Source: Podarcis liolepis
Taxonomy: Eukaryota
Assembly: GCA_965112155.1 (NCBI GenBank)
Contig: OZ218099.1
DNA length: 64,000 nucleotides
Strand: one strand, 5' to 3'
Shown here: positions 1 to 64,000 of the stretch, piece by piece
Layout of the letters: every line of letters starts with the position of its first letter
Position numbering within the stretch: position 1 is the stretch's first letter
The notes under the pieces: generated by a model
Database searches by the model: none
What the model was told of the DNA's origin: nothing
The model's input: only the letters and a program-made list of their open reading frames with translations
Program-made: the position numbers and the translations under genes

Positions 1-99
1 GAGGCTGCGAGTTAGCCAACCCTTTTGTTGCATTTTGCCACATCCACATGAATGTCGGCCACCACTTGGGGTCATCAGAATCCACCAGTCCCAACACAG

Positions 100-1100
100 G
101 CCCCCCCCATCTGCTTCAGACGTCCAGCGATCCTTGAGGGAGGTTCCAAGGCAGCGTGAGAGGAGTTGGAAATGGCAACTCTCCAGTGGGTAGTTCCCGG
201 CCTGGGCCCGTCTCGGGCTGCTCTTCCTCGCTTCGCGTGGGCCGTCGGGGCGGATTCCTCTCGCTCGGTGCTTGGCTGGGCGGCGGCGCCCTGCGCGAGG
301 TTCCCTCCCTTCCCCAAGCCAGCTCAAGGGAATGGGCAGGGAGGCGGGAGCGCCGGGCGCCTGGGGAGGGACGGGCCCGGCACTGGAGGAGGACGCCACT
401 TGCACCGGCCGACACCGCCGCCGGCGCCGGAGAAGCCAGCAAGGGCCGCTGCCTCCTAGCGCAGGTGGCCACAAGGAAGCCGGCTCAGGTGCTTCCGGGC
501 GGCCGGGGCAGCCAGCGAGAGCCTACAAACTCCAGGCAAGCGGCTGCGGGGAACCGTCGGTGAGTGTGCGCGTCTTTACGCAGGCCGGGACGTCGGTTTT
601 AGGGAGAGGCGGGATCGACCCATAAAGGGACCGAAGCGTGTCCCATTCACTTCCTCGAAAGTGTGGCCGCGGAGGGGGACTATAGATCCGGCCAGAGCCG
701 GCGTGTTTACCTGGAAGGATCCCCACATGGCTCCTCGTGGAACTTCCTAGGCAGCGCGCTTACGGCGGGCGGCCCACCCTGACTTTGCCGCTAGAGGTAT
801 TCCCCCCCCCCCCCCACCTTGGGAGCAAGAAAGCGAGCATGTAGCCTTACCTCGGCCCGGCCCGTTCCCAGAATGTGGATGAGGTCCCGACGAGGTGATG
901 CCCGAGCCTAGACCCCCGACAGCAACGGGAGCCTGGCACGCGCACCGACGGTGCCTGGAGATGCTGTGCATGTATGGCTACCCTGTGAGCGCGCGTTTTG
1001 CCCTCGGGTAAACTGTGGGGGCAAGATTAGCAGGCGGTGGGGTCTCCCCTTTGTCCGATGGAGTGGGAAAGTGCGGAGGAGGCGCTAGCGGGATCTGCTC
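100..1100. promoter_or_regulatory. CpG island / promoter region of LRRC8E
   Basis: Very GC- and CpG-rich compared with the flanks. Contains a consensus splice donor (TCG|GTGAGT, intron starting at 560) upstream of the LRRC8E coding exons. Boundaries approximate. Confidence 0.75.
430..559 (+). other. LRRC8E: Putative non-coding exon 1 of LRRC8E (5' end uncertain)
   Basis: Donor GTGAGT at 560-565 inside the CpG island. The first coding exon has an acceptor only 5 nt before its ATG, so an upstream non-coding exon is required. Confidence 0.55.
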
Positions 1101-2569
1101 CTCAAAAATGAAGAAACTTTGGGTGAAGAGATCTTCTCAGCTTGCTCAGTTTGTAGCTCCCGAGTTTAGGAAGCTCTTCCCCCAAAAAACTCCATTTGGT
1201 CCGGCTGGAATGGCACCCTGCCCATGCACAAGGGGGCCTTCCTTCCTTAATATTGCATCACAGCCCCCAGGGATGAGCCCTGGCGCTGGAAATGGGCTTG
1301 GTGAGCCTGGGTGGATGGTGGTAGCCATCGCTGAAGGCAAGGGATTGAGCAAGGGTGGGGGTGGTATTGAGACCAGCTCCTGTTGGTGGGCTTCCCATGG
1401 GCATCCGGGTGGCTGTGAGAACAGGACGCTGGACCAGATGGACTTTTAGTGTGATCCAGTTGTGTTGAACTAGACGACAATTCTATGCTTCTTTAATTGT
1501 ATGCACTGTTTTGGCCCCACCATACTTTTAAAGCACACTGCTTCTTGGGAACTGTAGCTTGTTAAGAGGTAAACAACAGTCTACAGGATTATTCAGGGGA
1601 AGCCATGTTCTTTAAATATGCTATGGTACATCTCTACCCAAATGTAACCATTGCAAATGGGCTGCCTGTGGTGGGGAACTTTTAGAACTACCACGGCTTA
1701 AAGTAACTGCTAGAGTTTTCCAATATCTTTAAATACAGGAGCTCTTTCTCTGTGTGTCTCTCAAACTGCAGGGGTAAGGGGAGTAAGGGGAGGACTAGGT
1801 ATGTACCACCAACTCCGACTAAATGTTGTGACTCCTTGGGTGAAAAATAGTCTTGGACTTTCAAGCGTTCTAAAGCAGGTACTCATTGCTTTGTCTCTAC
1901 TTACAGGCTGGTTTTTCCAAGGAATGTATGGGGAGAACAGCAAGGAAAACTAGTTGATAGGAAAGATAAACAATTGAAGGGGAAGTTGGCTAGCAGTTCC
2001 TGCTCCCTGATTCCTTTCAGTGTTACCTGCCTATTTCTGGGAGACTCTTCAGCTTATTTGACAGAGTTTGGGAGCTGCTTATTCACACACAGTTGTGTAT
2101 TCGAAGGCTGCAAACACATTTACACACTGCACATTTAAAGCACCCCTACAAAAAAGAACCATGGGAAATGTAGCTTACACAGAGCTACATTTCCTAGCAC
2201 CCTTAGCAAACTATTATGCAGTTCCTAGGATTCTCTGGGTGGGTGTGCTTTAAATGTATGGCATGTCTGCAGCTTGAGACAATGAAACCACAGCTTGATA
2301 TACCTCCTGTTTTGTTTCCACTTTGACGAAGATAATACGTAGACACACAGCCGCTGGAGTGACTGTAATTTAGAAAGTATTTAGTCTGGACTGGAAGTAG
2401 GGGGATAAGGACAGTCAGTCTGGCACAGAATCTCCCTAATTATAACACATCTTGATTTACTCTCGCTCTCTAGGCACCTGCAGACCCTTCCTCCCTCCCT
2501 CCAGTCCTTCCTTTTATCCAGACAGGCAGGAGGCATTACCAGAGTTCAAGGACACATTCCTGCTTGTTT

Positions 2570-2637
2570 CCTGCTTGACAGGGGGTTGGACTCGATGGCC
2601 CTTGTGGTCTCTTCCAACTCTATGATTCTATGATTCC
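2570..2637 (+). mobile_element. CR1-type LINE 3' end fragment
   Basis: gggggttggactcgatggcc...ttccaactctatgattctatgattc, a CR1-type 3' terminus with ATTCTATG repeats. Confidence 0.65.
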
Positions 2638-2657
2638 AGCTGGGCCTCAAAGTGTGA

Positions 2658-3290
2658 TTTATTTGTTTCTTTATTCAATTTGTATACCTCCCTTCATCAA
2701 AAGATCTCAGAGTGGTAATAAAATACAAGATAATACATAGTAAAAAAAATTAAACCAAAACAACCCCCTTCCCACAGATACATTTGAAAGGCTATAGGAT
2801 ATTAATCAGCCAAAGGCCTGGCTGAAAATTATCGTTTCCTCCTGGTGCCTAAAAATATGTAATAAAGGCCCAGGCGATCCTCCCTGGGGAGAGTATTCCA
2901 CAAATGGGGAGCCACTGCAGAAAAGGCCCGCTCTTGTGTTGCCACCTTCTCAGCAGCGTAGCGTGGGTTGTCAGCACCCGGGGCAAGGCAAGTAATTTGC
3001 GCCCCCAACCCGTGGATTTGCGCCCCCTAACCCCCAGATGTTGCGCCCGGTGCGGCCGGCCCCCCCGCAACCCCACGCTACGCCACTGCACCTTCTGGAC
3101 CTCATGTGGATGAGGTGTACGAAGAAGGGCCTCAGATGATGAACACAGAGTCCGGGATGGTTTAATATGGGGAGAGGCCGTTCCTGTGAAGAAGGGATAG
3201 TGAGAAGTGTGGTCTGGATAGAGTCCCAAGGGCCATATAGAAAGGGTTGCATTTGGCCTGCAGGCATGAGGTTTCCCACCCCCGCTTTAC
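2658..3290 (-). mobile_element. LINE (L2-like) 3' fragment interrupted by a hAT MITE
   Basis: The reverse complement of 2790-2890 matches the + strand copy at ~14427-14525. A-rich tail at the left end. Family assignment is by resemblance only. Confidence 0.5.
2951..3088. mobile_element. 138-bp hAT-type MITE
   Basis: TIRs cagcagcgtagcgtggg / cccacgctacgccactg (15/17 match) and a perfect 8-bp target-site duplication CACCTTCT at 2943-2950 and 3089-3096. Confidence 0.85.
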
Positions 3291-6200
3291 GCCAAGGGGC
3301 TTTTTTAAAAAAAGGTGAAATGAAATAAATAATGGGATGTATTTTAGTGGAGAGAGGATGAAAGGTGGCCAGTGAAAGGAGCAGGAGAAGGCAGAGGGAT
3401 TAGCAGGTGGGGGAAATGATTTGGAAGGCAGAATTCCTGGGTGCTCCACTCTTTCTTTCTTTTTTGGAAGGTATACGCCATCTAAGATTAGAATGGAAGG
3501 CAGGTACAGGTAGTTTGGGAACCAAAGCATATTGTTGTTGTTTTAAAAAAACTTCTTTTCTTTAAACTGGGCGGAGACAGGAGCAGAAGAGCTGGTAGCC
3601 AGGATGCCCTGGAGCTATTTCTGTTCCAAGAGATCTTTCTATGGAAAATTACTACTCATAACATTAACTTTTATATAAGTTCCATTACTTTCAGAACATT
3701 TTACAAGTCCCATTAAAAGCTTGATTATTCAAATTGCTGGATTTGCCCTCTGTTCACCCCCTCCCCCTTCTTTTTCCCTTGGCTGCTTCCTCTGAATGGT
3801 AACCTTCAGAGATAATTACCCGGCTGGTTTGGTGCTCATAGAAACCAGAACCTTATGCAGACAGTGTCTGTTTCAGCTGTTCAGACATGTTCTTATGGAA
3901 GAAGCTAAGAAAGGGCATGAGCCAGCTCTTAGCAACAGGAGACAAATTGATGTTGGGGAACAGCACCAATGATCTACCATGGAGGGATATTGGTTCTGGC
4001 CAAAGATTCATCTTGCCCAGCATCACATTGGCCAACCAGATGCCCATGGGAATCCTGCAAGAGAACTTCCCTGCCTGTGTTTCCCACAAACAAGTATGCA
4101 GAGGCATGTTGACGCCAACAGAGGAGGCAGAATATCCACAAATTTGCCTATCCAAGTTGGTGGCCAACCCTCAATCTTGTGGGAGCAAATTCTACAGTTT
4201 AGCTACACACTGTGTGAAGAAGGGCTTTCCTTTGTTCTGAATCTTCTGACATTTAGCTTCATTGAATGTCTCTGGGTTCTATTATATGTGAGAGGGAGGA
4301 ATAACTTATTTCTATTTTCTCGACTCCATACCTAATTCTATCTAGCACGTCTCCTGCTTACTTGACCTTTTTTGAAACTAGAAAGCCCCAAATCTTGTAA
4401 GCTTTTTTCATGTGGAAGTTGCTCCAAGCCACTTGGTCATCCTGGTTGCCCTTCCTTGGGGTGATTTGGGTGTCTCCCCTGGTGCAATGTATAACAACAC
4501 CCCTCTTGTTAATTATTGGACTTGCACTTGAGGAGCGTCTTAGTAAATTGCACCCAATGATCTTTTGTAACAGGTTAGTAGTGGTGAGAAAACAAGTTCT
4601 ACAACTCTTGGAAGGCTGGGAAGGATAATGGAAACCAACACCTTTTTTCGCTTTCAATAGTCTCTTTGTGGAAGTGCCTTTCCACCATCAAAATTGACTT
4701 TGATCTGGAGGACTCTCTTGCCAGTTGCTGCCAGGCCTGTCTCAGTTAAACCATTTGGCTGACTCTGAAGAGTCAAAGAGAGTCTACCACATTTATTTAT
4801 TCATTTCCATTTATTGTTTCCTATAAAATCTCTTGATAAGTGATTTCACAGTAAAAAAAAAAAAAATCAGCAAGAAAAATGATTTCAAGTCTAATACAAA
4901 AGATCTCCACTTAAAAGGCTTGTTAATAAAAGGAAGGTCTGCAATGGACGCTGCAAATACCATAGAGACAGTGCCTGCCTGATGTGTAAATGGGAGGGAA
5001 TTCCAAAGAGCAGGTACCTCCATACTAAAAGCCAAATTCCTGTATCATATGGAACAGCCCATCCCTTTCAGAGTGCAATGACCAGCTGGGTATACAAGAG
5101 GTGAGGGTATCATTTAGGTATCCTAGTCTCAACCTGTATACCCAAACCAACAGTTTGAATTTAGCTTGGTAACTAATCAGCAGCCAGTGCAATTCTTTCT
5201 GCAGTAGCGTAACATGATGGCGGTAGTCTTAGTCAAGCCCTACAGAGACTGTATTGCAGCAATCCAGGGGGGTGGGGTGGAGAGGGTTACCAGTACATGG
5301 ATGACAGTGGTCAATCTATCCTGGTCCAATTTGACATCTCTTAAACCACATAGTTTTGGGAGTCTGAATTAGATTAAGGAAATGTTGGCATGGGGAGAGT
5401 CTAGAGAGAAGCACATTTTTCACACTTTTTCTAAAGTGTTATTTACTTTGGAACTATAACTTCATCAGTCAAGTTGGATGAATCCTGCTTGATGAAGATG
5501 AGATGGTGATAAAATCAAACATCTGAGGCATATGTATCAATGTACAGTAGTGCAATGTTTTAGAACTGGAGATGGAGGTAGAAACATCAGTTGGCTGCTT
5601 TTAGCTCTGTATTTGTTTTCATCATTGATGTAATTCTGTTGCTTATCCTTTGTTGTGCATCACTCTGGGCTCTGTTGGAGGAAGGGTGATTCGCAACACA
5701 ATTAATTACTATTGTTATGAAAAAAATAATATAGAAAATCTCCGTACTGTACTAAGCACAGTATGTTTTCCCTGCATGGTTCCCCCGCCCCCAGTTAACC
5801 AACACCTAAACTTCATGCTGACCTTTCATATTTACACATTTCACTGTTTGCACATTGTTGGGAACCTGCAATTGTACTGAGAAGCCACAGCCATCTACAC
5901 ACAGTTTATGTGTGGTGAAACTGATGAAGCCATTCAGGGACCACCAGATTCCATTGATGCTCAGTCTGCTGCCATGCTGCCCTCTGCTGTTCTGAAATTT
6001 GCCCATGCAGTTTCCGTTTATGTTCCTCTTCGATAGAATGACTAGCACAGAGCAATCAAGGACCATCAGAGGCAGATCCTACATGCCTACCAAGAGAAGA
6101 GAAGTCATTGTTGGGGGTCATAGGATAAACAGAAAGGGAGATGAAAACAGATCGCACCCTCTGATCATACTGCTAAAGAGTATCTTCCTTCTGGATTTTG

Positions 6201-7589
6201 GTAGGGCTGAGGCAACACTAGACTTTAGAGGCAGGATTAACATTCCCACCTCCTTGGTTCTCCTTGGCACATTCCATGCTGCTCCTCCAACATCTTTGGC
6301 CAGGCCAGTGTAGCGAGAGCACTACTATAGCAACCAGAATCTCAGAGACTGCTCTGTTCTATGGTGCCAGAGTCTAGGTGCTGGGCAGGAATGTAGCAGT
6401 GAAGGTTGCTCTTTTAGGGTTTCTGCAGAAGGTGTCATCCAGAGGACAGATACACATGTAACTCCTGATTCTGCCATCCCATCCTAAACCAAAAGAGAGG
6501 AGACGAAGGAATTTTGCATAAGCTATAGCAAGGAGATTGCCATACCTACACCAGTCTATTCAAAGATTAGATTTTCTCCTGGTGGTGTTGGAAGCCAGAT
6601 CCATCTTCGCCATGAGTACTCTATTTGGGTAAGTGAGTAGGTCTTGGCCTCCTCGATGAAGAAGGCATGGCTGCACATTTACATCTCTGAGAATCTTGCA
6701 TAGAAGGCAGTATAATTGGTAGCATAGTGGGATCATCTGAATAGACAACACTGATCCCGTTATTCCAGTGTGACACTATTGGGCATTATATTCCCAGTGG
6801 CATCATATACCAGGCAGATTCATGTGGCCCTGAGCCTCGTCCTTCCATCCCCAAGACCAGGGTCCAAACTATGAATATACCTCTCTTGTTCAACTCTCAA
6901 TACCAGACCCTACAAAAAAATACCTGTCCTAAAAATAAAAATTTGCTTCCACATAGGCTTGTACTTCAAACTACCACAATAAAATCTATAAGCATCATCA
7001 CTTGGGGGGACTGTTAGGTTGCCAGCGTTGCTATCTGTATTTTTCTATTTTCCCTGTGTATATAAATATGTTAGCAAACACAAGCGAGGAATGGCAGTTT
7101 CTTGAATTCTTGCGTGAGTCCCCTCTGCAGCAATGTTGCTGACCAGATAGCCCTGCCTTGCCCTGCCTTGGTGCTGGGTGTGGCAGCCATATAAAAACAG
7201 TGGGTTTTCTTGGTCTTTGAAATAAGCTGCCTCACTGTGAGATGTGGATGCTGGCCCATGAAAGAGGAAGTAGCATGTCAAAGCACTGCAAGGGGTCCTT
7301 ATGGGCCTAGAGATGCTACTGCAGTAGATGCCAGAGTCTGCCTAATTTGGCTATGTTTTCTGCCAGGTGTAAACACTGGCTATTAAAGTGTTTTAGGGCA
7401 GGCACCAATCTAGAAGGAAGCTCCCTCTTCATGTGCATGGTATTGCCCCAGTGGTGTATGTATGTCGGACAAAAGACACCTAGGTTGTGCAAGAACAGGA
7501 AGAGATTATAGGCCCTGCAGCCAGCCCATGAGCATTGCTAAAAGTGAGAGCTGACTGTTCTAATCCTTCACTGTCTTTTGGCAGGCAGT

Positions 7590-7727
7590 ATGATCCCGGT
7601 GGCCGAATTCAAGCAGTTCACAGACCAGCAGCCTGCTTTCAAGGTTCTCAAGCCATGGTGGGATGTGTTGGCCGAGTACATCACCATAGCCATGCTGATG
7701 ATAGGAGTTTTTGGCTGCACTTTGCAG
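7590..7727 (+). CDS. LRRC8E: LRRC8E coding exon 1 (46 codons, [10 protein letters not shown]...GCTLQ)
   Basis: Acceptor ttttggcag ending at 7584, ATG at 7590, donor CAG|GTGAGT at 7728. The N-terminus [30 protein letters not shown] matches LRRC8E. Confidence 0.95.
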
Positions 7728-8909
7728 GTGAGTGCGTATGGGGGGAGCCCACGCAGTGCCTAGATGCCGCCATGGTGTCATAGAATCAGAGGGTTGTAGA
7801 GTTGGAAAGGACCCTCGCAATGCAGGCGTCGCAGCTAGAGCATCCGTGAAAGATGGCCATCCAACGTCTGCTTGAAAACCTCCAAGGAAGGAGAATTGGA
7901 ATCATTGGAATCTTGGGGTGATGTTCCACTGCCCATGGGAGAAGAGGCTCTAAATGTTTGGGGGCAGTCTGGGCAAGGGTGGAAATGACCCTAGCACAGA
8001 AATGGTCAACTTCTACAGCCTGGGGGGTTGGATTCTCTGCAGCCCACCACTTGTAAGGGGTGGCGGCCTAGCACTGTGCAGCCTCAGTAATGTAGGCAGG
8101 GAGGCTCTGTTCTCCAAACGTTGAAGACCGACTTCTCTCCTACATGGCAGAGATGAGAGATTGAGTATTGAGTTTACTGTATTCATGCAGCCTTAGTACA
8201 GAGAAGAAGGTATGGGAGCCACAACTTTTAAGATTCTACCCCATGTTACAGAAAGGGCATGAAGTATTAGGTGATATATACCAAAGCAGGCCGGGGAAGG
8301 ACCTCTGTGCCATGACTTCACCTTCTCTTGCCAATGCTTTATCATAACATTCCTCAGATCCAAAGAAGCCTACAGAGCATTAGATCCTTGGGAAGGAAAG
8401 ATAAGACATGTCTCATATAACCCCTCATTCTGTAATCAGTATGGAAAACGCAGCCCTATAGCTGACACAGCATAGAAAATGCATGCAGACGAGTTATTAG
8501 CAGATTTATACAGGGGCAGATTTCCCCTTGGTCCCTTTAGTATTAAGACTAGATTATCAGTTCATTTAAATTAGCTCCATTTTGACTACACATGAAGCAG
8601 TATTAGATATTAGACTTTGTCATTTCAGACTACAGTTGGGGGAGGATCCTTTTTTAATAACACGTAGAACAAAAACTCCTTAAAAGTGAAACCAGCACAT
8701 CAGAAAGAGCTGTTCTAGACCAGCCCACTCCTTGCTATGCTAGTTTTCTACCTGCAGGGACTTTTTTAAAAACATATGAAGAGGTACAGTCCATTCAGCC
8801 ACTTCAAGGCTTTCCTTGTTCATCCCCACCTGATATAAACTGTTGCGTTCTACCACCAGCCTGTTTTCTATCATGTTCCTCTCTTCTCTTTCCTAACCTG
8901 ATGTGACAG

Positions 8910-11162
8910 GTGACACAAGATAAGATTATCTGCCTTCCCAACCATGTGCCTGATGGCACAACCTTCACTGGTGCATCTTGTGAAGATTTCACGAAGAAGA
9001 GAGCCAATGCCTCTGAGCCAATAGGACCCTCCGCCAACCAGCGAATGAATGGATTGAAGAACAACCTAGACCTCCAACAGTACAGCTACATCAATCAGAT
9101 GTGCTATGAGACGGCCCTCCATTGGTATGCCAAATACTTCCCATACCTCGTGGTCATCCACACCCTCATCTTCATGGCGTGCACCTCGTTCTGGTTCAAG
9201 TTTCCTGGGACCAGTTCCAAGATTGAGCATTTTATCTCCATCCTGAGCAAGTGCTTTGACTCGCCCTGGACTACTCGAGCCATCTCTGAAGTCTCTGGGG
9301 ATAACCAGGAAAATGCATTCTTAGAGAAGGGGTACCGGAGGAGGAAAAGCAGTGCTCCCAGCGAGACAGCTGAGCTCAATCCCCCCGGGGGATCGGTGTC
9401 AGAAAAGAAGGTTTCAGAGTCCTCCCCGGTTAGCCTATTGGACAAAAAGGAAGGGGAGCAGGCCAAGGCTCTCTTTGAAAAGGTGAAGAAGTTCCGGCTC
9501 CACGTTGAAAAAGGAGACATCCTTTACACCATGTATATCCGCCAAACCGTTCTCAAAGTCTTCAAGTTTCTCGTCATCATTGTCTACAATGCAGCCTTGG
9601 TTTCCAATATCAGCTTCATTGTGCCATGCACTGTCAGGATGGAGGATATGACGGGCTATGACCATTTCTGCTGCAACCACACCAAAGCCCACCTCTTCTC
9701 CAAACTGGCCATCTGCTACATCTGCTTCCTTGGCATATATGGCATGACGTGTCTCTACACCCTCTACTGGCTGTTTCACCGGCCGCTGAAAGAGTACTCC
9801 TTTCAATTTGCACGCAACGAGACAGGCATCAGCGACATTCCTGACGTCAAGAACGACTTTGCTTTCATGCTCCACCTCATTGACCAGTATGATTCCCTCT
9901 ACTCCAAGCGCTTTGCTGTCTTCCTTTCCGAGGTCAGCGAGTTCAGACTCAAGCAGATCAACCTCAGTCATGAGTGGACGGTGGACAAACTGCGGCAGAA
10001 GCTGCAAACCAACGCCCAAGGCCGGCTGGAGCTCCATCTCTTCATGCTACCAGGGTTGCCTGACACCACCTTTGAGCTGAATGAGCTGCAGTCCCTGAAG
10101 CTGGAGCTCCTCAAAGATGTGACATTCCCACCCTCAGTGACTCAGCTGGCCCAGCTCCAGGAGCTCACACTGATCAACTCTCCCGTCAAGCTCTCTTTCA
10201 CCTCTCTTATGTTCTTCCGTGAGCAGCTGAAGGTAATGACTGTGAAGTTTGATGACATCAAAGATATACCACTATGGACCTACAACTTGAGAGGCTTGGA
10301 AGAGCTGCACATCTCAGGACTTTTCAGTCTAGAGATGGGCCGGGCAGGGACTCTGGAGAACCTGCGTGAGCTGAGGAATCTAAAGACCTTGACTCTGCAC
10401 AGCAACATCTCAAAACTGCCACCTAGCGTGTCTGACGTTGCCGCCCATCTGCAGAAGCTCAGGATCTACAATGATGGGACTAAGCTAGTGACCCTCAACA
10501 ATCTCAAGAAGCTCTTCTCTGTGCAAGAAGTGGCGCTGATAAACTGCAACCTGGAACGCATCCCCCATGCTGTCTTCAGCCTGGTGAACATGCAGCAGTT
10601 GGACCTCAAGGATAACCAGCTGCAGTCCATTGCAGAGATCATCAGCTTCCAGCATTGCCGCAAGCTGGTGTGCCTCAAACTTTGGCACAACCACATTTCC
10701 AGCATTCCTGAACACTTCCGCAAGCTCAAGACCCTAGAGCAGCTTGACCTCAGCCATAACCGCATTGAGGTCCTCCCTTCCCAACTATTCCAGTGTTCTA
10801 GGCTGCACACTTTGGACCTTTCCTATAACAATATCCAGGTCATTCCCCCTGGGATGGGAGTCCTGCAGAGCCTTCAGCATTTTGCCATTTCTCACAACTC
10901 CTTAGAGGCACTGCCAAATGAAATCTTCTTCTGCAAGCAGCTCCGGGTTCTCAAAGTGGGACACAACAAACTGCATCGCCTCTCTGACCGCGTGAGTTGG
11001 CTGCCTTTGCTCTCCACGCTAGACTTGAGAGGAAACCCCCTTCAGGCCCTTCCCTTGGAGATTGGCCAGTGCCCAGTGCTCAAACGGAGTGGCCTGCTGG
11101 TGGAGAGCAGCCTTTATGAGGCGTTGCCTTTGGAAATTAGGGAGAAAATGGAGGATCAGTGA
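8910..11162 (+). CDS. LRRC8E: LRRC8E coding exon 2 (pore domain remainder plus LRR domain); spliced protein 796 aa, volume-regulated anion channel subunit
   Basis: Acceptor gtgacag at 8903-8909, phase 0. Motifs [66 protein letters not shown], an LRR array and C-terminal REKMEDQ. Position just upstream of MAP2K7, as in mammals. Confidence 0.95.
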
Positions 11163-12675
11163 TGAGGAGAATGATAAAGGGGACAGGGGTGTCCTCTCAT
11201 TTGTTGGCCCCTTTGAGTCCAAGCATGGACTGAATGGGGGAGCTGGCTGGAGTTCTATCTTCGGCTGGAACCAAGGAGGGAATGGGAACTTTTCACCCTA
11301 ATAAGGGAGCAAAGGAATTGAAAAGACACAATAAAGAGCAAAAGTAGAAAGTGACTTTTAAAAAAATAACCCTGTTTTCTGAATGGATAAGACCACAGGA
11401 ATTGTCCATTGGGGCGGAGGCGGAAGCACAGCTACACCTGACCAAATCATCATTATAGCTATTTTTGTACATGTGTTGTGTACTGGTGTATCTTTGTGAA
11501 ATGCCCTGGGGCTTTGCGGGATTGTTTTGTTCAAAACTCCTATCTCTGTTCCCTTCTCCTCATCAATGTGTTCAGCTCGCAGGCCTGTAGCTTACAAAGC
11601 CCATCTTTTGAGCTTATTAGAAAACTTTCTTTTCTGCAGTTTCAAATGCCTATATATCATGGGGTGGGGAATCAGGGACAGGCAACTCTTCAACAGGGAA
11701 ATAGCCTAATTCCTTTTACTTCTTTGTTCCAAGAAGGGCTGTGTTCCTTAGCACTGGACGGCCAGAGCACAATGCCTTCACATACCACTGACTGTAAGGA
11801 ATCTTCTGATGTTTGTGTGTGTCTGTGTACATATGCATGTATACCTTAATCCCTTCTGGTTTCTGTTTTTGTCACATTCTAATCAGGGTGACATTAGTTT
11901 ATCAGTTCTTCTTGAGTGCTAGAGCTGAACTTTCTGGCTGTTCAGATCTCTTCCCTCTTCAGGCTAGGAGAGCCTAGCACCTCAGATCCTCTTCAGAACT
12001 CACTTCCTCTCTCATTACCTTCTCACGTAATTTCAGTGAGCACCACACATGGAAGAGAGGAGGAATCCTGCACTGTGAAAACCCATCCTCACTACCACTC
12101 ATGAAAAGCCACCTCATTTCGCCCTGGAGCCTTTAATCAGTTCTCCACATATTCCAATCCCAGCATAGGTTGAAGTCGCTTTCTCACTCCTCCTATAAGC
12201 ACAGACATTCTTTCTACCCATTTTCTGTAATCAAGGTAGGTAAGTGCCTTTTGCTTAGCACATGAAGGGAGATGTGGGACTCCCCCCCCCCCCAATGCTG
12301 CCTTTGGTTCAAGTTGGCTGAGCTGATTTCCCAGGTGGCTTGGGCTTGCTTCTGTTTCATCCCTTTGGGTCTCAGCTCTCTTATGGCCTCTTGAGACGCA
12401 AGCAGACTCTTCTGGGCCTGCCATAACCTGGCCTTCTCTTCCTGCTTTATCTGATTGCAGAGCACTTTGGGGCATGTAAAAGCCATTGGAAAAGAGACCC
12501 TGCTTCCTCAGTGGCAAAGCAACTCAAAGCTGGTCTCAGAATCCTACCTGTTGGCAGCAGACTGCTTCATATCCAGTTAAAGTATGTTTAGAAAAAGTTT
12601 ATTAAAAATAAGAGAGAGCTGAAATGCATGGCATTAAGAAACAATAGTGCACACTTTTAGCAGATGCTGTGCTAG

Positions 12676-12726
12676 CTCTCTCTCTCTCCCTCTCTCTCTC
12701 TGTGTGTGTGTGTGTGTGTGTGTGTG
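12676..12726. repeat. Compound (CT)n(GT)n microsatellite
   Basis: Directly visible. Confidence 0.9.
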
Positions 12727-13552
12727 CGCACATGTAATGTTCCTAACCCCCCACTTGTCTTTGCTCATAGAGTTGCTTTGTCCTTAGAAACCTCACAATC
12801 TGGTCCGAAATAGTTTAGTTCATATGTCTTCTGCCAGATTCAATACACAGAGGTGGTTGGATAATGATTTCACCTTCCATTTGTTGAGAACTAGTTGCTT
12901 GAGGGAACTTGCACAATAAGGGAGAGGTTGCAGTAGTCCCTGGTAATTATTGTTTTGGTTAATGAAGTCCTAAATTCAGAGCCTGCTGAACAACGAAGGC
13001 TGAAGTCCTGTGCACACATAACGGGAATAAATCCCACTTGCACTTGAGTCAGCATTCATAAGACCCAATAGAAAGGTGGCAAGGAGACAGCCATATCTAT
13101 TTGCACTCTTGCCAGCAGTCCTTGGGACTCAGCTGCTGAGCCTTGGTTTTGACAGGAGCAAGCTGTGCCCTACACTGGGGCAACCAGGCAACCAGCCAGC
13201 CAATGCTTCATACCTGGGAATGGCACAATAGGCCTCATTCCTCATGCCCTGGTGGTTGTTGGAGGAGGAGGAGGAGATGGGTGGGAATGTGAAGCAATGG
13301 GTGGGAAGGAGAACCTGCTATGTGACTCACTGGGAGAAACCAACCAACATAGCTGCATTTTGGGAGTGCTTCTGAGGCCATAAAATTGGAAGAGGCTGTT
13401 CTGCAGCAAGGTTGTAAAACAGGCCTATTGTGCAGGAACATGCTTTAGTAGCATGAATAACACTGTGGTGGGTGGCCTGGTGTTTACATGAGCATGCACC
13501 AAAGTAATTATTTGGCAGTTCACACTTTTGTTTTCCTGGCAAAATGCATTTA

Positions 13553-13770
13553 CAGTGGTACCTCAGGTTAAGAACTTAATTCGTTTCGGAGGTCCGTTCT
13601 TAACCTGAAATTGTTCTTAACCTGAAGCACCACTTTAGCTAATGGGGCCTCCCGCTGCCGCCGTGCCACGATTTCTGTTCTCAACCTGAAGCAAAGTTCT
13701 TAACTCAAGGTACTATTTCTGGGGTAGCGGAGTCTGTAACCTGAAGCGTTTTTAACCTGAGGTACCACTG
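13553..13770. mobile_element. Tc1/mariner (pogo/Tigger-like) MITE, 218 bp
   Basis: TIRs cagtggtacctcaggttaa / ttaacctgaggtaccactg flanked by TA on both sides. Inverted relative to the copy at 19518-19743. Confidence 0.85.
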
Positions 13771-13890
13771 TACTTAAAAGACTTAAATAACATTGAGGGG
13801 CGGGTAGAAGAAATGCCAGCAGAATTAAAACAGATGTAAAACATTGTAAAAGGCCAGAGTCAATGTAAGAGATCTTCAGTTAATTGGGTA

Positions 13891-14058
13891 GGAGGCGTAA
13901 CTTAGTGGTAAAGCACATGCAAAAGGCCACCTCAGTCTCCAGGTGAAGGATAACAGGCGATAGCTAATATTCACCTACTTGAGCCGCTGCTCAGAGTAAA
14001 CATTACTGAGCTAGATGGACCAAGAGCCCTACCTGGTATAAGGTAGAATCCTATGTTC
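13891..14058 (+). mobile_element. Degenerate tRNA-derived SINE
   Basis: tRNA-like head (gtaacttagtggtaaagcacatg) and 3' part ctgagctagatggaccaa...cctatgttcc. Similar to 21390-21572. Confidence 0.5.
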
Positions 14059-14424
14059 CCATGTACTTGGTACTAAAAGGATATAAAGTGCCAGCTGGGC
14101 TTCCTGGAGAGGACATTCCATAAATGCGGTGCCACCACTGAAAGGTCCCTTTCTCTGATCGCCCCCCCCCCCCCGTCTAACCTAAATAGGTTGAAACACT
14201 TAGAGATGGGCCTCGGAAGATGACCTATGCATTTGAGCAGAGACCACGAGGCTACAATCCTAACCCCAGCACCTGGGAGTAAGCCAGGCAAGCGAGAAGC
14301 ACAGTTCAAGGCCACATTCCAACGAGACACCTGAGGGCCAATGAAGGGTGTGGCCTCAGGAGGAGGCGTGGCCTAGGGAGAGGTGTGAAGGGCCTGCATC
14401 TCTCCCTCCCTGCCCAGGTCTGAA

Positions 14425-14682
14425 GTTCCCCCGGGGAGGTTCAACTGGTGCCTTCATTATACACCTTTAGATGCCAAGCAAAAATGTTCCTCTTCAACCA
14501 GACCTTGGGCTGATTGACATCTTATACCCCTTTAAAAATTGTGTGTGGGAGGGGGTGAGCGGGGTTATTGGTTTGTGGGTTTTTTTGTTCTTGTTTTTAT
14601 CATGTGCTTTTATATTGTATTTTTAGGTTGTGAACTGCCCTGAGATATGTGGGCAAAGGACAGTATACAAATGTAATAAATT
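14425..14682 (+). mobile_element. LINE (L2-like) 3' end fragment
   Basis: Same family as 2658-3290 in the opposite orientation. Ends ttgtgaactgccctgag...gtatacaaatgtaataaat. Confidence 0.5.
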
Positions 14683-16453
14683 ATCGTCTAAGCAGTACAC
14701 CACCTTAGGTTTCAGGCAAGGAGTTTGGGAAAACACTGCACTGCACCACAGAGGAGTCTGTCAGAAATAGTTGGGATTGTCACTATGTACATCCACTGCC
14801 TTTGATATGGGCAATGACTGAAAGGGTCCAGACATGATGGATTAGATGTCGGGCTGGATCATTTGCTCCAGTAGCTACTTATGCCAGTATTGGATACCCG
14901 ACAGATTTATATTCTCTCTTCGATCAGAGACCTTCAACTGGTGGATTGGGGACTCACTACCAGGTTGCCTGATCTAAGGTGGGTCACAACAGCAGCACTA
15001 CCACCATACAAATGTATGGAATGAATGAATGAATAGGTCCCCAAATACTTGTTTGGATTACATAGGGGTCCTGTGTATGAAACCGCAGAAGATTGTTGCA
15101 GTTTAAACATTTATGTGCTGTGTCACTAGGTTCATTGGCTGTGTGTTGGAGCCTAATGCCACCTAGTGGTTAAAATTATTCAAGCACCTCAAAGAACAAT
15201 CATAAAATGCACTTTTATTTGTGGTGGGTGTTCAAACTCTACTAGACAAGGCTTTTCAGGTATAAGGCAAAATAGCCGATTCTTCAAACCCCACTGAAGA
15301 CTCAGCCTATGCACCACTGTGATTTGCTCTCCTATGTGATCAATTAGCTGCAGACTTCCTTTTGGAAGGGAAGGTTATACATTTTTAAAGGGAATAAATA
15401 AATAGGTGGCCACTTTCTATTCCTAATATGGAATTAAGCCTCCTTACCAGTCTTCACAGCATACAGATTTCTGGGATCACAACCAACCACATTGTTCAGC
15501 TGAGTCAGGTCTTACAAGACTGTATGTGGATAGAGTGGGTGATTATGTTCCTGTATTGCACAAGTGAAAAATAATGCAACTTTAAGGAGAGATTTCGCAA
15601 AACTGAATCAAGGAATACAGTACATAAAACCTTGACCAAAATATATTGCATCTGTGCCAACTCTGACCACACATCAGAAAGGGCGGGACCTACTAGCTGA
15701 TACATGCAAAAGACATGAGTCAGTCAGGTTTCAGGTCTTGTTATGGGACCTAGAGAAGCTGAGGGAGCTGAGAAAGAACAAGTGGGTGGTCCAAAACAGG
15801 GACAGTAGCTTAGGGTGCAGGCATCACAACAGAGAAGAGTCCCTCAGACTGGGGCTAAGGCTTTATTGGGCCTAGTGGACAGGGATTGGCCTTTGAGGGT
15901 CACATGACTGAATGCTCAGGTAGACCAGTATTACATGTAGTTGAAGCAGAGTTCAGCCTGCCAAACAAGCAGTTAAAGCAGAGTCCTGGTGCTGCAGAGA
16001 TTAAGACACCAGTCTGCTGGGAGTCCTGGTTTGTGCATACACAGTGGGTGCCATGTAACAGGCCTCTGCCTCCAGGGAGCTTGCAGTCTACAAGAGCCAG
16101 TATGCTGTGATGGCTATCATGTTGGTATTATACCAGGATCTTCAAACTGACCTGTATCAACTTGCGCGCCCTTCCCTTTCTCCTGTGTGGCTAGAATTTC
16201 CATGTGCGTCACATTCTTCAAAGTTTCAATTAGTCCTTGATTCATTCTGAAAATCTTTTAGCCTCGTTATTTCAAAGTTGTGTAATGCAGGAACAGATTT
16301 CTTGCTCAAGCCACTCCACCCATCCCTGATGACCTTATGGCTGTTATTATCAGCCTTCCCTACCTCACAGGGTTGTTATGAAGAGCAAATGAAGGCAGGG
16401 AACTGTTTTGTGGGTGAGGAGTTCTCTAGTGGTTTAGTGGTCTTAGCTTAGCC

Positions 16454-16511
16454 CCTTCCTTCCTTCCTTCCTTCCTTCCTTCCTTCCTTCCTTCCTTCCT
16501 TCCTTCCTTCC
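16454..16511. repeat. (CCTT)n microsatellite
   Basis: Directly visible. Confidence 0.9.
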
Positions 16512-18989
16512 CCCCTCTCTCACATTTTTGCACTGTGAGTTACAGAAGACAGAATAAGAAGTGTGAGTGTGGGAGTTTGTCACAACTGGTAGCAATCCCT
16601 TTGCAAGCAAATGAATTCCGAGCAACGAGTTTTGCTTCCCTCCTCCTTCCTCCAGTCCTTTCGTCCTGCCTGGAGCTGCCATGGAAACGGAATAAAGCCT
16701 CTTGCACTGAGTACAGTGTGGTGTGCAGGCTTAACGCACAAGCAAAAGAGAGGGTCTGGGAGAGAAAGATCCTTGCAGACGGGAGAGAAAAGAGCAGAGG
16801 TTGTGCATGAAGAGTTCTAGAACCGCCTGCAGGTGAGGAATTGATGCCAAATAGGATAAGGAAGTCAGAGAGAGGCAGAAGGTTGGCATGTAACCCACAG
16901 CCAGTGTTATAACCACAGCTAAAAAAATGCTTGTGTCTATGCATGCTAAAACCACCCTTCTAAATGATATTTAAGGACAGCCTGCTGCAGATCTAGCAAC
17001 AGTGAAGTGGTTCTGTTTCAAGGCTAAGTGTCTGGGAGTGCATGTTTTGTTGGTGGATGTTTTAGGGTGCCCCCAAACTGTTGATATTTTGTGGGAGGAA
17101 TACACACACATACTGGAACTTTAGGTTTGCACAATTAAAGTGGATTGCATCCCTCTGTCATCCTAGTGTCACAAATCCACTTTAAATAAACAACATTGGA
17201 CTTTTCGCAGTTTGAAAAGCGATGGGGAAATGCATTCAAAAGTGTGGGATGAGTGAATTATTATTATTATTATTTATTAAATTTGTATAACACCCTATTC
17301 TTGCAGGTCTAAGGGTGGTTCAATGACACGTAAACACGCTGCATGCAAATAAGGGTAAATGTAAGATAAATACTCTTTGTCATATAACTACCCCATAAAC
17401 AAATCAGAACAAACGCTCAATGAAGATCAGACATTGACCAACTATTGTGTAAGCTTATCAGGATCATAGCTGTCAACGTTTCCCTTTTTTTAAGGGAAAT
17501 TCCCTTATTCCGAATAGGATTCCTCGCAAGAAAAGGGAAAAGTTGACAGCTATGATCAGGATGAATGTTGAATAAACAGGTTGTCTGGAGGAACCCCGAG
17601 TATCGTGAACAAACAACAACATTTTCAGCAGCAACAGCCAAAAGGAATTGGAATCTAAAGCAACAGCTGCTTTCAGAGACACCAGGATTAGATCCTCTCA
17701 CAAACAACTTTTAGCACAAATGTGCAAATCACTTATTGGTATCTCTGCTTTTCAACTTCAGGTAACAGGAATTCTCCCATCTACTCAGAGTAAGATATCA
17801 TTAAGCCTAGGCCATTTCCCACTTGCCTGATCCACTGTAGGACGTGGAAAACAAAGATGGGGAAATGGAAAGTTGCCTAAACGCCACAGAGTAAACCACC
17901 CTCTGTACAGCCTTAAGGCATTTTTCCATCTTTCCGCTTTCCACAAAGCGAAGTCTGGTTACAGGATCTAAGGAGAAACTGTGAGTAAGGAAGTGTTGTT
18001 GCTATTTATGACTTGGAGAGCATCTCGGCAGATGGCTATATGAATTATATTCTTAGAATTTTTTAAAAAAACACACGTATTGAATCTTTTTCAAGCCACT
18101 CCATCTCATTGCAATTATTCTTATTATTCAGTTAGGTATTTATATCCTGCTCTTCTGCGCCAAAAGCATAATCAAGACAGCATGCAGGATAAAATAATAA
18201 CAAAAACAAACTAAAATGCAATGTTAAAAACAATAACAAGGAAGCCACAATAGCAGTAAAAAAAGCAGGGTTATTTTTAAAAAAATTAAGTGTCCATAGG
18301 TCAGGGGTGGGAAACCTGTGGCTCTCCAGATGTTGTTGCAGACTCCTCAGTGGCAAGGGTTGATAGGAGCTTGAGGACTCATCTACATTAGTACGGAAAA
18401 GGTGTTTTATATATGTTATAACACTGTGACACCAGATAGCACTGTGGAATTCCGTTTTTAGCCAACATGCTTTCCCACTATGTTGTTTACAACACGTTTT
18501 CCTGAAACACTTTTTTAATGTATCTAGATCCAGCCTAAGACCAGTGACAACTGGAGGGCTACAAGTCCCTCCCTGCCCTAGATTATTATTTTTTTTTTTA
18601 CATTTGGAATGGCAGTTGCCAACTCAGCATCCACAGATGCCCTGCTCCCACATTGGTGCCCCTGGCTGGGGGAGGACAAATTATGAGCTTTCATCTTTTT
18701 CTTTTTTAAAAAAAGTAAGGCTCTAGCCTTCCAGGAAAGTTATGAAGCAAAACATACAGGTACCCTTCTAAGTGATTTCTGCAAGATGGGGGCTACTGCC
18801 TGTCAATGCTTTTAACCAACGGATGAAGCTGTGATTGATAAATGTGTTGTTTAGACACCAGGCATTAGGAATCCCTGGGATCCTAAAGAGCTACTGTTTC
18901 CCCCTGTCCTTTAGCGCACTTTTCCTGTTTCTGTCTGTCTTATTTATAGTCTTTGGATTCTCTTTAGTTTCCCCTTCTTTTCCCCATAG

Positions 18990-19045
18990 CAGCCAGGATG
19001 CATCTTCCCTAAGGTCTCTTAGTGTTTACTGGGGCTTATTCACAG
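18990..19045 (+). other. Putative 56-nt 5' non-coding exon of the LRRC8D-like gene
   Basis: Long pyrimidine tract (~18900-18986) ending ccccatag, and a perfect donor CAG|GTAAGT at 19046. Confidence 0.55.
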
Positions 19046-19517
19046 GTAAGTGGGTGCAGGATGACAGCCTAGACTTTGGTTTATGGTTGACACTCAGGAA
19101 ACAGGAGGTTTTTGTGTCTTTGGCAGCTGTATGGCAGGCAGAAACTCAACAGGTTAAGGCAAGCCTTTCCTAGTATGGAAAGCCTCGCCATAACTGTACT
19201 GTCTCTAAGTTTGGGTTATGCCTGACCACTTTGTTAATCAATGACGGCGCTATCAATAGTGCCACACAATGCCCGCTGTACCAGGAGAGGAGCATTCAGT
19301 GTGGCAGCATCAAAACGATGGAACTCCCTCCCAATGTGCATTATGCAAGCGCCTTCTGTTTTATAATTTCAAACACATTTCTGTTTAACCAAGCCTTCCT
19401 TGAAGCGTGACCAGTTCTGTATTTTAGTCATTTATCTCTGAACAGTTTTAATGTTTAACTTTTTATATTGTTCCGTGTAACTTTGTATTGCTCACAGTTT
19501 AGGTATATATATATATA

Positions 19518-19743
19518 CAGTGGTACCTCGGGTTACATACGCTTCAGGTTACAGACTCCACTAACCCAGAAATAGTGCTTCAGGTTAAGAACTTTGCTTC
19601 AGGATAAGAACAGAAATCGTGCTCCGGTGGCACGGCAGCAGCAGGAGGCCCCATTAGCTAAAGTGGTGCTTCAGGTTAAGAACAGTTTCAGGTTAAGAAC
19701 GGACCTCTGGAACGAATTAAGTACTTAACCCGAGGTACCGCTG
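19518..19743. mobile_element. Tc1/mariner (pogo/Tigger-like) MITE, 226 bp
   Basis: TIRs cagtggtacctcgggtta / taacccgaggtaccgctg, sitting in a TA repeat. The interior is the reverse complement of 13553-13770. Confidence 0.85.
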
Positions 19744-19883
19744 TATGTATATGTGTGATGTATATGTGTGCGTGTATATATATATATATATATAAATCAC
19801 TAGCTAAATGTGCTAAACAGACTTTGTTTCAGTGCAATAGCCAAGGATGTTACTCAATTCCCACTTACCATTTGCTTCTAGTG

Positions 19884-21047
19884 ATGTTTAACCTGACAGA
19901 AGTGACCTTCCTCGGTGACGCCCACGCTCGGTTCCAGACTCTAAAGCCTTGGTGGGATGTCCTGATGGACTACTTGGTAGTAGCGATGCTGATGGTCTCT
20001 CTCCTCTCAGGTACTCTGCTGATTTCTGTTGACCATATGACCTGCTTGCCTCTGAATTACAAGCTAAATGAGACCACAGCAGCTATGCTCAAGCCTGGAG
20101 CTATGAACAGTGCCACCAGTGAAGAGTTTTCTGCTGAGAACAGTGGACGCCCAATCAATCTTGACTACCAGCAGTACCTGTACATAAACCATGTCTGCTA
20201 TCAGAATGCTTTGCCTTGGTTCTCCAAGTATTTTCCTTACCTAGCACTTGTCAACTCACTGATTTTAATGGCAAGCAGCAACTTCTGGTTCAGGTACCCT
20301 AAGACGTCCTCAAAGATCGAACACTTCTTATCCATCCTCATGAAATGCTTCGAGTCACCTTGGACCATCAAGGCTGTCTCTGAAATGGTCTACCAGAATT
20401 TCCTAGACCTACCCCAAACCACGGATACTAGAGGATGTCAAGAACAATTTATTTCCCCTTCATCCTCTCCTATCCTTGACTGGAAGGAGAGGGAGCAGGG
20501 CCGGGCACTCTTTGAGAAGATCTGCAGATTCAGGGCACATGCTGAAGGTGCTAGCTTGATTTATATGGTCTACATGGGACAATCAATCTTCAGAGTTGCC
20601 AAGATCCTAACTGTGCTGGGCTACACCTCAAACTGCATAGGAGCCATCTCCTTTGAACATGTTTGCTGGCTGGACACAGAGAACCTGACCGGCTACTCTG
20701 TTTTCCTCTGTAACCACAGCTTGGCTTTCATTCTGCAGAAGTTGATGGTGACCTACCTGTTCTTGGTATTCCTCTATGGGGTGCTGGGGGCTTACCCACT
20801 GTGGTGGCTGCTGTGGCAGCCGCTGCAGAAGTATTCCTTTAAGCAAATGCGAAAAGACAGTCACTTTCTTGGCATCCCAGATGTCTACAACGACTTTGCT
20901 TTCCTCCTGCACATGGCTGATCAGTGCGACCAGCTATACTCCTGGTGGTTTGCCATCTTCCTCTCAGCCATGAGCAAGAGCTCTTTGCTGGATGTGGGCC
21001 TTGAACACAAGGCAAGTATTGAAGGGCTGCAGCTGCATGTGCATTGA
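19884..21047 (+). CDS. LRRC8D-like protein truncated before the LRR domain (387 aa; pannexin-like four-TM pore domain only)
   Basis: Acceptor tttgcttctag at 19871-19881, then ATG at 19884. Motifs [95 protein letters not shown] are D-type rather than C/E-type. There is no intron after TM1, as in LRRC8B/D. Whether it is functional or a pseudogene is unresolved. Confidence 0.8.
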   Translation: MFNLTEVTFLGDAHARFQTLKPWWDVLMDYLVVAMLMVSLLSGTLLISVDHMTCLPLNYKLNETTAAMLKPGAMNSATSEEFSAENSGRPINLDYQQYLYINHVCYQNALPWFSKYFPYLALVNSLILMASSNFWFRYPKTSSKIEHFLSILMKCFESPWTIKAVSEMVYQNFLDLPQTTDTRGCQEQFISPSSSPILDWKEREQGRALFEKICRFRAHAEGASLIYMVYMGQSIFRVAKILTVLGYTSNCIGAISFEHVCWLDTENLTGYSVFLCNHSLAFILQKLMVTYLFLVFLYGVLGAYPLWWLLWQPLQKYSFKQMRKDSHFLGIPDVYNDFAFLLHMADQCDQLYSWWFAIFLSAMSKSSLLDVGLEHKASIEGLQLHVH

Positions 21048-21320
21048 GACTCAAGGGCATCAGAGAACTAAGGCTTCACAAGCTGCCAGGCTACCTAGGG
21101 CCCTCTTCTGTGAAATGGAAGTCCTGAAGCTTGCAAACAGTCCCAGACTAAAGCACCCAGAAAAATAGGTATACTAACCTTTCTCAATCCTCGCTGGTCA
21201 AGATGGGCCCCACTGACCTAGGAAGGCCCACAGTATTCCACATCACATTTCCTGACATTACAACCTGGGGTTGTCTCTCTCAGGGGTCTCCACCAGTATC
21301 TCTCTAGCAACTTTGGCAAG
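21048..21320 (+). pseudogene. Decayed remnant of the first LRRs of the LRRC8D-like gene
   Basis: Fragments in alternating frames: RELRLHKLPG, LPRALFCEMEVLKL, KAPRKIGILTFL, VFHITFPDITTW, VVSLRGLHQYLSSNF. They are collinear with LRRC8E in this window ([27 protein letters not shown], ...[29 protein letters not shown]). Confidence 0.7.
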
Positions 21321-21389
21321 ATGAAAGGTTCAGACCTGTCCTTGTTGGGCTGGGATTATGAATATGGATTTCATATGGATATGGAAGAA

Positions 21390-21572
21390 GGGGTACAGCT
21401 CAATAGTTAAGCATGGGGTTTGTATGCAAAAGATCCTGGGTTCAATCGTTGGCATCTCCAGTTAGGGCTAGGAAAGGCTCCTGTCTGAAACCATGGAGAA
21501 CTGCAGCCGGTCAGTAATACTGATCTAGACAGATCAAGAGTCTGATCCAGTTTCAGGAGCCTCTGATATTCT
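21390..21572 (+). mobile_element. tRNA-derived SINE
   Basis: A-box-like cagctcaatagttaagca and B-box-like gggttcaatcg, followed by ggcatctccagttagggctaggaaag...ctgaaacc. Confidence 0.65.
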
Positions 21573-21666
21573 GATTAACTGAGGGCTGAAGATAAGGCAA
21601 ATTCACAACTGGATCCTTTAACTTTCGTTTCTATTTTAATGCAGTACTTTTTATTAGCTGCTCTGC

Positions 21667-21672
21667 AATAAA
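21667..21672 (+). terminator. Candidate poly(A) signal for the LRRC8D-like gene
   Basis: First AATAAA seen downstream of the stop codon at 21047. Confidence 0.3.
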
Positions 21673-22254
21673 AACAACAGGTACCTGCATTGCCTGTGAA
21701 CTTTCCTCCCTGGGGTTAATAACAGTGCTCTCTCTCTCTCTCTGTGTGTGTGTGTATGTTGGGGGGGAGGGATCAAGGAATTGGTACCAATAATTGGAAA
21801 ACTTCAATAGAAACCAAAGCCTCTTCTGTATTTCTGCTTAAAACAGCAACAACAACAACAAATAATACACTGACCTGGGAATAAGTCCAATAGGGACATA
21901 CTTTTGAGTAAATATGCATAGGATTTCTGTAGCATTTATTACATCTGTTTTAGCCCTGAGATATTAACAGAGAAGCAGATTTGAGCTGGCATGATTTCCC
22001 TGAGCTATGCTGAAAGTAAACACACGAGCACATACAAATTAATGTATAAAACTAACATTTTCTCCAAATGATCTTTTCAATGTTTGTTTGTTTGTAAAAA
22101 AAGAATTGCAGGACTCTACAGTTTCAGTTTAAGAGTGTAAGGAGTTGTAGGTAGTGAAGTGATCCACTTTCTGAAACCAAAGGAGAATATTAGTCATATG
22201 ATGGCACAATGGGCCATCAGTGTGCCTGGCTGTTAACCAGAAGGTTGGGACGGC

Positions 22255-22336
22255 TGTGGGCAGGATTCCTGCATTGCGGGAGGTTGGACTAGATGACCCT
22301 TGGGGTCCCTTCCAACCGTATAATTCTATGATTCTG
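22255..22336 (+). mobile_element. CR1-type LINE 3' end fragment
   Basis: ttcctgcattgcgggaggttggactagatgacccttggggtcccttccaacc...attctatgattct. Confidence 0.65.
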
Positions 22337-23352
22337 TTTCCAAGCCGTTCATATGTTAATGAAACAAGTGTGCCAAAACAAAGAAGATATGTCCTCCTGC
22401 ATCTCCCTTTCCTGCCTGTCTTACAGGAATGACACTTTAAGGATGTATGAAAAATGTGTCAATGAGACACTGACATAAGAGGTGTTTCTTACAGCAAGAA
22501 TGAAAACTCACCATAACCTGGAGAGGCCTTGTAGCCCTGCAGTCAGAAACAATGATTTACAGTACAATCCTATACATGCCTATCCAGCAGTTCTATTGTG
22601 GTTAATGGGGCTTCCTAAAGTAAGTGCAAATAGGATTGCAGTCTTCTTAACTGGTAAGCAGATTGACAAAGGGCTAGTCCACACTTTCACTTATGTCATG
22701 CATAGAAAGCATGGGTCCAAGCAGTTCCCTGCAGATTTCTGCATGACCCACACTTTCAAGGCATGGGTCCAAGCAGTTTCCCCCTTGCCCCACTCCTTTC
22801 CAATTGAAAATCTGCTCTTTAGCAGCAGGATGAGAGGAAGTGTGGATAAGCTGGGAGAGCGAGCTCACAAAGTAACCTTAGTAGTCTCCAGTTAAATGAG
22901 ACAGCTCTGTGGTGTCCCCAGTTCCAAAAACAATTCAGGACAATGTCCCTTATTTTAAACACAAACAAGGAAGAATGCCAAAAACAGAAAGGAGCAACAT
23001 AGTGGAACTCAGAAGACAAAAAGTACTGTACTCCCATAGAAATGAAATGGCCTGTTATGGTTTGCATTTTGCTGGAAGAAACCTATATTATTATCAGAAT
23101 GTTCTGGCTGAAGGCAAAACATACTTAACTGTAGCTAAAGTCACACAGGTGATGTTATCTGAATTAGAGCTGACAGACCATGGCAGGAAAGTCAAAGGAA
23201 AACCAGTACGTAAAACTAATTAACGCATCTCCCCCCCCCCCCCGCTAGCATTGCACCTTCCACAGAAAAATTATAGGAGTCTGTAAGGATTCAACATTTC
23301 CTTCTGATACAATCTGTATATGTATTTTTATGTAGGTAAGAATCAAGTAGGT

Positions 23353-23490
23353 AAGGTGTGGGGAACCCATGGTCCTTCTCCACACATTTCTAGACTACAT
23401 GTCCTATCATCCTTGATCCTTAGTAATGTCAGCTGATGGTGATGGGAGTTGGAATCCATCATCTGGAGGGTCTGAGGTTCCCCACCCCTG
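23353..23490. mobile_element. Palindromic hAT-type MITE
   Basis: Ends aaggtgtggggaacc / ggttccccacccctg with a degenerate 8-bp TSD (aagtaggt / aagtagaa). Related copies at 31386, ~35490, 39844 and ~43626. Confidence 0.7.
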
Positions 23491-23661
23491 AAGTAGAAGG
23501 CATATATTTAAAATTAAAGATGTATGTGTCTTAGGATGGAGGCGTGTGCACACGTATATACACATGCAGTTTTCTTCTTAAACCCTAACTTGATCACCAT
23601 CTAAGAGAATGTAATAAAGGCTTGCTTTGCTCTGTACTTTGGAAGAACGTTCCCTCAGTGG

Positions 23662-23823
23662 AAGGTGGAAGAACGTTCCCTCAGTTTCTTTACATTTCCA
23701 ACACTTATTGTCTGGCAAATGATATATTTTTGCAAGCTTGACTGGGGCCATGTACCACCTATATATCATTTTCATAATATTTTCTTTCAGGGCATTATAT
23801 GCCGTAAATTTCACACCAGTGGG
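23662..23823 (-). mobile_element. L1/Tx1-clade LINE ORF2 C-terminal fragment
   Basis: Minus-strand translation KMIYRWYMAPVKLAKIYHLPDNKCWKCKETEGTFFH resembles the cysteine-rich (CxxC..H) C-terminal region of non-mammalian L1-clade ORF2. Confidence 0.75.
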
Positions 23824-23899
23824 GTAGCTGTTATCTCATAACATGCTTTCCCATTTACTTCTTCATGCAGCGCATAGTTAAACTATGAAACAGGAGGCA

Positions 23900-24158
23900 G
23901 TGATGGACAAAATGTTGGACAGCTTTTGAAGAGGATTAGACAAGATTCATGGAGGATGCTGTCAGAGGCTACCAGCTGTGATGGCTACTAGCTCTGCCTC
24001 CACTGCTGGAGACAAAATGCTTCTGAATACCAGCTGCTGGAAGCCACAGGCAGGGAGAGTGCCCTTGTCCTCCTTGTGAGTTTCCAACAGGCGTCTGGGT
24101 GGCCACTGTGAGAACAGGATGTTGGATTAGATGGGCCAGAAGGCTCTTCTTATGTTCG
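23900..24158 (+). mobile_element. Older CR1-like 3' fragment
   Basis: cttttgaagaggattagacaagattcatggaggat...gatgttggattagatgggcc...ctcttcttatgttc. Confidence 0.5.
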
Positions 24159-24859
24159 CACCACACCCTTAAAAGTCCACAGTTCACATTTTAGATGGGA
24201 AACAGATCCGCAGCAACTCTAAGGAATATACTGTACCGGTAAGCCCAGCTCTTTAGACTCCCAGACCTGTACTCTGTTACACTGGATGTCCCAGCAAACA
24301 TTCTATCATGGGTACTCCACAATACCAAGAAATAGACAACCTTATAAAAAACCTAGCAAACTGTGATTCCCAGCGACCTTTCATGAGGTTGTAGCTGGTT
24401 CCATTGGTTCCCTATCTGCGCTTCCTAGTTTCCTATTTGATTCAACAGGTCGGACCTAGCAGAAGCCAGTGCGACAGCTCCCACTAGTGCAATTCCCTGC
24501 AGTGCAATGCATCCTGCTCCGGAGTGTGGGGAGAACCCCCAGAACAGTGCAGGCAGGGGGTTGGGGAGACGCGAGAAAAGGCGGCATATAAATGCAACAA
24601 GTACACAAATTCTAAAGAAGCACAAAGGAAACCCAAGCGCAGGCAGGAAAAAATGCTCTTCCGTATTTGGAGCATTTCAGCTCCGGCTGGTCTTCAAGTG
24701 TGAGAGGTACGTGCCGTAGAATCACAGAACTGTAGAGTTGGACTCAGAGGGTCATCTACTCCAACCCCTGCAGTAATATTTTGCTCCCCGCGGAACTTGC
24801 ACCCAGGACCCTGAGTTTAAGAGCCTCAGGTTCTATTGACTGAGCAGCATCTTCTAACA

Positions 24860-25700
24860 CCCCTCCGACCCCGTCATGACTCCCGGACATGCTCCCTAGT
24901 CCCCATCAAAGCTGAGTGGAGATGCACGAATAGGGAACGTCCGAAATATCATTGACGGCCAGGCGGTGCGGATACTGAGCTCGGGCAGCGCTTTGGTGCC
25001 CTCGCGCATGCGCGAGCAAGGAAAAGCCGCGAGGCAAAACAAGCACAGCGGGCAAAAGCGGAGCCGTGTCTTTGCGGTGGGCGGAGGAGGAGGATGATAA
25101 TATGGTGGCCTGGTTGGTCCTTTCGGCGCGTGCGCACTGCGGTGTTTGTGTATTCTGGCTGCGCGGTGGCGGCAGCGTCGGCGGCTCCGGGGGAGGGGGG
25201 GAAGATGGCGGCGTCCTCGCTGGAGCAGAAACTGTCCCGCTTGGAGGCCAAGCTGAAGCAGGAGAACAGGGAGGCCCGGAGGCGCATCGACCTCAACTTG
25301 GACATCAGTCCGGCCCGGACTCGGCCTAGTAAGGGAGGCTTTGAGGGGGAAACGGGGGCGGCGGCGGCGGCAGGGGAGGCTCCGCGGCAGGCCCCCCCCC
25401 CTTGGGCGACTGACACGGGCCCGCCTGGGCAGGAGCCCCGGGGCCGGAGGGATGCGGGGCGGGGATGGGAAGAGCCGAGCTGCCCCGGAGAGGGGCCGGT
25501 AGGGAAAGGTCCTCCCGGAGAAGCGAAGGGGTCGAGAAACCCGGGGCGGGGAAACAAGGGGGCTCTTGTTTACTACGGAGCCTGGGGGAGGCGGAGGCCC
25601 AAGGCACACCGGGGCAGGGAGAAAGAAGAGCGAGGGGAAAGGTAAAGAATCCCGTGGGGAAGGGACTTGGAGGAAGGCGTGGGCGTGGGGGGCGGGGAAG
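24860..25700. promoter_or_regulatory. CpG island / MAP2K7 promoter with NRF1-like and YY1-like motifs
   Basis: CpG-rich. Palindrome CTCGCGCATGCGCGAG at 25001-25016 and GCGCGTGCGCA at 25126-25136 match the NRF1 consensus. AAGATGGCGGC at 25202-25212 matches the YY1 consensus and overlaps the start codon. Confidence 0.75.
25205..25328 (+). CDS. MAP2K7: MAP2K7 exon 1
   Basis: MAASSLEQKLSRLEAKLKQENREARRRIDLNLDISPARTRP; 124 nt, donor gtaagg at 25329. Confidence 0.95.
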
Positions 25701-28700
25701 AGTTTGAGAAGGAAGAAACATGTAGGGAACAGAGTTGGGACCTAGTGCCCGGGCTATGATCTGCGTGTGGGTTTTTATAGGAGGACTCGGCAGAAGGAGA
25801 AGAAATGAGTGTAGCAGTTGGGGGCACCGACAGGAGGTCATTGGGAACCTTAGATTAATTGATCTTCTTGGGGGTGGGAAACCACCTGTGTCTTGAGCTT
25901 ATGATGTGATGGCGTTAGTGGACCGTGGTTCTTTGAGATTTTCTTTAAAACTGAGGACAGTACTTAGAGCTCAGAGTTGCTTTACTGGGGCCAAGAGGAG
26001 TTCCCATGCACTGTATTCTGATTAGAAAAATTGATATACGAGGAGTTATGCTGTAACTGTTATACTGAAGGATGTAAAAGTGGATTTAGGATCCCCCAAT
26101 TGCCACATTATAACTATGTTTTTAAAGTTAGGGAAGTCTAAGCAACTGCTCACACCCTGCAGTGGAGAGGGAGGAGGGGTGGGTTAGGAATACCATGAAA
26201 TAGCGATATGCTGTGCTCAGAAATGTCCCCAAGTGTATGCTTCTCTAGATCAGGTTCCTGTCATTTGCTGGACTAGTATCTTTTTGTAAACGAAGAAGTT
26301 CACAAGAGCTCTTTATTTAAGTTCTAACTTAAATACAGGGAAGTTCCATATTGTGTATATAGCAGTGCTTCCAAAACTGATATGGTTTCCCCACCCCATA
26401 TTGGATTAAAATTGAATGCATCTTTCACCCTTTACTCAGATGTGTGTCAGAAATCCTTCTTGTGTCATAGTCTAGTTAATAGTGCATCTTGGTTTACTGT
26501 TTCTGTTTAGTTATCTTCATTGGTGTTTCCAGGAAGACCAAGCACTTGCCAATTGTACCATGGACTATGGCAAGGACTTACCTGTAGCCTCCATATGCTG
26601 AGGGTGTATAGACAGGTGTATATAGACAGGTGTAGGCATCCAATATGGTGAATTAATTTTTTCAAGACACACTTCAGCCTCTCTCATGACACATTAGATG
26701 CTCCAGCATGCAGTTTGGGAATCACTGATGGCAAGATGTGAATATATTCACTTGAGAAGAGAGCTGAGGGAAGAACTTACTTATTTGGCATATTTATAGG
26801 CCTCCCTTTAATAAAGTTGTCAGGGTTGTTCACAGCCAGTAAAGCTCAATCAGTAGAGTATGGGTCAAAACCTACAAACTTGAGCTACTGGTTTTGAACA
26901 GACTAAAATTTTCATGATCAACCAACAGCCCAAGTTTTTATGCTTACTATACCTGTTTGACCCATATTTTGAGATACAGAGCTGAAATTTAACATGGAGT
27001 TAATAATTTTTTGTACCACTGAAGGATTTCCCCCTGTAATTGTATTGTATTGTTACTAGTTTACTTGGCACACAGGACAAAATATTAGAAAGTGTGTTGA
27101 TAACATGTATAAGTTTGTCATAAGCAACATAGAATGTATATTACAATGATAGTGACATTGAAAAGTTTTAGAATATTTTAAAGTCTGATTTCTAATTGTT
27201 TGGTAGTAGATTATTCTAGCTGTATAGTCTTTCTCTGTGAATAAGGCACTTACCTGTGTGGCCAAGGTGAAATTGCCAGGGCAAGAGTGAAATGAACAAC
27301 AAATCTAAATCATAATTTTTTTCTGACAAGCCAATGGCTTAATATGTTGATCAGAGTACCTCTGATAGTCATTCTATGGTTGGAGCAAATCTCCAATTAT
27401 AACATCTGAGACTTAAGCATGCACAGCTCAAAGTTTTGGTGCAGACACAGGGCTCTTACCTGTGCAGGTAGGTACACTCTACCCCATTCAGTATAGTGCC
27501 TGGGATGTCTCTGTCCCTACGTTTGCCTCTACTGCATGCATTTGCCTGCTGCTGGAGCAGAATCCAGAAGTAGCTATGTCACTGAGAAAGGGAGAAGATT
27601 TCCCTTTAAAGTCAGTCAGAGGAGGAAAAATGTGAAGCTCATCTGTTCCTCACTGCTTTTAAAGTTGAATTACCTCTGGAGCATGGGAGCTATTTCAACA
27701 CTGTCTGGACCTCCAGTGCCGTGATAATGTGCACAAACAAACATCATGTGAGTGGATGCTTATTTATTAATTTTGATGGTTTATGTCCCACCTTTCAATC
27801 AAACAATTTTCAAGGCAACTTACAAGCAGGAGGTAACAATACAACCCCCCACCCCCAATTCACACATACAATCTAGCAGCTGCTGGATGGCACCAGAGCT
27901 TGCTTTTCATCAGCTCTCTAGTCTCAGGGCAACTGGCAATTGAAGTTGAGTGTTCTTTCTAGAAGCAAGGGGGAGGGAGGAAGCAAATTCCGGCAGCTGC
28001 TCATTCTCTGGCTGATGAATGGGGCCAGACTGGTCTCCCTTTTGCCTTACTTCCTGTGAGGCAGGGGGTGCAGGTTCCCAGTGGCCCTGCTGTCCTGGCC
28101 AGAGACAGAATGGGATTCTCTTCTGTTTTCTGGTCCTTGTATTACATGATCTCTGCTGAGATTGAAATTGGAATGTGGTTGTTTCTTATCCTGGTGGTGT
28201 GGGAAGTAATTATATTATCCCATGCACCCACGTGGTTCTTGTATCTACATAGTACTGGGGTTTTCTGAATCCAGGATATAGACGAGCAGTTCCAATAGTG
28301 TAATGCTAATATTTGAATTGTTCTTTAATATCCAATAAAGAACAAAGAGCAGATTCAGTTTTGTGCCACTTTTCAAATCAGCTCACCTGGTGTAAGATGT
28401 CGGGGGCGGGGGATGGGAAGGGATGCTTTAGCTCCTACAACTAGTTGTGGGTTTAATGTGAGTGTAAAGCTTTCTGGTTCCACTTTCCATTGTGGTTTTG
28501 TGGCTTGGATGTAGCTTCTTTCAATCCTGAGTCTAGAAGCTAGAAGTGGAGATTACACTGTGTATGTCACCATAGGTTAGTAGGTTATGTGTGTGTAATT
28601 AGTTAGGGGAGGTTTCTGATAACCCTTCCATGTATTCAGAGACTATGTGAGGAGGATTGTGGGGCTGCATGAGCTAATCCTGGCTCTATTGCAGCATCTA

Positions 28701-30620
28701 GCAGCCCTGTACCCCACACTTTATTATGTGAAAAGAGGCTTGCTATGCACATAATAATAATAATAGTTATTTATTTGCTACCCATCTGACTGGGTTACCC
28801 AACACTGTGGGAGGCTTCCAACAAAATAGGGAACCACGGTAAAACATCAGTCGTGTGCATCAAGGTTCTCCACATAAGTTGGGATCTTGATGCACAGATG
28901 TTGGTATATTTGTAGAGCCCCTTCTATTGTGTGCTAATTGCAGGTGAGTGGGTCTTCCTGCTGTGTAAGTGGCAAGAGGCAATTCCTGCTCATGTGGTTC
29001 TGCAAACCCCTTAACTTTGAACACATGGGGAGAGTCCTTGAACTAACCCCCCATCCAATTGAATAGCCATTTCTGATCTAGGCTTTCTAAATATTTATTC
29101 AATGTACTTCTGTTCAGGTCACATTCTGTCTTTCTGAAATCTTGTATGCTTACTTTTCACACATTTGTGTGAGGGAGATAGTGTTCATGAATGCCTAATA
29201 ATGTACCCCATTAACCTTAAGAATGTTTACAAAATATTTCACAAGAGTGACAGAGTCATGGTCCTTCCCTAATTAAGAAGCATTTCTTCAGTAAGAATAG
29301 ATGCGACCTTCTTATATGGTATAGTGGAACTGGAACCAAGGTCTGTATCCTTTCTACTTCGTCGGATGATCCACAGCTATTTAACAGAGAAAGTCTAACT
29401 TACCAGATCGTAGAGGTAGAGGAGGTTTTGTATTTATTTAAAAAGGACAAGACATACACTTGGTTTCTCTAGTGGAACGAGACAAGGGTAGTGGAGGTGA
29501 GAGATTAAAAGGAGAAACAAAAGTTCAAATATGCTTTATGGAGAATCCAGATGCACCTCCAGGATTTTTCTTTTACACACTAGCCTCAAACTTAAGTGTA
29601 ATGTGAGTCTTTCAGTCTGCTTTATGCAGAATAAAAAGTTTTTATTGAAGGTGACTTTTATGAATTTCAACTCTTTCTATTTTGTTCTGGGTAGTCCACA
29701 AAGGCAACAAAAAGCTATTATGCACTTGATGTTTTTTGCCGTACTCTCAAGCTTCTGATATAAAATTCCTGAATTCTACACTGCACGTTGATTCACATTT
29801 CAGGCTATCACATCTCATTTTGCATGTAGGTATCCTTTTAGAGAATGAAATTTGAGAATGACTTATGTGGCCATGTCTTCATTATTGCAGGCTTTTTTAA
29901 AGAATATGTTAATAGTAGTTTCTTGTAGAATATGTGTAACTTCTGGTTTGTGCTGTTGGGTGCTTATATGCCAGATGTAAATGAACATGATGAAAATGGA
30001 GTGTTTGAAAGTTGCCTTGCTGAAATTAACTCTTTTAAAGCAGATCAGGTTAATCCATTTTAACTTAATAATGACAATTTAAGACACCTTTTAAAATTAT
30101 TAGCATGAGGCAAGTAGAATTTTGACAAGTTGCTACATTGGTATAGACTTCTCATACTTATAATACTTGTAACAATGCTCTTATGTAAAACACTTTTCAG
30201 TGATAATGTGATCATAGCAACTCTATAAAGTTGTATGTACAGTACCACTTTTAAGAAAGGGGCTGTAGTTTAGAGAGGTTTGCTTCCCAGTGTCTCTTAG
30301 TGAACCCATGACTAAAATGAGGGGGAAAGTAAAATGATGACTGAGACATGGCTTCTTGATTTATTTTATTAAGATGGTGAGAATCAGTTGTTTATTCAGG
30401 CTCTTACTTGCAAAAACAGAGTGGAAATTGGGATTCCTTATACATTTACAATTAATATTCACACTAAATGGTGGCTTAAATTTGAAGTTTTGAAGAGTAT
30501 AAAAGCCCAAGAGAATATATTTGGAAGTACAACTAGTTTTTTAATGTGAATGATGCCATCCTTGGTAGGCTATAAAACTGATTTCATTGTGACAGAAGTC
30601 CTACCAAATAATCCTTATGG

Positions 30621-31099
30621 CACAGTTTTTCAACCATTTGGGGTTCATGGCTCCCTTGACCAACTACATTCTTTGTGCGATACCCCTGTGGGGCTCAGGA
30701 GCCCAGTTATGTCACCCCTTGCCTGCCGAGCTGGCAGCTCCCTTTTGGAGGGCTCCCTCAGCCTCCTCTCTTCTCCCCATGGGAGTCCTCTGGGCATCTG
30801 CAGCTGCAGCCCCTGGTCTCTGAGCTGCCTCCCCTGCCCCAAAGAGAGCTGCCTCCTCTCACTGCCCCACAGGGGCCTGGGAAGCACGCCCTGGTCAGCT
30901 CCAGACACACCATTCACCTGGAAGCTTGTAGCCAAGGCTGCCGCAACAAACAACTGTGCAGACCTTTTGGAGGCAGAGATGTGAGAAAGCATCAGATGAA
31001 GGGAGGGAAAGAGGGACAGAGGCCAGTATTGCCCATGGCACTCCTGAACATCATTCAAGGCACCCCAGGGTGCCGTGGCACACTGATTGAAAACCACTG
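30621..31099. mobile_element. Non-autonomous hAT-type element, ~479 bp
   Basis: Degenerate TIRs cacagtttttcaacc / gattgaaaaccactg, with near-identical 8-bp flanks ccttatgg (30613-30620) and ccttatgc (31100-31107). Confidence 0.7.
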
Positions 31100-31385
31100 C
31101 CTTATGCCTCAGTCTGCAAGAAGCAATACCAGAGAGCTTTTCATTGTATATATATGATTTGATGTTATGAGCAGGTGTACTTTGTTTGCTGTTCATATTG
31201 CTTATAACATTATTTAGATCAGTAAGCCAGTTAATTAACCTCCATGTGTTATCATGAAGCAAAGCAAGGAGTTCATTTCCTATTTCAGATCTTGTTTCCT
31301 TTCAGGGCATGTAGTGGTGGTCCAACAGAATGAAAGAAGAAATAAGGTGATGGTTCAGAGATGGTTTTCTTTTGATAAGCTAGAG

Positions 31386-31524
31386 TATGGGTGGGGAACC
31401 TAAGGCCCTACAGAGGTTGTTGAAATACAGTTCCCATCATCCCTGACAATTGGCAGTGCTGTCTGGGTCTCATGGGAGTTGGAAGTCTGTTAACTTCTGG
31501 AGGAGCCCAGGTCCTTCATCCCTG
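31386..31524. mobile_element. Palindromic hAT-type MITE
   Basis: tatgggtggggaacc...ggtccttcatccctg with flanks agctagag / aggtagag. Same family as 23353-23490. Confidence 0.7.
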
Positions 31525-32600
31525 AGGTAGAGGCTGTTAGAGAAGATACTGTTTTTATCAGTTGTTTTTTAATCTCATTAGCTTTCAAAAGCAGGAGCAA
31601 TCATTTCTACTTCTTGGGGATCAACTAAAAACTTTGTGATTTTTTTTTTACCTTTTATTTTTTTCTTAGAGAATGGGCATATTTTATAACAAAAAAGAAA
31701 TTACTTGCGTGCATCAGTTGGGGTGGAAATCTTTTAGAAAGCAATTTTCAAGGGGAAATGAAGAGAAGTTATTAGCATCTGAGCACTTGGGTAAAAACTA
31801 GAATGCTTTGATACCTTAAAGTAGAAAATATTTTATAAGTTGCAGGGGCATAAGGTTTTGAATAAGGTGAGATGTTGCTTATGAGAGGTCTGTTTAACAT
31901 AAATAGAATCAAGGAGCATAATTTATGTTATCGTCTTTAGATTATCCTAGTCACCTCTTATGGTTCAAAATGCTGTTAGTAAACGTCATTTTGAGAGTAT
32001 AGCAAGATCATGACCTTTAAAGCAAGTCTTTATACTGTGTTCAGGCCTTGGAACATCACAGATAAAAGGTTTCCTAGGCATCTAGGAATATGAGATATTT
32101 GAACGGCATTGGTGCCGAAAAGAAGTGGAGTTTGATGCACATAATATAGTCAGCCAGGTGCAATCTTGGAACATAGACATTTGATGCTGGCTTTGAAAAA
32201 CTGGAGCTTTGCCCCGGGTACTTTAAGTACATTTCATGTATATCTATGATTGTGAAGTACTGGGCTAGATTGTTGATGAAGCCATAGTGAATGGGTTTTG
32301 CTTTCTGGAAGGAAGGAAGGCCATTGACCAGAACACTGCTGTGCAAGGGAATTGTTGACTAACAGAACAAGAACCATAGCCTTTTTTTCATGTTAGAAGC
32401 ACTAGGGATGTGAAACCTGTGGAATTGATTCGTTACTGTTTGATGCATCACATTTTCACCTTGTCTGTCCCCTTTGTTGGTTTCTTGTCACCTCCACTCT
32501 TTATCCTGAAATTGATTTGAATATGAGTTATTTTCATTTTGATGATTTGATTGTTTCTGTTGTGATTTATCGTGTTTTTTTCTTCCTTTTCCCAATCCAG

Positions 32601-32648
32601 TTATTGTGATCACTCTAAGCCCTGCTCCCGCTCCATCCCAACGTGCAG
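32601..32648 (+). CDS. MAP2K7: MAP2K7 cassette exon 2 (48 nt, IIVITLSPAPAPSQRA; gamma isoform)
   Basis: Acceptor ttcccaatccag, donor gtacca at 32649, symmetrical phase 1. The peptide matches the known MKK7 exon 2. Confidence 0.9.
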
Positions 32649-33888
32649 GTACCAGAACTTTTTATCATCGCAGCTTGGATTTCTTGCATCATTTATTTAA
32701 TGCTTCCTTCAACTGCATAGAATTGCCACTTGTCTGCTTCTCTTCCAAGTGTGTGTCTGACCCTGCTTCCTTCCCCACTTTCGTATTCTCCTTTACTATT
32801 GATCTAGCCTTACTTGCCAAGACTGGCTAGGCAAAGCGTATGTAAGGCCATGCATGAAAACATGTTTTGATTGTCCACAGCTGCAGTAGTTGCTTAGCAC
32901 CTTCCTTTCCTGATGATGTCAAAGCACTTTCTGAAGACAGGTAACCATTAAATTTTCACACTGGTATTTTCCGCCTTCTATCTTCCACCTTCCACTTTAA
33001 CGTGCCAGAGTCCTCAAGTGGCAAATGGCAGAAATTCATATTGCCATACATTTCCTTAGATTTTCCTGACTGGAAAGGCAATGTTGAAATGTCAACCTGC
33101 ATACAGCAAAATTAAGTAGGCTCTGCTTTTTGTGATGTGCAGTTGCCTCTGAGGTAGAACCCAGTAGCAGACTGTCAGTGCTGTTGCACACTAGTTTGCT
33201 TTAGGGCAGAAAGTCAAGACTGTCCTTTTAGTCAAGGGCAGCTGCTGTAGGGATTTTAAGATGGGAACAGAGTAGCCTTCCTTAGAGTTGAGCAGGGCTC
33301 AGATTTCTATGAAGCTCCTAGTAGTGTCTGCTGCATCCCACAACGGTGCCAGACTGTGTTTCTGATATAATCTCAGGAGGGCATATATTTATATGTATTT
33401 GTTACCTTTGTATGCCTCTTTCCCCCAAAAGAATTTTGATTACTATTAACAGGTTTTCCATGCAGATTCCTGTCTACGTATCATTTGGTCCCAAATATGC
33501 TAAGCTTCAGAGATGGACCTAAATGATCTATTTCAGACAATTCTCTGGACCAGTGTTATTCACTGGGGCTTTTATTGTACATGGAGTGCAGTAAATATAT
33601 AATTGCTACCTAAATAAGCTGTAATTGGATAAAATAAGGTCAGGTGAGAGATAGCTTTATTTTATTGTTGAAGAACATCCATTAAACAGTTAATAAAATT
33701 CAGTGAAGCACAGATCTAATGCCATACCCTACATGGGGTGGGAGTCTACAGCAGAAATAAAGCTAATTCCTCATTTTTTAGTTATTTGCTGCTGTTGCAT
33801 GGTGCTGGAATCTTCCCTGCCTCTTACAGAGAGCTGTCCTTGATCTTCTGGATGTTAAAATTATGCTCTGGAAGTTAAAAGAATTAAG

Positions 33889-33980
33889 ATTAATTCATTA
33901 ATCTTAATAAGAGACATCACTACAGCAATATTAATAAATATTGCTGTAGTGATGTCTCTTATTAAGATTAATGAATTAAT
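33889..33980. repeat. Perfect 44-bp inverted repeat with a 4-nt loop
   Basis: 33889-33932 is the exact reverse complement of 33937-33980; the loop is AATA. Confidence 0.95.
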
Positions 33981-34004
33981 TAGGTTCTGGGCATATTGGT
34001 GCTT

Positions 34005-34110
34005 ATAGAATCATAGGATCAAAAACTGTAGAGTCGGAAAGGACCCTGAGGGTTATCTCGTCCAACCCCTTGCAATGCAGGAATCTCAACCAGAGCATCC
34101 ATGGCAGATT
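34005..34110 (-). mobile_element. CR1-type 3' end fragment
   Basis: atagaatcatag...gtagagtcggaaaggaccctgagggttatctcgtccaaccccttgcaatgcaggaa is the reverse complement of the 22255-22336 type. Similar pieces at ~7779-7890 and ~24716-24772. Confidence 0.6.
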
Positions 34111-35627
34111 GGACAAGTCCATGGTAGTACATGAAGAGGGTTGCACTGTAAATGTTAAAGTCACAGTCTTGGCATAGCCTATCATGCCAAGTGTTTTCTT
34201 TAGTTTATGCAAATGGGTTTCTTCACCTTCTACCCTGAGCTACTTTAGCTGTGCATTGTGAAATAGCTACTGCATTGTTTTTCTACCCTAGAGGCAGCAG
34301 TCTTTGAGTATAGAAAGTACAGAGACCAGTCTGCCATTTTATCTAGTGGGTGCTTGCCTTACAGTGCTTTGAAGCCTTTCAGGATGGGAATGTGTTTCAT
34401 TAGATTACCTTCCAATGCTTTCCAGTCTTGCCTACCACTAGCTCTTACCTGTGCTTTTGTGCTATGCCACTCGTCTTTGCAGCTGCCATCCAGCAGAATT
34501 TCTTACCCTTCCATTTTCAAGTAGTTATTATTCTAACACTTTCTTCTGAAAGCAGCAAATTGATAGTTTGTATGATTATTAGGTTTAAGCATGTGTTACT
34601 CTTGACTTGCCAGTTCATGGTAGCCATCTGAAGTGCACATGGTACAGGCAACTCATTATTCACCAAGGTTAACTATTCAACCAGAGCAGCTTGCGAGCAA
34701 GGTGGGTTAGTTTTACTTGAGTCTGCACACCTGATAGGGTACTGCCACAAAATCCCATCTCAGCTCCAACTTTTTGGCTTCATTTTTTTCAATTATTTAT
34801 TGGAAAACTTAATTTTAGTTAATTTCTCTTATATTTGAGTGAATGGAAAGATTCCAGCTTTAACTTTGAATTGTTTTTTTCTATTGTGGCTGTATAGAAA
34901 GTTTAAAATATGACCACTGTGTCTTTTATTGCCTAGAGGTCTAATGGCAAAGAACAATCCCACAAACATTATTTTGTAAGCTGTCTATTGAATTGGCAGA
35001 TGGAGAAACTTAGGTGACACTTGCAAATATATAGGATTGGCAACTACCTGTATAAAATACATTAGCTGTGTCTCAAAAAACATGTTGCTACCTGAAATTC
35101 TACATGTGAGAGACCACTGGGACTTTAAAAGCAGACATGCCTAGGATTTTTCTGTAAATGGTTTACTTCCATGTCTTCTTTCTGGGTAAATGTAGTCAAA
35201 GAGGAACATGGCAGCTTGCTGCTTGAATTCCAAATGAATTCATGGATCATATTGCTGGATAGTGAGTGAGACATTTTGCAATTTAAATGGTGCAGTGCCA
35301 CTTTTCCTCTCTGGTATACTTCTCCAGTGATGGATGGACTGTTTGTTTTTAAATGGATATTCAGAATCTTTATTCTTTTCATTAAGGTAGAAGTGAAAAC
35401 GCATATAAGCTATATGCATTTTGGGTTGCAGGCAACAATATAGGCTTGAGTCATTTCACTAAGTACTGCTGTACAGCCACTTTCTAAGCCAGGGTTGCGG
35501 GATCTTGTTGGATTCTAATGAGCCCCAACCAGCATGGCCAGTGGTGAGGGATGATGGATGTTGTGGTCCAGGAACATCTGGAGAGCCACAAGTTCTGCAT
35601 CCTCTTCTGTGGGACAGCATGCTGCAT

Positions 35628-35628
<1 letters not shown>

Positions 35629-35684
<56 letters not shown>
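35629..35684. repeat. (TAA)n microsatellite
   Basis: Directly visible; source of the spurious poly-I and poly-N ORFs. Confidence 0.9.
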
Positions 35685-36954
35685 TTTATACCCCACCCAT
35701 CTGGCTGAGTTTCCCCAGCCATTTCATTTGGGATAGGTAGTAGAATGCTTGGTGTTAAAAATGACCAGGTTTTGGAGGATGGGGAGATTAGGAAGATAGA
35801 ATGCAGCTGCTAGAATTAAAATAAAACCATTTTTGTGCTTCATTATGGAAGGAAAGTTTCCAGAGCACAAGGACGCAGGCCCACATTTTTCAGCTAGCTT
35901 GCAGTTTCTGCAACCTGAAACTGCTCTTATCCCTCTACAGATGATTCTGTGCCATGCTCTAGTTAGCTTTTTCATTCAAATGCTGTCTTGGCCTTTGCCT
36001 GCTTAGCTTGTCTTCCCAATCACAAGAGGCCTGAGTTATGAAAGGCCTATAGATTGTTGTCTTGGAGGGTAAAAGATAGAGAAGCACTTGCAGTCCAGCA
36101 GCGGAACGGCAGGTTGGAGGTAGACATTATTAAAATGGCCCTTCTAGGCAATACTGTTTTTAAAGTCTCCTTGTGTGAAAATAACCTTTTCCTCCCATTG
36201 TTATGGAAGTCTTGCCTACTGCCCGCATCACAACCATTGGAGAATAAACAATTTCAAATATCCCCAAATGAAAAAAAAATCCATACAAATTGAGCAACGA
36301 TGACAAATTATGCCACTTGATTTTATTTGCATACATTATTTCACAGGGATGAACTGTAGATTGTATTTTTTAAAGAAAATTAAGCAGAGAATTCAAGATT
36401 GCTTGCTTATATAGAGACCAGCTTGGCCTTATATAGCAAAAAATCACTCCTTCGCAGAAATGTAACAGACCAATGATGCTTCAGTGTATTTGTGACTCTG
36501 GAATGCTACCACGTGAAGGCTGTTTCAGTCACTAGAAGTAAAAAAAACCCCTTGAGATAACATGCTTTCTTCCTTTTGTCACTTCCATTGCCAGGCCTAT
36601 TTTTCTTTGTAAAAGTTTTTTTTTTTTTAAATACACATTCAAATAGAAAGCTAAAAGGAAGTGTTAAGTCTAGTCTTCATTCTCATTCCCTGTGTGGGTG
36701 GTTGGCGTTCCTTGAACCTCACTCATAATCATATCTGTAATTTGCTTGGCACAGGATTAACTCAGTATATGTCAGGAAGAAACAGGATCAAGTGATGGAA
36801 TTTTATCCATTTACTTAGAACCATTGAAATTGGTCACCTTAAGTTGGTCAAGTCCATTAATTTCAGTGATATGACTAACATTGGATATAAATCACTGTCT
36901 CTAAAGTACCTTCCATAAAAAGGCAGCCTATCTCCATGGCCCATGAAGAATGTA

Positions 36955-37251
36955 CAGTGGTGCCTCGCAAGACGAAATTAATCCGTTCCGCGAGTCTCTT
37001 CGTCTTGCGGTTTTTTCGTCTTGCGAAGCATGGCTATTAGCGGCTTAGCGGCTATTAACGGCTTAGCGGCTATTAAAGGCTTAGCAGCTTTAAGAAAAAG
37101 GAAACAAACTCGCAAGAACTTGCAAGACGTTTCGTCTTGCGAAGCAAGCCCATAGGGAAATTCGTCTTGCAGAACGACTCAAAAAACAGAAAACTCTTTC
37201 GTCTTGATCGTTTTTTGTCTTGCGGGGCATTTGTCTTGCGAGGTACCACTG
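36955..37251. mobile_element. Tc1/mariner (pogo/Tigger-like) MITE, 297 bp
   Basis: TIRs cagtggtgcctcgcaagac / gtcttgcgaggtaccactg with TA flanks, plus internal repeats ttcgtcttgcg and gctatta..ggcttagc. Confidence 0.85.
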
Positions 37252-39843
37252 TATGTTCAGAAGAATGCCAGTTTGTCTGGATAGCTTAAATACATTTGTA
37301 TGTGCCTTCATTTCATCATCTCTTGAGAGAAGGTGATCTTAGAAGTGACTACATGGTTTGCGAGCCTTGAACTTCCAGGGTAATGATAATATTTAGTGTA
37401 ACTTCAGATTTTGAACAAGTGCTAAACCTATGAATATTGACTGGGTTTTTAAAATTAAAGGCATGGGGACTGACACAGAGCATAATTAAATATAACCAAA
37501 TATTTTTTGGAAATATGGAGGATTCACAGTTATCTTTCTAATACTTCTGAAGGTCAGATATATTTTTCCCACCTAACCCAGCAGGATTGTGGCTTTAGAA
37601 ATTTGACTTCCATTAGTTTCACTTTTTCATGGAAATCTCTTTGCTAAAATGCAGGACTTTTTATTTATTATTGCATAGATAGACATATTGCACTGAGAAC
37701 ATATCAGTAATACTGACTTTGTAACTCATTCTCTAGAAGCATCAGGGACTTAATTTCCTGGTTTATGACGATTTAATTTTAACCCTTTATTCCATGTGTG
37801 GTTATTTCATGCATTCTTAATCAGAATATTAAATCACATTAAATCCACCGCTTCCTGGTTTAAAGTAACTAGTGGCTTACAAGCAGAGACAATATGGAAC
37901 TATTTGAACTGGCTTTAGGGGAATGCCTTAAAGCTGCAATGTGGGAAGTTTAAACAAAATAAAACATTATTATGCCATGAAACTCCAGGTGCCTTTCCTG
38001 AGCAGTCAGGTATATAAGCTCTATCAGCAGTCTCCGTTTAGAGGTGATTTGCAAGAAAAATAATTTCCATGACTTAAAATAATAAGTTGGGAATTTGCCC
38101 TTAACACAAGAAATCTTTTTTTCAAATACATCTGGTGCAAGTTTCTATCACATTTAATATGATCGGTACATTGAGCCTGGTTTCAACTCTGGTTAAACTG
38201 CTGGTTTAAAGAAAAGCCTTGTATGGGCATGCCAGCAGCTAGAACTAGGTTGTCCTTTTAGCTTGGCTATCACCATTACAGTAATTTAAGCTGATTTATG
38301 AAGCTTGCAAAATGTGTAAGTCTGCTCTGCCTGCACTTCTGCCTCCCTGTTCCTGGCCATTGTCGTTCAAAGTAGAGTTCATGTTGAATTCCGTCAGTGC
38401 TGGCCTGAAATGTCCATGTAGGGTTATGCCCCATAGCTGGCAAACCACATCATCTGAAGTATCTGGTGAATACTCCAATGTCAGCAGCCTAACTAGTGTT
38501 TCTCTTTTCCTCTGCTTCCATTCTGTGTGCAGTACCTGCTTATGCCCATCAACTGAACCTTCCTGCTTTGCTCTGCTTCTGTTTTGGCTTTCTTCCATGT
38601 CCTGTTCTTCCCACTACAACCGTCTTCCTCCCCTTTAATGTAACCTTTTCCAGTATTGTACTGGATTGATTGACCATTTCTGCAGCATGATTTTCTCCTT
38701 TGCTGTGGTTCTCCTTTTGGCAGACAGAGGCTGACAGGTTTGCATGATCAAGCTGTAGTGTAGCATGCAGGCTTCTTCGATTGAGAGCTTGAGCGGGGAG
38801 CGTGTTATAAGAACGGATTTCTCCTTTACAGACTATTACTATATTTGGATGCAAGGGGGAGGTGTGCAGTGCAGTAGGGTGTGATGGGGAGAATAGCAGC
38901 TAGATTGGCCATACAGTATTTTCACAAGCATTAATGTTTCTGGGTTTCTGAATTGGTATATTGATATCTAGGATTAAGAGAGTATACCCTTTATCCTGTT
39001 CGGTGCAGCATGATTGATAACCCTCTACTTTCTTCATGCCCATCAGCTTCCAGGCAGAATTCTCTGCTGCTCTCCAGAGGGTCCCCATCCATTGGGACCA
39101 TGCTAGTCTGGACAGTTCAGTTGAAACTTTGGTTCATATGCTCACCTTTCAAACTGCACATCAAAGAAAGCACGTGCTTAACCCAAGAAGATCAAGCCCT
39201 TTTCTGTTTGCAGAAGCATCCTGACAGTCCTTGTGTTGGAGGGTACCGTAGCTCCATTAAAGATGGCGAAACCAGAGAGAAGCCGGTGTCCTTTCATGAT
39301 ATCTGCCTCTCTTTCTCCTTACTTCAACAAACGTGATTCTGCTACTGGTTCTGAAAACTCTTTCTTATGTTATAAAGAAGGGTATAAGAAGAAGTTCAAG
39401 ACTTCATTAATGTGGAACCTGCAGATCTCAGAGATAAACAAATCCCAAGTTACAGTTGAATTGGGGGGAAAGTGAAAGCTGCCACTTCTGTCTGTCTTAC
39501 AACATATGAATAAGCCTCGAGATTAATATAAGCCACTCCTCTTGCATCAATCAGGAGAGGCATATCGCATAGTTCAGACCCACTACCAGGGGCCAAGCAA
39601 GCACAGTTGCATTGTGCTAGATATGGCACATATGATTCGGATATAAGCCAGCCTGGTACAAAAACTCGTATCTGCCTAGATAATTGTTTGTGTGTCAAGG
39701 CAGCTGAAATGCAGTTTTTTGGCAAACCATGTTCCCAAATAGAATTACTCACTGCCAAACTGGTTTAGTCCCATGAGATTGACTGTATAAGAAACATTAT
39801 GTTCCTAAGGAGGCAGGAGAAAACAGCAATGAGTTCTGTAGAG

Positions 39844-39965
39844 CAGGGGTACCCAACATGTTGCCCTCCATATGTTGCTGGACTTGAATTCCCATCTTAC
39901 CTGACCATTCGCCAAGCCAGCTGGGCTGATGGGAGTTTGAGTCCAACAGCATTAGGAGAGCACTG
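39844..39965. mobile_element. hAT-type MITE (degenerate copy)
   Basis: caggggtacccaacatgttgccctcca...ttcccatc...gatgggagtttgagtccaacagcat, same family as 23353-23490. Right end approximate. Confidence 0.6.
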
Positions 39966-41948
39966 TGTTTGCTTCCGCTGCTTCTGGAACACATTTTTAA
40001 ATGGCAAAACTGCTACTTCTTTGCCAATAAGCTTTGCAGTGTTTGTCCATCACAATACTCTTATTAAGGTATTATTTTCACTTTATAAGTTTCACTCCCT
40101 CCAGGGTTAAATTATACTGCTTCATTGGTCACTGGTTTGCTTTTGTTAATAGAGATTCTTAAGCAACTTTAATCTACTGCTTGCAGTTTGCTATAGGCAC
40201 AATCCTATCTGTGCTTGACAAATCAAAGTGTCCCCAATAGTAGGAAGCCCCAAACCACTTCTATAAGAGCATACAATAGAGAGCCATTGGAGAGGTAAGA
40301 CTGAATGTTTTATAAGAGAGATAATTTTTTAAAAAACCAAGTGAAGCCAGAAGAAAACTTTTGAGATAGTAGCTCAGTTCACTTGTAAATGTCTGCTCAG
40401 TGTGGGACTTGGTGAAATGATGATTTTCTGTCCAGAAAAATCTATGAAAATTATCATTTGCTTATAACTGCAGTCATTTTTGTTGTAGACATAATCCTGA
40501 CTCACCCTCTTGGTATTTTGGCCCCTGGATCCCTTGCTCTTTCAGAACCCTAAGGTTCTCATAAAAAATGTTGTAGTAAAAGAAACAGATACAAAATGTA
40601 ACTCTAAATCAAAAAATTGTCCTTGATTTTTTAACTTATAAACAGAATATTGCCCGAAACTATCTACAGAAATGGTGTACATATTAAGATGGCAGTCAAA
40701 AGTGTTTGACGGATTTGAACTGCGGAGGCTTAAAATACTATAGTGATATGGACCTATGTCCAACCCAGAGTCCATTTATTTGAGAAGGTCTGTTCTGAGC
40801 ATGACTAATGTTGAATATCAGCATATGTTCCAAGAAAACTTGGAAATGACATGGATCCTACCAGATGGGTTTTTAATGAGCTTAAGACCAATCTCTGTAT
40901 GTTTTTGTAGTGTTGATTTTCAAAATGGATGGGCTGTCCCCTCAATCCAGAATTCTGTTAACTTCACTAATTGCTGTAGTGCTTTGCTTTTGAAGTCACT
41001 TGCAAAGTCATATACCCTTTCTTTAACCTATGTACTCTGGTGTGGGAAGAAAAGCCAAATTATAAAAAGAATGAAAAAGCCAGTTAAAGGAACAAATGTA
41101 TGGCTCATAATGAGTTTTTATTCTTTACATTATTTCTGAGCAAACTCTTCCATAATTCTCCCAAGACATCACAAAGATACATTATGGTGCTCAAAAAGAT
41201 TTTTTGAATTTCTCTTTGTGGCTCCTTTAAATCTAAAACCTATGCCATTGAAAACTTTATGAAATTTTTTTGCCAAACCTAAGCTATACAACATAGCTGT
41301 TCCATGAGCAAGACTGCAGTGTTTCTGAAAACTATGGGAGACCAGGAAGGAATATCACATTAAATCATGGTTTCTTAAATTAATGTAATTCAATAGTGTT
41401 TGAGACTTCATCAGAGTTGAATCTCCCATTTTTGCAGCAATAACATTTCCACCTCTTTTAAATAGTTTTTATCCCCTAAAATAAGCAAATAGGTTAATGC
41501 TTTTCATACCTGCCAGGTGGAGACAACCTGGAGAGCAGATGTTTGTATGATGACACTTATATTTCTACCATTGATCTGCCAGACTTGATCTGCTATTTGT
41601 GAAAACTAGGCCTCAGCTAGTTAGCTGCTTATAAGATTAGTGACTTAGCTAGTCAGGACCCACCCATATACCCCAGTCCTTTGATGGAAATTGAAGCACC
41701 TTTAGATTCTTCTGCTCCTTTGCCTACAGAACCAATCCTACCAACACATCCTCCAAACATCTCATTAGAAATTTGTTTACACTGTTGCAACAGAAAACCT
41801 TAATAAAACCCATACTATTTCCTCTATGTTGTATTTATAGCATACATTGTAATTAATGCTTTAATCTTTGCCTTTCTGGTAATTGAGTAAGTTTAGAGAA
41901 ATTCAAGGTAGCGCTGAGGAGATTGCTCTATCGGTGCAAGCAGTTCTG

Positions 41949-42013
41949 CTTGTTTGATGGAACAACCTCTACACTCCCCTTGTTTGATGGAACAACCTCT
42001 ACACTCCCCTTGT
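41949..42013. repeat. Exact 30-bp tandem duplication
   Basis: cttgtttgatggaacaacctctacactccc occurs twice, followed by cttgt. Confidence 0.9.
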
Positions 42014-42839
42014 GTCACCCAGCCACTGGGTGGACATTGGGGAGAAAACTGTTGTGTGGTGGAAGCATTTGCATGGACTTGCTAGTGAGACCATTTAGCT
42101 GAATCTGGCGCCTTGTGCTTTTTGTCAACCTGGACTGCAGAAATTTTCATCAATTTCCTCTATTTTCTTTCTTTGCTTTCAGGTTATACTAGAAGCTCCT
42201 TTTCAGGGAATTTAAAAATCCTGCACTGGCCATTTTAGAATTCTCTTGTCCTTAGCAATAAAAATGATTATGCCTTTAAATATATATATATACACATTTC
42301 AGAAATAGTCAGCTCTCCTTAATTCATTTTCTAGCTGAGGAAGCTTCCTTTTTGGAGTTGAATTCAGAGGACCTGTACTCCATTGGTTTGCTCCTATCCT
42401 CTGCCCCAAAGGATTATGTACAAGCATTTTGTGGTCACTTGCAAGAGAAGCAAGCATCACCTTTAGTAGTTTTCATGAACTGGTACTAATTGAGATGAAC
42501 CACGATTTTAAAATCCCTTACTCTGCTGTTGGGGGTCTGTCTCACGTCCTCCATGATGTTGTCATCCTATAAATCTTTGTAGCATGGACTGCACTGCACA
42601 TTAAAATGAAACATATCAAGAATAAGCTGATCTGAGTGTTAAGACATCCCTTGTTACAATCTCACTTCATTCATGACCTCTTTTGGCTAGCCTCAGTATC
42701 CCTTTCTCCACCTGTTATACTGATCTACCTTACACAACAGTTGTCAGGATTATGGATGCAATATAAAGGGAGCTCTTTTAGCAGAAGATGTACATTTTGC
42801 TACCGTAATAGAGCTTCATTGTTTATATTTTAAAAAGTA

Positions 42840-43091
42840 CAGTCATACCTTGGGTTAAATATGCTTCAGGTTGAGCATTTTCAGGTTACGCTCTGCGGCA
42901 ACCTGGAAGTAACGGAACACGTTACTTCCAGGTTTCACCGCTTGCGCATGCGCAGACGCCCAAAATGACGTCACGCGCATGCACAGAAGCGGCGAATCGT
43001 GACCCGTGCACGCACAGATGCGGGTTGCGTTCACTTCAGGATGCAAACGGGGCTCCGGAACAGATCCTGTTCGCATCCAGAGGTACCACTG
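42840..43091. mobile_element. Tc1/mariner (pogo/Tigger-like) MITE, 252 bp
   Basis: cagtcatacct / aggtaccactg ends with TA flanks and a CpG-rich interior. Confidence 0.75.
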
Positions 43092-43625
43092 TATACCTCT
43101 TTAGATCCCAGGACAGAATTCTAGCTAGCATGTTGAATTGCACTTTGATCTGTTATTCATGGCTGACACAGCTGCTCTCAAAGTGGAAGTTGGGGGCTGC
43201 CCAAGCATTGAGAGTGGGCGCACTTGTTAAGTATTTTGTATAGAACCTGGCACAATTCTTCTGAACCATAATTCCTGCTTGAAATCATCACTTCTGCCCA
43301 AGTATCAGGAAACTGGTACTTGAGAATCCACTTTAGTAGCGGCAACCTATCATAACTAACTGACAGTAGCAGCACTTCTCTCTCTGCCTCTCCCACCTTA
43401 ATATTTGCAACCTTGGGGGGTGGGATAGAAGTGTTTCAGAAATTAAAATTAAAAAATAACGTTGTTACTGAGTTCCATTGAGCAACCTTGTCATTGTTAA
43501 TGGTGAGATTGCGATATGGAAGCCAGTATTTCTACTTTAGCCAAGGGCTATTGTTGAGGTTGATGAAGGAAATTGTGTGTGGCTGAGCTTTTTATTTTTC
43601 AAATGAGCAAGCAAATCCACTGGGG

Positions 43626-43748
43626 CCGGGGTGGGGAACTTGTGTCCTGCCAGACGTTGAATTCCCACCTCCCGCCAGCATGGCCATTGATCAAGGATGA
43701 TGCAGGTTGGATTCCGGCTTCTGGAGGGTCACAGCTTCCCCACCCCAG
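43626..43748. mobile_element. hAT-type MITE (degenerate copy)
   Basis: ggggtggggaacttgtg...ctggagggtcacagcttccccacccc. Confidence 0.6.
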
Positions 43749-44960
43749 CACTACGACTTATTCACTGGTTGATTTAAGGGACACTCCTGTTCCCATTTTT
43801 AGAAATAAGCCATGGCACCAAGAATATGAGTTGCAGCTTTGCTTGATCTCATGATGCACTGCTTAGCCTCTGAGCTAAGTGGAGGTGAGTTGGGATGTCT
43901 GTGTAGAATTGTTGTACTCTGGCTGTGTGCCTCGCTGTGTCTTCCTGTTTTTGGATTAAAACCTGTGTAGACACAGGAAACCAGGTAAAATATGAAAGGT
44001 TATGGGAAGAATTGCAGTATCAAATAATTGTACTGGAAAGATTAGATCTAACCATTCAGCTACTAACAGATGTTGCTAAAACCTGTGCAGCATGACTTCT
44101 GCTTGCCTGTGCTATTCCCAGGATACTGCAGTTTCTTGATCTAGGTGCCCTGAAGGATCCCCTCTTTTAGATTGGTTCAAAAATGGATAGCTGCCCTTAG
44201 AATGCTCTCTTCAGGCTTAGCAGAGACCTCTGTCTAAATATGCTTGTGCTAAGACCAAGCAGGAAGAAAGTTCTTGGTGCTATCTCACATCACACTCACT
44301 GCACAAGCCCCTGGGCAAAGAAACTAGGCAAGATGGGCAGCTTTATCTGTAGTTCCAGAAGCAGGTTCTTTCTAAAAATGGATTTAATTTTAAAGCACAC
44401 ATACTCTCCCTCCTGGTCCTAGGCCCAGATTAAGCCTGCAAAAAACCTGCCAGTATAATATCCACACAGTCATTGATCTGCCTACCAGGCAGGTCACTGG
44501 TGCCTACCAATGTAACATGAATATGCCAGTTTATGGCTTATTCCCAGTCAACAGATGCCTACTGTTTTAATGTATGCATAGGCACCAACAATCCAGTTTA
44601 ACTTGCTGCATGGATCCTCATATGAGTGAAGCCTGGCCACCCTCTCAGGAAAACGGGAAGACCTATTTATTGTGCCCAGACAGAGCTATCCCCAGGATGG
44701 TACAGTTAAAAGCTGTGGCTTCCACACAGATTTGAGAAGATGGGATTTTAGAACACCTTGGGAGTACAGTAGGGCTAAGCTGACACCTCAGAAGTCAAGG
44801 TAACAGCTGACTTTTTATTGGAACCACAGGCTGGTTTTCTGGCACCTCTGCCTTCAAGACTAGAAACATTGTGGGCTTGGGCTGCAAAGGAACCTAGCTT
44901 GAACCAGGAGCCCATGCATTGAAGCCTCCCTGCCTGACTTTTCCTCTCCTCTCCTCTCAG

Positions 44961-45111
44961 CATTGCAGCTTCCCTTAGCCAACGATGGAAGTAGCCGCTC
45001 CACCTCTTTGGACAGCTCGCCCCAGCATCATCATCCTCATCCGTCACGCCCCCGAAACTTTCTGGGCCTGCCTCCTCAGCCCCCCTTCCACATGAACAAG
45101 AGCATGGAGAG
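44961..45111 (+). CDS. MAP2K7: MAP2K7 exon 3
   Basis: LQLPLANDGSSRSTSLDSSPQHHHPHPSRPRNFLGLPPQPPFHMNKSME; 151 nt, ag/gtaagc boundaries. Confidence 0.9.
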
Positions 45112-45983
45112 GTAAGCAGAACTAGAGCAAATGAGGCAGGTTCTGGTGTGCTGTGCTCATCTTCTCTGCTGTATTGAGACAGGAGGGACCAGCTTGTTTT
45201 GAGAAAGGGAAGCAGTTTGGAGCAAAGGTTTTATGTTGTGCTTGCCATTTGATCAGACAGGTCTGCGCACAATACATGAAGCGTTTGCTGTCCTTGTGCC
45301 TGTACAGCCGTGGATAATAGCGTGTTGGGGAACTGAATGTTCTCTAGGCACTTTAATCTTGTTGCTTATTGCTATTGCCACAGTCTTAACAGCTGCTTCA
45401 CACTGTTCTTTTGATGTAAGAGGCAGAGCTTTTGAAAAGGGCTCCTGTCTCAAACCATCTTTGTTAGGTAGATACGGAACTTTCATAACCCCTAGTTGCC
45501 TTGAGTTGCATTATTTTTTTGTAATATCATGTAATATCAGTAGCAGCCCATGCAAAGTTTAAACTGTCCTGTTTGTGAATTAACGGGCTAAGCTTGTCTG
45601 CTAAATGAGTGATTTATAGCCTGCACACAAAAATATACAGTAATGGCCCTGGGAGTTAGTAGAGGACCTGCTGCTTTTTGGGGTTTCACCAGGTAATAAA
45701 AACTCATGATTTAACCTGCACTGTTCTGATCTGCAGATTGAGGTGTCTTGTTATGTAAGTGACTTGTGAGTTGCTGGCTTTGAATTCATATTAGAAATTC
45801 TTTCATGATGGAGATCTACTAGTTCATAGGGTTGTCTAGATGCCCTTGTTGAGAAGAGGAATGTGTGGTTCTCCACAGAGATGGAGCCTGTTTCTGCAGA
45901 GAGAAGGGTTCTGAGATTTTCGTATGCCATGGCTAAATGGAAGCAAACACAATATTTTTCCTTTTTTCTCTTTCCCTTTCTAG

Positions 45984-46050
45984 TATAGAGATTGATCAGA
46001 AACTGCAGGAAATCATGAAGCAAACGGGTTACTTGACCATCGGAGGGCAG
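45984..46050 (+). CDS. MAP2K7: MAP2K7 exon 4
   Basis: IEIDQKLQEIMKQTGYLTIGGQ; 67 nt. Confidence 0.93.
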
Positions 46051-46191
46051 GTGAGCTGGCTTGAGAGGTGCAGCAGTTCAAAATATATTGAAGCCTGATG
46101 TATATTAAGAATTAACTGAAAGCAACCCCCCACCCTTTTCAATATAAAATGGATTGATGAGTAGCTTCTCTATGTGCTCATCTTCTCACAG

Positions 46192-46305
46192 AGATACCAA
46201 GCAGAAATCAATGACCTAGAAAATCTGGGTGAGATTGGAAGTGGGACGTGTGGACAGGTGTGGAAAATGCGTTTCAAGAAGACTGGACACATCATAGCTG
46301 TGAAG
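46192..46305 (+). CDS. MAP2K7: MAP2K7 exon 5
   Basis: RYQAEINDLENLGEIGSGTCGQVWKMRFKKTGHIIAVK (Gly-rich loop and catalytic Lys); 114 nt. Confidence 0.95.
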
Positions 46306-46629
46306 GTGAGGTAGATCTACTGGGTGTTGAGTGGAAAATACCTTAAGATGAAAGGAAATGGCAGAGTTGGACTTCTAGAGGGTTCATTGCTGGTGAAACT
46401 CTTAGGTGCCACAGATTATTTGGTTCCTGTGTCAGCTGTTGAGAGAGAATCCAGTTGGGCAGGATTAAGTGGGCCTTAACTTACTTTGATGGAAAGTAGT
46501 GACGCTCTGTGAATTAATCATAAAGCAGTTAAGGGCCATGAGGCCCTTTGTGGGTCAAAGCATGATCACCCGCGACTCTTTTGGCTCTTTCCACTTCTGC
46601 TCCTAATTCCCATTCTCTTCTCTGTTCAG

Positions 46630-46749
46630 CAAATGCGTCGTTCTGGTAACAAAGAGGAGAACAAGAGGATTCTGATGGACCTGGATGTGGTGCTGAAGAG
46701 TCATGACTGTCCTTACATTGTTCAATGCTTTGGAACTTTCATCACAAAT
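46630..46749 (+). CDS. MAP2K7: MAP2K7 exon 6
   Basis: QMRRSGNKEENKRILMDLDVVLKSHDCPYIVQCFGTFITN; 120 nt. Confidence 0.95.
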
Positions 46750-46871
46750 GTAAATGAAGGCGATGCTACTGTTTTCTCAAGTCCATCTGTATTTTTCAAT
46801 GTATTTAGAACAGCCACATCATAATAACCTTACCTTTTCCTTTTTTATTTTATTTCCCCCCCATCCTTTAG

Positions 46872-46979
46872 ACTGATGTTTTTATAGCCATGGAGCTAAT
46901 GGGCACATGTGCAGAGAAGCTGAAAAAACGAATCCAAGGGCCTATCCCTGAGAGGATCTTGGGAAAGATGACTGTGGCG
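46872..46979 (+). CDS. MAP2K7: MAP2K7 exon 7
   Basis: TDVFIAMELMGTCAEKLKKRIQGPIPERILGKMTVA; 108 nt. Confidence 0.95.
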
Positions 46980-48210
46980 GTGAGGGTTGTTTTTGTTTTT
47001 GCTTTTTTCATTTAGATCCCACATTTCCCCCATCTAGACATTGGCCCAGTTCACATGTCATGCTAAGCATAGAACGAATAGCATGCTGGTATAGACTACT
47101 TAATAGTACTCCTTCCTTGCTTCAGCTGTGGCAGCTTCACAGATAAAACAAGCCATATATCTGGCCTGTCATGTTGGCTGGACTTGGGCTCATGGCTTGT
47201 TTCCTCCAAACTGATGAGTGGTAACAAAGGTTTATTCTTGGGTTACCACTTGAGGTTTGTTTGGAGGAAACAAGCCATGAGTCCAGGTCCACACAACATG
47301 GCAAGCTAGAATCTGGCTTGTTTTGTCTGTGACACAGAGGAGCCATTAATTGCTTCCAAGTTTCCATGATCATGGCTTTTAAGGAGATGCGTTGTGCTTC
47401 AAACTCCTTCCTGCATATGGCATCCAGGTATTTTTCTTTTTCAGCTGCGCTTTCTGCTGTTTTTGAAGGGAAAACAACCATTCTCCACTTGTTATTTGTT
47501 ATTTTACATACCATTCTCCTCCATTTACTTGAGCCTCACACGTCTGTTTCTCTTTTGGCTCACAGAAATGAGCTAAGCTTCCCTGCTTGGAGCAAAATGC
47601 TGTTATGGACAGCAGAGGGAGTAAGATTTTTAAAATAATGACTACACTGTTGGGCGGATTTTGGCAAAATTTGGAACCCAGGACTGGGCGCTCTGTTCTG
47701 TGTGGTTGTTTTCATTTCCTTTTGGCCATCCGCCCCCCCCCCCTTGATGCTGCATAATGAGATGTGGTAAAATCTAGGGCTCGGTTGAAGAGTCAAGTAT
47801 TATCACACCCCACTGAAAACTATGAAGCCCAAGATCTCACCTTCGGATCCCAAGAATAGTAACAGCATTTCAATAGTAACAACAGTTCATGAACATGCCA
47901 CCTTTCTTTCTCCCCAGTGGTATCCCTGAAAACTGCTTGGTAATCTGCATGACTGAAGGGCTGTGCTGTAACACTGTCTCCCCACAAGTTGTTGTGTATA
48001 CAAGACGTTTTGCCCCAGATAGCTGAAACTATATCTTCCAAGTATCACGAAAGCCTCAGACTGATTGCTGAGTGCATAACCTTTGTTCTCTAAGCAGCAC
48101 ATGTTTTTACAGGCACGTTGATAAAAGGGTATCATGAGTTCTAGACTAGTTCTGAGTTGTTTTCCTTACAGGGAGCAACGGTTAATTCTTCTGCATTGTG
48201 TTGCTTTCAG

Positions 48211-48390
48211 ATTGTCAAAGCACTCTACTATCTGAAAGAGAAGCATGGTGTCATCCATAGAGATGTGAAGCCTTCAAATATCTTGTTGGATGAGAGGGGG
48301 CAAATCAAATTGTGTGACTTCGGGATCAGTGGGAGGCTGGTGGACTCGAAAGCCAAAACCCGGAGTGCTGGTTGCGCAGCATATATGGCG
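48211..48390 (+). CDS. MAP2K7: MAP2K7 exon 8
   Basis: [60 protein letters not shown] (HRD, DFG, SKAKT activation motif); 180 nt. Confidence 0.97.
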
Positions 48391-49018
48391 GTAAGAGATG
48401 GGCAGATGGCGAGACAACAGCTGCAGGAATCTTGCTGTGCTGGGATGGAACTGAGTAAAAAAAAAGAAAAGTGACATTGTATGTTGCTCTTCCTACAAAT
48501 TGCTCAGAATAGCTTGTGTATGATTTAATTAAATAGTCTTTATTTGTTCAACTTTTATGTCATACTTCCTCCAAGCTGCTTTGCATGGGTTGGGTATGAT
48601 CCCTAGCAGTCTCTCATCCTAGCAGTGCTCTAGGCCAGACCTGCTTCGTTGCAGCCGTTGAAATGCACCATGTGTCTCGATAACTTCTCTCCAGGACTAA
48701 GAATTCCATCGCTTGCATTTTACTACAGAAAGTTGTCACTAGATTTGGCCTGAGCTTTTGGGAAACTGTATGGCAGCTATTACGCAGATGCTGTTACGGT
48801 ATCAAAACAGCCTGCATTTTGTCTTAGCAACATCCAGTGGGATTCAGCTAAGTGTTTGTGTGCACGGAACAAGGCCCACTCATGCAGTGAGACTCTCCCT
48901 CCTCTCCCCATGTACCCATGTGCTCCCCCCTAAATCTGCTCTGGAAGGCTGAGGGAACCCCCAGAACAGGTTTAGGAGGATGGGGGAAGTCTTGTTGTGA
49001 GAGTGGCGTTCATTCTGT

Positions 49019-49020
<2 letters not shown>

Positions 49021-49059
<39 letters not shown>
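49021..49059. repeat. (AC)n microsatellite
   Basis: Directly visible. Confidence 0.9.
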
Positions 49060-49064
<5 letters not shown>

Positions 49065-49201
49065 ACACTCTTCGTGCTACATTCAATTCCACCCATGGTT
49101 TGGCTTCTGTAATCAGTGGAATCTTGCTAGGTGCAGGTAAGAGACCAGTAGCAAAGAGGTTTTATTTTTGACTGAATTTGTAATAATCTTTTTGTTTCCA
49201 G

Positions 49202-49282
49202 CCTGAGAGAATAGATCCCCCTGATCCCTCAAAACCAGATTATGATATACGTGCAGATGTTTGGAGCCTCGGCATCTCTCTG
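49202..49282 (+). CDS. MAP2K7: MAP2K7 exon 9
   Basis: PERIDPPDPSKPDYDIRADVWSLGISL; 81 nt. Confidence 0.95.
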
Positions 49283-49780
49283 GTAAGTAAAACCTGCTCC
49301 CCATTTTTAAGGAAATTTGTGTACCCTTGTTGGGCTCTTCAGGTTCTGGATCATATCTCAATCATCCTTTAATGTATGCAGTCCTTAATACATGACATAA
49401 ACAGCAATAAGCTTTGGGGTGAGTTTTTCTTCTCTTTTCTTCAGTTTTTTTTAATGGAGTTAACTGATTCAAAGGAGGCTGAATTCTGGGTATCCTGAAC
49501 CCCATTTTTGTCGCTGCTGTTGAGGCTGAATAAGCCAAGTGATCATTCTGTTCCACATTTCTTCCCTTTCTTGCTCTCGTCTCTTTCTGTACAGTCATTT
49601 AGAATTGTGTTGTTTGTATGGATTTTTATCTATTTGCTTTTGTTGTAAACTGCCCTGCGGCTTATATGTAAATATACATCACTGAAGCATCGTTGAAGAG
49701 ATGCTGATGATAATAATGCTTTTTAGATTATTCCCATTTTTAAGCACTTATTCTTCATTTCTCTACCGCCCCTAATGCAG

Positions 49781-49923
49781 GTTGAGCTGGCTACAGGTCA
49801 GTTCCCCTACAAGAACTGTAAAACAGATTTTGAAGTCCTCACCAAGGTGTTGCAGGAAGATCCTCCCCTTCTCCCAAACAACATGGGATTTTCTGTGGAT
49901 TTCCAGTCCTTTGTGAAAGACTG
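49781..49923 (+). CDS. MAP2K7: MAP2K7 exon 10
   Basis: VELATGQFPYKNCKTDFEVLTKVLQEDPPLLPNNMGFSVDFQSFVKD; 143 nt. Confidence 0.95.
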
Positions 49924-50855
49924 GTGAGTGAAATGCCTTAAATTCATGTTATGTAGAGTGGCTGCTTCAGCATTTCTTACATAGAGAGGAAGCCCTGCAG
50001 TTCCAGCTGGTTCCTCACTTTCCTGCTGAACTCTTGCACACCAGTTGCTTTCTCAGATATTGGCTAATGTTCATTCTAGGGCACCCTATCTTCAATACCA
50101 TTAATAGTGTATGCAAAAGAATTGGAACTGTTCTGCTTGTTCAAACTGGTACCATGCTCTTCTAAAGACTGAACTCAACCTGTGCTGGTGATTTCCACCT
50201 AGAAAGGAAATCCCATATCTGCCTCCATGACAGCTGTGCTTAAATTCTGGGCTAGCACATCTTTGTGTATGACCTCTTCTTGTCTACACATTCCTGGCTC
50301 TTATCTCTTTTCTGTGTCTGATGTACCGATTCTAAAGGTGTAGGAAGTCCTTCACTGCCATGGAAATAAAAAGTAACATGTCGTAAGTTAGTTACATTTC
50401 CCCATCTTTCCTTGTTTCCATTCACTCCAACAATTAGGCAGCTGTATCTGCAGCTGTAAATGAATTGCACTCCTTGCAACTGGCATTGACAATTCCGCAA
50501 ATGGTCAAACAGAAAATCTACTTCTGATAGTGATTGTTTTGTTCCAGTTAACTTTGAGCTTATGTGTCCAACTTGCCACTCCTGGATTCCATCAAACAAC
50601 CTCACGTAAGATTGTTGCAAACTGCCGTGGGATACTGGGCATAGGAAGCTGACCCTGAAAGATTATTGGTATGGCAGGATAATGGACTTCATCCTGTTTA
50701 GCTGAGAGAGTTTGAAACTTAGAGTAGACCTATGTCAATATGAGCTCTGTTTGCAAGGATTCATTATGTATCATGTAGTGGAAACATGCCGTGTTGGTTG
50801 CTCCATAAAACAAATTTGATCCTGTGTTTTGAATGTGTGTTTCTGTTATTTCTAG

Positions 50856-50901
50856 CCTTACTAAAGATCACAGGAAGAGACCAAAGTACAACAAGCTACT
50901 T
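50856..50901 (+). CDS. MAP2K7: MAP2K7 exon 11
   Basis: LTKDHRKRPKYNKLL; 46 nt, restores phase 0. Confidence 0.93.
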
Positions 50902-51296
50902 GTGAGTATTGGTCACACCTCTTTCATTGTGAATATTTAAAAAAATCCCCCAGGGCTTGGAAAAAGGCCACAGTGGGTGCTTCTGCCAACCCTTAAAGTT
51001 TAGAAATAGCCAGTAACATTTCTTGGAAATAGTTTGTGCCAACTGGCATGGAAGCTGAGATTAATAAAGTGACATCCTTTCTTTTCTCCACATAGTTTCT
51101 TTAAAAGAGAGGGAAAGTTCTTTTACTTTTTTATTTGACTTGGTCAGATTTTTCCCTGCTTGTGTTTGCTGCTGTTGTGTATCCTCCTTGTTGCTTAGCT
51201 ATAGCTGACAACCGTTGCTCGCAGCTCTGTAGAAATAACACAGGTGGTGTGACTTCCTTGCTTATTTTCCATCTCGTTTTGCCTGTTCCTTTGCAG

Positions 51297-51434
51297 GAAC
51301 ATAACTTCATCAAGCGTTATGAGACACTGGAAGTGGATGTGGCGTCCTGGTTCAAAGATGTCATGGCTAAGACAGAGTCACCCCGCACGAGTAGCATCCT
51401 TAGCCAGCACCACCTGCCATTCTTCACCAGGTAG
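51297..51434 (+). CDS. MAP2K7: MAP2K7 last coding exon; protein is 423 aa without exon 2 and 439 aa with it
   Basis: EHNFIKRYETLEVDVASWFKDVMAKTESPRTSSILSQHHLPFFTR*; all exon phases are compatible. Confidence 0.95.
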   Translation, partial: EHNFIKRYETLEVDVASWFKDVMAKTESPRTSSILSQHHLPFFTR

Positions 51435-54400
51435 CCATGTAGAGTGGCTATTGTGCCAAGGAAGGACCCCTTGGCAGACAGAGCTTGCAAGGTGGGGCAA
51501 GAGAGAGCACCACAACAGACACCTGCCCTCACAACAGCAACTCTTCAGTGGCATGAATTGTTTGCTTCACCTGCTCAAATCACCCTTGCCCATGTTGTCT
51601 TTTCCTTCAGTATTGCCATGAAGAGATGGGGTGGCTGTCTGGTCTTTCTGGAATGTGGGTGTGTTCTAGAGCCTTTGGCATTTCTGGCACCAGGCAGCCC
51701 AAGAATACAAGGCCTTTTCCAGCCTGTGCTTGTTATCTTTCTGTGATTGAGCGCCTGCCATCCGGCGTTGCCACGAAGTGACAGCTGCTCCCTGCTTGTC
51801 TCTCTCCACCTTGTCTGGAGGCTCAACAGTGACCCTTGCTCACGCACTGTGAACAGACACAAAACACACAAAAGGAAAAAGAAGATATTTTTTTTACCAC
51901 TTATTTATTAAGTTTGGACTTGTGGTGCTGCGGGCCGCCTGCTGCACCCGTTCACCCATCCCTGCGTTATTAATGTCTGTTTTTGTTTTTCGTTTTTTCG
52001 TTTGTGTTTTTGGGATTGTATTTGCTGAGGGGGAATGGGGCTGGACGTCGATGGGTCGTCTGCTGCTTTAGATTCTGAGCTTAGCTGTTGCTGTTGTCTT
52101 GGTTTCATTTTTTTTTTTAGGGCTTGGGGAGACAGGAAAGTGTAGGTTTGAGAATTATTCTTATCCAAGAGTAGCTCAGTTAAAGTGATTTTTTCCCTCT
52201 TCAATTCTTTTTGAACTCAGGGGTTCCTATCTTTTGTTTTGAGCGTGAACAAAGTTTTGTCAGTGGTGTTTTATTTACCAAAGTGTGTGTTTGGTGCTAG
52301 GATAAATGCTTGTTCATTTTCTTCCAGTATTTAAGAAAAGGAAAAGCAGAACTTAAAAGATAATCCTGGCATCAAGAAAGCCATTTTTAAAAAAAGATTC
52401 AGCCCAAATGATTCTTACTGCTGTGTCTTAGGGATTCTTTAATATATTTAAGTAGTAACACATTTATGCCCTATTGTGGACTTAATTGACTCGATTCTTA
52501 ACTGGTCACAAGTGTGTATCTCCAGTTGAGAATTGGTCAGAGTTTGCTCTTTGGAGATTATGGGCTAGAATCTGCACTGTCTGTCTAGATGCTCAGACTT
52601 CATGAAATCTCAGAGGCGGGATTCTAAATTATCCAAAAGGCTTGGAGGATGAAGGCTGAGCACCCTCCTCAATCCTACTCTTTCAGAATAAAGCTTTTTT
52701 TCTGCTAGTGTTTTTAACAGGATAAGAAGCCAGAAGGGACAGAATTCCAGTCAACTCCAATTGACAGGCATTCCCAAAGTGTTGGGGCCATGCTGTAGGC
52801 ACCAAGGTCTCTGGGTCATTGAAGTTGTCATATAAACCTTTAGGGGCAACAATTCCCACCATTAGCCTTGGGAAAGAGAGGTGGTCAGAGACTTTGGGAA
52901 TGAATCCTGGTTTTCTTCTTGAGTCAATTCTGCCAATAACAATTGCATTTCAGGTAGTCCAGAGGTTAAAGCACAGTCCTGAAGCTCTGACTGTTAACCT
53001 GAAGGTGAGGCTTATTCCTGCTTTCTCTTGCTAGCAAAGGTTGGATTACCATAATCTTAGCTCTTGTCTCAATCCTATGGATATTTGGGTTAGTGTGGTT
53101 ACTTGTGGCGCAGGCATGATGGTGCACTGCATTGTCAGATGCCATACTATACTAGATGTATAGATCAACTTCATAAACCCAACACACGCACACAGAAGTT
53201 TTAGAGTAAAGTCATAGCAGTACTTGGGATGTCCTGAAAAGGAGATGCTCCTGTGGTCATTGATGAGGCTGGGCTGTCTGCTTAGTACAACTCCTTGAGA
53301 CATGGTTCCATCTATATTCTGGCTGTTTCCAAGGGGGAGCTCCTATATTGTATTATGTTTCCAAGGGGAGCCAAAATTAGGTACATTCAGTGGCAGAATT
53401 AGTGGAGGGAGGAGCAGTTATAGCATAATCCATGTTTGGGCATGTCCTACAAAGTGCTTGGGGGTGCTGGGCAACCTGCCAGAAAGTCGGACCAGACCAA
53501 GAGGGTCCTTTGAGATTGGGGCAGCGCACTTGCTTGACTTGTGAGGAAGTAGGTGGGTGTTTTCTGTGACTGATTAGATTTTTAGAGTGGGTAGTTGCTA
53601 ACAAAATGAGGCAAGTTACCAAAGAGCTTGGAGGACATGGAGAGTTCATTTCCTGAGAGGGTGGAGGTCTTCATTCCTTGTGACTGGGACATCGTTACAA
53701 CACAGTGTGGAAGTTCAGTTATTCTGCTGACCTCAGTAGTGACTGTTAATGTGGCAGCATTTTTGGAATATGAAGGAAGGCAATTTCATTTGCACACAGG
53801 CTTTATGAGTAGGTGGTTTTGTGCCTAAAAGAAAATGGGTGGAGTGTATTATATGAAAAGACATTTGCTGTATGAGAGAAAGTTGGAAGTGAAAAGCTGG
53901 TGAAAACTAAAGGGCAGTGAGCAGAGAAAGCAAGTTTCAGATTTAAGATGCGTCCAAACAGTGAGTGAATATTAATGGTTTTTATGGAAGTGGAGTAGGA
54001 AAAGCAATGAAGTTTACCTATGGGTGTCTAATGAAAAACAGAAGGTGGTGCTGCGGTGCATGTTTAAGAGATGCCTAGCCTCCAAGATGAATTCCTCTAG
54101 TATTGTGGAGGCTTCAGCAAGATGTTTATTTAGCCTCTTCTGTGAACTTTGGCTATGATGTCTTCCTAAACTCTCCAGAATTTTAAGAAAATCTGAGTGT
54201 TTTCCAAAGACATTATGCCACAGTTTGAAAGTAGCTTGAAAATAGTGTGCTAAACCATAGTTTGAGAACCAGGAACAAACAACAAACTCACACACTTACC
54301 TTTCCCATTAGTGATCTGATCTTGTTAGAGTAAACTACAGTTTCCCATTGGATCTGAAATAGTAAACCGAGCTGTTACAGTTCTCTAGCAGTAATAATAA

Positions 54401-57400
54401 ACCATGGTTTGATCCTGGTTAGTGAAATAACAGTTTGCCAATTCAGACATAATGGGGAATTGCAGCTGAAACTAACCAGGATCTCTGCACCAACACAAGG
54501 TGGGGGTAAAGGGGGAGAATGCATGCCTGATGTTTGCTGACTTCCTAAACTTTGATTTAGAGAGTCAGTAATGTACATCCAGACATGGTTTTGATTTCAA
54601 GATATTGAGTCATGCTTTTCAAAAAAATAAATAAATGGGTGGTTCCACATAGGCAAAAGACTTCGTTATTTTCAATAGCAAGATCTTTCTGCCGTATTGG
54701 AAGCTCTTTGGGTAGAGGACAAACATAGTAGAAATGCAGTTTTGTGTTTCCCTTGAGCAAAATATCAAGAAAGCTCATATTAAGACTACTTAGAGATATC
54801 ATGTCGGGGTGAAGGGCATAGGAGATAATTTTGCCACAGAAATGTGTTTTGGTTAGGAATTGTTCAGGCCTCCCAACTTCAAATTGATATAAGAATGATC
54901 CCATAAAGATGCAGATTTGAGATGTCACTTGCACACAAAAAATGGTTTGGAGAAGAGTAAAGCATGCTTTCTAGGGCATCTTCCACAAGATGACAAGAAG
55001 AGCAGTACACTGTCAAAATATTGAACTGCCTAGAGAAGGAGAGGGGAGAGGCTAAAACCCTTTATAGCAGAGGACAAGGTAGAGTGGCTGAAAGATATAA
55101 TGAGAAACTCATAGGAGAACTAAAGCCCTGGTGACCAGTAGGACCAGTTGCAGTAGTCTTCTCCGCGGATGATCAGGGTGGCCTGTCTTTCTCAGTGATA
55201 GGCCCTCACCCTTCTGCTTGCTTTTGCACAGTCCAGCAATTGTGGAGTTAATCACTACTTTTGAGAATTCATCTTGGAAAGTAGGCTGGTAGTCATCAAA
55301 GGTCTGGGCATGTTTTGTCGGGGAAGTGAAGCACCTTGGGTAGAGAATGCTGGCGCAGGTGAGGGAACAGAGGAGATATTGTAAGTGTGAAAAGTTGGAC
55401 TCGAGATCCAGGTGGAAGAACAGCACGTGCAAGTTGAGAACGGCACTGGGCTGCGTGTAGAAGAAAGTGGTGTTTAAACTGGATGTCAAGTTAATGTGCG
55501 GAGTGTACTGGGAAGTACAGAAGGTGTGGGAAAGAGATAAATAGAAAGGGTTAGTAGAAGCAGTCTAATGGGATCCATTTTATTGCCTTGTCCTAAAAGC
55601 TGGGTGTGCCCTCCTTTTGGCTCTACAACCTGTTCTTCCATTGGACTTCTGTGAAATGTACTTTAGCAAATGAAGTATACTAGTTGGCAGAGAACTGGTG
55701 ATACTTGGTATGACAACTGGCACTGGTACCTTTCCAAAGTGGCTGATATCTCAAAGTGGAACTAGCAGTGGATCTACCTTCTGGCTTGACCTAAAAACCA
55801 TGGTTTAGCTTTAGAGCACAGAGCCTCTCAAAACCTTTTTATTAGCAGTTGCCAGCATGAATTGGTTAGATGTGCACCACAGCCCTAATCTTTAGTGGCT
55901 GGCTAGGCCCTGGAAATCTTAAATCAAGAAGCATTGGTTGGAAGAAAGTTGAGAGTACAGGAATGTTATTAGAGCACTGGGTTTTCTAGTGCCAATGGAA
56001 AGCAGGTGCCCCCTAATGATGGGATTGGCTTTGCAACGATGAGATTTTTTCTTTAAAGATGGCTTTTGGGTTTTGTTTCCTCTTGGTGTTTAAGAATTTG
56101 TAGGTATCTGCTTTGCTGCTCCTAAAAGCTTTATTCCGTTTAAGATTCCAAGTGATGGAACTGTCAGGTCCTATGAATAAGTGCCTCCTGTAATGTAACT
56201 CCTGAAAAGCTATTTTGTCCGTTGATTTTTTTAGTGGATATTTATTGAACATTTGTGTCGTATCTTGTGAACTTGGAATTTAAGAAAAGAGCCCTTTTTA
56301 AGAAAAGTTGCTTAAAATAAGTAACTTCAGCCTTGCGCTGTTTTAACTTTCCATCTGGAAGCTTGTTCCAGCCATTAAATAAATATATAAATCTTTTGGC
56401 TCTCCTTTCTCTAGTGCCTCAAGACGTCAAGGTTTAGAAGTGCTCCTCCCACAAAGTTGTGAAATAAATTTGCCTACATGTTTGGAAATGTGACGTATGA
56501 GATTTTTCCTGCACATTTCATCATATGTACAGCAGAGCAGTAGCTAGAAGAGATACCAAGAGATTTCTCCAGGTGTCTGAGTTTGTGTTCTTGTCTTAGC
56601 AAGGCAAAAGATACCAGCAAGGGTCTTCAAGGGAATTAGACTGTTTGCATGCAGGTACTACAGTACATAGTGAAGTATGTACTTGAGTATTTATAAAATG
56701 ACTATTAGATGAAACACAGTACAATGACTTGGTAAAGTCCCAGAACTAAATCACTTTTTTTTTTAAAAAAAAGAAGTTGTTATGCAAATGTCAATTCAGG
56801 TTAAAATTCAAAATTGAAAATATTTCTCGTGAACTGAAAATTTATCCTGATGGAGAACATGTCTGAAGTGTTCAAAAAAAATGGGAGGGGGTAGATTATA
56901 AAACATAATATTTACACAGGTTCAGAATTATTAGATTGTTGTTCAGCATTTGAAGCGGGAAGCTTCTGGGTTCACTTTAAAAAATTGCACATTTGTCCCT
57001 TTCAAGAAATGAGTTTGGATACAGTATTCTATTTCCCTTTGGACTTGAAGCTCTCAAACACGGCAGACCACCCAAAAACAATTGACCTCTTGAAGAGCCC
57101 GGTTCATCTTCCCTTTACTTCAAGAGAAAGCAAGAATAACCTCTTATCAGGAGATTGCCTAACTCTCAAATGTGGAAGGGTGTTTTCCATTCTCAAAAGA
57201 AGGTTATAATTTAGCTTGCCATGGTGGGGGGAGCATACAGGGGTGGGATAGGTTTGGGAAACGTTAAAGGTTTTTTCAAACGTTCAAAAACACGGGATGT
57301 CTTTTCAAGAAAAATTGAGGAAAAAAATGCAGTTTTATTGCATTTTTTAAATTATTTTTTTAATGTATTAATTTAGAACAAATCTTTGTTAATGTTATTT

Positions 57401-60270
57401 TTAATCTGGATGGCTAAATGTTTACAATCGCCTGCCTGACATCTGCTCTTAAAGTGTGTGGGGATATTGGGGTGGGGGGGGGCACAGGTGTGCAGCGTGT
57501 GGTGCATGCAATTCAAATGGGGGATTTTAAAACAAACAAAACTGTAAAAAAAAAATCATGCCAAAGGTAAGGCAGAGACTAGCTGGGTAGATGGTTATAT
57601 TCTAGACATTAGCATTTCACTATATTCTCTATATACCATATATTATAAATTTGCATGTTAAAGTAAATAGAAGTAACTTCTATCTTATACAGAAAGGGAC
57701 TTTAACTTTGGATTACTTGTAAATTTGGTCACTTGTCTTGATTCAGGACTGCCTGAACACCTTAAGCTTTAGGGGCTGCTTGATTTTGTTTTTGTATTTT
57801 GTTTTATTTTTGTAGCCACCAAACTTTTGCTTTTCTGCCTTTTCATTAAAAAGGGCATGATCCAAAGTTTCACAGAGGGGTTTGAGAGCAGAGCTGCTGA
57901 GTGGTGGCAGCCAAATTGACTTGAGTTGCAGCCACCATAGAACCAGTAGCCAATTTGCATCTTCTCCAATGCTGTATCTTCCTTTGCTGACCTGTTATAC
58001 TGAAATCGGCGTCACGGAAACATCTGGAAGCTTTGTATCATGGACATCCACCAGGACAATGCTGTACTCATGTGAGCAGTCAGAAGGTTTCAGACAGCCA
58101 GCAGTTTAGCTTTGCTTGCTCAATCAACCAACCTCCCTCATGTTAGTTCCAAGTAATCAAAGCTACACTTTTGTGCACATTTATTTATTGCCCACAGGGA
58201 ACTGTGTGTGTGTGTGTTTAATTTATTTTTTAAAACTTCCCTTTCTTTGACTTCTTATGGAGGGTGTATTTTTCATTTATAGTATTTGGTGAGTAGACTG
58301 TTTTCTCAAAGTAGAGGAATGGAGCATCACAAACAGATTTAATTTCAGGTTGCAGACCACAGTCCAAATTAATTCCAGTGCTTGATTCTTCTCTAAGAGA
58401 CTTGAAATACTCGGGCTGTGGTTGGGCACGCAAAGTCTTGGAATCATGTAACTTTAAAATTCCCAGGATTCAATATCACAAGGCTAAGAGTTGGTGAAGT
58501 TGCTCATAGGTAATATTGGAAGAAGGACTGAGGCTGGAAATCAAGAGAATCATGATTATGCAGATTGACCAAACTCTGTGTTGAAGAATTCATGAAATTT
58601 GCTTTAAAATGATAATTAAGCTGATAAGTTGAATATTTATGCTTGCCTGCTGGCTTCGGAATTTTAATGTAGAACAAATGCTAGTCAGTTACCTTTTAAT
58701 AATTTTTTTTCCTAATGTAGATCAAGCTGTTCTAGGTTATTTTCCAAACACCTGATTCACAAGAGTTACAGTCAAAAATTTATATCCCTGTAAAAGAGGA
58801 AGATTGACCAGGAGGTGAGCTGGAGAACTCGTAGACACTCTGTCAATATTGAGTTTTATTCCTAAGTAGAGAGGAAATACTGTTCCTCTGTAGCTGTAGT
58901 AGATTTTGCCCAAATACAAGAACACAATATTTCAGAATGGTAGCATAGGAATTGGTATGCAACATGAACTGATGGGGTGTGCCTGTAGGTAGAGGAAGGG
59001 GACTTAGGAGAGACAGTTCACATTACTTGTTTCTGTCACATCCTAGTTTTAGAGATGGTTTGTACACTCACACAGTGAAGTTTGGAGAAATGGTTATCTC
59101 TGAGAACTTTGGGATCCGGTCTGGAGAGAAGTCCTGTTTTGCTTATGCTGCTTAAGGGGAGCTTCTTAAAAACAACAAAATTGTCACCATATATATATAT
59201 ATAGTTACCTGTAGAGTGGTTCTTAATTTTTTTTAAAAAATAAATAATTTGGCTCTAGTTTCACATTGGTGCTGTAAACCAAACCATTTTAAAAAGAAAG
59301 TACTGCTCTATATACCAAAGTATTTGTTTGGAAGTTTGTGGAGTTTTTCATAGCATAACCATCTCCTTCCTATCCCCACAGCAGGCCATTTTATTAGTAG
59401 CTCTCCTTACTTAACCTCCAGTTTAATGTCCAGTCAATGGACCCTCTTTATCTTGTTGGAGGGTTTTTTCCCACCAGCACCAGTTGTTCCCAGAGCCATT
59501 TGTCACGGGCAAGAAAAGGTTTAATGTGGCTTAGTATGCTAGATGTTATAATGACATTCAGAAAGCATAGAAATGGCTTATCCCAGGGATAACATGTTGA
59601 GTAAATTCCAATAAAGTAAGTACTGGAGTTTGTCTCAGAAGAGGAATGTACTGATTTATGATTTGAATTTAAATGATTTCAGGCTTAGAGTGCCCTAGGC
59701 CCTCTGGCCAGTTTTGGGGGTGAGTGGATAATTTGCTGAGCTCATTGATTTTCCTACATGCTGAGAAATCAGAAATCAAGCAGTTGCCCTTTTTAAAATA
59801 TCAGTTGTACCTTGAATTTTAAAAGATAATAAGAGAATAGTATCTCCCTGGAGTGTCTTCAAGAGTCTTTGTGAAACACTCCTTTCTGTGCCCTATGGGA
59901 CCCATCCTTGTAGGTTCAGTCCAGCAACATAGGACAGTTCAGTGTCACTTATTTCCAGTTATGGATTGCTAGTCACATCTGAGTGTGATTTCACTGTCCT
60001 AAATTTCACTGCCCACTACTTGGCATGCACCAAATTTTAGAACATAGACTTTCCTTTTCCTAGTCAGCACCCCACCTCCCCATCAGCAGTCCAAACAGCT
60101 TGTCAGAAGTAGTTGCCTGCCTCCAAGCAGCGAGGCCAGTCTGATCAATTTTAGTGGAACTTTTGGATTTAGAAACATACCTACAATAGTATAAGGTAAA
60201 TGACATTCTTGCTTACTTTTGAAAAGCTTTTTTTTTACTCTGTTTGTAAAAACCCTCATAGAAGCTTAAA

Positions 60271-60276
60271 AATAAA
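60271..60276 (+). terminator. Candidate distal poly(A) signal of MAP2K7
   Basis: AATAAA preceded by U-rich/TGTA elements and followed by a GT/T-rich tract (tgtctgtttcttt), at the end of a long repeat-poor stretch. Confidence 0.35.
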
Positions 60277-61929
60277 ACTCTCTTTCCCTAAATGTCTGTT
60301 TCTTTCCATTTCATGCACAATTTTAAAGCAACTTCCTTCCCCAGAATGAACTTCTAAGTCATGAATCATTTTGTGCTTGGAATCAACAAGAAAGACATCC
60401 CGGCAACCTTAAGGGAGATGACTCCATCATGGTTTAAAATGGGTGGAGAACCTGAGGCTAAGGGGACTCAGCGCAGCTCTCCAGGTCTCTCTCTTTGGCC
60501 TCGGGACTCTCCCCAGTCCACACACACTCCGGCCCAGCTTCTCATCCTCCTCTACTAGTTTTTGACTCTTTGAAATGTGTCCTTGAATTCTTATAGCCCC
60601 TCTTGCATGAATGAAGGACAGAGAGGGGCTGCATATATATGTGGAAGCTAGCCTACTGTCCAAAGGTAAAGTTCACATTTGTTGTTCCACCCACATTTTG
60701 CCTCTGCCCATTGTCTCTGCTGCCCGTCCCCAAAGGTCGCCCAGGAGGGAATGATGTGACCCACAGGCTAATAAAGGCTTCCCACTCCTGATCTAAAAGA
60801 TTGATATTTCAGAGGTAGGAAGTGCGGAGTTATCTTGACAAACTTGAAGCTTGGAATAAGTAAGTATTGTTATTAATTATTAAAATTTCTATACTGTCCT
60901 TCACCCAAAGATTACAGGGTGGTTTACAATATGAAAACACAAAATGTGTAACATTGTAACAAGCAGAAGAGAGTAGCAAGTGGTGAATGCATTAATTTGA
61001 GCAGTATCTGTTTTGTCTTTCAAAGAAGAAGGGAAACTGATAATTTGAAGATTGAGGGAAAATCATATTTAGTCTTTGGGCTGCACAGAGGCCTCCAAGC
61101 AGTTTACAATTAAAACTTAACGTAGCAGTTTCTGGGTGCAACGTTAAATCATGCAAATTGACTATTGGAACGTAATGTGCTGAATACATTTGCCACATGC
61201 CATCTGTCGTAAACTTGGGAAACAGTGACCTGTTGGCCTGTTCCCTGCATTTGTTTAACATGTAGAGTAAAAATGCTAAAATTGTCATAAAGGTGAGACT
61301 CAACTTACATGGGGTTTATGTTCTGGGGATGGCGCGTAAAGCCAGAATCATGGATAGTCACTTTGTCTTAACTTGAGACAGCTGAAAATTGCTGTGGCGA
61401 ACAGTGAGGCGGGAGCAGAACCACTCACAAAATGGAAGCAGAATTTGATAATTACTGGCGATGGTTTTTACTGATACCTAATCCATGTTAGAAAATTTAC
61501 TAAATTCTTTGCTGAAGCATTTCGTGTGTGACTAAGAGCTCATCTTTCCTCAAGTTCAGTACATTTGCTCTGGAGGTTTTGTGACTCAGCCTGTTTAGGC
61601 AGAATTTGCTGAATCAGAATCAAAATGCAGAAAGCTTATTCTTTTATATCTTCCCCTCCCCACCTCCACATTCTTCTCAAAGGATTTTTACCCATCTCCT
61701 ATAATTTCTTCCCCCATCCTCCTTCAGCTTTCTTTTCAAACCAGCCAGTTATTTCATTTCTCCTATCTGGGCCTTTTACATTTGCTACGTCTTCCTATCA
61801 CAGCCTTCCTCTCTTATCCTTTTTCTTTTCTGTTCTTGACTTGGAATCAAATCCCTGCTCAGCTGTGAAGCTCACTTAGAACACTTTCAAGAAGGACTGG
61901 TTTCTCAGCTTTACCTACTGTACCGGCTG

Positions 61930-62410
61930 CTAGAATCAAAGAGCTGGAAGAACATCAAAGTGCATTTAGTGCTGATGAAGGGAACCCACAACAGCAGCAT
62001 CTGAGATAGCTTTAAAACTGCTTAAAAATCTGTAATAGATGAGAGTCCACCTTCTGATGCAGTCCACTGTCCAAACAGTTCAGGACATTCTTCCTAATGT
62101 TGTAATTTAAACACATTGTTTTGGGTTACATGCTCTGGAGCAACAAATCTGCTCCATCTATGTGGCAACGTGTCAAATATGTAATGTCCGCTCTGCCCCA
62201 CACAGTCAAACCAGATCCTTCAACCTTCCCTCATCAGCCTTGGTCTCAGGCTCACTCATCATCTTTATTGCCCTCTTTCTTAAATTGTAGCGCCCTGTTC
62301 CTCAGGTGAAGTAACCAAAGCATTCTAGAGCGGTGCCATTACTCCTGAATGGGACACCAAAACTTCTGTTGATGCAGCTCAGGGTTGCATTATTACTTTC
62401 ACATAAGCCT
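61930..62410 (-). mobile_element. Degenerate CR1-like LINE fragment
   Basis: Begins tagaatcaaagagctggaag (CR1 3'-end-like, reversed), followed by decayed LINE-like sequence. Boundaries approximate. Confidence 0.35.
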
Positions 62411-64000
62411 CAAGGCAGTTTGCAGTCATACAATAAAAACAAAATAGATTTTAAAACAACACCCCCAGGCTTAAAAAAATACAAATAAACCTCCAATGCA
62501 CAGATCCATTTGCTTGGTATTTTTTTCTTCAAAAAAGAGAATCTCAACCCATTTGGAAACACTTGTCTTTTTAGCCACTGCATTGAACTCTGACTCCAGT
62601 TTAGCTTGTGGTTTGCTAAAACCCTTGTTTGTTTTCCCATGTACTGTACATTTAGACTAAAATTCCTCTCTGGGCTCTTTGAAGACTGTTTTAACATAAA
62701 TGCAGTACTGTATGTTAAAACGTTTACAATTTGTGGCTAGGCTAATGTATCTGATTTAGTAACAGTATGAACCACATATTATTGAAGACAACACGAGCTG
62801 CCCTACTGAGCCAGATCATCTGATTATTAGGATCTGATTCTTGTAGGAAGGATGCTAGGCTGAATGGACTCAGGACAGGAAGACCTTGATCACATGATAC
62901 AGATTCAATTAACCCATTATGCTAGCAGAAGCCAGAGCAAGGACTCGTCACTAGCACATCAGGGCTTTGCCCCACTCCTCTAGAACCTCCAGAACAGCAG
63001 GCAGGAAGAGGAAGAGAGGAGACTGTTCCATTGTGCAAGCAGAACTCCTTACTGTGGATTGTATGCCACATGGTGCTCGCTCTCCTCCCTAACATGAGCT
63101 CTCTTGTTCACACTTCCAGCTAGCCAGTCAGCTTTGCCCTCCCTCCAGGATATGCCATTCCTTTGCTCCTCGCATATATTTCACATTTTTCATTTCCATC
63201 TGACAACAACAAGGGAGCATGCTTTGTCCTCACTGAGCTAAGTATTGATGGGGAAGAGGGGATCCCCTTTAGATTTTATATTTAAAGGATATTTTTGTAC
63301 ATCTGCAGATTTCAGCCGAGCATGCTCAACCTCCCTCTTGTTTCTTGGTCACTCTGCTTTGGTTCCCACCATCTTGAATTCGTTATTCAGGACACGGATG
63401 TTAAGAATAAGAGCTTTAAATAAGTACCTGGGCTTTGAACACACCTGCTTCCATGCGCTTCCATGTCAACAGTTCCAATGGTCCCATTCTCAAGTTTGCT
63501 TTTGAAAAATGACCTTGGAGCCCAGCTCCATTGAGCCCATAACTTTGCAAAGGTACAAAGGTCCAGTTAACATGTTGCACTCCACCATTTACAATCAAAG
63601 ATAATATAGTAGTAATTTGTTACACCTTCACAATACTTTTAAGACCCAGAGCCTTGTGTTCTTAGCATGTTAGTTATATGACATATATATCTTGGGAACT
63701 CTAGTTTATTCCTCGGTATTACAATACCCAGTTCCCTTAAACTGCAGTTCCTAAGATTATTTGGGGGAAGAGTTATGTGCTTTAAATGTATGCTGTGTAT
63801 GCGACCTTGTATGAGACCCCACAAAACTTCCTCTGTTCCACTACCACTGTGTTGTCCAGCAATTCAGGTCAACTCTCTGCTTTCTGTCTGGCTTAATATT
63901 TTCTCCTTCCCTCCCTTCCTCCCTTCCATGTCTGCAAATGAAAAGGCAAAGGCCAATGTAGCCCCACCCATCTGTGGACCCAGAAGTGTATCAGGCATTG

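What the first reader, a model, noticed from the sequence alone, without database searches (positions are those of the whole stretch)
7590..21047. LRRC8E plus D-type tandem pair looks like a surviving whole-genome-duplication ohnolog of LRRC8D (a sixth LRRC8 lineage)
Seen in sequence: a C/E-type gene with an intron after codon 46 is followed on the same strand by a D-type gene with an intronless CDS (MFNLTEV..WWDVLMDYL, FWFRYPKT, CFESPWT). The two are too divergent to be a recent local duplicate. Established knowledge: mammals have five LRRC8 genes. LRRC8B-C-D form a tandem cluster near EVI5/TGFBR3, whereas LRRC8E lies alone next to MAP2K7 near EVI5L/TGFBR3L. Inference: the E then D-like order mirrors C then D, so this gene may be the paralogon copy of LRRC8D that was lost in the human lineage rather than a retrocopy.
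Basis: partly seen in the sequence, partly recalled or inferred. Interest (0 to 1): 0.7.

Follow-up and report, generated by a model that had tools for sequence, protein, structure and literature searches.

The report
Lizard LRRC8 channel subunit without LRRs
This lizard gene is a sixth member of the cell-swelling (VRAC/LRRC8) channel family, an ancient sister of LRRC8D that is full-length in sharks, amphibians and most turtles but is kept in lizards and snakes as a pore-only protein, which likely still joins and retunes the channel.

Summary
Confirmed and extended. The gene at 19884-21047 is neither LRRC8D nor a recent copy. It falls in its own clade ('F', 99/95 support) running from chimaera to lizards, sister to LRRC8D; nesting in squamate D is rejected (AU p=1.6e-42). 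It shares a contig with an LRRC8E-type gene in 19 of 20 species checked, and shares LRRC8D's exon layout. Databases already hold it as 'LRRC8D-like' or si:ch211-106h11.1; I found no paper describing it, but could not read the key 2012 family paper. All 17 squamate rows aligned are LRR-less. The frame is under purifying selection (pN/pS about 0.20) and appears weakly transcribed. Hard-shelled sea turtles show a separate frameshift at the same boundary. The best mechanistic reading, untested, is a pore-only partner of LRRC8A that eases channel opening, like the human LRRC8C Leu400 frameshift; a dampening subunit is the main rival. The scan earlier noted a different, shark-retained LRRC8D sister beside LRRC8A (e1-9930740).

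The parts
7590..7727 (+). LRRC8E first coding exon (46 codons)
   Evidence: same intron position as the genome's LRRC8C
8910..11162 (+). LRRC8E main coding exon (pore domain plus LRR domain; protein 796 aa)
   Evidence: E clade
19040..19051 (+). candidate splice donor of an upstream non-coding exon of the D-like gene (unverified)
   Evidence: consensus match only
19880..19881 (+). splice-acceptor AG ending two bases before the ATG, the same spacing as in the genome's LRRC8D
   Evidence: contig of run X3 begins at 19883
19884..21047 (+). LRRC8D-sister gene ('F'): 387-aa pore-only ORF with four TM helices, four extracellular Cys and no LRR domain
21053..21150 (+). decayed, frameshifted remnant of the start of the lost LRR region, now 3' of the stop
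   Evidence: weak: 6.2 and 2.1 bits, collinear, two frames
21667..21672 (+). only AATAAA/ATTAAA between 21048 and 22200; likely polyadenylation signal
   Evidence: X3 contig ends at 21705
25205..25330 (+). MAP2K7 first coding exon (approximate end), downstream synteny marker
   Evidence: N-terminus recognised from recall; kinase exon at 48211-48390 matches MAP2K7 at E 2.5e-35

Best explanation
The gene is a genome-duplication-age sister of LRRC8D, lying next to LRRC8E, that in lizards and snakes lacks its LRR domain yet keeps an intact, selected pore domain, and it likely works as a pore-only partner of LRRC8A that would make the volume-regulated anion channel easier to open. Shown: separate pan-jawed-vertebrate clade sister to D; E-F linkage; shared exon layout with D; LRR absence in all squamate rows aligned; purifying selection. 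Supported but weak: transcription as one exon ending near 21700. Inferred: an ancestral tandem trio (A/B type, C/E type, D/F type) was copied by whole-genome duplication into today's B-C-D, E-F and A loci; the LRR was lost once in the squamate stem; the protein co-assembles with LRRC8A; slots without an LRR domain loosen the cytosolic LRR ring and lower the activation threshold, with D-like passage of larger osmolytes. My odds: ohnolog identity 0.93; functional LRR-less protein in squamates 0.85; LRRC8A partner 0.7; activating rather than dampening, given partnership, about 0.55.
For: Trees: F clade 99/95 (17 rows, chimaera to lizard, following species order), D clade 93/95, D+F 100/100, C 97/97, E 96/91; same shape with 76 and 142 rows; AU tests. 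Introns: A and B share an intron at codon 719/712, C and E share one after codon 46, D and F have single coding exons with the acceptor at -2. Synteny: 19 of 20 species share a contig length for E- and F-type proteins; RefSeq numbers are 3-4 apart in coelacanth and bichir; E+F fused models in Crotalus and Microcaecilia. Paralogon: BET domains about 1.1-1.3 Mb from the A, D and E/F loci; HR1 near B and near E; ZP domain 56 kb after F and 0.9 Mb after D. Truncation: 17 of 17 squamate rows end at LRRC8A-equivalent 411-466; no full-length squamate F among the 120 listed longer hits. Selection: 11 synonymous against 8 nonsynonymous differences to run X3, pN/pS 0.20, Fisher p=6e-4; column conservation tracks the rest of the family (rho 0.52); E6, W24 and the four extracellular Cys are kept in every row covering them; simulated neutral decay to 73% identity left the frame open in 1 of 400 runs. 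Fold: pLDDT 72.5, best match the D chain of LRRC8A:D, 9dx7_E. RNA: X3 contig 19883-21705 matches the predicted exon; all X23 depth in the CDS lies in one read orientation. Analogy: human LRRC8C p.Leu400IlefsTer8 lacks the LRR domain, still co-purifies with LRRC8A and gives constitutive current (PMC11729881, section 9 read). LRRC8A L402 substitutions activate the channel (PMC13586329, passages); that position is Leu in only 8 of 17 squamate F rows against 14 of 14 full-length F.
Against: No functional or binding data exist for this protein. In the same paper LRRC8C cut at residue 419 assembled but gave compromised channels; the lacertid stop falls at about A421/C419 and lacertids keep Leu at the 402 position, which favours the dampening rival for this species. 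Expression is low: 11 reads in 12.8 million records of X23 and none in the CDS in X21; X2 and X3 are only guessed to be RNA, contigs cannot prove ends, and no splice joint was seen. F evolves faster than its paralogs (71-86% identity across squamates against 82-91% for E and 89-94% for D). Two squamate-type records look broken (P0135, tegu fragment P0323), and no colubrid or elapid F appeared among listed hits. Synteny outside this genome rests on contig lengths, accession numbers and fused models, not on genome reading. The lamprey D-type row is unstable (outside D and F, inside D), so which duplication round split D from F is not settled. Cortexin, a recalled human neighbour, was not found near the locus.
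Confidence: 0.55

Rival explanations
1. Same ancestry and truncation, but the pore-only subunit dampens VRAC: it assembles with LRRC8A and yields channels that open poorly, acting as a natural dominant-negative or tissue-specific brake.
For: LRRC8C cut at 419 assembles but gives little current or swelling response (PMC11729881 section 9); the lacertid stop is at the equivalent place and others lie 411-466. Fixed squamate changes Y382C (17 of 17) and K388W (16 of 17) could stabilise a closed state.
Against: Conservation among squamates collapses after about A398 and the 402 position varies (Pro in 3 of 17), which resembles the activating human frameshift more than the native-sequence 419 cut.
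Confidence: 0.25
2. The LRR-less protein works without LRRC8A, as a homomeric pannexin-like large-pore channel or in an intracellular compartment.
For: LRRC8 pore domains can be expressed and oligomerise on their own (PMC11729881, passages); the whole pore domain is conserved.
Against: Non-A subunits need LRRC8A for functional channels (PMC11729881, introduction passage); nothing here points to an acquired independence.
Confidence: 0.08
3. The squamate copy is a slowly decaying pseudogene whose pore-coding frame survives by chance or through overlap with some other constrained element.
For: LRR loss, faster evolution, low expression, two broken-looking records, and two Arg-to-Trp differences in this genome at sites where relatives have Arg.
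Against: pN/pS 0.20 (p=6e-4); open frames in rows from at least ten squamate lineages; family-like conservation pattern; neutral simulation 1 of 400; exon-shaped contig.
Confidence: 0.08
4. The gene is a recent squamate duplicate or retrocopy of LRRC8D, or a tandem copy of LRRC8E.
For: Single coding exon; best PDB match is LRRC8D.
Against: LRRC8D is itself single-exon and shares the -2 acceptor; AU tests reject both placements; orthologs from sharks to turtles are linked to E.
Confidence: 0.01

Closest known systems
LRRC8D (VRAC subunit; PDB 6m04, 9dx7, 9t5m)
   Same: Sister clade; single coding exon with acceptor at -2; same pore fold; aromatic residue at the LRRC8A R103 filter position; downstream of a C/E-type gene.
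   Different: Separate locus and clade since before the shark-bony fish split; faster evolving; in squamates no LRR domain; squamate-specific Y382C and K388W.
Database entries 'LRRC8D-like' / Si:ch211-106h11.1 (coelacanth H3AZN8, elephant shark A0A4W3JWI4, reedfish A0A8C4XFN4)
   Same: These are the orthologs, so the lineage is known to automated annotation.
   Different: They are full-length (780-945 aa). I found no paper on the lineage or on the LRR-less squamate form in the library searched.
Human LRRC8C p.Leu400IlefsTer8 and engineered LRRC8C-t419 (PMC11729881)
   Same: Pore domain kept and LRR domain lost at the same boundary.
   Different: Those are a de novo disease allele and a construct of the C subunit; here the state is fixed and conserved across squamates, in a D-type subunit.
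Pannexins (recalled as the LRR-less relatives of the LRRC8 pore)
   Same: Four-TM large-pore architecture without an LRR domain.
   Different: This is a secondary loss within LRRC8; the sequence is plainly LRRC8D-type, and independent channel function is untested.

Membership tests
LRRC8 (VRAC subunits) | Pannexin-like four-TM pore domain (PF12534) | tested here: met
   E 6e-109; model matches LRRC8 chains, TM-score of the best match 0.86 by target length
LRRC8 (VRAC subunits) | Conserved extracellular cysteines and N-terminal E6/W24 | tested here: met
   C54, C113, C295, C310, E6 and W24 equivalents in every squamate row that covers them
LRRC8 (VRAC subunits) | C-terminal leucine-rich-repeat domain | tested here: not met
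   Absent in this gene and in 17 of 17 squamate rows; present in turtle, amphibian, fish and shark orthologs. Member by descent, atypical by architecture.
LRRC8 (VRAC subunits) | Co-assembly with LRRC8A into a swelling-activated anion channel | not testable with these tools
   Needs pull-down and electrophysiology
LRRC8D orthologs | Nests in the D clade and lies in the B-C-D cluster | tested here: not met
   True D lies on contig C6 after B and C; AU p=1.6e-42 against nesting with squamate D
Whole-genome-duplication ohnolog pair with LRRC8D | Split predates the shark-bony fish divergence | tested here: met
   Both clades hold cartilaginous and bony vertebrates
Whole-genome-duplication ohnolog pair with LRRC8D | Loci lie in paralogous blocks with other duplicated families | tested here: met
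   C/E pair plus BET, HR1 and ZP-domain genes near both loci; cortexin not found nearby
Whole-genome-duplication ohnolog pair with LRRC8D | Timing relative to jawless vertebrates (which round) | tested here: inconclusive
   One long-branch lamprey row, placed differently
Processed retrocopy | Loss of parental introns, recent nesting in the parent clade | tested here: not met
   Acceptor at -2 shared with D; ancient separate clade

The most novel reading that the evidence does not exclude
Squamates have for their whole history carried a dedicated LRR-less VRAC subunit: evolution fixed the same pore-only architecture that causes constitutive channel opening and disease in humans, retuned the intracellular subdomain (Y382C, K388W, relaxed L402), and uses it to set basal osmolyte and anion leak; hard-shelled sea turtles are repeating the change independently.
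Probability: 0.35. Interest if true: 0.8.

Novelty: new variant of a known kind. Interest (0 to 1): 0.62.

Why it matters
How the LRR domains gate VRAC is an open question (PMC13586329, abstract and passages). A naturally selected LRR-less subunit, with full-length orthologs in turtles and amphibians as matched controls and a range of natural tail lengths, makes the question directly testable and may explain why some human truncations activate while others silence. It also completes the family's history: the A/B and C/E pairing was proposed before (Abascal and Zardoya 2012, as cited in PMC6994961), and D/F is the third pair.

Tried and rejected
Complex prediction of LRRC8A pore domain with F: no verdict (score 0.02, alignments not used); not used either way. 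First structure model from 26 sequences was poor (pLDDT 50) and was replaced by the 126-sequence model. No RNA holder was on record in the run search. Expression of LRRC8E and of any upstream exon of F was not examined with reads. A spliced downstream LRR exon was sought by tblastn with 7 full-length proteins and by an HMM: none found. Cortexin as a paralogon marker: 6 matches, none near the three loci. Teleost lrrc8da/db as the F lineage: rejected, both fall inside D. Shark F being the earlier-noted gene beside LRRC8A: unlikely, since a third shark D-type lineage (P0303) lies outside D+F. Literature: 'LRRC8F' 0 papers; LRRC8+zebrafish+106h11 0; searches listed nothing on this lineage. Abascal and Zardoya 2012 and one review were not held, so prior description there cannot be excluded. 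No supplements were read. Earlier scan findings by sequence and by place: none.
Full report
Observation. The window holds, on the + strand, a two-exon LRRC8 gene (7590-7727 and 8910-11162; 796 aa), a second LRRC8 ORF without introns (19884-21047; 387 aa) and then MAP2K7 from 25205. The second ORF's best solved relative is LRRC8D; it is 40% identical to its neighbour over the pore domain. The closest listed proteins are from lacertid lizards. The genome has six LRRC8 loci: three in a row on C6 (71.80, 71.85 and 71.95 Mb), one on C21 and the two in the window on C2. Translation identifies them as B, C, D, A, and E plus the extra gene, which I call F.

Ancestry. Homology searches gave 880 longer hits (120 listed) and 44 near-length hits. 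An IQ-TREE pore-domain tree of 42 chosen rows (LG+G4, no mixture model) puts F in a 17-row clade (99/95) that runs chimaera and sharks, coelacanth, bichir and sturgeon, lungfish, amphibians, turtles, squamates. That clade is sister to D (93/95); C and E split the same way. FastTree runs on 76 and 142 rows agree. A 63-row run adds gar, bowfin and perch to F. On 26 rows the AU test rejects squamate F with squamate D (p=1.6e-42) and with lizard E (p=9e-5). The tool warned that the turtle and squamate long branches meet, so their exact sisterhood is less sure than the F clade. The single lamprey row is unstable.

Gene structure gives independent support. A and B share an intron at codon 719/712, C and E share one after codon 46, and D and F have one coding exon with an acceptor AG ending two bases before the ATG. 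An A/B and C/E pairing was already proposed by Abascal and Zardoya 2012, as cited in PMC6994961 (passages seen).

Synteny. E-type status was tree-tested for about half of these and taken from source names for the rest. In bichir, C pairs with D on one contig and E with F on another. Fused gene models read E then F in Crotalus horridus and Microcaecilia. In this genome BET domains lie about 1.1-1.3 Mb from the A, D and E/F loci (3 of 4 matches). HR1 domains lie near B and near E but none was listed on C21. ZP domains lie 56 kb past F and 0.9 Mb past D (2 of 35 matches). Cortexin gave nothing nearby. Gene names for these neighbours (BRD3/4/T, PKN1/2, TGFBR3/3L) are recalled. Sources already label the orthologs 'LRRC8D-like' or Si:ch211-106h11.1. 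No mammal, bird or crocodilian F appeared among listed hits, which is not proof of absence.

The truncation. F ends 27 residues after the LRRC8A-394 equivalent. Pfam finds only the pannexin-like domain. A weak two-frame remnant follows the stop at 21053-21150, and no other LRR-coding DNA was found. All 17 squamate rows aligned (15 database proteins, the F part of the Crotalus fusion and this gene; P0135 was left out as broken; some rows are near-duplicates) end at A-equivalent 411-466 with unrelated tails. They cover lacertids, an amphisbaenian, agamids, an anguid, iguanians, a cordylid, geckos, skinks, a varanid (partial), a python and vipers. Turtle, amphibian, lungfish, coelacanth and shark orthologs are full-length. 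One loss in the squamate stem is the simplest reading (inference).

Is it functional? The 39 differences between the window and the contig of run X3 split into 19 in the CDS and 20 in the 658 bases after it. Of the 19, 11 are synonymous and 8 are not: pN/pS 0.20, p=6e-4. Squamate columns are 97% conserved where the rest of the family is invariant and 75% where it is variable (rho 0.52, 366 columns). The extracellular cysteines, E6 and W24 are kept. Neutral substitution to 73-81% protein identity left the frame open in 1-8 of 400 simulations. The model folds like an LRRC8 pore (pLDDT 72.5; best match the D chain of 9dx7). In reads, the X3 contig spans 19883-21705, from one base after the predicted exon start (19882) to 33 bases after the only polyadenylation signal; X23 gave 11 reads, with all CDS depth in one orientation; X21 gave none in the CDS. 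X2 and X3 are only guessed to be RNA and no splice joint was seen. Against function: faster evolution than D and E, low expression, and two broken-looking records (P0135, P0323).

Mechanism (inferred). Non-A subunits act through heteromers with LRRC8A. In PMC11729881 (passages and section 9 read), LRRC8C frameshifted at Leu400 lacks the LRR domain, co-purifies with A and gives constitutive current; a cut at 379 is not expressed, and a cut at 419 assembles but gives compromised channels. In PMC13586329 (passages), changes at LRRC8A L402 activate. In squamate F, conservation ends near A398; position 402 is Leu in 8 of 17 rows (14 of 14 in full-length F); and two fixed changes mark the intracellular subdomain, Y382C (17 of 17) and K388W (16 of 17). 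I therefore favour an activating, pore-only partner of LRRC8A. The lacertid stop sits at the 419-equivalent with Leu402 intact, so a braking subunit is a close second. The filter position (A R103) is Tyr, as in this lizard's D, which suggests D-like osmolyte passage (inference).

Wider picture. Hard-shelled sea turtles (Caretta, Eretmochelys, Natator, Lepidochelys, and by its flagged or gapped models Chelonia) have 430-459-aa products or 'LOW QUALITY' models that leave frame at the same boundary, while Dermochelys is intact. This is either convergence or early decay. An earlier scan note (e1-9930740) described shark D-type genes beside LRRC8A; my tree shows a third shark D-type lineage outside D+F (P0303), consistent with that note and distinct from F, though I did not check its neighbours.

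Novelty and verdict. Ten literature searches listed no description of this lineage or of an LRR-less vertebrate LRRC8; the founding family paper was unavailable, so the full-length lineage may have been noted there. The ohnolog reading is supported. The conserved LRR-less squamate form is a new variant of a known kind. Interest 0.62.

Noticed in passing
proteins P0136, P0464, P0465, P0467, P0471-P0473, P0010, P0012: Hard-shelled sea turtle F leaves frame at the pore/LRR boundary (430-459 aa products; RefSeq 'LOW QUALITY'), while leatherback P0014 is intact: a possible independent LRR loss.
   Followed up: partly
protein P0303 cluster (Chiloscyllium, Rhincodon, Stegostoma, Hemiscyllium): A third D-type lineage in sharks, outside D+F; Chiloscyllium punctatum has both this and F.
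   Followed up: partly
window 20814 and 20946: This genome has Trp at F codons 311 and 355 where run X3 has Arg; codon 355 aligns with an Arg conserved across the family. Possibly private variants.
   Followed up: partly
proteins P0284, P0286, P0289 (Podarcis isoform X2): A 336-aa predicted isoform starts at Met52 and lacks the N-terminus and TM1.
   Followed up: no
proteins P0135 and P0323: A gecko-like Logan record and a tegu fragment leave frame inside the pore domain; F may be lost in some squamates. No colubrid or elapid F was listed.
   Followed up: no
window 1-560: GC-rich island ending in a splice-donor-like GTGAGT at about 560; likely the LRRC8E promoter and first exon.
   Followed up: no
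protein P0178: A turtle LRRC8E-like protein is named 'histone-lysine N-methyltransferase EHMT2' by its source, an apparent misannotation.
   Followed up: no
proteins P0186, P0184, P0224, P0227, P0239: Bichir, lungfish and shark proteins named 'LRRC8C-like' fall in the LRRC8E clade.
   Followed up: yes
proteins P0326, P0330, P0333, P0339, P0343, P0353, P0360, P0370, P0371: Unnamed, divergent LRRC8-pore-like proteins (25-31% identity, several under 420 aa) form an outgroup to all vertebrate subunits.
   Followed up: no

Follow-up and report, generated by a model that had tools for sequence, protein, structure and literature searches.

A pore-only LRRC8 gene of squamates, very probably kept by selection and possibly coding for a subunit of VRAC

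The window analysed here, a stretch of 64,000 nucleotides from Podarcis liolepis, carries a gene that is predicted to code for the pore half of an LRRC8 protein alone, i.e. the N-terminus, the four TM helices with their disulfide-bonded loops outside the cell, and the helical subdomain on the intracellular side, with no LRR domain. In LRRC8 channels (volume-regulated anion channels, VRACs) a pore resembling that of pannexins is joined to a C-terminal domain of about 15-17 leucine-rich repeats (LRRs). Movement of the LRR domains is thought to drive gating, and the five mammalian LRRC8 subunits all retain their LRRs. Taken jointly, our results probably reflect a pore-only LRRC8 subunit that has been maintained by selection in squamates and that modulates VRAC.

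The open reading frame and its genomic surroundings

The coding sequence (19884-21047; like all features given below, on the plus strand) comprises 387 codons from an ATG start to a TGA stop at 21045-21047, and positions 19884-21044 are open throughout, in agreement with the uninterrupted LRRC8 pore ORF proposed in a preliminary description of this DNA. The sole Pfam family matched by the ORF at E up to 0.01 was PF12534 ('Pannexin-like TM region of LRRC8', E 6.2e-109, two stretches of the profile being covered), and at the same threshold no pannexin or innexin profile matched. Since the LRR domain is absent and PF12534 is present, the ORF is to be regarded as LRRC8 by descent and not by architecture. 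In a PDB search LRRC8D was the closest solved structure (E 3e-116), with LRRC8A and LRRC8C ranking next. An AF2 model built on a 45-sequence alignment, of moderate confidence (pLDDT 63, pTM 0.56), placed the four TM helices, the extracellular strands and the C-terminal helices all as expected, and Foldseek aligned this model to LRRC8 pore domains with an E of 2e-26 and a target-normalised TM-score of 0.82.

The N-terminal pore-lining segment and TM1 (residues 1-48, 19884-20027) contain the family-invariant LKPWWD motif and, in the AF2 model, a helix at residues 23-48. Extracellular loop 1, delimited from alignments (residues 49-111, 20028-20216), bears C54, C105, the NET sequon and Tyr95, which aligns with LRRC8D Phe143, a position that we take to be the pore constriction. 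TM2 and intracellular loop 1 (residues 112-224, 20217-20555) form the most conserved block as judged by invariant columns, and the alignment and AF2 together delimit TM3, extracellular loop 2 and TM4 (residues 225-311, 20556-20816), with C261, C276 and the NLT sequon. All four cysteines are invariant or nearly so both in the squamate orthologues and in the wider family, and the motifs read earlier from this DNA are there without exception: TCLP (C54), HVCY (C105), HVCW (C261), FLCNH (C276), NET, NLT, YSWWF and DWKEREQ. Residue mapping and conservation assign the C-terminal helices of the intracellular subdomain to residues 312-375 (20817-21008); what follows (residues 376-387, 21009-21044) is an unconstrained tail that retains the ancestral frame and ends at the LRRC8C 419 equivalent. 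Numbering taken from the PDB alignments equates the ORF residue plus 34 with LRRC8A and, since LRRC8C L400 corresponds to LRRC8A L402 (PMC13586329), the ORF residue plus 32 with LRRC8C. In these terms I358 is LRRC8A V392, L368 is LRRC8A L402 or LRRC8C L400, and the last residue, 387, is LRRC8A 421 or LRRC8C 419, shortly ahead of the first LRR strand; the stop does fall at the pore/LRR boundary, where the preliminary description had put it.

Past the stop, a remnant of the first part of the LRR domain (LRRNT/LRR1), weak and frameshifted, can be discerned at about 21060-21165. One frame reads 'RELRLHKLPG', which resembles the family's 'ELxLFMLxG', and a second frame reads 'LPRALFCEMEVLKLANSPRLKHPEK', which resembles 'LPRAVFQMIDLEVLKLELIPDVKLPSK'. 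Its scores are weak (tblastn E 0.5-2.6; HMM 5.5 bits, the top HMM match of the region and rank 3 of 3443 stop-free window pieces), and what makes the remnant credible is chiefly where it lies, on which strand and in what order. About 270 nt of LRR homology interrupted by about five frameshifts had been described before; a remnant does exist, but just ~105 nt of it could be seen, split over two frames and thereby calling for at least two frameshifts plus stops. That nothing more of the LRR sequence lies further on was borne out by tblastn and HMM searches, in which both strands between 21166 and 25000 were devoid of LRR-like signal, and the ORF itself has no LRR Pfam match. As far as the sequence can be read, the remainder of the domain after 21165 is either deleted or past recognition. 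LRR-like tblastn matches at 22542-22637, 22626-22721 and 23595-23729 (E 0.7-7) are out of protein order and without HMM support, and were set aside as chance. Likewise, a GC-type donor look-alike, AAG|GCAAGT (21010-21018), located where conservation ends, was considered as a route to an alternative C-terminus and rejected because the tails of other squamate proteins stay in the ancestral frame and no LRR exon is found downstream.

It is hardly credible that the stop and the frameshifts are sequencing errors, i.e. an artefact of assembly or annotation hiding a full-length gene. The C-terminus ...LQLHVH stop (LQLRVH in Lacerta agilis) of the 387-aa protein recurs in the same or nearly the same form in P. 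muralis, P. raffonei, Zootoca and L. agilis, the first two being identical and Zootoca and Lacerta differing by one or two residues; such agreement across independent genomes makes an assembly error unlikely, and between 21166 and the putative MAP2K7 promoter at ~25000 the DNA holds no sequence coding for LRRs.

The ORF sits between LRRC8E and a putative MAP2K7 exon 1, which we place at ~25205, downstream of the ORF and inside a CpG island. CpG islands occur in the window at 1-1000 and 25001-25500 only, and near the ORF neither a CpG island nor any other obvious promoter was found; ARAGORN reported no tRNA-like element around it. A putative splice acceptor read from the sequence, with a polypyrimidine tract and AG (ttgcttctag, 19869-19881), ends 2 nt ahead of the ATG and suggests a 5'-UTR exon further upstream, and an AATAAA at 21667-21672, the sole canonical one within 2 kb past the stop, is a candidate poly(A) signal. 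LRRC8E is full length (7590-11162), its N-terminus and TM1 being encoded by one exon (~7590-7727), which is followed by an intron and the main coding exon (8907-11162). When its exons were compared one by one, as two separate queries, exon 2 showed 79% identity to the LRRC8E portion of a Crotalus horridus gene model, which joins LRRC8E to a pore-only ORF, and 40% identity to the LRR-less ORF of the window; this last value argues that the ORF is not a recent tandem copy of LRRC8E.

Squamate orthologues and constraint on the pore domain

A search among proteins of 213-677 aa, which covered annotated or intact ORFs only, so that broken copies would escape it, retrieved for every major squamate group 'LRRC8D-like' proteins that consist of the pore half alone and are 377-432 aa long. 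These include lacertids (Podarcis raffonei, P. muralis, P. lilfordi, Lacerta agilis and Zootoca, all 387 aa), the amphisbaenian Rhineura, iguanians (Pogona, Phrynocephalus, Sceloporus, Anolis sagrei), anguimorphs (Elgaria, Varanus), the cordylid Hemicordylus, the skink Lerista, geckos (Eublepharis, Sphaerodactylus) and the snakes Python, Protobothrops and Crotalus; no colubrid or elapid orthologue was seen in this protein search. The models were produced by several annotation pipelines independent of one another, without a low-quality flag on any of them. The location of the stop varies by family, at the equivalents of 377, 381, 383, 387, 392 and up to 432 aa. Despite carrying the RefSeq annotation 'LRRC8D-like', the gene appears to be uncharacterised so far, and neither a naturally occurring LRRC8 without LRRs nor a sixth LRRC8 lineage was described in the literature searched, in which coverage of subscription journals is thin.

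Selection was assessed at the protein level by parsimony on an 18-taxon squamate tree and 375 pore-domain columns, with a neutral nonsense rate of 0.062 per missense change derived from the codon make-up of the window ORF. The tree required 672 amino-acid changes and not a single pore-domain stop, against ~42 stops expected under neutrality (P ~1e-18); stops scattered through the pore region, which the preliminary description had named as evidence that would speak against its proposal, were thus not seen among the 18 squamate sequences. Intact copies argue against neutrality even though only such copies could be sampled, because a neutral gene would not be expected to leave an intact copy in any clade. 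Changes were strongly clustered by column (variance 4.27 for a mean of 1.79), 148 columns being unchanged where a Poisson distribution predicts 62.5. This pattern follows the constraint of the family: among the columns compared with full-length D and D-like relatives, 79 of the 130 invariant in those relatives are still invariant in squamates, against 18 of the 97 that vary there, and site conservation in the two sets is correlated (Spearman 0.41, p 3e-16). Constraint collapses at residue ~376, the domain boundary, with a mean conservation over residues 376-387 of 0.42 in the squamate orthologues and 0.94 in the full-length relatives. On the other hand, the path from crown to tip amounts to 0.46 substitutions per site in the squamate gene and 0.05 in canonical LRRC8D. 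As judged from these protein comparisons, we could show purifying selection on the pore half that is relaxed ~9-fold with respect to canonical LRRC8D.

A decaying pseudogene, the neutral relic of a dead LRRC8 paralogue whose first 1161 nt happen to be open, would account for the destroyed LRR half and for the fast change, but we hold it to be highly improbable in view of intact orthologous ORFs in every major squamate clade, the deficit of nonsense changes, the strong among-site rate variation tracking family constraint and the sharp drop in conservation exactly at the domain end. The earlier suggestion that, once the LRRs were gone, selection retained the pore domain gains support from these same squamate-wide orthologues, missing stops and boundary, and with great confidence we consider the gene to encode a selected, protein-coding pore-only subunit.

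At 13 family-invariant sites the squamates have adopted another consensus residue, several of these being almost fixed (K354W in 22/23 sequences, E320K, Y113F), and the squamate-specific replacements showed no significant enrichment in the intracellular subdomain (Fisher p 0.62). The two motifs that had been described as drifted in the window turn out mostly not to be so, as YSWRF (K354W, 22/23) and DWKDREQ are squamate-wide and just R355W, which yields YSWWF, is private to the window.

Private changes of this kind raise the question of whether the gene, functional across squamates, is relaxed and starting to pseudogenise in Podarcis liolepis or its lineage. The window ORF is nearest to that of P. 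muralis (98% identity, 8 differences), and 7 of the 8 differences are private to the window (N75, Q178, S234, L301, W311, K324, W355), with an end branch of 0.029 against 0.004; in addition, R355W and E324K strike nearly family-invariant residues. The ORF is nonetheless wholly intact, the end branches of P. raffonei and Zootoca are similarly long, a W at 311 is also found in geckos, Python and Phrynocephalus, and the 7:1 asymmetry is not significant (two-sided binomial ~0.07). We regard such decay in the lineage of the window as quite unlikely and continue with the reading of a maintained pore-only subunit.

Origin in a second LRRC8D-type lineage

Full-length relatives were gathered by searching exhaustively with a profile and then once more from the lungfish match. 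Full-length 'LRRC8D-like' proteins (~810-840 aa) were found in chimaera, sharks, rays, coelacanth, lungfish, bichir, axolotl and caecilians, and every species with a full-length D-like protein in the profile searches also has a canonical LRRC8D. Turtles of both suborders possess ~790-aa orthologues bearing LRR Pfam domains. Some pore-only models from sea turtles are partial predictions. In the same searches no D-like member was seen in mammals, birds, crocodilians or tuatara, and the sixth lineage is absent among the top mammal and bird matches.

In an IQ-TREE analysis of 51 rows under LG+C20, canonical D (support 91/99) and a D-like clade (99/95) were recovered as separate groups. Within the latter, tetrapods (97/93), turtle plus squamate (96/94) and squamates (100/100) were nested, and the topology of the squamate genes resembles the species tree. 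A tree in which the squamate and turtle genes fall within the canonical LRRC8D of tetrapods was rejected by an AU test (delta lnL 113, p 4.7e-6). The phylogeny shows that the gene descends from an old second LRRC8D-type paralogue. In the Podarcis window this gene follows LRRC8E, the fused Crotalus horridus model implies the same order, and in Ranitomeya a D-like protein and an LRRC8E protein are encoded on one contig. Because sharks, coelacanth, lungfish, salamander, caecilians and turtles all retain full-length members of this lineage, the LRRs are placed by parsimony as lost on the squamate stem, most simply in a single event after the turtle split.

Possible role in VRAC and comparison with known systems

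Truncations of human LRRC8C offer published analogues of what a pore-only protein might do. Human LRRC8C cut at L400 plus 7 residues assembles and renders LRRC8A/C channels constitutively active (Quinodoz et al. 2024, PMC11729881), LRRC8C t419 assembles robustly and gives very low currents with LRRC8A and little swelling activation, and t379 is not expressed (PMC11729881). Positions V392 and L402 of LRRC8A, in the terminal helices, were described in a 2026 study as a gating hotspot (PMC13586329). The squamate proteins all retain the terminal helices and end, unconstrained tails aside, between the equivalents of LRRC8C 409 and 419. Where LRRC8A has V392 they have Ile, and four residues before that Ile stands a fixed Trp.

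In the mechanism that we propose, the pore domain of the LRR-less subunit would let it co-assemble with LRRC8A and with further LRRC8 subunits, the resulting VRAC heteromers would contain fewer LRR gating modules per channel, and their basal activity or swelling sensitivity would be altered. Pore-only chains are found among the PDB matches of the ORF (LRRC8C 9ezc, 414 aa; LRRC8D 9t5p chain E, 458 aa), and co-assembly with LRRC8A appears most likely because such solved pore-only LRRC8C and LRRC8D constructs still oligomerise. Since t419, the equivalent cut, assembles and gives very low current, a damping role is slightly favoured; as the cut 19 residues earlier, at L400, gives constitutively open channels, an effect in the opposite direction is conceivable too. 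The chances that this VRAC-modulator mechanism holds seem to us evenly balanced. The roles envisaged in the preliminary description, i.e. VRAC modulator, dominant-negative partner or channel with altered gating, are ones that we infer with the human LRRC8C truncations as published analogues. It is tempting, although more tentative, to speculate that squamates own a sixth type of VRAC subunit without an LRR module, which would tune VRAC basal activity or swelling sensitivity together with LRRC8A.

The main functional rival is that the protein works outside VRAC, as a homomeric, LRR-independent pannexin-like channel or in an intracellular membrane. Its architecture equals that of pannexins, with four TM helices and no LRR, its N-terminus, four cysteines and pore-lining positions are conserved, and family-invariant intracellular residues have been swapped and then fixed (K354W, E320K), as if a surface for coupling to the LRRs had been remodelled. 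Nevertheless, non-A LRRC8 subunits generally require LRRC8A for delivery to the cell surface. The homomer of pore-only LRRC8C is, moreover, structurally loose (PMC11729881). A role outside VRAC is therefore considered unlikely, and assembly into LRRC8A-containing heteromers is retained as the preferred reading.

Squamates number roughly 11,000 species whose common ancestor lived about 200 million years ago. A pore-only subunit kept since that ancestor would constitute a natural test of an LRR-less subunit in a heteromer, it provides evidence for a sixth LRRC8 lineage, and it offers a set of substitutions, tolerated or selected by evolution, within the gating hotspot of the intracellular subdomain. 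It also bears on the question of why one human LRRC8C truncation is dominant and pathogenic whereas a cut 19 residues later is benign. Should the protein prove to be a sixth VRAC subunit without LRRs, it would represent what the pathogenic LRRC8C truncation of humans looks like in a physiological, selected form, and would show directly that a channel can be tuned by how many LRR domains it carries.

Among known proteins, LRRC8D of human and mouse (PDB 6m04, 9dx7) shows 46-48% identity to the ORF in Foldseek structural alignments and shares with it the pore-domain fold, the four extracellular cysteines and a coding exon without an intron after TM1. LRRC8D is nonetheless not its orthologue and belongs to the lineage sister to D-like; the ORF differs from it in that it lacks an LRR domain, has EL1 and IL1 loops of lesser length and carries Tyr at the F143 position, and it adjoins LRRC8E where canonical LRRC8D adjoins LRRC8C. 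The full-length D-like lineage (e.g. XP_043940464 of Protopterus and the ~790-aa turtle proteins) is, by contrast, orthologous, with 50-58% pore-domain identity and a shared NLDYQQY, but its members keep a complete LRR domain, whereas the squamate genes stop at the pore/LRR boundary and evolve faster. The human LRRC8C truncations and the ebouriffe truncation of mouse LRRC8A are pore-only like the squamate protein; they are, however, pathogenic or engineered alleles of normal subunits, while the squamate protein stems from a separate, selected gene with its own fixed changes in the subdomain concerned by the LRRC8C truncations (K354W and V-to-I at the LRRC8A V392 position). Finally, pannexins and the LRR-less LRRC8 have in common a four-TM large-pore architecture without LRRs, although the ORF is no member of the pannexins by sequence, matching PF12534 only; it has returned to a pannexin-like layout.

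Protein-level changes and a second LRRC8D-type lineage

The protein encoded by the LRR-less gene (19884-21044), the pore-only LRRC8 ORF of the window, carries seven amino-acid states (residues 75, 178, 234, 301, 311, 324 and 355) that are private to the window when compared with Podarcis muralis, P. raffonei, Zootoca and Lacerta agilis. Two of these seven are Arg-to-Trp replacements, a type of change yielded by CpG transitions; private changes are nearly absent from the P. muralis protein.

LRRC8 is described as a five-member family in the literature searched. Our protein searches identified a second LRRC8D-type lineage whose members are full length in cartilaginous fishes, coelacanth, bichir, salamander, caecilians, turtles and lungfish, the last having two copies. 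All of these groups have canonical LRRC8D as well. No member of the second lineage was found among the top mammal or bird matches.

Repeats and reading frames around the LRR-less gene

An interspersed repeat of ~230 nt occurs twice upstream, in opposite orientations (13551-13772 and 19516-19745; 86-93% complementary), with one of the copies ending ~140 nt 5' of the LRR-less ATG and adjoined by (TA)n and (TG)n microsatellites (~19740-19795). On the other side, a short distance past the last visible LRR remnant, the stretch 21340-21545 (…ggggtacagctcaatagttaagcatg…ggttcaatcg…) looks by eye like a tRNA-derived SINE; ARAGORN called no tRNA within it. Further downstream, a 137-codon ORF on the plus strand (22482-22895), lying between the LRR-less gene and MAP2K7, gave LRR-like matches at chance level only (E 2-7) and showed no known homology in the comparisons made. 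The CpG island at 25001-25500 contains part of an ORF (~25205-25312) whose start reads MAASSLEQKLSRLEAKLKQENREARRRIDLNLDISP and which we take to be MAP2K7 exon 1, and a second island (1-1000) is probably the LRRC8E promoter.

Splice signals and comparison with LRRC8E

Within the LRR-less ORF, a polypyrimidine-AG stretch resembling an acceptor site (~20001-20010) could explain the Podarcis 'isoform X2' models, which are 336 aa long and have Met52 as their first residue. The neighbouring full-length LRRC8E is split into two exons (7590-7727 and 8907-11162), the upstream one terminating in ...GVFGCTLQ, so that an intron directly follows TM1, whereas the LRR-less gene has no intron at the same place.
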